A stretch of 29,653 bases of DNA from positions 1 to 29,653 of the forward strand of contig JAGWDQ010000109.1 in the NCBI GenBank assembly GCA_018260615.1. The letters run 5' to 3'. The notes beneath the pieces were generated by a model. That model saw only the letters and a list, made by a program, of their open reading frames with translations, did no database searches and had not been told where the DNA came from. The stretch comes from Candidatus Altarchaeum sp. Lineage in GTDB: Archaea > Altiarchaeota > Altiarchaeia > Altiarchaeales > Altiarchaeaceae. The position numbers and the translations under genes are program-made. Numbering within the stretch: the first letter of the stretch is position 1; each line of letters starts with the position of its first letter. Below are positions 1 to 29,653 of this stretch, one piece after another.

Positions 1-7
1 TCCGAGC

Positions 8-65
8 ATTTTCAAAACGCGAAGTTTTGAAAATCTCCGAGCAACAGCGAGGTGAACAGCGAGGT
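8..65. repeat. REP-like element, family B (TTTTCAAAA-loop-TTTTGAAAA hairpin plus CCGAGCAACAGCGAGG motif)
   Basis: Sequence ttttcaaaacgcgaagttttgaaaatctccgagcaacagcgaggtgaacagcgagg. Similar copies at ~7704-7821, 14234-14291, 18637-18672, 20964-21010, 21711-21862, 23720-23745 and 29533-29583. Confidence 0.8.
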
Positions 66-101
66 TATTGTGTGAGCATTTTTTATTTTTGTTTCATTGT
101 T

Positions 102-538
102 TCACCGCAGAGGCGCAGAGTTTTGAGATTCTTCCAAGTCAAAAACCAATCTGCAAATCCCTTGCTTCAATAGAGGAACATTAAAATTGATGAGTAATCC
201 AACCTTCCATCCACCGAGTTTTAGATATGTCAGGAGTTGGGCTTCATGAATAGGAAGAATTGATTCTATTGCTTTGATTTCTACGACAACAAGGTCATTT
301 ACCAATAAGTCAAGACGATACCTACAATCAATATTCACACCATTGTAATTCAGAGGTAAATGTTTTTGTCGTTCATAAGGTATCTGTCTCATAGACATCT
401 CCTTACATAGGCATTCCTCATATGATGACTCCAGCAAACCAGGACCAAGTGCTTTATGAACTTCAATTGCAGATCCGATTATCTTCTGTGTTAATTCATT
501 TACTTCTATTCTCTGCGTCCTCTGTGTCTCTGCGGTGA
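102..538. repeat. Inverted REP-like repeats (family A, CACAGAG/CGCAGAG type) flanking the GxxExxY gene
   Basis: tcaccgcagaggcgcagag at 102-120 and ctctgcgtcctctgtgtctctgcggtga at 511-538 (reverse complement tcaccgcagagacacagaggacgcagag). Confidence 0.8.
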
Positions 539-548
539 TATTATTCAT
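102..548 (-). CDS. GxxExxY protein (PD-(D/E)XK-like)
   Basis: Motifs IIGSAIEVHKALGPGLLESSYEECL, YRLDLLVNDLVVVEIKA and QLLTYLK...GLLINF are typical of the family. Confidence 0.93.
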   Translation of the reverse strand: MNNITAETQRTQRIEVNELTQKIIGSAIEVHKALGPGLLESSYEECLCKEMSMRQIPYERQKHLPLNYNGVNIDCRYRLDLLVNDLVVVEIKAIESILPIHEAQLLTYLKLGGWKVGLLINFNVPLLKQGICRLVFDLEESQNSAPLR

Positions 549-551
549 TTT

Positions 552-1832
552 TTATTCCTTTATCTTTTCAATTATTCGTTCCAAAATTTCCCTGTCCGGT
601 GGAAATTCCGAATTTACTACCTTTTTTAGTCGTAACGGAATTCCATCCATCCTGTAAGCAGTCCCTTCTGCTTCTATTCCAGCGGTCGCAGCAGGAATAA
701 CAACATCGGAAATCAACGCAGTAAGAGAAAATTTCGGGTCAATCGTTATTACCTGAATATTTGCCAGATGTCTTGCGGCTTCATTGGGAAGATGGGCAAC
801 TGGATCCGTTGCTATAATTAATGCAGCATCGCATTCCTTTCTTGCTAACATCTGCGTTGCAGAAAATTCTCCCGGATTGTATCTCGGATATTGTAATGCA
901 AAATTTATTGAGAACGGATAGCCGGTTTGCCACCCCCACACATGTACTGCACCGCTTACATTATAATGCCCGAGCATGGGAATAATAGAAAATTTTGTCA
1001 ATTCGTTTAAATCCTTAATAAGCGAGATAGCATTATCAGTATTTAATTCTTTTCCAAATGTCTGTGTCATTCCCATCCCGTAAAACACAACACCGTATTT
1101 TGCATTTTTCATCCTGTTTATTAAATTTTCAATGTCTTCTTTATTTACGCCTGTAATTTCTTCAACATTATCGGGAATTTTCTGACCTTTAATCGCTGCC
1201 CTCATTATTGAAATTAATTCGTAGTCCTTTCCATGAGAAATTTTTATAAATTTATCCGATTTTTTTGCCGTCTGGGTTTCTCTCACATCTATCGTCACAA
1301 TATATCTTTTGCTTCTGTCGCTCCACATTCCTGTTGCAGTCCCGGAATATCTGTTAAAGTGTCTCGGATGTGCTTCAATCGGGTTGCATCCCCAGAATAT
1401 GACCAGATCAGCCCTGTTCTTTATTTCTCCCAGTGTTGCCGTTGTTTGTCCGACACTCTGCAATGCCATCATACTGGGACCGTGACATACCGAAGGTAAC
1501 TGGTCAATTGTTGCCCCGGTTAATTCCGCTAATTCCAGTGCCTTACTTTGTGCCTCGCATTCGGTTGTTGATAATCCGAATATTAAAGGATATTTGGCAT
1601 TTTTTAAAATTTCAGCGGCTTTTTCTATTGCTTCATCCATTGAAACATTAACTAAATTTCCTTCCTTTTTGAGCATCGGGCTTTGGACTGCATTGACATG
1701 ATGTTTCATAAATTTTGTAATACAGATTCCGCAGCCGTTCTTAACGCCTTTTAGCTCGTTATCTTCAACATTTACAATTATATCGTCGCACAGACATCCG
1801 CAAAACGGGCAAGGAATATTTTTTATTTCCAT
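552..1832 (-). CDS. fwdB: Formylmethanofuran dehydrogenase subunit B (W/Mo-pterin catalytic subunit)
   Basis: N-terminal CPFCGCLCDD, SVCHGP metal-ligand motif, KNRADLVIFWGCNPIEAHPRH and GIEAEGTAYRMDGIP; adjacent to fwdD. Confidence 0.95.
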   Translation of the reverse strand: MEIKNIPCPFCGCLCDDIIVNVEDNELKGVKNGCGICITKFMKHHVNAVQSPMLKKEGNLVNVSMDEAIEKAAEILKNAKYPLIFGLSTTECEAQSKALELAELTGATIDQLPSVCHGPSMMALQSVGQTTATLGEIKNRADLVIFWGCNPIEAHPRHFNRYSGTATGMWSDRSKRYIVTIDVRETQTAKKSDKFIKISHGKDYELISIMRAAIKGQKIPDNVEEITGVNKEDIENLINRMKNAKYGVVFYGMGMTQTFGKELNTDNAISLIKDLNELTKFSIIPMLGHYNVSGAVHVWGWQTGYPFSINFALQYPRYNPGEFSATQMLARKECDAALIIATDPVAHLPNEAARHLANIQVITIDPKFSLTALISDVVIPAATAGIEAEGTAYRMDGIPLRLKKVVNSEFPPDREILERIIEKIKE

Positions 1833-1833
1833 T

Positions 1834-2202
1834 TTATTGCATTAATTTTTGTAAAATTTCTTTGACATTTAAAATTTTTTCATCTGTTTTTGAAATTTGG
1901 ACATCAATTCCTTTAAAATCCGGCATACCTGTGCCGTCTGTATTTCCTCCTATAAGTATATTTGCCCAGGGTCCCATCGGAATGAATAACTCATTTTCGC
2001 CAACTGCACCTTTACTGCATTTAACGACAACTTCACCATAATTACTCTTTACCTTTATCAGGTCCCCTTCTTTCATACAGAATTTTGTTATGTCTTTTTC
2101 ATTGAGAAATGCAATTGCACAGGCATCCTGGTAACTTTGGGAAATTTTACTCTCTTCTATCGTCATACCCTGTTTTAGAGTTCTTGCGGTTATAAGTTTC
2201 AT
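1834..2202 (-). CDS. fwdD: Formylmethanofuran dehydrogenase subunit D
   Basis: LITARTLKQG and FIPMGPWAN...TDGTGMPDFKG motifs; directly upstream of fwdB. Confidence 0.92.
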   Translation of the reverse strand: MKLITARTLKQGMTIEESKISQSYQDACAIAFLNEKDITKFCMKEGDLIKVKSNYGEVVVKCSKGAVGENELFIPMGPWANILIGGNTDGTGMPDFKGIDVQISKTDEKILNVKEILQKLMQ

Positions 2203-2465
2203 TCTTGTAAATTTTTTGATTTTTAATTTGATTATTGATAGAATTTGATTATAGTCAATCTTTCAACTTTTGATACTTTGATTTAATAATAGTGTGTTCA
2301 GCATTAATATCAAAAATTAGCAGTTTCACTATATTAATTATTAATGTTAATAAAAATAAAGATTAATAAAAATTATTAAATTTTTTTGTATAATAGGAAA
2401 TATCCGATAACTATGTTAAAATTCCTTATTTTCAATATAATGTCAATTTTGTATAAATTTATTTA

Positions 2466-2567
2466 GTAACTACTCACACTTGTGCGAAATTTAAAACTTT
2501 CGCAAGGTGAAATTTAAGATAAATAAAAATTTCATAGGTATATTTTTAACACCCAGCGAGTAGTTAC
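2466..2567. mobile_element. Candidate 102-bp MITE-like element
   Basis: Perfect 10-bp inverted termini GTAACTACTC (2466-2475) / GAGTAGTTAC (2558-2567) and an internal hairpin tgcgaaa-N8-tttcgca. No clear TSD. Confidence 0.45.
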
Positions 2568-2607
2568 AATAAAAGAAGAAAAAATAAAAGAAAAATAATT
2601 CATTTCT

Positions 2608-4086
2608 TTAAATCAAAAGCCAGTACTTTAATGGCAATTTGATAAATTTATCCTCAACAAGTTCAAGTTCATCACTGCCGATGATTATTCCGTAAGAAAA
2701 ATTTTTTATCCTTTTAGCTGTCTCCTTTATCTGTTTTATGCCGTAGTTTTCTTTGTTAAATCCGATTTCAATCACAATTTCCCGGTCTTCGTTTTTTAAA
2801 ACAAAATCAGCACCTTTTTTTGAAGAGTCGTACATAAATTCAATCCTCGGACATAATTTTTTGAAGTCCTTAATAAATATCAAACTACAATAATCCTCAA
2901 GTATTTTGCCTTTAATCTCTACGGGACAGATACCTTCTAAAATGGCCGAACGCAACGATGGTGAAATAAACAGATATTTCGGGGTTTTCCTTATTTTTGT
3001 ATATTTTCCGCCGTAACTTCTGAGTTTTATCAGAATTCCGCTTATAACTAAAACATCTAACAGCGAGGTCAATGTACGACGATTAATTTCCAAAGAACTG
3101 CATAAATTCTCATAATTTATAGTGTCTGAATTTGCCAAAAGATAAAGCAAATCATTTATTTTTGACAGCGTTTCCGAATTAAATTTTTTAAGCATCAGAA
3201 TGTCTTTGCCGATTAACTTCTCAATTACATTTCCTATTGATTCATAAATTTTTTGTTTATTTTTTGTTTTCAGTGTAAAAGGAAAGCCACCTGTATTTAA
3301 AAACTCTTCTTCGGTCCCCAAAGGTAGAGAAGCAAAAAAACTGTTTACTGTTGACGATTGCGAATTAAGTGACTCATATAAGTCCATGGCATTTTTGCTT
3401 TTTAATATCATTGTTGATAATGAGTCCGAAAGATTTTTTACCGGAAATTTGTTTTCTTTCAACATCAGGTATTCTGTAAATTTAAGCGGATAAAGTTCTT
3501 CCAGATATGCTCTTCTGGCAAGGTCGGGATTTATCTTGATATTTAAAGCAGAAGAACCTGTAGCAATAACTAAAATATTTTTATGTCCTTTGGTTCTGTC
3601 AAAAAGGGTCTTTAAAAAAAGTCCCCATTGTTTGTCATAATGAACTTCATCCAGCAAAATTAAAAGTTTTTTGTTTAATGTCTCAAATCTGAAGCCCTTT
3701 ATTTCCTCATAAAGACCAAAGAAGTCATTTAAAGTAATGCCTTGTAAATGCAGCCGGCTTACATCAAGATAAATTTTCTCATAGTCCTGCGTAAATATTT
3801 TTTGATATCCTTTATTTATTTTTACAAATTTCCGGGCATAAAAAATCTGTGCAAAGAGTGTTGTTTTCCCAACGCCTCTGATACCTGACAAAAGATTGAT
3901 TTTTTCTAATTCTTCAATACTGCTATCCAGGAAATTTTCCAAAAGGGTTGCGTAATGAGAAAAAATATAACGGGTTGGCAATAAGTCGTTGTTTTCATCG
4001 TAAATGTATCCTGAAAGAACATTGTCAAGTCCGGTTGTCCACAACCTGTAAAATTTATTTACTTTTTCTGATTTTATATCATTCAT
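2608..4086 (-). CDS. AAA+ ATP-binding protein (AAA_14/DUF4143-like)
   Basis: Walker A GIRGVGKTT, Walker B LLDEVH, IATGSS, GGFP and a C-terminal ADFVL...VIEIG nuclease-like tail. Confidence 0.85.
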   Translation of the reverse strand: MNDIKSEKVNKFYRLWTTGLDNVLSGYIYDENNDLLPTRYIFSHYATLLENFLDSSIEELEKINLLSGIRGVGKTTLFAQIFYARKFVKINKGYQKIFTQDYEKIYLDVSRLHLQGITLNDFFGLYEEIKGFRFETLNKKLLILLDEVHYDKQWGLFLKTLFDRTKGHKNILVIATGSSALNIKINPDLARRAYLEELYPLKFTEYLMLKENKFPVKNLSDSLSTMILKSKNAMDLYESLNSQSSTVNSFFASLPLGTEEEFLNTGGFPFTLKTKNKQKIYESIGNVIEKLIGKDILMLKKFNSETLSKINDLLYLLANSDTINYENLCSSLEINRRTLTSLLDVLVISGILIKLRSYGGKYTKIRKTPKYLFISPSLRSAILEGICPVEIKGKILEDYCSLIFIKDFKKLCPRIEFMYDSSKKGADFVLKNEDREIVIEIGFNKENYGIKQIKETAKRIKNFSYGIIIGSDELELVEDKFIKLPLKYWLLI

Positions 4087-4096
4087 TTTAAATTTA

Positions 4097-4305
4097 TTTT
4101 ATTTGTATTACTCTGCAATTAAATTATATGTTTTATTTGTATTACTCTGCAATTAAAAATTCCAACATCTTAAATTACGATTAAACATATAAATATAAAC
4201 GCCCGAATGTTTTCATTTTATTTATTTTATTTGTATTACTCTGCAATTAAATTATATGTTTTATTTGTATTACTCTGCAATTAAATTATATACTTTATTT
4301 GTATT
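4097..4305. repeat. 34-bp tandem repeat in two blocks
   Basis: Unit ttttatttgtattactctgcaattaaattatatg at 4097-4130, 4131-4157 (partial), 4225-4258, 4259-4292 and 4293-4305 (partial). Confidence 0.9.
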
Positions 4306-4368
4306 TGATTACAATTTAAAAAATCTTGTAGATTTTTTATCGTACAGGAAAGTTCGTTTTATTGTTCT

Positions 4369-4432
4369 CTCACACCAAGACACGGAGACACAAAGGGCAA
4401 TGTTGCTCTGTGACTTTGTGACTTTGTGTGAG
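4369..4432. repeat. Family A REP-like palindrome without cargo
   Basis: ctcacaccaagacacggagacacaaag-ggcaatgttg-ctctgtgactttgtgactttgtgtgag; the two arms are imperfect reverse complements. Confidence 0.8.
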
Positions 4433-4435
4433 CAT

Positions 4436-4583
4436 TTTTTAAAGATTGAAAACTCAAAGTTTTCAGTATTTAAAAATTTCATAGATTTTTAAAGATTGAA
4501 AATCTTCCAGATTTTCAGTATTTAAAAATTTCATAGATTTTTAAAGATTGAAAATTTATAATTTTCAGTATTACAAAATTATA
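4436..4583. repeat. Three tandem ~50-bp AT-rich hairpin units with variable loops
   Basis: tttttaaagattgaaaa-[ctcaaag/tcttccaga/tttataa]-ttttcagtatt(taaaaatttcataga) x3. A reverse-complement copy lies at 29612-29653. Confidence 0.85.
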
Positions 4584-4683
4584 TTATTTTATTGCGATAA
4601 CTAAATTTTACATAAATTTTTAAATCGTTAAATTCTATAAAATAAATTCCTGCCAAACTTAATTATTAAACCTGTATAATAAG

Positions 4684-6426
4684 ATGAGAATAGCGGTGCT
4701 AAACAAGGACAAGTGTAAATACAAGGATTGCAACTACTTATGCGTTCGTTTATGTCCCATGAACAAAAGAGGAGGCAAGACAGTAATTGCCGATTCCGAA
4801 AGCCAGAATCCGAAACCGGAGATAAATGAAGCGATGTGCACGGGATGCGGAATATGCGCGAACAGATGTCCTGCGGAAGCGATTCACATAATAAATTTAC
4901 CTGATGAAATCGGAACCCCCATACATCAGTACGGAAAGAACGGATTTCGCATATTCAACCTTCCGTCTCCGAAAAAAGGTGTTGTCGGAATTGTCGGAAA
5001 AAACGGAATCGGAAAGTCAACAACATTAAAAATTTTGAGCGGACAGATAATACCGAATTTGTCAAATATAGACAGGGAAGGTAACTGGGACGAGGTAATA
5101 AAATATTTCAGGGGCAGGGAATTGCAGGATTTTCTGTTAAAAATTTCAAAAAACGAGCTCAAATTTTCCTATAAGCCGCAATTTGTTGAAGGCATCAGGA
5201 AGCTCGTTAAGGGAAAAGTCCGGGATGTTATAAAATATGACGCTCAAAATTTTGACGCTCATAAACGAAATTTATTGCAGGGACTAAACATTGACTTTTT
5301 GGATAATGATGTCGGGGAATTGAGCGGAGGGGAATTGCAAAAGTTAGCTATATATGTCTGTTTATCAAAGGATGCGGACATTTATTTGCTTGATGAACCG
5401 TCTTCGTATCTTGATGTTGAGGAACGGTTAAATTTAGCAAAGGTTATAGGCGGCATTCAGGATAAATTTATCATTCTGGTTGAGCACGATCTGGCTTTGC
5501 TGGATTATTTGAGCGATTATATTTATGTCATTTTCGGAAAGCAGGGCGCTTACGGAATAATATCCAATATAAAGTCAACGCGAATCGGCATAAACGAGTA
5601 TTTGGACGGATTTTTAAAGGCGGAAAATATGCGGTTCAGGGATAGCATCAAATTTGAGGTAATCAGAGCGAGAAACAGGAAATTTCCGTTCCTGCTTGCA
5701 AAATATCCTTCATTTACAAAAAGTTATGAGCATTTCAGGCTTGTTGTTGGCGGGGGAGAAATTTATAAAGGACAAATTGTGGGCGTTCTCGGAAAAAATG
5801 CGAGCGGAAAAACAACATTCATCAAAATTCTGGCAGGTGTTGAAATGTCTGATGATGCCAAAGTTAATGTCAATTTAAAAATTTCGTATAAGCCACAATA
5901 TATTTCGGTTATGGATATGAAGGTCAGGCAGTTAAATTTAAAAGCGGAGTTGATTGAGAAATTTTCAATTAAGGACTTGCTGGAGAAGAACATTGACGAA
6001 TTGAGCGGCGGCGAATTACAAAAGGTTGCAATAGCTGATTGTCTTTCAAAGGATGCAGACATTTATTTGCTTGATGAACCATCTGCTTATTTGGATGTTG
6101 AAGAACGACTGAATCTGGCAAAATTTTTGCGTTCGTTTGCAGGAGAAAAGGAAAAGGGAATTTTTGTTATTGACCATGATATTTTGTTTATTGATTATAT
6201 CAGCGATGCAATGATTGTTTTTGAAAGAAAGAAAGCTCATGATTCTTATGTTGAAGGGTATGCGTCTTCCGTATTAAATGTCAGGGACGGAATGAATAAA
6301 TTTTTAAAGTCAGTCGGAATAACATTCAGGAGAGAGCCGGAAACGGGAAGGCCCAGGGCGAATAAACTTGACAGCGTTATTGACAGGGGACAGAAAGAAA
6401 AAGGGGAATATTACTATGCGGATTAA
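4684..6426 (+). CDS. rli: Ribosome recycling ATPase ABCE1/RLI
   Basis: N-terminal 2x[4Fe-4S] cysteines (CKYKDC...C...CP; CTGCGICANRCP), two ABC NBDs (GKNGIGKS; GKNASGKT; LSGGELQ x2) and C-terminal FRREPETGRPRANK. Confidence 0.96.
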   Translation: MRIAVLNKDKCKYKDCNYLCVRLCPMNKRGGKTVIADSESQNPKPEINEAMCTGCGICANRCPAEAIHIINLPDEIGTPIHQYGKNGFRIFNLPSPKKGVVGIVGKNGIGKSTTLKILSGQIIPNLSNIDREGNWDEVIKYFRGRELQDFLLKISKNELKFSYKPQFVEGIRKLVKGKVRDVIKYDAQNFDAHKRNLLQGLNIDFLDNDVGELSGGELQKLAIYVCLSKDADIYLLDEPSSYLDVEERLNLAKVIGGIQDKFIILVEHDLALLDYLSDYIYVIFGKQGAYGIISNIKSTRIGINEYLDGFLKAENMRFRDSIKFEVIRARNRKFPFLLAKYPSFTKSYEHFRLVVGGGEIYKGQIVGVLGKNASGKTTFIKILAGVEMSDDAKVNVNLKISYKPQYISVMDMKVRQLNLKAELIEKFSIKDLLEKNIDELSGGELQKVAIADCLSKDADIYLLDEPSAYLDVEERLNLAKFLRSFAGEKEKGIFVIDHDILFIDYISDAMIVFERKKAHDSYVEGYASSVLNVRDGMNKFLKSVGITFRREPETGRPRANKLDSVIDRGQKEKGEYYYAD

Positions 6427-6442
6427 ATTTTTGATTAAATTT

Positions 6443-7681
6443 TTATGCTCCGAATTTTTTCCCTCTTTCGCTTAAATCCATTAAAATATTTAGCAAATCA
6501 GATCCTTTAATAACCCCAAGCCCTCCTTTTGCACACTCTCTTTCGCTAAATTTATAAACCTCATCCGTTCTGACATCACCAAGAATTGCCACAGGTACCG
6601 GGTCTCCGCTGTGCTCTCTTACGGTTACAGATGTTGTATGATCTGCGGTTAAGGCAATTGTCGCATCTAAATCTTCTTCAAGTAATTTTGCCAAAACCGT
6701 ATCTATTCTTTCAATCATTTCAACCTTTCCCTTAAAATCGCCGTCATGAGAAATTTCATCAGTACCTTTGATATTAATGAGAATAAAGTCGTGTTTGTCT
6801 CCTTTAAGTTCTTTTATGCATGCATCAATCTTACTCCCAATGTTTGAGTCCTTATGTCCGGTTGCGCCATTAATTTCAGCAACATCTAATCCGACTGCCC
6901 TGCTAATACCTTTAACCAGATTTACTCCTGCTATACACACCCCGTTCATTCCGTACTTTTCATTAAATTTCGGAATTTCGCCAATCTTTCCCGCACCCCG
7001 GGCAAGTACGATATTTGCAGGAGGCATACCTTTATTTAGTCGTTCTTTTTGAATTTCGCTGTTGTTTAAAATTTCATACGCCTTTCGGGTAAATTTATTT
7101 AAAATTTCTGCTGTTCTTTTTGATGAATTCGTATTATCCAAAGGAACAACATTTTTTATTTCGCCTTCGCTGTGCGGGTCGCTGTCGGAAATTTTTTCGG
7201 ATAAATTTTTGCCCCTTAAAACCAGAACACCTCTGTGTCCTGAAGATGTCTTAAAAATTGCTTTCACATCTTCAATCTGAAAATTTAACATGTCTCCAAG
7301 TTTTTCCAGTCCGAATTCGCCTCTTCCTGCCCTTCTGTCAGTTATGAAAAGTTTGTCATTTTTCTTTTCGGCAGTGGCGAAATTACACCTGAAAGCGATG
7401 TCATCCTTGCCTAAATTTAATCCGGCACCTAACGCCTCAAAGGGACCTCTTCCAGTGTAATATTTATAAGGGTCATAACTGAGTAATGCCAAATGTGCGG
7501 TATCACTTCCGGGGGGAATTCCATATCCGATAGGATTCATAAGTCCGCAAATTCCTTCTTTTGCTATTTTGTCCATATTTGGCTTGTTTGCAACTTCAAG
7601 AGGGGTTTTATTGTTGTGCTCTTTGTCGGGTCTGTCTGCCATACCATCACAAATGAGCAATACGATTTTTTTTTGCTGCAT
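6443..7681 (-). CDS. apgM: Archaeal 2,3-bisphosphoglycerate-independent phosphoglycerate mutase
   Basis: LLICDGMADRP, PGSDTAHL, GRGPFEALG, KGTDEISHDG, TADHTT and HSGDPVP motifs. Confidence 0.95.
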   Translation of the reverse strand: MQQKKIVLLICDGMADRPDKEHNNKTPLEVANKPNMDKIAKEGICGLMNPIGYGIPPGSDTAHLALLSYDPYKYYTGRGPFEALGAGLNLGKDDIAFRCNFATAEKKNDKLFITDRRAGRGEFGLEKLGDMLNFQIEDVKAIFKTSSGHRGVLVLRGKNLSEKISDSDPHSEGEIKNVVPLDNTNSSKRTAEILNKFTRKAYEILNNSEIQKERLNKGMPPANIVLARGAGKIGEIPKFNEKYGMNGVCIAGVNLVKGISRAVGLDVAEINGATGHKDSNIGSKIDACIKELKGDKHDFILINIKGTDEISHDGDFKGKVEMIERIDTVLAKLLEEDLDATIALTADHTTSVTVREHSGDPVPVAILGDVRTDEVYKFSERECAKGGLGVIKGSDLLNILMDLSERGKKFGA

Positions 7682-7703
7682 TTTAAAATTTTATAAATTT
7701 TTA

Positions 7704-7821
7704 AATCTCCGAACTATTTTCAAAAACGCAGTTTTCAAATCGCAGAGATTTGAAAATCTCCGAACGAAGTGAGGTGAAGTTTTTGAAAATACACGAACGA
7801 TAGTGAGCGTAAGTGAGGTGA
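7704..7821. repeat. Cluster of family B REP-like units
   Basis: aaatctccgaac, ttttcaaatcgcagagatttgaaaatctccgaacgaagtgaggtg and acgaacgatagtgagcgtaagtgaggtg. Confidence 0.8.
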
Positions 7822-7922
7822 TTTTAAAAAATTTTATAAAGAATATATGGCATAAATTAAAAATAGTATAAAATAAAAAGAAAAAGTAATAAATAAAAAG
7901 GTTCCTGATTTTAAATAAATTT

Positions 7923-8903
7923 TTATTCCTTTTTCAACACACAAATCCTCCTCGTCAGCCCGCCATGAACCCTGACCTTGTGTTCCTCCGCAAATTTAAA
8001 TTTATAAAAATCATAATCAATCCCGTCTTTTGATACAATAACAGCAAATTTACCTTCTTTAAGCAACTTGTATGCAGTGAGCATAAATTTATTATAAAGT
8101 TGTGTCAGATTTCTGTTTGTAGTAAAAGATGACCTTCCGTAAGGCAAATCCGTAACAATCGCATCAAAAAAATCTTTCTTCCTGATTTTTAACGCATCTC
8201 CTTCTTTTAAATTTTCAGTTCCGTATTGGACACCGTAAAAATCCAGATTTTTCCTGCATCCGTGGAGCATATACTCGCTAATGTCTTTTCCGAAAATTTT
8301 CATACCCATAAGTCCCGCCTCAACAAGTATCGCCCCGGAGCCGCAAAAAGGATCCAAAATCCTGGCGCCTTCCTTAACCCTCGCTAAATTTATTAGTGTT
8401 CTTGCAAGTTTCGGATGCATTGTAACCGGGACAGTAAAAGGTCTGTTTGATGGAATTCTCTGAAGAAATTTCTCCCTGTTTTTATTTATTCCTGCAAAAT
8501 ATAAATTTTCAGTATACAGACACATCACTTCGTTTTCGTAATTTTCAAGTTTCACTGTAATATTTTCGTTATGTTTTTTGATTATTTCTCCAAACCTTCG
8601 TTCAAGTGTCGCATCTTTAAAATTTCCGGTTGAATAACTTGTAACCCTGAAACTTCCTGAAATCTGAGATGCAACCTTTTTTGCAATATCTTCCAAATTT
8701 TCTCCGTGAGCGATGAACTCGCACATAACCTTTGCCATAGACATTCTCTCAAAGGGAAATTTTTCACAGGAAAAAATGTAAAGCCGGTTTTTTTCATAAA
8801 TTTCGGAAAAATTTTTATTTTCGAGGTAACTTTCAATTAATCCTTTTGCCTCTGCTTTCGGAAGTGTAATATTGTCCCCTAAAAGATAAAGTAAAATATT
8901 CAT
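7923..8903 (-). CDS. THUMP-domain tRNA methyltransferase (TIGR01177 / m2G10 Trm11-TrmG10-like)
   Basis: RPF..P.TMHPKLARTLINLA, ILDPFCGSGAILVEA and DAIVTDLPYGRSS motifs. Confidence 0.88.
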   Translation of the reverse strand: MNILLYLLGDNITLPKAEAKGLIESYLENKNFSEIYEKNRLYIFSCEKFPFERMSMAKVMCEFIAHGENLEDIAKKVASQISGSFRVTSYSTGNFKDATLERRFGEIIKKHNENITVKLENYENEVMCLYTENLYFAGINKNREKFLQRIPSNRPFTVPVTMHPKLARTLINLARVKEGARILDPFCGSGAILVEAGLMGMKIFGKDISEYMLHGCRKNLDFYGVQYGTENLKEGDALKIRKKDFFDAIVTDLPYGRSSFTTNRNLTQLYNKFMLTAYKLLKEGKFAVIVSKDGIDYDFYKFKFAEEHKVRVHGGLTRRICVLKKE

Positions 8904-8983
8904 ATTAAAAATTTAGAGTTTGAAATCTAATTTTCATAAGATATTTTTATGGAAAATATAAATTTTAAAAACATTAATATAAA

Positions 8984-9616
8984 ATGAATCCAAAAATTAG
9001 AGAACTCTTTGAAGACAAAAATATAATTGCAAAAATTCAGAATAAACTGCCGAAATTATTTCAACTTGCAGAGTTGGAAAGTGCAAGAGCGAGAAAAATA
9101 GGAATGGAAGTGGGTCAAGTAAGAGAAAAAATTATTGTTGCATTATTTATTTATAAATTTGGAGAAAGAAATGTTCAGACAGAAATCCCAATCACCAAAG
9201 CAGAAACAGATGTTATAGTTTACAATAATCCTATTTCTATCAAGACAATTACAGGAGGAAATTTCGGAGGGGTAAAGCTGATTTGGACTGTTGACAAAGT
9301 TAAAGCAAAGGAATTTTTAGATAACTATGGCCCGAGTTGTGATGTGGTGTTAGTGCAAATTAATTGGAATAATGGCGGAGGGTTTTATTATGTTCCTCGC
9401 GAAGTTCAGATGGAAATTTTTAAAAAACTCGGAAGAACAAAATACATCAAACTTCCAGTTGAGGGAACAAATCCGAGAGGTGTTGAAATATCAGCCGAAG
9501 GATTAGTAAATTTGATAGAGCATAAAGAAACATTCAAAATCCCCATTAATTGGAGAAAAGAAAATATTGCTTTCAAACCATTCCAAAGGTGGTTAGACCT
9601 TTGGCAAAACGATTAA
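8984..9616 (+). CDS. Type II restriction endonuclease, ThaI-like family
   Basis: LPKLFQLAELES.RARKIGMEVG..RE.IIVALFIYKFG and ETDVIV...ISIKT (PD-(D/E)XK) recall the ThaI family; directly upstream of a DNA MTase. Confidence 0.75.
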   Translation: MNPKIRELFEDKNIIAKIQNKLPKLFQLAELESARARKIGMEVGQVREKIIVALFIYKFGERNVQTEIPITKAETDVIVYNNPISIKTITGGNFGGVKLIWTVDKVKAKEFLDNYGPSCDVVLVQINWNNGGGFYYVPREVQMEIFKKLGRTKYIKLPVEGTNPRGVEISAEGLVNLIEHKETFKIPINWRKENIAFKPFQRWLDLWQND

Positions 9617-9619
9617 AAA

Positions 9620-10510
9620 ATGAAAAAGGGAACAATAACATGTGCTTTCGGAACAAATGGAAGAATCAATCATGATAGCTCCAAATTTTACAACTCAAAA
9701 TTGTATTCAACTCTTGAAAGTAAAGAGGTAATTGATAAAACAGAAAACAACTTGCCTGACGAACTATTAAACACATTTATTCTCGGCTCCGCTGAGAATA
9801 TGAAAGAGTTGCCCGACAATTCTATTCATTTAATGATTACTTCTCCGCCCTACAATGTTTCTAAGGAATACGATAATGACCTTTCATTGAAGGAGTATTT
9901 AAATCTTTTGGAAAATTCTTTCAAAGAAACATATAGAGTACTAATTAACGGAGGGCGCGCATGTATCAATGTTGCTAATCTTGGGCGCAAGCCATATATA
10001 CCTTTATCCGGATATATTTCAAAAATAATGATTGACATTGGTTTTAATATGAGGGGCGAAATTATATGGAACAAAGCATCAAGTGCAAGTCCTTCAACTG
10101 CCTGGGGAAGTTGGCAAAGTGCTGCAAATCCGGTACTCAGAGATGTTCATGAGTATATTTTAGTATTTTCAAAAGGTGATTACAATAGAATTGCTAACGG
10201 AAAACAGAACACAATTACGAAAGAACAGTTTATGGAATGGACAAAATCAATCTGGACAATGAATGCTGAAAGTGCAAGACGCATTGGACATCCGGCACCA
10301 TTTCCCGAAGAACTTCCATACCGCTTGATTCAACTATATTCATTCAAAGACGACATAGTAATTGATCCTTTTATGGGCAGTGGGACGACAGCGGTATCGG
10401 CAGTCAAGTCAGAAAGAAAATTTGTTGGTTATGAAGTAAATCAAGCGTATATTTCACTTGCAAAAAACCGGCTGATGCCATATCTGACACAGACAAAAAT
10501 CGTACTTTAA
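9620..10510 (+). CDS. Beta-class N4-cytosine/N6-adenine DNA methyltransferase
   Basis: TSPPY (motif IV) precedes HPAPFP and DPFMGSGTT (motif I); the SPPY motif favours m4C. Confidence 0.92.
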   Translation: MKKGTITCAFGTNGRINHDSSKFYNSKLYSTLESKEVIDKTENNLPDELLNTFILGSAENMKELPDNSIHLMITSPPYNVSKEYDNDLSLKEYLNLLENSFKETYRVLINGGRACINVANLGRKPYIPLSGYISKIMIDIGFNMRGEIIWNKASSASPSTAWGSWQSAANPVLRDVHEYILVFSKGDYNRIANGKQNTITKEQFMEWTKSIWTMNAESARRIGHPAPFPEELPYRLIQLYSFKDDIVIDPFMGSGTTAVSAVKSERKFVGYEVNQAYISLAKNRLMPYLTQTKIVL

Positions 10511-10511
10511 A

Positions 10512-10675
10512 ATATCAAAACAAACAAAAAAGGAGGGTGGTGCTGTTGAAGGAAGAATTCAGATTGCGATGAAGAAAGGAGGATGGGTGAAATATGATAC
10601 AAAAACAGGGAAGGTTGAGCTGTTTAGGGGTTAGCAGAAATTCCCCGGGTGAAATTGAAAAATAGAGAAGAATAG
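10512..10675 (+). pseudogene. Degenerate first copy of small basic protein
   Basis: Aligns with 10800-10973, but the start is ATA and a 1-nt deletion (tttagggg vs tttagaggg) gives a premature TAG. Reads ISKQTKKEGGAVEGRIQIAMKKGGWVKYDTKTGKVELFRG. Confidence 0.75.
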
Positions 10676-10715
10676 AAAAAAGAATAAACTTTCATAAAAT
10701 AAATTTAATTATTTA

Positions 10716-10787
10716 CAGGACTTACGCAAAAGCAATACAAATTTTTGGTTTTTAAGTTTTTTCACAAGGTAAAATGCGTAAGTCCTA
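10716..10787. mobile_element. 72-bp MITE with 12-bp TIR and 6-bp TSD
   Basis: AGGACTTACGCA (10717-10728) / TGCGTAAGTCCT (10775-10786); TATTTA duplicated at 10710-10715 and 10788-10793; paralogous empty site at 11007-11012. Confidence 0.85.
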
Positions 10788-10799
10788 TATTTATAAAAA

Positions 10800-10973
10800 A
10801 TGTCAAAACAAACAAAAAAAGGCGGAAAAGGTGCAGTTAAAGGAAAAATTCAGGTTGAAATGAGGAAAGGAGGATGGGTATTGGTAAAAGATAATCCAAA
10901 GACGATGAAAGTTGAGCCGTTTAGAGGGTTAGCAGAAATTCCCCAGGTAAAATTGAAAAATACAGAAGAATAG
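10800..10973 (+). CDS. Small basic hypothetical protein, 57 aa (absent from the ORF track)
   Basis: Manual translation MSKQTKKGGKGAVKGKIQVEMRKGGWVLVKDNPKTMKVEPFRGLAEIPQVKLKNTEE; paralogous to both flanking copies. Confidence 0.7.
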   Translation: MSKQTKKGGKGAVKGKIQVEMRKGGWVLVKDNPKTMKVEPFRGLAEIPQVKLKNTEE

Positions 10974-11018
10974 AAAAAAGAATAAACTTTCATAAAATAA
11001 TTTAATTACTCATAAAAA

Positions 11019-11228
11019 ATGTCAGAACAAACAAAAAAAAAGAGCGATGTAAGTATATCTCCTGCTCAAATGTTTAGTTTACAAACAGGAAGGTGGGTTA
11101 AGATAGATACAAAAACAGGAAGGACTATTGCCGTAAAAGAAACACCTGGAAGGTTCAAAAGTATAAGAGAAATCACAGTAGAAGAAGCGGTTAGATTATT
11201 GAGGCAAGAAGGAAGGAATAAGAAATAA
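11019..11228 (+). CDS. Small basic hypothetical protein, 69 aa, putative PIN partner
   Basis: MSEQTKK start shared with the paralogs and a TGRWVKIDTKTGR...RFKSIRE motif; 7 nt upstream of the PIN gene. Confidence 0.75.
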   Translation: MSEQTKKKSDVSISPAQMFSLQTGRWVKIDTKTGRTIAVKETPGRFKSIREITVEEAVRLLRQEGRNKK

Positions 11229-11235
11229 ATTAAAA

Positions 11236-11826
11236 ATGAGTATATCTATTAAGAGTTGTTATCTTGACACAAACATTATACTTGATTATCTGAGAAAGAG
11301 GAACGAAGAAACATTAAATTTTATTAATCTTGCAAAAGAAAAAAGGATAACCGTTGTAACATCACATTTTGCAATTTTTGAAGTGTTAGATTTAGAAGCA
11401 CAAGATAAATTTATATTTAAAGAACTTAAAAATAAAAAAGCATTTGACGAAATTAGAAGAAATTTGAGAAATAGGAATCTCACAAAAAAAGAACTTGAGA
11501 ATATTTATAAAAAAATAAGAAAAAATCTTTTTTACATAGACATCCCTCTAAAACTTCATTATTTAAGCGTTAATGGATGGGATTATTCTTTAAAATTTTT
11601 AATGAAAACAATAAATTTAGAATCTAAAGATGTTTTACATTTGGCAAGTGCTATTGAAGCAAGATGTGATGTGCTTATAACAAAGGACGAGATATTTAAA
11701 CAAAATGCAAAAGAATTAATTCCCGCAATGACTCCGAAAGAATTTCTTAAAAATTTAAAAGAACTTAATATTAATCCAAAAAGTAAAAGCAACATAAAAA
11801 ATCAAAATGCTCCCAAAGGACTATAA
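11236..11826 (+). CDS. PIN-domain (VapC-like) protein
   Basis: YLDTNIILD, TSHFAIFEV and KDVLHLASAIEARCDVLITKD acidic tetrad. Overlaps the valS start by 20 nt. Confidence 0.85.
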   Translation: MSISIKSCYLDTNIILDYLRKRNEETLNFINLAKEKRITVVTSHFAIFEVLDLEAQDKFIFKELKNKKAFDEIRRNLRNRNLTKKELENIYKKIRKNLFYIDIPLKLHYLSVNGWDYSLKFLMKTINLESKDVLHLASAIEARCDVLITKDEIFKQNAKELIPAMTPKEFLKNLKELNINPKSKSNIKNQNAPKGL

Positions 11827-14188
11827 CTTTTTAGAGGTTGAGAAGAAATGGCAGAATGAATGGCTCAGTGGAAAATACCGCGAAATTTTTAAATTTAATG
11901 AAAACGACAACGACAGCGAGGTCTATGTTATTGACACACCTCCGCCATTTACGAGCGGAAAATTACACATGGGACATGTTTTAAATTTTATCTGGATTGA
12001 CATTATAGCAAAATATAAACGGATGAAAAATTTTAATGTCCTGTGTCCGCAGGGATGGGATACTCAGGGACTGCCGACAGAATTAAAGGTTGAACAAAAA
12101 TACAAAATAAGGAAGAACGAAAGGGAGAAATTTAGAAATTTATGCGTTGAATGGACAAAGGAATTTATTGCAAATATGAAATTGCAGATGACTATAATCG
12201 GATACATTCCCGACTGGAGCAGAGAATATAAAACGATGGATCCGGACTACTGGAAAGCAGTCCAATATTCGCTGCTCAAATTTTACGAAAAAGGAATGAT
12301 TTACAAAGCAAAGCATCCCGTTCATTTTTGTCCGTCCTGCGGAACAGCAATTGCAAAGGCAGAAATTGAATACACAACGAGAGATACGAGTTTAAATTTT
12401 ATAAAATTTTATCTGGAGGGTGAAAATTTCATAACTATCGCAACAACAAGACCGGAATTAATTCAGGCGTGTGTTGCTGTTTTTGTCCATCCGAATGACG
12501 AAAGATACAAAAATTTAACCGGAAAATTTGTTAATGTTCCTTTAACAGACAGAAAGGTAAAAATCATAGCGGAAAGCGAAGTTGACATAAAATTTGGAAC
12601 AGGAATCGTTATGATATGTTCTTTCGGAGATGAACACGATGTTAAATGGATTTATAAGTACAATCTGGGAATAATCAGAGGTATTGACGAATATGGAAAA
12701 TTAACAGATGAATGCGGAATTTACAAAGGAATGAAGGTTGAGGAAGCGAGAAAGAAAATTATTGAAGATCTCAATGCAACAAATTTCATCGTAAAGCAGG
12801 AGAAGACAATCCAGAATGTAGGGATTCATGAAAGGTGCAAGAAGCCGGTTGAATTCATATCAACAGACCAGTGGTTCATAAAAGTTGTTGATTTTAAAGA
12901 CAAAATTTTAGAAAAAAGCAAAGATATAAAATGGGTTCCGGATTATATGGAAAAACGATTTGTTGACTGGGCCGGGAATATGGACTGGGACTGGGTTATA
13001 TCAAGACAAAGGGTCTTTGGAACTCCAATTCCGTTCTACTATTGCGAGCAGTGTAATAAAATAATTCCCGCTGAAATTTCCGAACTGCCGATAGATCCTA
13101 CAGTTGCAGAAAAGAAATGTCCGGATTGCGGAAAAATTTTAAGTCCTGCGGGAGATGTTTGTGACTGCTGGGTTGATTCAAGTATAACTCCCTTAATTAT
13201 TTCAAAATGGCTTCAGGATAAGGAATACTTCAATAAAACATATCCTTCATCACTTCGTCCGCAGGGGCATGAAATAATAAGAACCTGGGCATTTTATACT
13301 ATATTCAGATGCCTGATACTTACAGAACAAATTCCTTTTGACAAAATTTTAGTTAACGGAATGGTTTTTGGACCCGATGGAAAAAAGATGTCAAAATCAC
13401 TTGGAAATGTTGTTGAACCAAATGAAATTGTGGTAAAATACGGAGCGGATGCGGTAAGACAGTGGGCGTGCACATTTGTTCCGGGAAGCGATACTACTTT
13501 GATAATGAAGGACATTGATTACGGAAAAAGATTTATAACAAAATTGTGGAATATGGCAAAATTTATTGAAATGAATTTACAGGATTATAAACATAATGAG
13601 AATAAAGAAATTTTAACACAACTAACACCTGTTGACAAATGGATACTTGCAAAACTTGACGAAATGATACAAAATACAGACAACGCACTGGAAAATTTCA
13701 ACTTTACCATAATGAAGGATTTGCAAAATTTCGTATGGCATGATGTCTGCGACAATTATCTTGAACTTGTGAAGTATAGGATGTATGAAAATATTAATAA
13801 AGAGTCGGCTCAATACACTTTGGACATTTTACTTAAAAATTTAATGAAATTGCTCGCTCCGTTCATTCCGCACATAACAGAGGAAATTGAACAAAATTTT
13901 AATAACGAAAGTGTTCATAGTAAAGGGGGGTTTCCGGAGAAAACAGGAATTGATAAAATTTATTTGAATGTTGAAAAGGTTGTTTCTGTTATTGAGGCGA
14001 TAAGGAAATTTAAAGGTGACAACAAGCTCAAATTGAGTGAAGAAATAAGCGAGGTAAAAATTTACAGGAAGCAGGATGCGACTGAGGCGAAATTTATTGA
14101 AGAATGTATCATTGACATAAAAAAGGCGGGAAAAGTAAAGGAAGTTGAAATTTTTGACGGTAATTTTAAGGTTGAGTGTGAAAGATAG
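11807..14188 (+). CDS. valS: Valine--tRNA ligase (archaeal type)
   Basis: IDTPPP, HMGH, GWDTQGLPTE, WVISRQR.FGTPIP and KMSKS motifs. Confidence 0.96.
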   Translation: MLPKDYNFLEVEKKWQNEWLSGKYREIFKFNENDNDSEVYVIDTPPPFTSGKLHMGHVLNFIWIDIIAKYKRMKNFNVLCPQGWDTQGLPTELKVEQKYKIRKNEREKFRNLCVEWTKEFIANMKLQMTIIGYIPDWSREYKTMDPDYWKAVQYSLLKFYEKGMIYKAKHPVHFCPSCGTAIAKAEIEYTTRDTSLNFIKFYLEGENFITIATTRPELIQACVAVFVHPNDERYKNLTGKFVNVPLTDRKVKIIAESEVDIKFGTGIVMICSFGDEHDVKWIYKYNLGIIRGIDEYGKLTDECGIYKGMKVEEARKKIIEDLNATNFIVKQEKTIQNVGIHERCKKPVEFISTDQWFIKVVDFKDKILEKSKDIKWVPDYMEKRFVDWAGNMDWDWVISRQRVFGTPIPFYYCEQCNKIIPAEISELPIDPTVAEKKCPDCGKILSPAGDVCDCWVDSSITPLIISKWLQDKEYFNKTYPSSLRPQGHEIIRTWAFYTIFRCLILTEQIPFDKILVNGMVFGPDGKKMSKSLGNVVEPNEIVVKYGADAVRQWACTFVPGSDTTLIMKDIDYGKRFITKLWNMAKFIEMNLQDYKHNENKEILTQLTPVDKWILAKLDEMIQNTDNALENFNFTIMKDLQNFVWHDVCDNYLELVKYRMYENINKESAQYTLDILLKNLMKLLAPFIPHITEEIEQNFNNESVHSKGGFPEKTGIDKIYLNVEKVVSVIEAIRKFKGDNKLKLSEEISEVKIYRKQDATEAKFIEECIIDIKKAGKVKEVEIFDGNFKVECER

Positions 14189-14233
14189 AAAAATTTCACG
14201 GACAGAGTAGGTGAAAGACACAAACAAATTCTA

Positions 14234-14291
14234 CTCACCATCGTTCGTGGATTTTTCAAAACTTCGTTTTTGAAAAATGAGCGTAAGTGAG
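14234..14291. repeat. Family B REP-like element 3' of valS
   Basis: ctcaccatcgttcgtgg-atttttcaaaacttcgtttttgaaaaa-tgagcgtaagtgag, with motifs in opposite orientation around the central hairpin. Confidence 0.75.
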
Positions 14292-14455
14292 ATGAAATTA
14301 TTTTCAAATTTATTGAAATCTACAAAAGATGGTGGTTCTATTCTTTTAAATTTTTATTTTGTTTTTTAAATTTGTATTCTTTTAAATATATATTTGTTAA
14401 AATATAATTAATTATTAAAATTAATTAATAAAAACTAAAATTTTAAAAAATAAAT

Positions 14456-15520
14456 ATGAAACAAAAAACAAAATTAACAGGGATTATAGGTTTTACATTT
14501 TTAATAGCAGGAATTGTTTTATTAAGTGGTTGTGTTGAAGAGAAACAAAAAGAAAATATTACTCAAACAAACGAACATATTGAATTAAAAATTTTTCATG
14601 CCGGAAGTTTAACCGAACCATTAGCAGAAGTTGAAAAGGACTTTGAAAAACAGCACAAAAATATTGATGTTCAGAGAGAAGCAGCGGGAAGCGTTGCAAC
14701 CATAAAGAAGATTACGGAACTGCACAAAGACGCCGATGTTGTTGCTTCTGCAGATGCTTTCCTAATTCCGCAAATGATGTATCCAAACTATTCTGACTTC
14801 ACAATAAAATTCGCAACAAATGAGATTGTAATTGCTTACACAAATAAAAGCAACCACTGGAATGAGATAAATAAAGATAACTGGTATCAAATTTTAAGAA
14901 AGGACGATGTTAAATTTGGCTTTTCAAATCCGAACGATGATCCTTGCGGCTATCGTTCTGTAATGGCTATGCAGCTTGCAGAATTTAAATACAACGACAG
15001 CAAAATTTTTGACGATTTGATTGAAAGAAACACAAACATAAAAGCAGATTGCCAAAATTTAATCTGCATGATTGTTATTCCAAATTCATCGCAAATAAAT
15101 CCGAATACAAATAAAATAATGGTCAGAAGTCTGGAAATGGAACTGATAAGCGGGCTTCAAAGCAGGGAAATTGACTATTTCTTTATATACCGGAGTGTTG
15201 CCGTCCAGCATAAATTTAGTTTTGTTGAATTGCCTTCGGAAATTAACCTGAAAGATGAGACAAAGAATGAAATTTATAAAAGGGTTAAGGTTAAGTTAGC
15301 AGACGGGAAAATTCAGCAGGGAAACGCTATTATTTATGGAGTTACAATTCCAAAAAATGCACAACACAAAAAGGAAGCAACTGAATTTGTAAAATTGTTA
15401 CTCAGTGAAGACGGCAGAAAAATTTTTGAAAATTTAGGACAACCTCCTGTCAGTCCAGCAGTTGTTGATAATATAAGCAATGTTCCTGAGGGATTGAAAG
15501 AATTTGTTGTTGAAAAATAA
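14456..15520 (+). CDS. wtpA: Tungstate ABC transporter substrate-binding lipoprotein
   Basis: Lipobox LSGC, IFHAGSL, EAAGSV, FSNPNDDPCGYRS and YFFIYRSVA motifs. Confidence 0.93.
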   Translation: MKQKTKLTGIIGFTFLIAGIVLLSGCVEEKQKENITQTNEHIELKIFHAGSLTEPLAEVEKDFEKQHKNIDVQREAAGSVATIKKITELHKDADVVASADAFLIPQMMYPNYSDFTIKFATNEIVIAYTNKSNHWNEINKDNWYQILRKDDVKFGFSNPNDDPCGYRSVMAMQLAEFKYNDSKIFDDLIERNTNIKADCQNLICMIVIPNSSQINPNTNKIMVRSLEMELISGLQSREIDYFFIYRSVAVQHKFSFVELPSEINLKDETKNEIYKRVKVKLADGKIQQGNAIIYGVTIPKNAQHKKEATEFVKLLLSEDGRKIFENLGQPPVSPAVVDNISNVPEGLKEFVVEK

Positions 15521-15614
15521 AATTATAATATCTGTTAGCCAAAATTTTAATGTTGGAAATAAAATTACTTATAACAATAATTAAATTAGTTCATTAAAAT
15601 TTAATAAATCAAAA

Positions 15615-15917
15615 ATGGAAAATATAACAGAGACAAAAATAAAAGACGCGAATGAAGCTGTAGAAATAGTTAAAGATTTTTTTAGGAAGGTTAAAGGGGC
15701 AGGAATAAAATTAGGGAAGCTGGAATTAATTGACTGGCTGGAGTTTGGTGTGATTTCTGTTCAACCATTGTCTAATAGTAAGGAAGCCCAGCCAGGAGGG
15801 TTCAAAATAATATGCGAAGTTAAAGAAGGTCTTTTTTCTGATAAAAAAGAGGGATACGATATTGAGGTAAGTATTAAAGGAGAAGTAATATCAGTTAAAA
15901 GAATAAATGCAGAATGA
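15615..15917 (+). CDS. Hypothetical ~100-aa protein, PepSY-like pattern, paralog 1
   Basis: EAVEIVKDFF...YDIEVSIKGEVISVKRI; roughly 70% identical to the next ORF by eye. Confidence 0.75.
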   Translation: MENITETKIKDANEAVEIVKDFFRKVKGAGIKLGKLELIDWLEFGVISVQPLSNSKEAQPGGFKIICEVKEGLFSDKKEGYDIEVSIKGEVISVKRINAE

Positions 15918-15952
15918 ACGAATGTTAAAAACATATTTTTAATTTGAACAGA

Positions 15953-16264
15953 ATGGAAAGTATAACAGAAGTAAAAGTAAAGGATGCGGCTGAAGCAGTA
16001 GAAATAGTTAAAGAGTTTTTTAGGGTGATTAAAGGGGCGGCAGAAATAAAATTTGGAGCAGGTGCAAGGGAATTAATTGACTGGCTGGATTTTGGTGTGA
16101 TTTCTGCTCAACCCTTGTCTGAAAGTAAAGATGCTCAACCAGTGGGGTTCAAAATAACATGCGACCTTAAAGAAGGTCTTTTTTCTTCGAAAAAAGAGAA
16201 ATATGAGGTTGTTGTAAGTATTAAAGGAGAAGTAATATCTGTTAAAAGAATAAATGAAGAATGA
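15953..16264 (+). CDS. Hypothetical ~103-aa protein, paralog 2
   Basis: ATG at 15953 aligns with the paralog 1 start; stop overlaps the PIN start (ATGA). Confidence 0.75.
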   Translation: MESITEVKVKDAAEAVEIVKEFFRVIKGAAEIKFGAGARELIDWLDFGVISAQPLSESKDAQPVGFKITCDLKEGLFSSKKEKYEVVVSIKGEVISVKRINEE

Positions 16265-16743
16265 GCAAATTTACGAATATAAAAAAAGAGATTGTGATTG
16301 ATACAGGACCCTTGTTGGTTATTTTGGCAGAGCATTATGGTCACAATACCCTGACAAAATTTGGTTATACAGATGATTATGTCATAGTATTGAAGGAATT
16401 TTTAAAAGATGTCTCAAAAATTATCATTACGCCCCAGGTTTTGGCAGAGGTCTCAAATTTAGTGAATACGAAAATCGAAAAAGTATTTTTTTCGGATTTT
16501 ATAAATTTTTCAAAAAGTATATTGCAGGAATTAAAGGAAGAATATATCTCTAAAGACATCGTTTTAGCAAAAAAAGAACTTCCGAAGTTCGGGTTTACTG
16601 ATGCATCTTTGTTGGAAGTTGCAAATGGTAATAAATTACTACTAACTAATGATGCATTGTTGCACTATTATTGTAGAAACAACAACATATCTTTGGCATA
16701 TTTAAGAGAGATTGTTGAGAAATATCGTTCCACCAATTTCTGA
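16261..16743 (+). CDS. PIN-domain protein
   Basis: IVIDTGPLL, ITPQVLAEV, FGFTDASLL and LLTNDALL motifs. Confidence 0.85.
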   Translation: MSKFTNIKKEIVIDTGPLLVILAEHYGHNTLTKFGYTDDYVIVLKEFLKDVSKIIITPQVLAEVSNLVNTKIEKVFFSDFINFSKSILQELKEEYISKDIVLAKKELPKFGFTDASLLEVANGNKLLLTNDALLHYYCRNNNISLAYLREIVEKYRSTNF

Positions 16744-16758
16744 CTCTCAAAAGTTGTT

Positions 16759-17565
16759 TTGATTAATAATCGGGAAAAACTTCCTGTCCGGAAAATGAGA
16801 AACACAAGTTTTGAAAATACATTTATAATTTTAGGAATATTGGTCTTGCTGTTCATTTTAATTCCATTAGTAAATTTAATTTTATCAGCATTACTTAATA
16901 CACAAATTTTCATTGAAAATTTAACCGACGAAGCAGTTCTGAAATCCATACTTTTGAGTTTCTCCTGTGCATTTTTGGCAACTCTGATTGCATTTATATT
17001 TGGAGTTCCTCTTGCTTATCTTTTGGCGAGAAAAAATTTTTACGGAAAGACCATTATTGAGGGCATGATTGATGTTCCTGTTGTTGTTCCGCATACGGTC
17101 GCAGGAATTGCATTATTAACCGTCTTTGGCACTCACGGACTGCTCGGACAATTTTCATTCATAAAATTTGTTGATGCAATTCCCGGAATTATAATAGCAA
17201 TGTTGTTTGTAAGTATTCCGTTTATAATAAATTATTCAAGGGAGGGATTTGAAAGCGTTGATGTCCGACTGGAAAATGCGGCAAGGACATTGGGAGCAAG
17301 TCCGTTTTATGTATTCCTAAAAATTTCATTTCCTATGGCATTCAGAAATATTTTTGTCGGAGCAGTGATGACATGGGCAAGGGCAATAAGTGAGTTTGGA
17401 GCGATTATAATAATTGCTTATTATCCGATGATTGCGACAACTGTAATATATGATAAATTTTTAACCACGGGATTAGATGCCTCACAGGCGGTTGCGGCAA
17501 TATTGCTGCTCTTTTGTTTAATCGTTTTTATACTTTTAAGATTGCTGATTAAAAAGAAAAAATGA
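16759..17565 (+). CDS. wtpB: Tungstate ABC transporter permease (ATG at 16795 is an alternative start)
   Basis: IDVPVVVPHTVAGIALL, EAA loop LENAARTLGAS and WARAISEFGA motifs. Confidence 0.93.
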   Translation: MINNREKLPVRKMRNTSFENTFIILGILVLLFILIPLVNLILSALLNTQIFIENLTDEAVLKSILLSFSCAFLATLIAFIFGVPLAYLLARKNFYGKTIIEGMIDVPVVVPHTVAGIALLTVFGTHGLLGQFSFIKFVDAIPGIIIAMLFVSIPFIINYSREGFESVDVRLENAARTLGASPFYVFLKISFPMAFRNIFVGAVMTWARAISEFGAIIIIAYYPMIATTVIYDKFLTTGLDASQAVAAILLLFCLIVFILLRLLIKKKK

Positions 17566-18611
17566 TAAAAATCCAAAATCTCTCATTAAAACTCGGAAAA
17601 TTTGAATTAAAAAACATAAATTTAGAAATTAATGCCGGAGAATACTTCGTAATTTTGGGAGAAACCGGAGCGGGAAAAACAATACTGCTTGAGTGCATTG
17701 CCGGCTTACACAAATACAGCGGAAAAATTTTTATTGACGATATTGATATTGGCAATGTTCCCATAGAAAAGAGAAATATCGGCTTGGTTTATCAGGATTA
17801 CGCTTTATTTCCAAATTTAAATGCAAGAGAAAATATAAAATTCGGATTAAAAATCAGAAAATTCAGCGAAGAAGTGATTAATGAATATGTCGGCGAAATT
17901 TCAAAAATTTTAAAGATAGAACATTTGCTGGACAGGAATGTTGAAAATCTGAGCGGCGGAGAAAAGCAAAGAATATCCCTGGCAAGGGTCTTGGCAATAA
18001 ATCCGAAAATTTTGCTTTTGGATGAACCGCTTGCTGCATTAGACCCGAATACACAAACTGAAATTAAGACCTTCCTGAAAAAAATTCACAAAGAGAGAAA
18101 TTTAACAACCATTCATATAACTCACAATTTTGAAGAAGCAATAGCACTTGCTGATAAAATTGCAGTAATGCACAAAGGAGAAATTTTGCAAACAGGCAAA
18201 GCAGAAGAAATTTTCAGGAATCCCAGGTCGGAATTTGTCGCAAAATTTACCGGAGCGGAAAATTTATTTGAAGGAATGAGCAGGGTTGAAAACGAGATTG
18301 CAATTATTGATGTTAACGGAATAAATGTTTATTCAACAAATCTGAATGAAGGCAAAGTTCATCTACTCATCCATCCGGAAAACATTCTGCTCTCAAAACA
18401 ATGTCTTTTGTCAAGTGCAAGGAACAATTTTAAGGGAAAAATCTGCGAAATTTCAAAAATTCCAAATAAAGAAGGTCTAATAAAGGTTGTCGCTGATATT
18501 GGAATTCAGCTCGCTGTTTTTATAACAAAGCAGTCGTTTGAGGAATTAAATTTAAACATCAGCGGTGAAATTTATGTTTATTTCAAGGCGAGCGGGGTTT
18601 ATGTGTTTTAA
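17562..18611 (+). CDS. wtpC: Tungstate ABC transporter ATP-binding protein with TOBE domain
   Basis: GETGAGKT, LSGGEKQR, LLLDEP and C-terminal SARNNFKG TOBE domain. Confidence 0.93.
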   Translation: MIKIQNLSLKLGKFELKNINLEINAGEYFVILGETGAGKTILLECIAGLHKYSGKIFIDDIDIGNVPIEKRNIGLVYQDYALFPNLNARENIKFGLKIRKFSEEVINEYVGEISKILKIEHLLDRNVENLSGGEKQRISLARVLAINPKILLLDEPLAALDPNTQTEIKTFLKKIHKERNLTTIHITHNFEEAIALADKIAVMHKGEILQTGKAEEIFRNPRSEFVAKFTGAENLFEGMSRVENEIAIIDVNGINVYSTNLNEGKVHLLIHPENILLSKQCLLSSARNNFKGKICEISKIPNKEGLIKVVADIGIQLAVFITKQSFEELNLNISGEIYVYFKASGVYVF

Positions 18612-18747
18612 GAAATTTTGTTATTTTTGTTATTTACTAACGAAGTGAGTAAATATCCGAACGAAGTGAGGTTATAACTGTTATTTTTTTATCTTCTTTT
18701 CTTTTGGAATTAAACCGTTTGTACATTCACAGGAGTCGCCGTTGCCG

Positions 18748-18939
18748 TTATCCAAAAACCCTTTCCTTTTCAACAAATCTTGCCACATTTTGAATAAATG
18801 TCGCTACGGATGTATTAAAATATTCCTCGCCACATCTCTCGCATATCTCCGCTTCTACATCCTGCACTATAATTCCATTTATCTCAACATTAATCCTCTT
18901 TTTTACAATATTTCCTTTACAATTATAGCAGGTCTTCAT
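18748..18939 (-). CDS. YgiT-type zinc finger protein (MqsA-like antitoxin)
   Basis: MKTCYNCKG...VQDVEAEICERCGEEYF. Confidence 0.85.
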   Translation of the reverse strand: MKTCYNCKGNIVKKRINVEINGIIVQDVEAEICERCGEEYFNTSVATFIQNVARFVEKERVFG

Positions 18940-19004
18940 TTTCTATGCTTAAAATTATCTTTCCACTGATTTTCGGATGGAATATAGATTGAATTTGCGA
19001 AATT
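18936..19004 (-). pseudogene. C-terminal remnant of a DUF4258-like toxin
   Basis: Reads NFANSIYIPSENQWKDNFKHRK*, matching the typical Y.P....W...F..R tail, and overlaps the zinc finger start (ATGA). No upstream coding sequence remains. Confidence 0.6.
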
Positions 19005-19239
19005 TCAAATAAAAAAGGAATAATTGGAATCAAGGTTGATATTGGAATTCCGCTCGCTGTTTTTATAACAAAGCAGTCGTTTGAGGAATTAAATTTAAAC
19101 ATCAGCGGTGAAATTTATGTTTATTTCAAGGCGAGCGGGGTTTATGTGTTTTAAGAAATTTTGTTATTTTTGCGTGCAATTTATTTCATGATATATTTTA
19201 TTGCACGCCCAACACACCCCTTCAATATTCATAACTCCT

Positions 19240-19461
19240 TTATTTCTTTGCACTGAACTCGGTATATCCGCACTTCCCGCAGTTATATCTGTCAGTATGC
19301 TTTGCCATGAATATCCCATCTCCGCATCTCGGGCAAAATTTTGTTGTTCTGGTTAATTTATTGCCATCAATCTTATAATTTTCACTTTTTTTGGTTGTCT
19401 TTTCCTTTCCTCCACCTTTTTTGGTTGTCTTTTCCTTTTCTTTTGCTACGACTGCTGCCAT
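19240..19461 (-). CDS. rps27ae: 30S ribosomal protein S27ae (eS31)
   Basis: [28 protein letters not shown] motif; downstream of rps24e. Confidence 0.95.
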
Positions 19462-19498
19462 TTTAGAACATTATATAAATTTATGCTTTAAATTTTAT

Positions 19499-19861
19499 TT
19501 ATTTCTTTGCTGTTGCCGCTCCTTTCTTTTTACCTTTTACTTCTTTCTTCTTTTTTACTCCGAGAAGTGCATTAACTTTTTCATCGCTTAAATTTTTCTT
19601 TAATACAGGTCTTGTTTCAACTTTCATAGCATTTTCATTGTCATAAACCTTTAAGTACACATCGGAATAACGCACTCCGAACGGCTGATTTATGTTGTCA
19701 ATCACAATTAATGTCCTGTCTAAATTTAACTTTGCCGCAATTGCATCCTTCATCTCATTTAACTTCGGTGTTGGTTTCTTCCCTTCATAAGATGCCTTTA
19801 AATTTATCTCCTTCCGCTCTAACAGCCGGTTGTCCTTTTCGTTTAAAATTTCCACATCCAT
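19499..19861 (-). CDS. rps24e: 30S ribosomal protein S24e (eS24)
   Basis: EKDNRLLERKEI, TP, and FG.RYSDVYLKVYD motifs. Confidence 0.92.
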   Translation of the reverse strand: MDVEILNEKDNRLLERKEINLKASYEGKKPTPKLNEMKDAIAAKLNLDRTLIVIDNINQPFGVRYSDVYLKVYDNENAMKVETRPVLKKNLSDEKVNALLGVKKKKEVKGKKKGAATAKK

Positions 19862-19925
19862 TTTAAAATTTCAAAATTAAGTTTAATTAAAATTTACACA
19901 ACTAATTAAGATACCTTTATTAAAT

Positions 19926-20930
19926 TTATTTCAAAAATCCGTCGTAATCGTGAACAGGCATAAGAGCATCGTATTTTTTTTCATTGTCGCCGTGTTTTGC
20001 ATTTTCATCTGTTTCAAAATCATTTTTGCATTTAAACAAATAGCCCAAAACAAGTCCGGCGAGCAGTCCGCCAAAGTGTACTGCGTGTGCTGTTGCTCCT
20101 CCTAAAATTAAGTCGGGAACTGTAACAAAAAGGAAATAAAATATTATTCCGATAAATCCGAGTATTCCTTCTCCCATAACTAACTCATAAATAAGCCCCA
20201 CTCCCGGAACATAGGAAAAAAATTTTAAAATTTCCGATTTTTTGGCAATCTCATCGGCATTTTTCGGCTTTGCCATTGCGAGAGCGGCCATTACGGCAAA
20301 AACAGCACCTGAAGCACCGACAGCAGTGACAGAAGCTGCTCCTTCATCAATAACCGGATAAATTACCCATGCTAAATTTCCCGCAATTCCTCCGATAAAA
20401 TAAATAACAAGAAACTTTTTCCATCCGATAAATGTTGCCAAAGTTATTCCAAAAACAAAAAGGAAAACCATGTTGCCAAAAATATGCCATTCATCAAGAT
20501 GGGTAAATATTGCCGTAATTAGGGGCTCAAATTTTCCCTCCCGAAAGAAACTATAACTTTGAATTCCGTAAATTTGCCAGTTGTATTTATAAACATTTAG
20601 CTTTTTCCCTTCTTTTACTATACTATATTCATATGTTTTATTTTCAGTAATCAAAATTACCTTTCCCTCTTTTGCGATGAGTTTGAGGACAATTGAATTT
20701 TCCTCTTTTGTAATATATGTGAACATATCACTCTCGCTTTTTTTGATTTCCGCATCCTCTACCCATTCCGCTTTTATTTCATTCTTTAAAAATTTTATGA
20801 GTTCCGCATTCCAGTCGGGAACATCGTCCCAGCAAAATAAATACTCTTCTGTTGATGTAAACGGATATGCTGCAATAGTTAAGATAATTAAAAGTGTAAC
20901 CACAATTGCCGCCTTTCTGTCGTTTTTCAT
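19926..20930 (-). CDS. Rhomboid intramembrane serine protease with an inserted ~85-aa soluble module
   Basis: H.....H...N, GASGAVF (catalytic Ser) and AHAVHFGG (catalytic His). Module YLFCWDD...KKLNVY follows TM1. Start could be 20945 or 20930. Confidence 0.9.
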   Translation of the reverse strand: MKNDRKAAIVVTLLIILTIAAYPFTSTEEYLFCWDDVPDWNAELIKFLKNEIKAEWVEDAEIKKSESDMFTYITKEENSIVLKLIAKEGKVILITENKTYEYSIVKEGKKLNVYKYNWQIYGIQSYSFFREGKFEPLITAIFTHLDEWHIFGNMVFLFVFGITLATFIGWKKFLVIYFIGGIAGNLAWVIYPVIDEGAASVTAVGASGAVFAVMAALAMAKPKNADEIAKKSEILKFFSYVPGVGLIYELVMGEGILGFIGIIFYFLFVTVPDLILGGATAHAVHFGGLLAGLVLGYLFKCKNDFETDENAKHGDNEKKYDALMPVHDYDGFLK

Positions 20931-20963
20931 TCTTTTATAAATCATAAGATTCCTGTTTTATTA

Positions 20964-21120
20964 TTTTAAAAACCTGAAGTTTTGAAAATCTCTGAACAAC
21001 ATTGAGGTGATTTTTCTCACACAGAGCCACAAAGGCACAGAGAATAAAAAAATTTAATTTATTTCTCCATTGATTGTTCTTGATTGTATTTAATTCATCA
21101 GTTCTTGTGTCTCTGTGTGA
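20964..21120. repeat. Family B unit followed by a family A inverted pair
   Basis: ttttaaaaacctgaagttttgaaaatctctgaacaacattgaggtg, then ctcacacagagccacaaaggcacagag (21016-21042) ... ttcttgtgtctctgtgtga (21102-21120). Confidence 0.75.
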
Positions 21121-21136
21121 ATATTTTATTATTTTC

Positions 21137-21695
21137 TCATTTTCCTGCAAAAATATTGATTCTTCTGAATGTCTCAAAACATTTTCCTGTTTCATTTTGA
21201 GTTCTGTCAACCATCATTTTAATTACCTGAACGCGAAAATTTTTCCTGTCTTTCTCATCATCAATCTGTTTTGAAAAAGGCACAAGTGACGGCTGGTCTA
21301 TCCACCGTATCATTTCGTCGGCATTATCAAAGTATCTGTCCGCATTTTCATCCCAAATCTCTGCATCCTTAAAATTTGAGTCCTTTGCCATTGATTTATA
21401 TTCTTCAATTGCTGGCATATACCATGGCCATTGAAATTTCTCAAAATATTTCTGAAATTTATCCCGTCTGATTACCTCTTTAACAACGGCAAAAAAATTT
21501 GAGCAGTTGCCGTCACCTGCAAAATTGAATCTGATTATTCCGCCGGATTTCAAAGCAGTATGGCAATTTGCAAGTAATTTTGTTTCCATACTACATAGTA
21601 CGATTTAAACAGCCCAAATCAAGTATGGACTCATTTCCGTGAAGTTTTGATTCCAACCCGGATATTATTTTATTGCCCCATTCCTTTTGATGTTT
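21137..21695 (-). pseudogene. Fragmented class I SAM-dependent methyltransferase
   Basis: N-terminal fragment KHQKEWGNKIISGLESKLHGNESILDLGC (~21609-21695) and C-terminal fragment LLANCHTALKSGGIIRFNFAGDGNC...RRINIFAGK. The middle (after DLGC) is missing and replaced by a 30-bp repeat. Confidence 0.75.
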
Positions 21696-21888
21696 GTTTC
21701 CATACTACATCACCTCGCTTACGCTTGGAGATTTTTAAATAAATTTAAAAATAGTGCGATTTAAACTTGTTTGAAATATACAAACGAAGTGAGAGTATTT
21801 TGTATTTGCCCCATGTTTTCATACTACCTCACCTCGCTAACGCTCGGAGATTTTCAAAATTTCATTTTAAAAATAGTGCGATTTAAAC
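21581..21888. repeat. Three copies of a TGTTTCCATACTAC...ATAGTGCGATTTAAAC unit
   Basis: 21581-21610 (30 bp, empty); 21695-21766 and 21814-21888 (each carrying a family B REP inside). Confidence 0.85.
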
Positions 21889-21895
21889 TGTTTTG

Positions 21896-23413
21896 TTAAA
21901 GCTTTAATTTATTTTTAATTTCTTCATGTCTGCTGTGAAGTGTTGAAATCGTAATTCCTACCAAATACAATAGTTCTTTCTTTGGAAATTCCTCCCCGAT
22001 CTGTTCACATGCCAAACTTATAATTGCTCCCGCAACCCCCGAAGGACCTCTACCTGCAGTAATTCCATATTTCTTTGCTTCATTAAGTATTTTCTGAGCT
22101 TCTTCTTCGGCGGTATTTGAAATCCCAATTTTTGAAGCATAGAGAGCAATATAATCTTCTACATTTGTTCTTGGTGGTTTCAGATTCATGGACTTAAGTA
22201 TATGTTTATAACTTCTGCCGATTTCTTTTTTTGATATTCCGCTTTTTTCTCCGATTTCTTCTAATGTTCTCGGTTCTCCCTTCTTTCTGGTCACATAACA
22301 TATTATTGCACCAATTATACTTTCTATACTTCTTCCTTTAACAAAGCCCTTATCTACCGCCTGTCTGTATAAGTGAGCACAGTCCTCCTTTATTGTTTCT
22401 CCGATGTCTAACAAACTGCACATTCTGTCAAGTTCCGGAAGAGCTATTGATAAATTTCTACCAACGCTGTCGCTCATTCTGCTCCTTGTTTGTAGTCGTC
22501 TCATCCTATACAGTTCAACTTTTCTTTCCACTTCAAATCCGCCACCTTTTGCATCTCTGTCGTAGCGGTCTATTTCCGTTGTTAAACCCTTGCTGACCTT
22601 TGCATCTTTTATTGCACCGCTTGCCCTTGATCTTTTTTCTTTTTGTCCGCTGTCAAATGAACGCCATTCCGCACCTGTATCTATCATCTCGGAGTCAATA
22701 ATCGTTCCGCAATTTGAGCACACAATCTCGCCTGTCTTAACATCAGGAAAAGCACTTTCATAAAATATTTGTATATTGTTGTTCGCTTTTTCGGTAAAGC
22801 CAACCGAAAAAATTTTTTCCTCTTCTAAATTCGGAGAATTTTTAAGTGTAAAAACACATTTTAAATAAATTAGAAGGATTGCTCTGTTTTCCTTTTTAAC
22901 AAGTATTTCGCTTCCTTCATTGCTTATTTCCGGCTCTTTCAGGTCCTTCAGCAAAGTCACTTTATCAATAATATTTTTATCTAAATTTTTCTTGGAATCT
23001 AAAATTTCCCATAACATTGTTTGCTTCTCTTTATCCTGTGAAAATTCTTCAAGTGTAAATAGATATTCGTCTTTATCATATATTTTTGTTTTGCTGTTTT
23101 CAAATCGCACTTCTCCCAGAGGATAAATAAATGCATCTCCTCCGCTTTGACAGCCGTATCTTTTATCTATCTTTATATCACTTTTTAAAGTTAAATTTCC
23201 AATTATCCCGTTTTTTCCCTTAATTTCAATCGTTCCATCCTCATAGACATATTTTGCCTCTTCTAAATTTGCGCTTAAATTTCCCCTCTTACTTCCCAAG
23301 TCGTTAAGCATACAGGTATTTTTTAAATACCTTTTTATTGCATTTTGCTGTGCTTTTTCCTTATCTATCTGGTCAAATACGAACAATATTCCTTTACATT
23401 CCGGACACCTCAT
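21896..23413 (-). CDS. tfb: Transcription initiation factor IIB with a ~210-aa insertion in the zinc ribbon
   Basis: CPEC...GEIVCSNCG, EWRSFD B-reader, GLTTEID, RNLSIALPEL, KGRSIE, PRTLEEI and GRGPSG cyclin repeats. Confidence 0.93.
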   Translation of the reverse strand: MRCPECKGILFVFDQIDKEKAQQNAIKRYLKNTCMLNDLGSKRGNLSANLEEAKYVYEDGTIEIKGKNGIIGNLTLKSDIKIDKRYGCQSGGDAFIYPLGEVRFENSKTKIYDKDEYLFTLEEFSQDKEKQTMLWEILDSKKNLDKNIIDKVTLLKDLKEPEISNEGSEILVKKENRAILLIYLKCVFTLKNSPNLEEEKIFSVGFTEKANNNIQIFYESAFPDVKTGEIVCSNCGTIIDSEMIDTGAEWRSFDSGQKEKRSRASGAIKDAKVSKGLTTEIDRYDRDAKGGGFEVERKVELYRMRRLQTRSRMSDSVGRNLSIALPELDRMCSLLDIGETIKEDCAHLYRQAVDKGFVKGRSIESIIGAIICYVTRKKGEPRTLEEIGEKSGISKKEIGRSYKHILKSMNLKPPRTNVEDYIALYASKIGISNTAEEEAQKILNEAKKYGITAGRGPSGVAGAIISLACEQIGEEFPKKELLYLVGITISTLHSRHEEIKNKLKL

Positions 23414-23476
23414 TTTCCTTTTAATCTTTTAAATTTCTTTATTTATTTTACTTTTTTGATTAATTGTATAAATTTT

Positions 23477-23528
23477 AAAATGAAATAATAAAATGAAATA
23501 ATAAAATGAAATAATAAAATGAAATAAT
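23477..23528. repeat. 13-bp tandem repeat x4 upstream of tfb
   Basis: aaaatgaaataat repeated perfectly four times. Confidence 0.9.
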
Positions 23529-23676
23529 AAAATAATTTTTTAAAATATTTTAATCTTTAAAAAATAAGTAATTTTTAAAATAAATAATAAAAATAAATAA
23601 TTTAAAAATGAAATATTAATGAAACAATAAATAAAATAAAAAACAACAATTAAAATTTAAATAAATTTAAACATAA

Positions 23677-25010
23677 GGTAGTGATAAAGATGTAATGTTC
23701 GTTTAAATTGTAAAATTATCTCGTTGTTGTCCGGAGATTTTCAAATATATATGTTCTATGGATACTAATTATTAACACTACCTTTGTAAAATGTTAAGAA
23801 CATTCAAATACAGGATATATCCAAACAAGAAACAGCAGGAACTATTAGAAAAACACTTCGGTTGTGTTAGATTTATTTACAACTTTGCTCTTGACAAGAA
23901 AATAAAAGCGTATGAAACATCAAAAACAACACTTACAAGATTTGATTTACAAGTTATCGTCAAAGACATGAAACAAGATAGCAAATATTATTGGTTAAAT
24001 GAAGTAAATTCACAATCATTACAAGCAGTATTAAAACATTTAGACGGTGCTTTCACAAAATTTTTCAGAGAAAAGAAATGTTTTCCAAAATTTAAATCAA
24101 AGAAAAATAATTTCCATTCATTTGAATGTCCACAGCATGTTAAAATAGAAAACAATAAACTCATAATTCCAAAGTTCCTTGAGGGCTTAAGAATAAGATT
24201 AAGCAGAATGTTCACCGGTAAAATCAAGACAACAACAATATCAAAAACACCAACAGGAAAATATTATGCTTCTGTTTTAGTGGAAACAGATGATGTTTTA
24301 CCTTTAAAACCAGAAATAAAAGAAGAAACAACCGTAGGAATTGATTTAGGAATTAAATCATTTGTCACAATAAGTGATGGAACTAAAATAGAGAGTTTAA
24401 AACCTCTCAAAAACTCATTAGACAAATTAAAGGTATTACAAAAAAGGTTAAGCAGAAAGGTTAAAGAAAGCAATAACAGGAAGAAAGCAAGATTAAAAGT
24501 TGCTAAAATTCATGAGAAAATAACAGAGCAAAGAAATGATTATATTAACAAATTAACATGCAGAATGGTACACGACAGCCAAGTGGATACAATCTGTGTG
24601 GAGAATTTAAATGTCCAAGGAATGGTATGTAACCACCATTTAGCACAGGCAATAAGTGATGCAAGCTGGAACGAGTTTAATCAGCAGTTAGAATACAAAT
24701 GCAATTGGTATGGAAAAAATTATGTCAAAATTGGAAGATTTGATGCAAGCAGCAAAATATGTTCTGTGTGCGGAAACATAAACAAAGAACTTACACTTGC
24801 AGACAGAGAATGGACTTGTACCAATTGTAAAACACATCACGACAGAGATACAAATGCAGCAATAAATATGAAGAAATTTGGGTTGCAGAAACAAAATTTA
24901 ATCAATTATTCAGGGCAGGGTATGCCCGTAGGGCTTGGGGAGTTGTTGTCAGTAGACAGAGCCATGAACCAAGAATGATAAGAGGTTTCATTACCTATTT
25001 ATCACTACCA
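23677..25010 (+). mobile_element. 1334-bp non-autonomous TIR element with 8-bp TSD carrying tnpB
   Basis: GGTAGTGATAAA (23677-23688) / TTTATCACTACC (24999-25010), extendable imperfectly to ~21 bp (..GTAATG); AAACATAA at 23669-23676 and 25011-25018. Confidence 0.85.
23791..24978 (+). CDS. tnpB: RNA-guided endonuclease TnpB
   Basis: N-terminal FKYRIYP...FGCVRFIYN, RuvC triad GIDLG (D185), VENL (E271), DRDTNAA (D353) and zinc finger CSVCG...CTNC. Confidence 0.96.
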   Translation: MLRTFKYRIYPNKKQQELLEKHFGCVRFIYNFALDKKIKAYETSKTTLTRFDLQVIVKDMKQDSKYYWLNEVNSQSLQAVLKHLDGAFTKFFREKKCFPKFKSKKNNFHSFECPQHVKIENNKLIIPKFLEGLRIRLSRMFTGKIKTTTISKTPTGKYYASVLVETDDVLPLKPEIKEETTVGIDLGIKSFVTISDGTKIESLKPLKNSLDKLKVLQKRLSRKVKESNNRKKARLKVAKIHEKITEQRNDYINKLTCRMVHDSQVDTICVENLNVQGMVCNHHLAQAISDASWNEFNQQLEYKCNWYGKNYVKIGRFDASSKICSVCGNINKELTLADREWTCTNCKTHHDRDTNAAINMKKFGLQKQNLINYSGQGMPVGLGELLSVDRAMNQE

Positions 25011-25030
25011 AACATAAATAATGGGAACTT
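24880..25030 (+). ncRNA. Putative omegaRNA (scaffold over the tnpB 3' end and right TIR; guide from the flank)
   Basis: GC-richer structured tail gggcagggtatgccc...gaaccaagaa and terminal hairpin tgataagaggt-ttcatt-acctattttatca. Boundaries are inferred from TnpB biology. Confidence 0.5.
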
Positions 25031-25476
25031 TTGAAGATATTTTTATAAAATACGAATTAATTGGCTTACTGCTCGGATGTTTTGCATCATCTTCCATATT
25101 GCCGATTCCATCGGAACCGTTAATAATCATTAGCACAAAATTTCAACCCGTAATTTATGTGTTTGTTTTTGCACTTATCGGCTCTGTAGGCGGTGCAATG
25201 CTAAACTATGCAATCGGAATCAAAGGAATTAAATGGCTCGTAAAGAGGGAGAGTGAAAAAGAAAAGAAATTAGAAATGTGGTTCAGTAAATACGGAATAT
25301 TTGTACTATTGGCAGTTCCATGGATTCCGTTCGTTGGAGACCTGTTTACAATTGTCGCAGGTTCTTTGAAAATGGATTTAAAGAAATTTATATTATGGAT
25401 TACGATTGGCAAGGCAATAAAAATTTCTGTTGTTATTTATGCCGCAATGGCGGGAATAAAATTTTTCGGAATGTGA
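25021..25476 (+). CDS. YqaA/DedA (SNARE-associated, VTT domain) membrane protein
   Basis: SILPIPSEP, GSVGGAMLNYAIG, WF.KYG...LL..PWIPFVGD and GKAIK motifs. Confidence 0.88.
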   Translation: MGTFEDIFIKYELIGLLLGCFASSSILPIPSEPLIIISTKFQPVIYVFVFALIGSVGGAMLNYAIGIKGIKWLVKRESEKEKKLEMWFSKYGIFVLLAVPWIPFVGDLFTIVAGSLKMDLKKFILWITIGKAIKISVVIYAAMAGIKFFGM

Positions 25477-25624
25477 TGCATTTGCCATTTGCATCTTTTT
25501 TCGTCCATCCTTTTTTGCTAATCGTGGCTAAAAAAGGTGGCTGTGATTCCAATTAGCAAGGCAATAAAAATTTCTGTTGTTATTTATGCTGCAATGACAG
25601 GGATGAAATTTTTCGGAATGTGAT
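25409..25624 (+). repeat. 69-bp diverged direct repeat of the yqaA 3' end flanking a hairpin
   Basis: 25409-25477 vs 25556-25624 with 5 mismatches; the spacer contains ccttttttgc-taatcgtg-gctaaaaaagg. Confidence 0.88.
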
Positions 25625-25626
25625 AA

Positions 25627-26577
25627 TTATTCCTTCCAGACAACAAATTTCAAAATTATTGCTGTTTTTTCTTTTCCTTTTGCTAATGTCTTAACCATTT
25701 CTTTATTTAAATCAACTGCTGCTTTATCCGCCATTATGGCAATAGTTCGGTCATCTGTAAATTTACTTTTCCTTACAACGATATCTTCTTCATTCGTTAA
25801 AATTAAATTTTCACTGCCTCTCGCATTGATTTCTTCTCTAAATTGAGCGCAACTTATAAAAATTTTTACGAATGAGTTTGCATGCTTTAATGTTTCTTTA
25901 AATTTCTCCGAAAAACCAGCAACCGACTTATCGGCATTAACTCCGATTATGCAGTCGCCTTTTTTTGTTAAATGGTCATCTTTTGTAACTTCAAAGGTCA
26001 TTTTATGTCCGGAAAGCACATTTTCATGCCCGTAAGCATGCAATTCTTCACAAATCCCCGCATAAAATTCGCCGAATAAATTTTCAATATCTTTCTTTAC
26101 TCTTTCATTAATTTCAACCATTACAATTCCTTCATTTGGCTGTCCGTAAAACAAAAGTGTGTTCGGCGGACAAAATTTAACGCATGGAATAACAAATAAA
26201 TCCTCCTCACCATCAACAAAAATTAACGAGTGTTTAAAATTTAAGGCATCCTTTACAATTTCAAAGGCATCTTCCGTAAGCATTCCCGCAGGATTCCACA
26301 CGGAAAATTCATTGCCTTTGAAATTTTCCAGATTTTTCTCACTCTCATCGTAGTCCTTTCTTAATGTCTTATTGTCATACACACATAAATGGACATCCCA
26401 TCCGTCGCCTAACATTGAATTGCTGACAACATCACCGACACAGATAATAAATTTATTCTTAAATTTACCTTCAAATTTCTCTTTAAATTTTCCCAGTTCC
26501 TCAATGTTTTTGAATAATTTTCCGTAAGGGGTCTTAAATTTCTCCCTTATGCTATCTGGCAAAATAAAGACATTCAT
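25627..26577 (-). CDS. Fusion of DUF359 (GTP-dependent dephospho-CoA kinase) and DUF371
   Basis: N-half: K.PYG, ICVGDVV, YDNKT.R, NPAGMLT, VDGEEDL, YGQPNEG. C-half: AYGHENV...H..TFEVTKD.HLT.KGDCIIGV.ADK, VVRKS.F.D.RT. Confidence 0.88.
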   Translation of the reverse strand: MNVFILPDSIREKFKTPYGKLFKNIEELGKFKEKFEGKFKNKFIICVGDVVSNSMLGDGWDVHLCVYDNKTLRKDYDESEKNLENFKGNEFSVWNPAGMLTEDAFEIVKDALNFKHSLIFVDGEEDLFVIPCVKFCPPNTLLFYGQPNEGIVMVEINERVKKDIENLFGEFYAGICEELHAYGHENVLSGHKMTFEVTKDDHLTKKGDCIIGVNADKSVAGFSEKFKETLKHANSFVKIFISCAQFREEINARGSENLILTNEEDIVVRKSKFTDDRTIAIMADKAAVDLNKEMVKTLAKGKEKTAIILKFVVWKE

Positions 26578-26606
26578 TTCAAAAAAATAAAATTTAAATT
26601 AAAAAA

Positions 26607-26842
26607 GGCAGCAGTTGTAATCCACCTTCTGTTTTTTGGGAATTTGTCTGAGCGGCAAATTTGCCTTGCACCCTCAGCATTATGTTCGTTTCACAAAATT
26701 TAATGCATCGTCGGAAGAACCTCATTCTCATTTGCACTAAATTGTCTCGTCTCTGTACCACAATGGAACCGTTTCCGGCTTTTTCTGATTAACGGGTGGG
26801 CGGAATTTCCTTTGCTTTCGCAATCCTCCCACAACTGCTACC
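26607..26842 (-). ncRNA. rnpB: RNase P RNA, 236 nt, type M-like
   Basis: P1 GGUAGCAGUUGU/ACAACUGCUGCC, CR-I AGGAAAUUCCGCCCAC, CR-II ACAGAGAC, CR-III UGAAACG, CR-IV GGGUGCAAG, CR-V ACAGAAGGUGGA. Confidence 0.92.
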
Positions 26843-26973
26843 TGTAAAGAATTAGGATTATAAACTTTAAAATTTAAAAATTGGAAATTTCTAATTTATC
26901 TCTTCAAGATTTTTATCCAGGATTAAGATCTGTTCATCTAAATAATATAGATTTGTATTAATATAGATTTGTA

Positions 26974-27717
26974 TTATTTCTTTACAAATTCCTTCAACAA
27001 TTCAAAATTTTTTGTTATACTCGTGCCTATCAGCAAAGCATCGGCGTATTTTAATGCAGCCCGGACATCTTCTTTATTTTCAATCCCGCTTTCTGCAACA
27101 ACAATCCTGTTTTCCCTGTTTTTTATCTTTTCGGAGAGTTCTAATTTATTTGTGTCAATTGCAAAATTTTCCAGATTTCTCGTATTTATTCCGACAATAT
27201 TTGCATCGCCGATAAATTTCAAATCCCCCTCATCATGAACTTCAACGATACATTCCATATTTAATTTTCCCGCAATTTCCAGAAATTTACATGTTTTTTC
27301 CTTCAAAACACCTGCTATTAACAAAATTGCATCCGCCCCGTAAATATAACTTTCATAAATCTGTATTTCATCAATTATAAAATCCTTACGGAGTAAAGGA
27401 AGACCTATTCTGTCACTTTTGTTGTCTTTAAATTTCAAATCCCGCAATCTCATTAAATTTTTTATGTCCCCTTCAAAATTTTTGTCCGTCAATATCGACA
27501 ACGCACACGCCCCGTAATCCCGAAAAATTTTTGCCGTTTCTATTACATCAACATCTTTTATTGCCCCGAATTTAGGACTTTTTCTCTTTATTTCGGCAAT
27601 AACAGGAATCCTGTCTTTTGATGCATCTTTTATTGCTTTACTTAATGAAGACCTGAATTTTTGCTTTTCTAATTCCTTTCTTTTTTCGTCAATGATTTTT
27701 AAGAGTAAATTTTCCAT
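26974..27717 (-). CDS. trpC: Indole-3-glycerol phosphate synthase
   Basis: VIAEIKRKSP, LSILTD..F.G, LLRKDFII, GADAILLI, IVEVH, VGINTRNL, VAESGI and ALLIGTS motifs. Confidence 0.94.
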   Translation of the reverse strand: MENLLLKIIDEKRKELEKQKFRSSLSKAIKDASKDRIPVIAEIKRKSPKFGAIKDVDVIETAKIFRDYGACALSILTDKNFEGDIKNLMRLRDLKFKDNKSDRIGLPLLRKDFIIDEIQIYESYIYGADAILLIAGVLKEKTCKFLEIAGKLNMECIVEVHDEGDLKFIGDANIVGINTRNLENFAIDTNKLELSEKIKNRENRIVVAESGIENKEDVRAALKYADALLIGTSITKNFELLKEFVKK

Positions 27718-27718
27718 T

Positions 27719-28600
27719 TTATAATATTGCCTTAATATATCCCGGGTTCGGTTCGTAAAAGTATCCCATTTCCATTAATTCGTAAATTTTATCTGTAATA
27801 TTGATATTTTTTAAAGAAGAAAATTTTTCATTTTTTGACAATTCGCTGACAACTTCTTCAATTCCGATAAGATTATCTTTCTTGTCTTTTGTTAAATTTT
27901 CAACAAATCGGACAATTGCCAGATTAATTTCTCTTTGTTTTTTGTATTCCGTCTCACTCATTTCAAACACACCTTCAACAAATACATCTTCACCTTCCTT
28001 TGAAATTTCCAAAGGAACCGGTGGAATTTCAGAACTTACCGGTGAAATTTCTTCTTTTGTCATTGTTTCCTTTTCATCCGTCTTTGGCGTGATTTTTTCC
28101 ATCTTCGGCAATGGTTTTTCAGTTATTTTTTCTTTACTTATCTCTTCTTTTTCTTTTTCGGACTTCTTATTTTTCCCGTTAAATTTCTCAGTTAAATGTA
28201 CCAGTCCTTTTTTTCTTATTTCGTGAAATTTTTCATAAATTTGTTTTGTAACCTCAATTACGCTGTAATCCTGATTTGCGTTTAAATAAATTGCCCCTTT
28301 GTAAAAAGGATTTGCATATATCAATAAATAAATTTCTTTGTTTCCTTCGGAAAATTTTTGTAAAACATTAACCGCATCCTCTAAAGCCCTTTCATTAAAT
28401 GTCCCCGCAGTGATGACAAAATTTTCACCGTCATTTAAGGTCAGCATAACTCCGAATTTTGTTCTCTTGCAGTCAACAACATTTCCGCACATTGCCAATG
28501 TATCACAGATTCCAAATTTCATCTGCAATAAATTTTTGCTGCCTTTCCTAATATATTTTGCATCTTTTAAGTCCGCAGATGCACAAAACAGGACATACAT
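27719..28600 (-). CDS. RPA32-like OB-fold protein with C-terminal winged helix
   Basis: N-terminal OB-like strands, a charged/proline-rich linker and a C-terminal IYELMEMGYFYEPNPGYIK wHTH signature. Confidence 0.65.
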   Translation of the reverse strand: MYVLFCASADLKDAKYIRKGSKNLLQMKFGICDTLAMCGNVVDCKRTKFGVMLTLNDGENFVITAGTFNERALEDAVNVLQKFSEGNKEIYLLIYANPFYKGAIYLNANQDYSVIEVTKQIYEKFHEIRKKGLVHLTEKFNGKNKKSEKEKEEISKEKITEKPLPKMEKITPKTDEKETMTKEEISPVSSEIPPVPLEISKEGEDVFVEGVFEMSETEYKKQREINLAIVRFVENLTKDKKDNLIGIEEVVSELSKNEKFSSLKNINITDKIYELMEMGYFYEPNPGYIKAIL

Positions 28601-28702
28601 TTTTTAATTTTGCTTTATAAATTATTAATTTATAAATTATTAATGTCAAAATACTAATTTAAAAGATAAATTTAAAATTTAAAATTAATACATTAATTTA
28701 AA

Positions 28703-29428
28703 ATGGCAAAAGCATTCGGAAAAAAAGATAAGTGGAAATTAAAGAAAAAGTATAAAATTATACTTCCGGAAAAATTCGGATCCAAGGAGATGGGCTTGGT
28801 TCTTTCATCGGACCCTGGAAATTTAATTAACAGAAAAGTTAAGTACTCTATCAGAGATATTACCCAGGATAAACAAAAACAGCATGTAAATGTAACCTTT
28901 AAGATCTGCGAAGTAAAAGGAGACAGGGCATTGACTGTGTTTGATACATTAAAAGTAGACAGGAAATATTTAATGAGCAGGATTGTCCCGGGGCATACGG
29001 TAATAGATCAGCCATTCATTCTTAAATTAAAGGATGCTGATATGATGGTTGCCGTGAATGTACTTACCGCATATAAAATTCATACATCCCAAAAGGGGGA
29101 TATGATAAAAAGAATACCTGTGGTTTTAAATTACTATAAAAACGAGGGAATACATAATTTTTTGGAACTCGTTATTTCCGGAAGGACGAATGTTGAAATT
29201 TTTAAAAATTTAAAGACAATTGCACCTGTAAGAAGGGTTGAAATAAGAAATATGGAAACTCTGAAATTAAGGCCGATTGCTGAAACAACAGAAACAATAA
29301 CTCCCGAAACACCAGCAACTCCCGTGCAGGAAAATTTACCTTCCGAAACACCGCAGCCATCAGGTAATCAACAATCAGCACAGGCGCCATCCGAGCAACA
29401 ACCGCAACAACCGGCAAAGACAGCATAA
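28703..29428 (+). CDS. rps3ae: 30S ribosomal protein S3Ae (eS1) with P/Q/T/E-rich tail
   Basis: KDKWKLKKKYKIILP..FG, NRKV...I.DIT.D and I.P.RRVEIR motifs. Confidence 0.92.
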   Translation: MAKAFGKKDKWKLKKKYKIILPEKFGSKEMGLVLSSDPGNLINRKVKYSIRDITQDKQKQHVNVTFKICEVKGDRALTVFDTLKVDRKYLMSRIVPGHTVIDQPFILKLKDADMMVAVNVLTAYKIHTSQKGDMIKRIPVVLNYYKNEGIHNFLELVISGRTNVEIFKNLKTIAPVRRVEIRNMETLKLRPIAETTETITPETPATPVQENLPSETPQPSGNQQSAQAPSEQQPQQPAKTA

Positions 29429-29496
29429 AAGACATATTGGTTTCTCGTACTGAACAAAAATTCTTTGGATATTTGAATTTGAAATTTTTAACTTTC

Positions 29497-29653
29497 TTTT
29501 TTATCGTACAGGAAAGTTCGTTTTATTAGTTCCTAACCTCGCTAACGCTCGGATATTTTCAAAACTCTGCGTTTTGAAAATCGCACCAAGACACAGGGAC
29601 ACAAAGTGATAGATACTGAAAATTCTTTGAGAATTTTCAATCTTTAAAAATCT
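29497..29653. repeat. Composite repeat module paralogous to 4333-4485
   Basis: 31-bp core identical to 4333-4363, then a family B insert, a family A arm (caccaagacacagggacacaaag) and the AT hairpin unit in reverse orientation. Confidence 0.85.

Follow-up and report, generated by a model that had tools for sequence, protein, structure and literature searches.

The closest described relatives of the protein considered here are the canonical archaeal TFB and the eukaryotic TFIIB, with which it shares the same four domains in the same order, four zinc-ligand cysteines and a conserved B-reader, B-linker and core. In length, the B-ribbon is one of the least variable modules of the initiation machinery in archaea and eukaryotes, and in the other ribbon-bearing TFBs examined its two zinc knuckles are spaced by 14–15 residues. 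The ribbon sits on the dock of Rpb1/Rpo1, where it is essential for the recruitment of RNA polymerase and blocks the RNA exit pore, and it is predicted to clash with an RNA of 12–13 nt at promoter escape (PMC6212726, PMC7111264). In eukaryotes, Med18 of Mediator touches both the B-ribbon and the dock (PMC7111264). Inteins are present in the TFB genes of Methanocaldococcus (PMC6801210), and TFB paralogs with altered N-termini have been described, for example TFB3 of Sulfolobus (PMC6101591, PMC6101594). In the paper library searched, no report was found of any member of the TFB/TFIIB family whose B-ribbon encloses a nested domain, and the TFBs of Altiarchaeales received nothing beyond one passing mention.

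The window, i.e. the whole stretch of 29,653 nucleotides that was analysed (contig JAGWDQ010000109.1 of Candidatus Altarchaeum sp.), carries a tfb gene of a different kind. Unlike in canonical TFB and TFIIB, the ribbon encoded by this gene is discontinuous, with 225 instead of 14–15 residues between the knuckles and a nested domain of 210 amino acids. The preferred reading, to which a probability of roughly 0.6 is assigned, is that this protein is the main TFB of its lineage, that a two-module domain was inserted once into its ribbon, and that the ribbon is re-formed with the insert as an accessory module at the dock and the RNA exit.

Anatomy of the split zinc ribbon

The open reading frame at 21896–23413 on the minus strand (505 codons plus stop) encodes a genuine TFB, and all features described below lie on the same strand. 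In Pfam, the TFIIB cyclin repeat family PF00382 matches in two stretches (100.3 bits; cut-off 23.6), corresponding to the B-core with its two cyclin-like repeats (21899–22468, aa 316–505). The core is preceded by the B-reader and B-linker (22469–22654, aa 254–315), a stretch that is common to the canonical relatives and near-invariant inside the clade. The Zn_Ribbon_TF family PF08271 is also matched (38.1 bits; cut-off 29), with only profile positions 14–43 aligned, at aa 224–253; the first knuckle, absent from this match, sits at the extreme N-terminus of the protein (MRCPEC, with CPEC at aa 3–6). The NCBIfam model NF001658 aligned its positions 25–308 of 312 to aa 222–505 with 280.7 bits, below the curated cut-off of 384. 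The cyclin repeats, the four cysteine ligands and the B-reader and B-linker expected of a TFB/TFIIB were all found, and ribbon contiguity was not; judged by its domains, the protein belongs to the TFB family, yet its ribbon lacks the contiguity that is otherwise invariant there.

The N-terminal half of the ribbon (23372–23413, aa 1–14) contains the knuckle CPEC at 23396–23407, followed by strand β1 (ILFVFD). The C-terminal half (22655–22741, aa 225–253) begins with VKTGEIVC and continues with the second knuckle, CSNC (22709–22720, aa 232–235), and strand β3. Between them lies the insert (22742–23371, aa 15–224), with a mass of about 24 kDa, which by comparison of the registers falls exactly in the turn between strands β1 and β2 (GEIVC) and is thus nested in the β1–β2 hairpin. 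The original prediction had delimited the insert by the same coordinates, and excision of this segment indeed gives back the canonical register, CPxC-x8-D followed by x3-GEIVC-xxCG. The distance of about 225 residues that it had noted between the knuckles is borne out as 225, with values of 220–227 in the three other species of the genus, and the spacing of about 15 that it had quoted as usual for archaeal TFBs was found to be exactly 15 in all eight canonical TFBs from sister families. Among 121 TFB-family proteins the spacing is bimodal, being 14–15 in 97 and 209–239 in 13, with none between; the remaining long TFBs among the 121 have terminal extensions around a normal ribbon.

Alignments of the insert-bearing homologs demonstrated that C3, C6, G8 and F11 in the first half of the ribbon are invariant or nearly so and that C232, C235 and G236 in the second half are invariant. 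None of the four zinc-ligand cysteines (C3, C6, C232 and C235) is replaced in any of 12 homologs, the most diverged forms described below (P0015 and P0016) included. An AlphaFold2 model of residues 1–254, calculated with 8 sequences, reached a pLDDT of 76.4 and a pTM of 0.73, and the full-length model was poorer (pLDDT 66.2), the alignment behind the models being shallow (8–10 sequences). In the N-terminal model, with a ribbon pLDDT of about 67–71, ribbon strands are predicted on either side of the insert (E9–12, then E230–232 and E238–239); in the full-length model the ribbon pLDDT is below 50.

Since both halves of the ribbon and its zinc ligands are conserved, a re-formed ribbon with the insert looped out is most likely. 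The two halves would be expected to rejoin around zinc through the four cysteines, the insert emerging from the tip of the hairpin as a nested domain. The same principle is known from zinc-knuckle domains of the Trm112 type, whose zinc-binding module is likewise split in two by a separate nested domain. There, too, CxxC halves are joined around zinc with the other domain looped out; no homology is implied, and the Trm112-type domains differ in host protein, inserted fold and function. The Pfam model Trm112p weakly spans aa 2–237 of the present protein as one stretch, with an E-value of 0.056 that is below the cut-off.

Because the ribbon docks beside the RNA exit channel, we infer that the insert would be held next to the dock and this channel as an accessory module. 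In such a position it might offer a contact surface for a partner or a nucleic acid; alternatively, it might modulate polymerase recruitment or promoter escape. The dock-containing Rpb1_2 region has no lineage-specific indel (165 aa versus 164–166), so that co-adaptation of the polymerase is not evident. A more specific proposal, possible but tentative, is that the insert represents a cis-fused regulatory or adaptor module of a previously undescribed fold that gates recruitment or promoter escape, which it would do, for example, by binding the emerging transcript, the upstream DNA or a lineage-specific partner. Here Mediator may serve for comparison, as its Med18 contact (PMC7111264) shows that regulation in eukaryotes makes use of the ribbon surface left exposed at the dock, and a fused domain could act comparably in cis. 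Mediator is, however, a separate eukaryotic complex, and no sequence or fold similarity of the insert to Mediator was found.

Origin of the insert and the TFB complement of the genus

When proteins from JGI, NCBI and Logan assemblies are clustered at 90% identity, 10 clusters show the same layout in proteins of 500–519 aa, and three further insert-bearing clusters (P0005, P0015 and P0016) bring the total to 13. The comparison with the TFBs of related genomes that the original prediction had proposed was informative: the insert occurs in each of the four genomes that represent species of the genus (82–87% identity over residues 1–505) and is missing from the canonical TFBs examined from sister families. 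A search with the core only revealed P0015 (499 aa), which carries the name Candidatus Altarchaeaceae archaeon, and P0016 (506 aa); they have 62–64% core identity and a split ribbon (CPYC...CTNC and CPVC...CMGC, respectively). The insert of P0015 is homologous to that of the window, aligning with it in hhalign at 95.4% (E-value 1.8e-8) over 183 columns with 28% identity, and the whole insert-bearing proteins of the diverged and the window's forms align end to end at 49% identity. The same search yielded P0014 (303 aa), with a contiguous ribbon, 65% core identity and the distinctive B-reader of the clade.

In the maximum-likelihood tree, calculated from the second knuckle to the C-terminus and rooted at its midpoint, the insert-bearing TFBs are monophyletic (96/92) and the insert-free P0014 is their sister within a 100/100 group separate from 18 canonical Altiarchaeales TFBs. 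As the insert-bearing TFBs form one clade with an insert-free sister, the simplest reading of the tree is that one old insertion took place after the split from the lineage of P0014 and that the insert then diverged fast. The two-module domain would accordingly have entered the tip of the β1–β2 hairpin once, long ago. The gene neighbourhoods differ among the three sub-lineages, and the orthology of P0014 consequently rests on the tree, synteny being undecisive.

Over aa 221–503, with the B-reader, B-linker and core, the protein is 50–53% identical to canonical Altiarchaeales TFBs of sister families, the insert-bearing TFB groups with canonical TFBs in the tree, and the four genomes of the genus (65–87% complete) yielded no uninterrupted TFB close to it. 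For these reasons the insert-bearing protein is read as the main TFB of the lineage. The presence of another, uninterrupted tfb, which the original prediction had recommended looking for, was confirmed in the form of a second, very divergent TFB of 364 aa on contig C98, whose ribbon is complete (Zn_Ribbon_TF profile 1–43 of 43, E-value 1.2e-14) and which has two TFIIB repeats. Orthologs of this C98 type (65–81% identity) occur only in the genus carrying the insert; the type has about 30% identity to any canonical TFB and a very long branch of 3.39 changes per column. Two ribbon-less paralogs of the TFB core, with helical N-terminal repeats fused to the core, are encoded on contig C101; their cores are 85% and 64% identical to that of the window and nest inside the insert-TFB clade.

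Sulfolobus TFB3 is a truncated paralog working beside a normal TFB. It exemplifies the lineage-specific remodelling of the TFB N-terminus for specialised roles (PMC6101591, PMC6101594), and the present genome likewise has extra paralogs; unlike the case of TFB3, it is the closest-to-canonical TFB itself that is expanded here, and not truncated. The intact-ribbon second TFB of the genus could carry the general function. A full division of labour, in which the C98-type protein is the general factor and the insert-bearing TFB is specialised, alternative or inhibitory, with a bulky ribbon altering or blocking polymerase docking, is nevertheless considered unlikely. It would agree with the complete ribbon match and both TFIIB repeats of the C98 type, as well as with the restriction of its orthologs to the insert-carrying genus, where two novelties thus co-occur; yet it is the C98 type that has diverged so far from all canonical TFBs in both identity and branch length, whereas in the insert-bearing TFB the B-reader, B-linker and core have stayed nearly invariant, and it is this protein that is most closely related to the canonical TFBs of sister families.

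Modules, selection and fate of the insert

The two degenerate modules that had been suspected in the insert were recovered by a profile self-comparison, which is independent of the structural model. A lone positive diagonal was observed at an offset of 108 residues (+21.7 versus −40.3 ± 14.9; z = 4.15 over 111 offsets), the runner-up scoring −11, and the same offset also maximises the self-match of the predicted secondary structure. When the two halves of the insert were compared with each other, plain BLASTP and hhalign were each insignificant alone; the insignificant hhalign alignment has the same register of 108. As the diagonal, the secondary-structure self-match and the hhalign register agree, the insert is, on sequence grounds, an ancient tandem duplication of a module of approximately 105–108 aa. 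Module 1 (23054–23362, aa ~18–120) and module 2 (22742–23053, aa ~121–224) are both predicted to consist of two helices followed by six strands of about 5, 6, 14, 11, 6 and 5 residues. Module 2 is the more acidic one, with a pI of 4.9 versus 8.5 for module 1, and module 1 holds a KIDKRYG loop conserved only in the subgroup of the window. Across the whole clade, conservation within the insert is limited to scattered glycine, aromatic and aliphatic positions, with no polar motif spanning the clade. This is a pattern that fits a conserved fold whose surface is free to change, and not an active site; the insert does not look like an enzyme.

With regard to possible relatives of the insert, nothing consistent was found among sequence families and sequences in Pfam, NCBIfam, PHROGs, the PDB and the ESM Atlas. 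Fold searches with the N-terminal model gave no convincing match by Foldseek against the PDB (best E-value 0.058, TM at most 0.15) or against BFVD (best E-value 0.01), and the best VIA-align match in a wide search of 48,161 chains (Z 4.8) was under the tool's own noise level. With no known fold recognised in the model, the insert may be considered a candidate new fold, which cannot be claimed outright because the underlying alignment is shallow. A phmmer search with the insert alone against 1.84 billion representatives retrieved one more insert-bearing TFB and two weak matches to repeat proteins. The first of these, P0003, is a MORN-variant repeat protein whose E-value of 8.2e-6 is summed over five repeated stretches; it barely passes MORN_2, and hhalign of the insert profile against it gave a probability of 0.2%, which does not support homology. 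The second, P0004, a Cu/Zn superoxide dismutase repeat protein, looks spurious. Stand-alone or differently fused copies of the insert were detected neither with the insert profile among proteins of 112–371 aa nor elsewhere in the window's own genome, and a search over 61 genomes of the phylum likewise gave none in 57 other genomes. A module common to the insert and a neighbouring rhomboid protein was also considered and rejected (BLASTP E-value 2.5, hhalign probability 0.24%).

In a codon alignment of the four species, dN/dS was 0.25–0.40 for the insert, 0.07–0.15 for the cyclin core and 0.00–0.08 for the stretch comprising the second ribbon half, B-reader and B-linker (aa 223–310); every indel has a length divisible by three, and no stop codons occur. 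It follows from these codon data that the insert is translated and under purifying selection, and the insert-bearing TFB would be translated whole. The insert evolves 3–5 times faster than the core, a rate which also fits a merely tolerated decoration. Of the alternatives left by the original prediction, it is the lineage-specific domain that is favoured, being translated, selected, free of frame-breaking indels, present in 13 clusters and flanked by invariant zinc ligands.

Such a domain could in principle be a tolerated passenger, i.e. a near-neutral, self-folding decoration at a permissive surface loop, not cleanly deletable and with no function of its own. The low identity of the insert between sub-lineages (28%, against 62–64% for the core), its elevated dN/dS relative to the core, the lack of a conserved polar motif across the clade and the failure to find a homolog with a known role all point in this direction. 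Its length, two-module architecture and hydrophobic core positions have, however, been kept across deep divergence, the 13 clusters include no truncated or decayed variants, and its dN/dS is well below 1. A mass of 24 kDa at the RNA exit and dock would, moreover, hardly be without effect, and a mere passenger is therefore regarded as quite improbable.

Since inteins are known in the tfb genes of Methanocaldococcus, it is fair to ask whether the insert is lost before TFB goes into action, be it as a degenerate or otherwise unconventional intein, through proteolysis, or at the RNA level as an intron, for example of the bulge-helix-bulge type. The TFIIB inteins of Methanocaldococcus jannaschii and M. 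vulcanius (PMC6801210) are likewise large in-frame intervening sequences in an archaeal tfb, consisting of a Hint fold and a homing-endonuclease domain, and they splice out; the Hint fold is also pseudo-two-fold symmetric, as is the insert. Unlike those inteins, the insert has no splicing hallmark and no Hint or homing-endonuclease signal, and it evolves as a retained domain. In every homolog the insert starts (aa 15) with Q, E, K or D, and C, S or T never occurs there; its C-terminus reads ...AFPD (...FPD) or, in diverged forms, ...TKDE (...KDE) without His-Asn, and the position after it is occupied by V, A, T, I, F, E or R, with no conserved nucleophile. The absence of intein hallmarks that had been noted originally was thus substantiated. 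No intein, Hint or homing-endonuclease Pfam family matched any of 8 insert-bearing members at E ≤ 5, which speaks against a known Hint or homing-endonuclease domain as an explanation; no such signature was found among NCBIfam or PDB sequences, and inteins were absent from the Foldseek and VIA-align matches of the moderately confident model. At the RNA level, the junctions form a duplex of −23.4 kcal/mol, compared with −20.3 ± 3.5 kcal/mol for shuffled sequences in a crude test for the bulge-helix-bulge motif, and no direct or target-site-like repeats beyond a chance 6-mer are present there. An intron would evolve neutrally and the insert does not, which argues strongly against an RNA-level intron; the bulge-helix-bulge type was rejected on the shuffle-like junction pairing, the purifying selection and the exclusively in-frame indels. 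Removal, which the original prediction had kept as an option at the RNA or the protein level, is accordingly found highly improbable at both.

An assembly chimera or a mis-called open reading frame, finally, has a negligible probability and is ruled out, as the same layout was recovered independently from many assemblies and sources, several of the relatives having orthologous flanks with a VTT-domain gene upstream of tfb.

Significance of the insert-bearing TFB

That an orphan domain of this size has been kept through deep divergence in such a length-invariant module means either that the tip of the ribbon hairpin is permissive and outward-facing or that a new layer of control has arisen at polymerase recruitment or promoter escape. 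The insert-bearing TFB alters a mechanistically critical site and can be tested in vitro, although its confinement to an uncultured lineage limits its weight; it offers a natural test case for the tolerance of bulk in the dock and RNA-exit region, as well as a candidate new fold. If the insert is truly a cis-fused regulatory module, it would be an archaeal equivalent, built into TFB itself, of the contacts that co-activators make with the B-ribbon in eukaryotes. Taken with the intact-ribbon TFB and the ribbon-less paralogs, the insert-bearing TFB suggests an unusually active remodelling of basal factors in one lineage of Altiarchaeales.

Ribbon-less paralogs of the TFB core

The genome to which the window belongs also encodes two TFB-core paralogs on contig C101, one of 401 aa (L002; 1195-2400, minus strand) and the other of 383 aa (L004; 1453-2604, minus strand), both of which lack the zinc ribbon, the B-reader and the B-linker. 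These elements are replaced at the N-terminus by helical repeats of about 30 aa of the LLxLAEKD...VA type, for which HEAT was not called by Pfam. The cores of L002 and L004 share 85% and 64% identity, respectively, with the core of the window TFB, and both were placed within the clade of TFBs carrying the ribbon insert. Two further proteins, P0018 and P0103, resemble these paralogs; the longest contig of their sources has the same value in both cases (62 kb), and the two proteins may be located on that single contig of another assembly.

Divergent, enlarged and interrupted TFBs

Contig C98 of the same genome encodes a divergent TFB of 364 aa (L003; 1456-2550, minus strand), in which the zinc ribbon is complete and contiguous and the N-terminus is extended by about 50 aa. 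It shares only about 30% identity with other TFBs, and its orthologs, with 65-81% identity, were found only in the genus that carries the ribbon insert.

Enlarged TFBs with normal ribbons were also seen among Altiarchaeales-related proteins, namely P0068 (538 aa) and P0089 (462 aa). Inspected by eye, the C-terminus of P0068 appears to contain a second pair of cyclin-like repeats, and PF02984 (Cyclin_C) is also present in its precomputed Pfam list; the C-terminal extension of P0089 comprises about 150 aa. In the related genome G010, a TFB-like match (C1:196655-197656) is broken by six stop codons (three TGA and three TAA) and is possibly a tfb pseudogene.

Surroundings of the tfb gene

Directly 3' of tfb lies an ORF of 150 aa (21137-21589, minus strand) that gave no Pfam matches at E <= 0.001. 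On the 5' side, a perfect 13-nt tandem repeat, TAAAATGAAATAA, occurs in 4.5 copies at 23476-23533, that is, 63-120 nt from the tfb start codon, within a very AT-rich spacer in which additional, degenerate repeats reach about 23670. In the related loci L021 and L022, a VTT-domain gene is situated about 100 nt upstream of tfb in divergent orientation. In the window (23669-25018 and 25021-25476), a TnpB-carrying element is found between the VTT-domain gene and tfb, and the shared promoter region is therefore split.

Follow-up and report, generated by a model that had tools for sequence, protein, structure and literature searches.

A tnpB gene between IS1-type terminal inverted repeats in Candidatus Altarchaeum

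How does a tnpB gene come to lie between perfect inverted repeats flanked by an 8-bp direct repeat, and what could have carried it there? The locus that raises this question belongs to a contig of Candidatus Altarchaeum (JAGWDQ010000109.1; the window below is the whole 29,653-bp stretch that was analysed). The original prediction read it as a prokaryotic Fanzor-like arrangement, in which TnpB had been domesticated by a cut-and-paste DDE family and mobilised in trans. The observation behind that reading is confirmed, and the reading itself is partly supported. The arrangement is probably best explained as a non-autonomous cargo element of the IS1 family, that is, a tnpB-omegaRNA cassette captured between the ends of IS1-type MITEs and then moved as a unit by a transposase acting in trans.

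The element and its IS1-type ends

The TIR-bounded element occupies positions 23677-25009, and an intact tnpB is its sole gene; annotation of genes and domains found no transposase gene inside the 1,333 bp, as foreseen. The layout is also the predicted one, apart from three values that were off by one: the length is 1,333 and not 1,334 bp, the tail is 31 and not 32 bp, and the TCAC motif ends at 25005 and not at 25006. Both ends are 21-bp TIRs, perfect over their first 12 bp and identical at 19 of 21 positions overall, and a perfect copy of AAACATAA abuts each of them, just as had been noted. The parts of this boundary are as follows.

23669-23676, no strand: left copy of the 8-bp TSD (AAACATAA), read from the sequence and present once at the empty site of the congener G001
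23677-23697, plus strand: left TIR of IS1-family type, 33 bits on the family-end matrix
24989-25009, minus strand: right TIR of IS1-family type, with TCAC inside it at 25002-25005; 31 bits on the family-end matrix
25010-25017, no strand: right copy of the TSD, where the putative guide region begins; 3 bp 5' of the VTT/DedA ATG (25021)

The matrix behind these scores was built from 30 other ends of the IS1-type family. For the left TIR, the likeness to MITE ends extends over ~30-38 bp, and the identical 21-mer occurs at MITE ends of G001.

Could the pattern be due to chance or to faulty assembly? Perfect 12-bp inverted repeats paired with 8-bp direct repeats number only 23 in the 2.2-Mb genome, and nearly all of them are recognisable repeat families. 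The same sequence is present in seven other records (six, plus GCA_002841105.1), by which misassembly is ruled out; these records probably represent one groundwater population, and they bear on the correctness of the assembly, not on spread. Two sequencing runs that contain the element are groundwater metagenomes from one study. A locus at which no gene had been called (L267) was taken up as a candidate empty or variant allele and rejected, as the identical element is present there. It is confirmed that the element is neither a chance pattern nor a misassembly.

The order TFIIB-VTT is kept, without the element, in three congeners (G001, G002 and G003). At the empty site of G001, AAACATAA stands just once, and ATA and the start of VTT come after it; because of this single copy, the 8-bp duplication is a true TSD, as the original prediction held.

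Copies with new 8-bp TSDs at other sites were to be sought, and none came to light. Searches with blastn and tblastn revealed no second insertion in the genome, and there were no further copies in 60 other genomes of the phylum searched through the ends, in 40 of these searched through the protein, in genome, metagenome and viral collections, or in viral contigs screened by TIR pattern. One viral match was rejected, as it falls within an unrelated coding sequence.

As for the surroundings, the host genome (G000) has 2.2 Mb, 33% GC and a completeness of 87%, and TFIIB and S3Ae genes neighbour the element. The TFIIB (window 21896-23413, minus strand) has 505 aa, of which ~220 at the N-terminus are additional and match no Pfam family. 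From TFIIB to the element there is a 13-bp tandem repeat (window 23470-23538), which is 26 bp longer in GCA_002841105.1 and differs in the congeners. On the other side, the 3' end of VTT/DedA is duplicated 147 bp downstream as an 80-bp direct repeat (25398-25477 and 25545-25624, 90%), possibly the scar of another insertion, and beyond it a GTP-dependent dephospho-CoA kinase-like domain (DUF359) is fused to DUF371 (25627-26577, minus strand).

Which transposase could have recognised such ends? They had been assigned to the IS1 or IS1595 type, with a transposase carrying the same TIRs yet to be sought, and one was found on contig C42 of the host genome. The IS1 half of the assignment stands: the C42 gene scores 192 bits on NF033558 (cut-off 100), it is a single 246-aa frame with a zinc finger and D/D/E motifs, and the 90% cluster to which it belongs carries the name IS1-family transposase, from Ca. 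Altiarchaeum. IS1595 was rejected as the partner, with PF12762 below threshold on the same gene and NCBIfam in favour of IS1. The right end of the C42 copy has the same TIR as the tnpB element, and its left end is lost; G003 holds a full 840-bp copy with both TIRs, 94% identical to that of C42. Transposases of the IS607 and Y1 (PF01797) types were not found in the 87%-complete G000. Around the C42 gene (L272-L275), an IS110-family gene lies 0.5 kb downstream in two assemblies and is missing in two; it is a polymorphic insertion in the population.

Across the genus, the four genomes hold 18, 37, 12 and 6 such ends; reversed controls gave 0-3, and no other genome in the phylum has more than 2. 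The majority are MITEs of 102-235 bp without tnpB, among which two TSDs are perfect over 8 bp and two match at 7/8; the pooled flanks describe a loose, AT-rich target, approximately TT/AAAWTTTW. The family is active in the genus. One of its members in G001 (L298, G001:C42:11903-14238) is a MITE-cargo-MITE composite of 2,336 bp whose outer TSD (8 bp) is perfect, so that the family is seen to carry passengers. Its two MITEs (129 and 130 bp) are in direct orientation and identical at 127/130 positions, they enclose ~2.1 kb of genes (ORFs of 339 and 173 aa), and their inner flanks have 7 bases in common, a layout that looks like the footprint expected of a composite or a cointegrate. IS1 forms cointegrates and circles, and it deletes adjacent DNA; in the light of this background and of the cointegrate-like composite, the cut-and-paste route of the original prediction is doubtful.

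Genome-wide, G000 has at least two further MITE families with 8-bp TSDs, with ends GTAACTACTCAC and GTAACTATTCAG, one of which includes a 1,607-bp cargo form (C96:13977-15583).

The tnpB gene and its guide RNA

Inside the element, the following features can be placed.

23712-23746, plus strand: copy of a REP-like dispersed host hairpin repeat, found also inside 151-bp MITEs of the IS1-end family
23745-23754, plus strand: putative archaeal TATA box of tnpB (TATATATG), ~40 nt 5' of the ATG
23771-23782, minus strand: decayed inner TIR-like motif, 10/12 against the left TIR, 8 bp 5' of the ATG
23791-24978, plus strand: tnpB, which encodes an RNA-guided nuclease of the IS605 group (395 aa) with a C4 zinc finger and an intact RuvC triad
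24902-25005, plus strand: predicted omegaRNA scaffold, overlapping the 3' end of tnpB; covariance model, 42.8 bits, E ~5e-8
24976-25004, plus strand: predicted replacement terminal hairpin, 11 bp with one bulge, its 3' arm being the right TIR; -9.0 kcal/mol

The gene is intact, as claimed: the catalytic residues D185, E271 and D353 are joined by the four zinc-finger cysteines (C324, C327, C343 and C346). The protein matches models of IS605 OrfB and of guided TnpB, above the cut-off for NF040570 and, with 418.8 bits, below that of 425 for NF038281. Its nearest relatives, at 60-64% identity, reside in ordinary IS605-group elements, and protein searches found none between 64% and 100%. The nearest clade (P0003, P0004, P0012 and P0017; tree support 0.80) has canonical right ends, a hairpin and then GTTCAC, and in three of these elements the left end follows TTAT. 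Another relative, P0016 (62%), adjoins a Y1 tnpA and has the RNA region most similar to that of the element. TIRs with a TSD beyond chance 4-mers were seen at no other of 156 tblastn loci, a set that includes about a dozen copies of the element's own locus. The Fanzor-like label does not extend to the protein: judged by its sequence, this TnpB is of ordinary IS605-group stock, with no kinship to Fanzor.

Other TnpB genes deserve a mention in their own right. Two homologues (60%) on phage-like contigs (L030:3001-4215 and L031:1859-3019) have an omegaRNA without the terminal hairpin and TTCA end, and these copies are possibly fixed or decaying. A more distant TnpB-like frame at G000:C84:43581-44777 has a longer N-terminus and no obvious ends. 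The same genome also harbours a second tnpB-only family, with at least six near-full-length copies (C24:3630-4844, C69:1316-2530, C119:22235-23455, C13:4157-5377, C70:18462-19679 and C42:5413-6678) of ~1.32 kb that encode 404-406 aa and are 87-96% identical to one another. It is unrelated to the element (~28% identity over a short stretch) and has different TIRs, starting GAGTGATTTCGC, with a short TSD at least at C119; in this family, too, the right TIR serves as the 3' arm of a terminal hairpin.

The left arm (114 bp) consists, past the TIR, of MITE-like sequence, the REP copy and an inverted TIR motif, and no IS605 left end is visible in it. For the inner motif, 0.011 chance occurrences are expected in the arm on a 12-bp matrix, and the likeness stops at 12 bp; the segment 23677-23782 may be an old MITE of 106 bp. 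A sigma-70 promoter scan, whose model is ill-suited to an archaeon, gave background level only. The dispersed hairpin repeat (core CTCG..CGGAGATTTT) is abundant, often clustered, and found at contig ends and inside MITEs; besides 23712-23746, the window has it at 26-51, 7748-7765, 20981-21014 and 21832-21858, and many other contigs have it as well.

At the other end of the element, 16 homologues yielded a covariance model to which the omegaRNA corresponds over the full length, with the conserved motifs GGAG (24939-24942) and GAA..GAA (24964-24975); the match ends at TCAC (25005), inside the right TIR. An Rfam search gave no match. The absence of a canonical right-end hairpin, part of the original prediction, is real; nothing is simply missing, since the model reads a full omegaRNA to TCAC and a TIR-based hairpin replaces the canonical one, in the exact place of the relatives' GC-rich terminal hairpin and at -9.0 kcal/mol against their -6.9 to -12.7. 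Equal stability is reached by 0.13% of 13-mers taken at random from the genome and by 1.4% of shuffles; none of the other 40 ends in the family has so strong a hairpin, the next reaching -4.0. Its 5' arm (24976-24986) resembles a TIR fragment (TIR positions 6-17), and it may be what is left of a second inner end, a local inverted duplication that selection has retained, or the two at once. As far as the folding goes, the right TIR now appears to form the last hairpin of the TnpB guide RNA.

Competing explanations

What order of events could have produced this structure? In the capture that we consider probable, the tnpB-omegaRNA cassette of an ordinary IS605-group element would have shed its own HUH ends and ended up enclosed by a pair of IS1-type ends; a composite flanked by MITEs, with inner ends that later decayed, is the most likely form. 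The remnants of such inner ends are short (11-12 bp, p ~0.01). An IS1 DDE transposase, presumably acting in trans on the outer TIRs, would then have inserted the unit between TFIIB and VTT, duplicating 8 bp, perhaps by a replicative or circle-based route rather than by cut-and-paste. What is shown is an IS1-type insertion of a unit holding tnpB, by its family of TIRs, its TSD and the empty site of G001. With TSD and TIRs perfect and the IS605 ends erased, the IS1-type event was therefore the last move, and movement as a unit is read from one site because only one copy is known. The reverse order, in which an IS605-group element entered a resident MITE, the source of the TSD, and had both of its own ends deleted afterwards, so that tnpB never moved with IS1 ends, is unlikely. 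In its favour, tnpB-less MITEs of 102-235 bp with the same ends are common and the left arm is MITE-like; moreover, the GAGGTTTCA stretch 5' of the right TIR and the TCAC within the TIR resemble IS605 right ends. Yet tnpB has no internal IS605 ends, as the original prediction had maintained: no left-end hairpin, TTAT junction or canonical right-end hairpin is left. The insertion is recent, with TIRs and TSD as yet perfect, and two precise deletions would have had to follow it; a Y1 transposase was not found in the 87%-complete genome, nor any MITE that matches the left and right arms together. That a single capture took place is well supported, and the element, known from one insertion, is real; "domesticated", which implies a lineage, overstates the case for one insertion without a relative above 64% identity.

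Another question is where the guide of this TnpB would start. For ISDra2 it is known that a pseudoknot is made by the final bases of the scaffold and that cleavage depends on ~12 bases of the guide (PMC10097598). If the transcript of the captured cassette reads through the right TIR into the flanking DNA, the guide would be taken there. This opens a further step, an extension of capture and not its exclusion, which we put forward tentatively: a working partnership at an early stage of a change of vehicle, in which the IS1 TIR would supply the last stem (stem 4) and the 3' strand of the pseudoknot to an IS605-group TnpB, the scaffold would end at the TIR tip or one base past it, the guide would start in the TSD, and the nuclease would cut the element-free allele, as in TIR-borne Fanzor1, giving RNA-guided maintenance of an IS1-family element whose target motif is not fixed. 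The replacement hairpin argues for it by its position, by its size and energy, similar to those of the relatives, and by a strength far above that at 40 other family ends, and the second tnpB family offers an unrelated instance of such an arm. By eye, and given that the hairpin forms, GGGAGU (24938-24943) can pair at 5/6 positions with the TIR tip in the pseudoknot register of ISDra2 (PMC10097598). Guides from 25010-25012 agree with the reconstructed empty allele over their whole length; on the filled allele, behind the left flank, the match is 6-8 nt only, fewer than the 12 nt needed. Several points weigh on the other side. TTAT precedes the insertions of the nearest relatives, and the residues that presumably read the TAM are for the most part conserved, but the empty site gives ATTT, TTTA or TTAA; TTAA stands at the needed place in 6/37 ends, and a fixed TAM would be absent from most new insertions because IS1 targets are only loosely TT/AAAWTTTW. 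The covariance model stops at TCAC and not at the TIR tip, the whole RNA is not unusually stable (z -0.9), and a single copy does not allow covariation to be assessed. The G in GGGGAG was considered as a compensatory change and rejected, as it is found in canonical IS605 relatives too (L256). A guide taken from the TIR itself (start 24992) was likewise rejected, since it matches the element's own end only and leaves no stem 4. Very improbable, lastly, is the canonical register, with the scaffold ending at TCAC (25005) and the guide made of TIR tip and TSD. With a TTTAT TAM it would target a multiplying, unrelated 233-bp MITE family, in a conflict between elements, or else it would be silent, as activity would cut its own chromosome. 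The covariance model does place the scaffold end there, and TTTAT with the 12-nt seed occurs in seven near-identical copies of that MITE, 12 nt being enough for cleavage by ISDra2 (PMC10097598). The chance of such a match, 0.7-2.9% for one register, rises to ~5-15% for the six registers tried, and 8/12 seed bases come from the TSD, host sequence that the empty site also has, and hence not from the MITE; the match is probably due to chance. All seven MITE sites are intact, without escape mutations, which argues against this register being active with a TTTAT TAM. In addition, it would break the lower half of the hairpin and weaken the pseudoknot, and its guide (from 25006) misses the empty allele. 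The 233-bp MITE itself, with a TIR starting CAAAAGTTTCCC, is apparently recent (contigs C18, C22, C44, C64, C90, C115 and C137 of G000).

Comparison with known systems

The layout is not unprecedented in prokaryotes. Altae-Tran et al. 2023 described six branches, DDE-1 to DDE-6, of TnpBs associated with DDE transposases, and also solo TnpBs that have the same ends (PMC10691335). The element resembles these in its TIRs around tnpB, the lack of a transposase in cis and a presumed mobilisation in trans, and the distance from the end of tnpB to the end of the element, below 250 bp in that set, is 31 bp here (PMC10691335). In the main texts, the partners named are IS630, ISL2 and IS1031, and IS1 is not among them (PMC10691335, PMC13565253). 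A literature search, with most subscription journals outside its reach, found no paper describing TnpB with IS1 or IS1595 ends. What appears new here is the IS1 partner and the RNA end built from a TIR, not a TnpB with DDE ends (PMC10691335). DDE-1 to DDE-6 are branches of the protein tree, four of them regularly mobile, whereas the present case consists of one insertion, and its nearest relatives still belong to the IS605 group, which argues for a separate capture. Such pairs are rare according to a 2026 review, which lists ISL2, IS630 and IS1031 as partners of TnpB; a likely reason for their rarity in prokaryotes is that a TSD disturbs the geometry of TAM and guide, and that the right end is part of the guide RNA (PMC13565253).

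With IS200/IS605 elements (the IS605 and IS1341 groups; ISDra2, IS608), the element shares the type of TnpB and an omegaRNA scaffold that overlaps the end of the gene. Unlike them, it has no left-end hairpin, a replaced right-end hairpin and no Y1 TnpA of its own, and none was found in the 87%-complete G000; they have neither TIR nor TSD (PMC13565253) and insert 3' of a fixed 4-5 nt motif, and it has TIRs, an 8-bp TSD and no TTAT at the empty-site junction. With the IS1 family, its MITEs and MITE-flanked composites, it has in common the TIRs of the local single-ORF IS1, the 8-bp TSD, the AT-rich target and the carriage of cargo (compare the G001 composite, L298). It differs from an autonomous IS1 in having no transposase gene of its own, and from other IS1 composites in a cargo that is an RNA-guided nuclease, whose RNA overlaps and is predicted to base-pair with the TIR, and in inner ends that survive as remnants. 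The likeness to Fanzor1, a nuclease of the TnpB family in an element with TIRs and TSD, with a guide from beyond the right end (PMC3627910, PMC13565253), is an analogy of layout and not kinship: the host is an archaeon, the TnpB is an ordinary one of the IS605 group, and no fixed TSD motif could be used as a TAM.

Why does one insertion matter? For a single switch from HUH ends to TIRs and TSD, the clade of the donor, the transposase and MITEs of the acceptor and the empty site are all known, and the three guide registers give different predictions. A functional chimera, if true, would be a prokaryotic replay of the entry of Fanzor into TIR transposons, with the donor still recognisable at 60-64%; if the nuclease is inactive or mis-aimed, it would be a passenger gene in an IS1-MITE composite, of modest interest. 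In its workings the element is like a DDE-associated solo TnpB, and it fits a non-autonomous IS1 derivative; it is neither a member of IS200/IS605 nor a Fanzor.

Follow-up and report, generated by a model that had tools for sequence, protein, structure and literature searches.

In a Candidatus Altarchaeum genome, a non-autonomous element with IS1-type ends, which would move in trans, has probably captured an IS605-lineage tnpB gene and reconstituted the omegaRNA 3' end from its own right terminal inverted repeat (TIR). The guide would start at position 25012, and the element-free allele would be the sequence that is cut.

The element, its ends and its insertion site

The window, that is, the whole stretch of 29,653 nucleotides analysed, holds a 1,333-bp element at 23677-25009, in which an intact IS605-lineage tnpB is enclosed by IS1-family inverted repeats and an 8-bp target-site duplication (TSD). 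The right TIR (24989-25009, minus strand) is complementary to the left TIR (23677-23697, plus strand) at 19/21 positions, and the left and right copies of the duplication (23669-23676 and 25010-25017, plus strand) are an identical 8-mer. Because the orthologous site of the congener G001 holds one copy of this 8-mer, directly ahead of the orthologous VTT gene, that site is empty and the repeat is a true TSD, which records one DDE-type insertion of the whole unit. The six other contigs that encode an identical protein also carry the element at this site; one insertion site is known.

The same TIR family bounds MITEs of 100-150 bp in the host genome and three congeners as well as an 840-bp element in the genome G003, and 37 other genomes of the class gave no match to it. 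On another contig of the host genome, C42, an element with a 233-aa IS1 transposase ORF (PF03400) ends in this repeat. From the TIRs shared with the MITEs and the transposase element, the carrier is therefore taken to be a non-autonomous IS1-type element, and the duplication has the 8-9 bp length of the IS1 family. The left arm contains a copy of a dispersed host hairpin repeat (23712-23746; BLAST matches in G000-G002) and, by repeat comparison, a degenerate internal TIR (23762-23782, minus strand); judging from this arrangement, 23677-23782 may be a former 106-bp MITE. A left-end hairpin of the IS605 type was looked for in the element and not found.

The tnpB gene (23791-24978, plus strand) encodes 395 aa with HTH, OrfB and TNB domains, an intact RuvC triad (D185/E271/D353) and an intact C4 zinc finger, which places the protein in IS200/IS605 (IS1341). 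It aligns end to end with ISDra2 TnpB and departs at 5/115 near-invariant columns, inside the range of its homologs, with no excess decay. The hallmark of Fanzor and pro-Fanzor proteins is a RuvC-II glutamate that lies about six residues ahead of the zinc finger (PMC13565253); here, the catalytic glutamate stands 53 residues before it (E271 versus C324).

A host gene for a VTT/DedA-domain membrane protein (25021-25476, plus strand) starts 3 bp after the TSD. The insertion (23669-25021), lying 3 bp before its start codon, cuts the gene off from the intergenic region common with a divergent TFIIB gene, and the VTT/DedA gene may now be read through from tnpB. The TFIIB gene beside the site identifies the window as archaeal. 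Several features of this neighbourhood were also recorded. The last 30 codons of the VTT gene are partially duplicated after it (25531-25620), and 25 bp of the VTT gene downstream of the element are deleted in one assembly of the locus (L098:1597-1790). The TFIIB ORF (21896-23413) encodes 505 aa, with about 210 residues ahead of the zinc ribbon, and is much longer than is usual in archaeal TFBs. Upstream of it, a 13-bp AT-rich tandem repeat (23470-23546) differs in copy number among assemblies (fewer in L097) and congeners.

The omegaRNA scaffold and its terminal hairpin

Four stems and a pseudoknot between the stem-1 loop and the scaffold end, the features of an omegaRNA, were found by prediction and covariation. 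Stem 1 (24913-24927, plus strand, as are the elements that follow) was placed from homologs and the ISDra2 structure (PMC10097598), and its loop, GGGTA at 24918-24922, forms the 5' strand of the pseudoknot. Stems 2-3 (24934-24975) are laid out as in homologs, with 24934-24938 paired to 24969-24973. Stem 4, the terminal hairpin (24976-25004), abuts GAACCAAGAA (24966-24975) and consists of 11 pairs with one bulge at -8.5 kcal/mol; its 3' arm, 24994-25004, falls within the right TIR. The initial annotation had proposed just this, a TIR built into the terminal omegaRNA hairpin in place of the usual right-end hairpin, and its description of the letters is right except in the 3' arm, which reads acct-atttatca, with three T rather than four. 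The hairpin occupies the site of the homologs' GC-rich right-end hairpin, directly after a conserved GAA.

Such a fold is unlikely by chance, and the hairpin is real. The best fold among 46 other IS1-type ends of the genus was no better than -4.0 (median -0.3), and random 13-mers placed ahead of this TIR reached -8.5 in 19/20,000 trials (about 0.1%). The right-end hairpins of homologs have a median of -12.6, and 7/36 are as weak as or weaker than this one. Its rank below most homologs, together with the similarity of its 5' arm to an inverted copy of TIR bases 6-17, the MITE-like nature of the left arm on its own and the single known insertion site, would fit a non-working relic, in which two IS1 MITE ends enclose tnpB as a passenger and a collapsed MITE has left the hairpin behind. 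We consider this unlikely: the hairpin starts exactly at the conserved position and the catalytic residues are intact, and the pseudoknot and TAM described below speak against it as well.

No relevant Rfam family was matched, and no terminator-like site was seen near the element end. The MAFFT alignment of scaffolds was trimmed to the chosen register and carries no evidential weight. Two other candidate pseudoknot strands, the pairing of 24928-24931 with 25006-25009 in the minimum-energy fold and a GGAG motif, were dropped on ISDra2 numbering.

Pseudoknot covariation and the probable scaffold end

The ISDra2 structure shows the stem-1 loop paired with scaffold positions -6 to -2, with a G.A pair at -2 and position -1 unpaired (PMC10097598). 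Covariation was assessed in 36 fetched homologs having CA at the expected place, with loop and tail located in each. Positions -6 to -4 pair in 106/108 cells, compared with 76 +- 4.5 (s.d.) for shuffled loops, a contrast that overstates significance because the homologs are related. None of them departs from the G:C at -3 or the G.A at -2, and compensatory pairs of several types are present. The sister element L103 (tree support 99/92) combines the same stem 1 with a GGGAC loop and a GTTCA tail; since it differs from the present element on both strands, loop and tail have changed together, which is not expected of a relic. GGGTA loops also occur in the TIR-less relatives L104, L108 and L407, so this loop may predate capture.

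Every candidate end from 25003 to 25015 was scored for pseudoknot, empty-site match and TAM, and only 25011 passes all three. Because GGGTA pairs with TACCA (25006-25010) at 5/5, the most likely scaffold end is 25011, two bases into the TSD, with 25006-25010 as the predicted 3' strand of the pseudoknot and 25011 as the unpaired last base. The hairpin is kept, the empty-site match is full and the TAM would be TTTAA. Hairpin and pseudoknot are separated by a one-base linker, as in 34/72 homologs.

The initial annotation had placed the scaffold end at CACTACC (25009), so that the entire TSD would serve as guide, with AATTT (23664-23668) as TAM. This placement follows the simple rule, familiar from IS605, that scaffold and transposon end together; it matches the empty site perfectly, and TTAT immediately precedes the TSD in a second TIR-bounded tnpB family of this genome. 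However, the pseudoknot then scores 1/5 both here and in a second IS1-ended element, L497, there is no A at -2 of either scaffold or TAM, AATTT lacks the TTA core of the relatives, and TTAN stands at that register in 1/55 IS1-type ends. The boundary of the initial annotation probably falls two bases too early, and an end at 25009 appears very improbable.

Its alternative, a scaffold ending at TATCAC (25005) with a guide starting TACC and no match to the empty allele, is hardly more credible. Here, the terminal TCAC resembles many IS605 elements, and TATCA at 25000-25004 fits the pseudoknot as well (5/5). Nevertheless, this pairing uses the lower five pairs of stem 4, so that the base of the stem melts and the hairpin falls from -8.5 to -3.7; the predicted duplex is +0.4 versus -2.2; four mismatches to the empty site arise without a TTA TAM; and the equivalent position in L497 scores 2/5.

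Predicted TAM and guide, and proposed mechanism

With the scaffold ending at 25011, the register table gives a predicted TAM of TTTAA (23666-23670, plus strand), made of three flank bases and TSD bases 1-2. The predicted guide (25012-25027, plus strand), made of TSD bases 3-8 and flank, matches the reconstructed empty allele beside TTTAA and spans the start codon of the downstream gene. The earlier proposal that the guide would target the element-free allele is thus retained as a prediction, and the G001 empty site offers the TAM with 13 matching guide bases. A TTA core is expected because, in six close homologs whose IS605 left ends are readable, the inferred TAM is TTAT and the stretch that contacts TAM -4 to -2 in ISDra2 is shared. 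TTTAA agrees with this core and equals the measured TAM of the archaeal SisTnpB7 (PMC11043419); its last base is unproven, as the close homologs indicate TTAT rather than TTAA.

Among the 55 IS1-type ends of the genus, with 8-bp TSDs assumed, TTAA stands at the +2 register in 10 (background 2.4%) and TTAN in 12 (background 5.5%). From the latter count, the target preference of the transposase would supply a usable site in about one-fifth of insertions.

The mechanism that we propose begins with an IS1 DDE transposase, which would move the non-autonomous element in trans. On capture of the IS605-lineage tnpB, the 3' arm of stem 4 would have come from the right TIR, as would most of the pseudoknot strand. 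The tnpB transcript would continue through the right end, and TnpB would retain an RNA whose scaffold ends two TSD bases in, these being scaffold positions -2 and -1, with the guide running from the third. As the TSD is present in two copies, these two bases would also serve as TAM -2 and -1 at the empty site; the first would be both the A of the scaffold G.A pair and the A at TAM -2. The element-free allele, having TTTAA and a full match, would be cut. The occupied left junction would be spared, with a TAM but only 6 matching bases, as would the right junction, with a full match but no TAM. Self-cleavage is not predicted, as each junction misses TAM or match and no TTAN site matching 12 guide bases was found in the assembly. 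Repair of the cut empty allele from an occupied copy could then keep or spread the element. IS1 is not known to excise without a scar, so empty alleles would come from sister copies, incoming DNA or inter-TSD recombination.

A second IS1-ended tnpB and related loci

L497, which encodes the protein P0071, is a 1,242-bp element with IS1-type ends, an 8-bp TSD and a GGGTA loop. Only the +2 register reaches 5/5 in its pseudoknot, where the TAM would be ATTAA; at -0.8 kcal/mol, its terminal hairpin is very weak. A TAM at the matching register in two elements is a further point against a relic. The element (L497:1442-2699) is inserted in the last codons of a small upstream gene, and at its left end the start of the TIR occurs as a 9-bp tandem near-duplication.

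In the tree, the TnpB of the present element (P0001) groups with IS605-type elements (99/92), which are its nearest relatives, whereas P0071 falls in another clade. Holding the two together was rejected (p-AU 0.006), for a group named after a tree had been seen; a first quick tree that had placed them side by side was overruled by the better-sampled tree and this test. Two captures, or an exchange of ends, are suggested by this rejection, and L497 apparently represents an IS1-ended tnpB captured independently. In the large clade around P0071 (P0121-P0239, 56-73% identity), the C-terminal tails often carry G-[IST M] where the stem-1 loop lies, as a GGGTA loop would allow. This clade was not reached by protein scans of viral contigs, phages and plasmids, which leaves L497 as the only source of its DNA. 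Pattern scans across viral contigs and the phylum revealed no additional IS1-ended tnpB, although the gap of the first pattern was one base too long for L497, and an automated TIR and TSD search at other homolog loci returned chance AT-rich matches only.

As a tentative generalization, in which we have less than even confidence, IS605-lineage TnpB may have been captured by IS1-type ends on at least two independent occasions, with convergence on a split TSD, its first two bases being the last of both scaffold and TAM and the transposase preference providing the TAM. The P0071 clade may then represent a whole family of active, RNA-guided homing elements carried by IS1-type ends.

Two other groups of loci were noted. 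The second tnpB family, unrelated and multi-copy (about 1,317 bp; G000 contigs C13, C24, C42, C69, C70 and C119, L209-L214; G002 contig C43, L207), has distinct 15-bp TIRs and 7-8 bp TSDs, with its TTAT just before the left copy. Here too, a terminal hairpin takes its 3' arm from the right TIR, whose last five bases could pair with an upstream loop, the same design with a guide start at or near the TSD. The phage-borne relatives L104, L231, L496 and L407 have no IS605 ends; as L231 still has a loop/tail match (GGGCA with TGCCA), their sequences suggest domesticated TnpBs with a fixed guide.

Comparison with known systems

TnpB-DDE coupling is rare in prokaryotes, while Fanzors are coupled to many such transposases; why this is so is an open question, and the pseudoknot constraint has been proposed as a barrier (PMC10711439, PMC13565253). 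The element described here would provide a concrete route past this barrier with the pseudoknot retained, and it yields an exact prediction, a boundary at 25011 and a TAM of TTAN. For TIR-bounded tnpB genes, the guide start should thus be read from the pseudoknot rather than the transposon end, which matters for mining these nucleases as editors. In the open-access literature searched, we found no paper describing tnpB on an IS1 carrier or a TSD divided between scaffold and guide.

DDE-transposase-associated TnpBs comprise the branches DDE-1 to DDE-6 and solo TnpBs with matching ends (Altae-Tran 2023, PMC10691335), and the partners given in a 2026 review are ISL2, IS630 and IS1031 (PMC13565253). 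As in those systems, tnpB lies within inverted terminal repeats, its 3' end is near the transposon end and mobilization would occur in trans. However, the carrier here belongs to the IS1 family, which is not among the named partners (PMC10691335, PMC13565253), and omegaRNA boundary and TAM were left undefined there. Absorption of flank or TSD bases into the scaffold has been shown for the IS607 TnpB ISXfa1 and predicted or seen for Fanzors (Yoon 2023, PMC10711439). Like Fanzor1 and Fanzor2* in cut-and-paste transposons and like ISXfa1, the present element would have TIR and flank/TSD bases in the scaffold and TSD bases in the TAM. Unlike them, it encodes a canonical prokaryotic IS605-lineage TnpB and retains the pseudoknot, and its scaffold would absorb only two of the eight TSD bases, leaving six as guide seed.

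With IS605/IS1341 elements (ISDra2, PMC10097598), it has in common the TnpB fold, catalytic triad, stems 1-4, pseudoknot geometry and a T-rich TAM. It differs in having no HUH left-end hairpin and no TCAC/TCAA end, in possessing TIRs and an 8-bp TSD, both foreign to IS605 ends, and in a scaffold predicted to run past the element end. With IS1-family single-ORF elements and MITEs, it shares TIRs of about 21 bp beginning GGTAGTG, an AT-rich 8-bp TSD and a PF03400 partner in the genome. In contrast to the single-ORF elements, it lacks a transposase, carries tnpB as cargo and has a right TIR that doubles as RNA structure.
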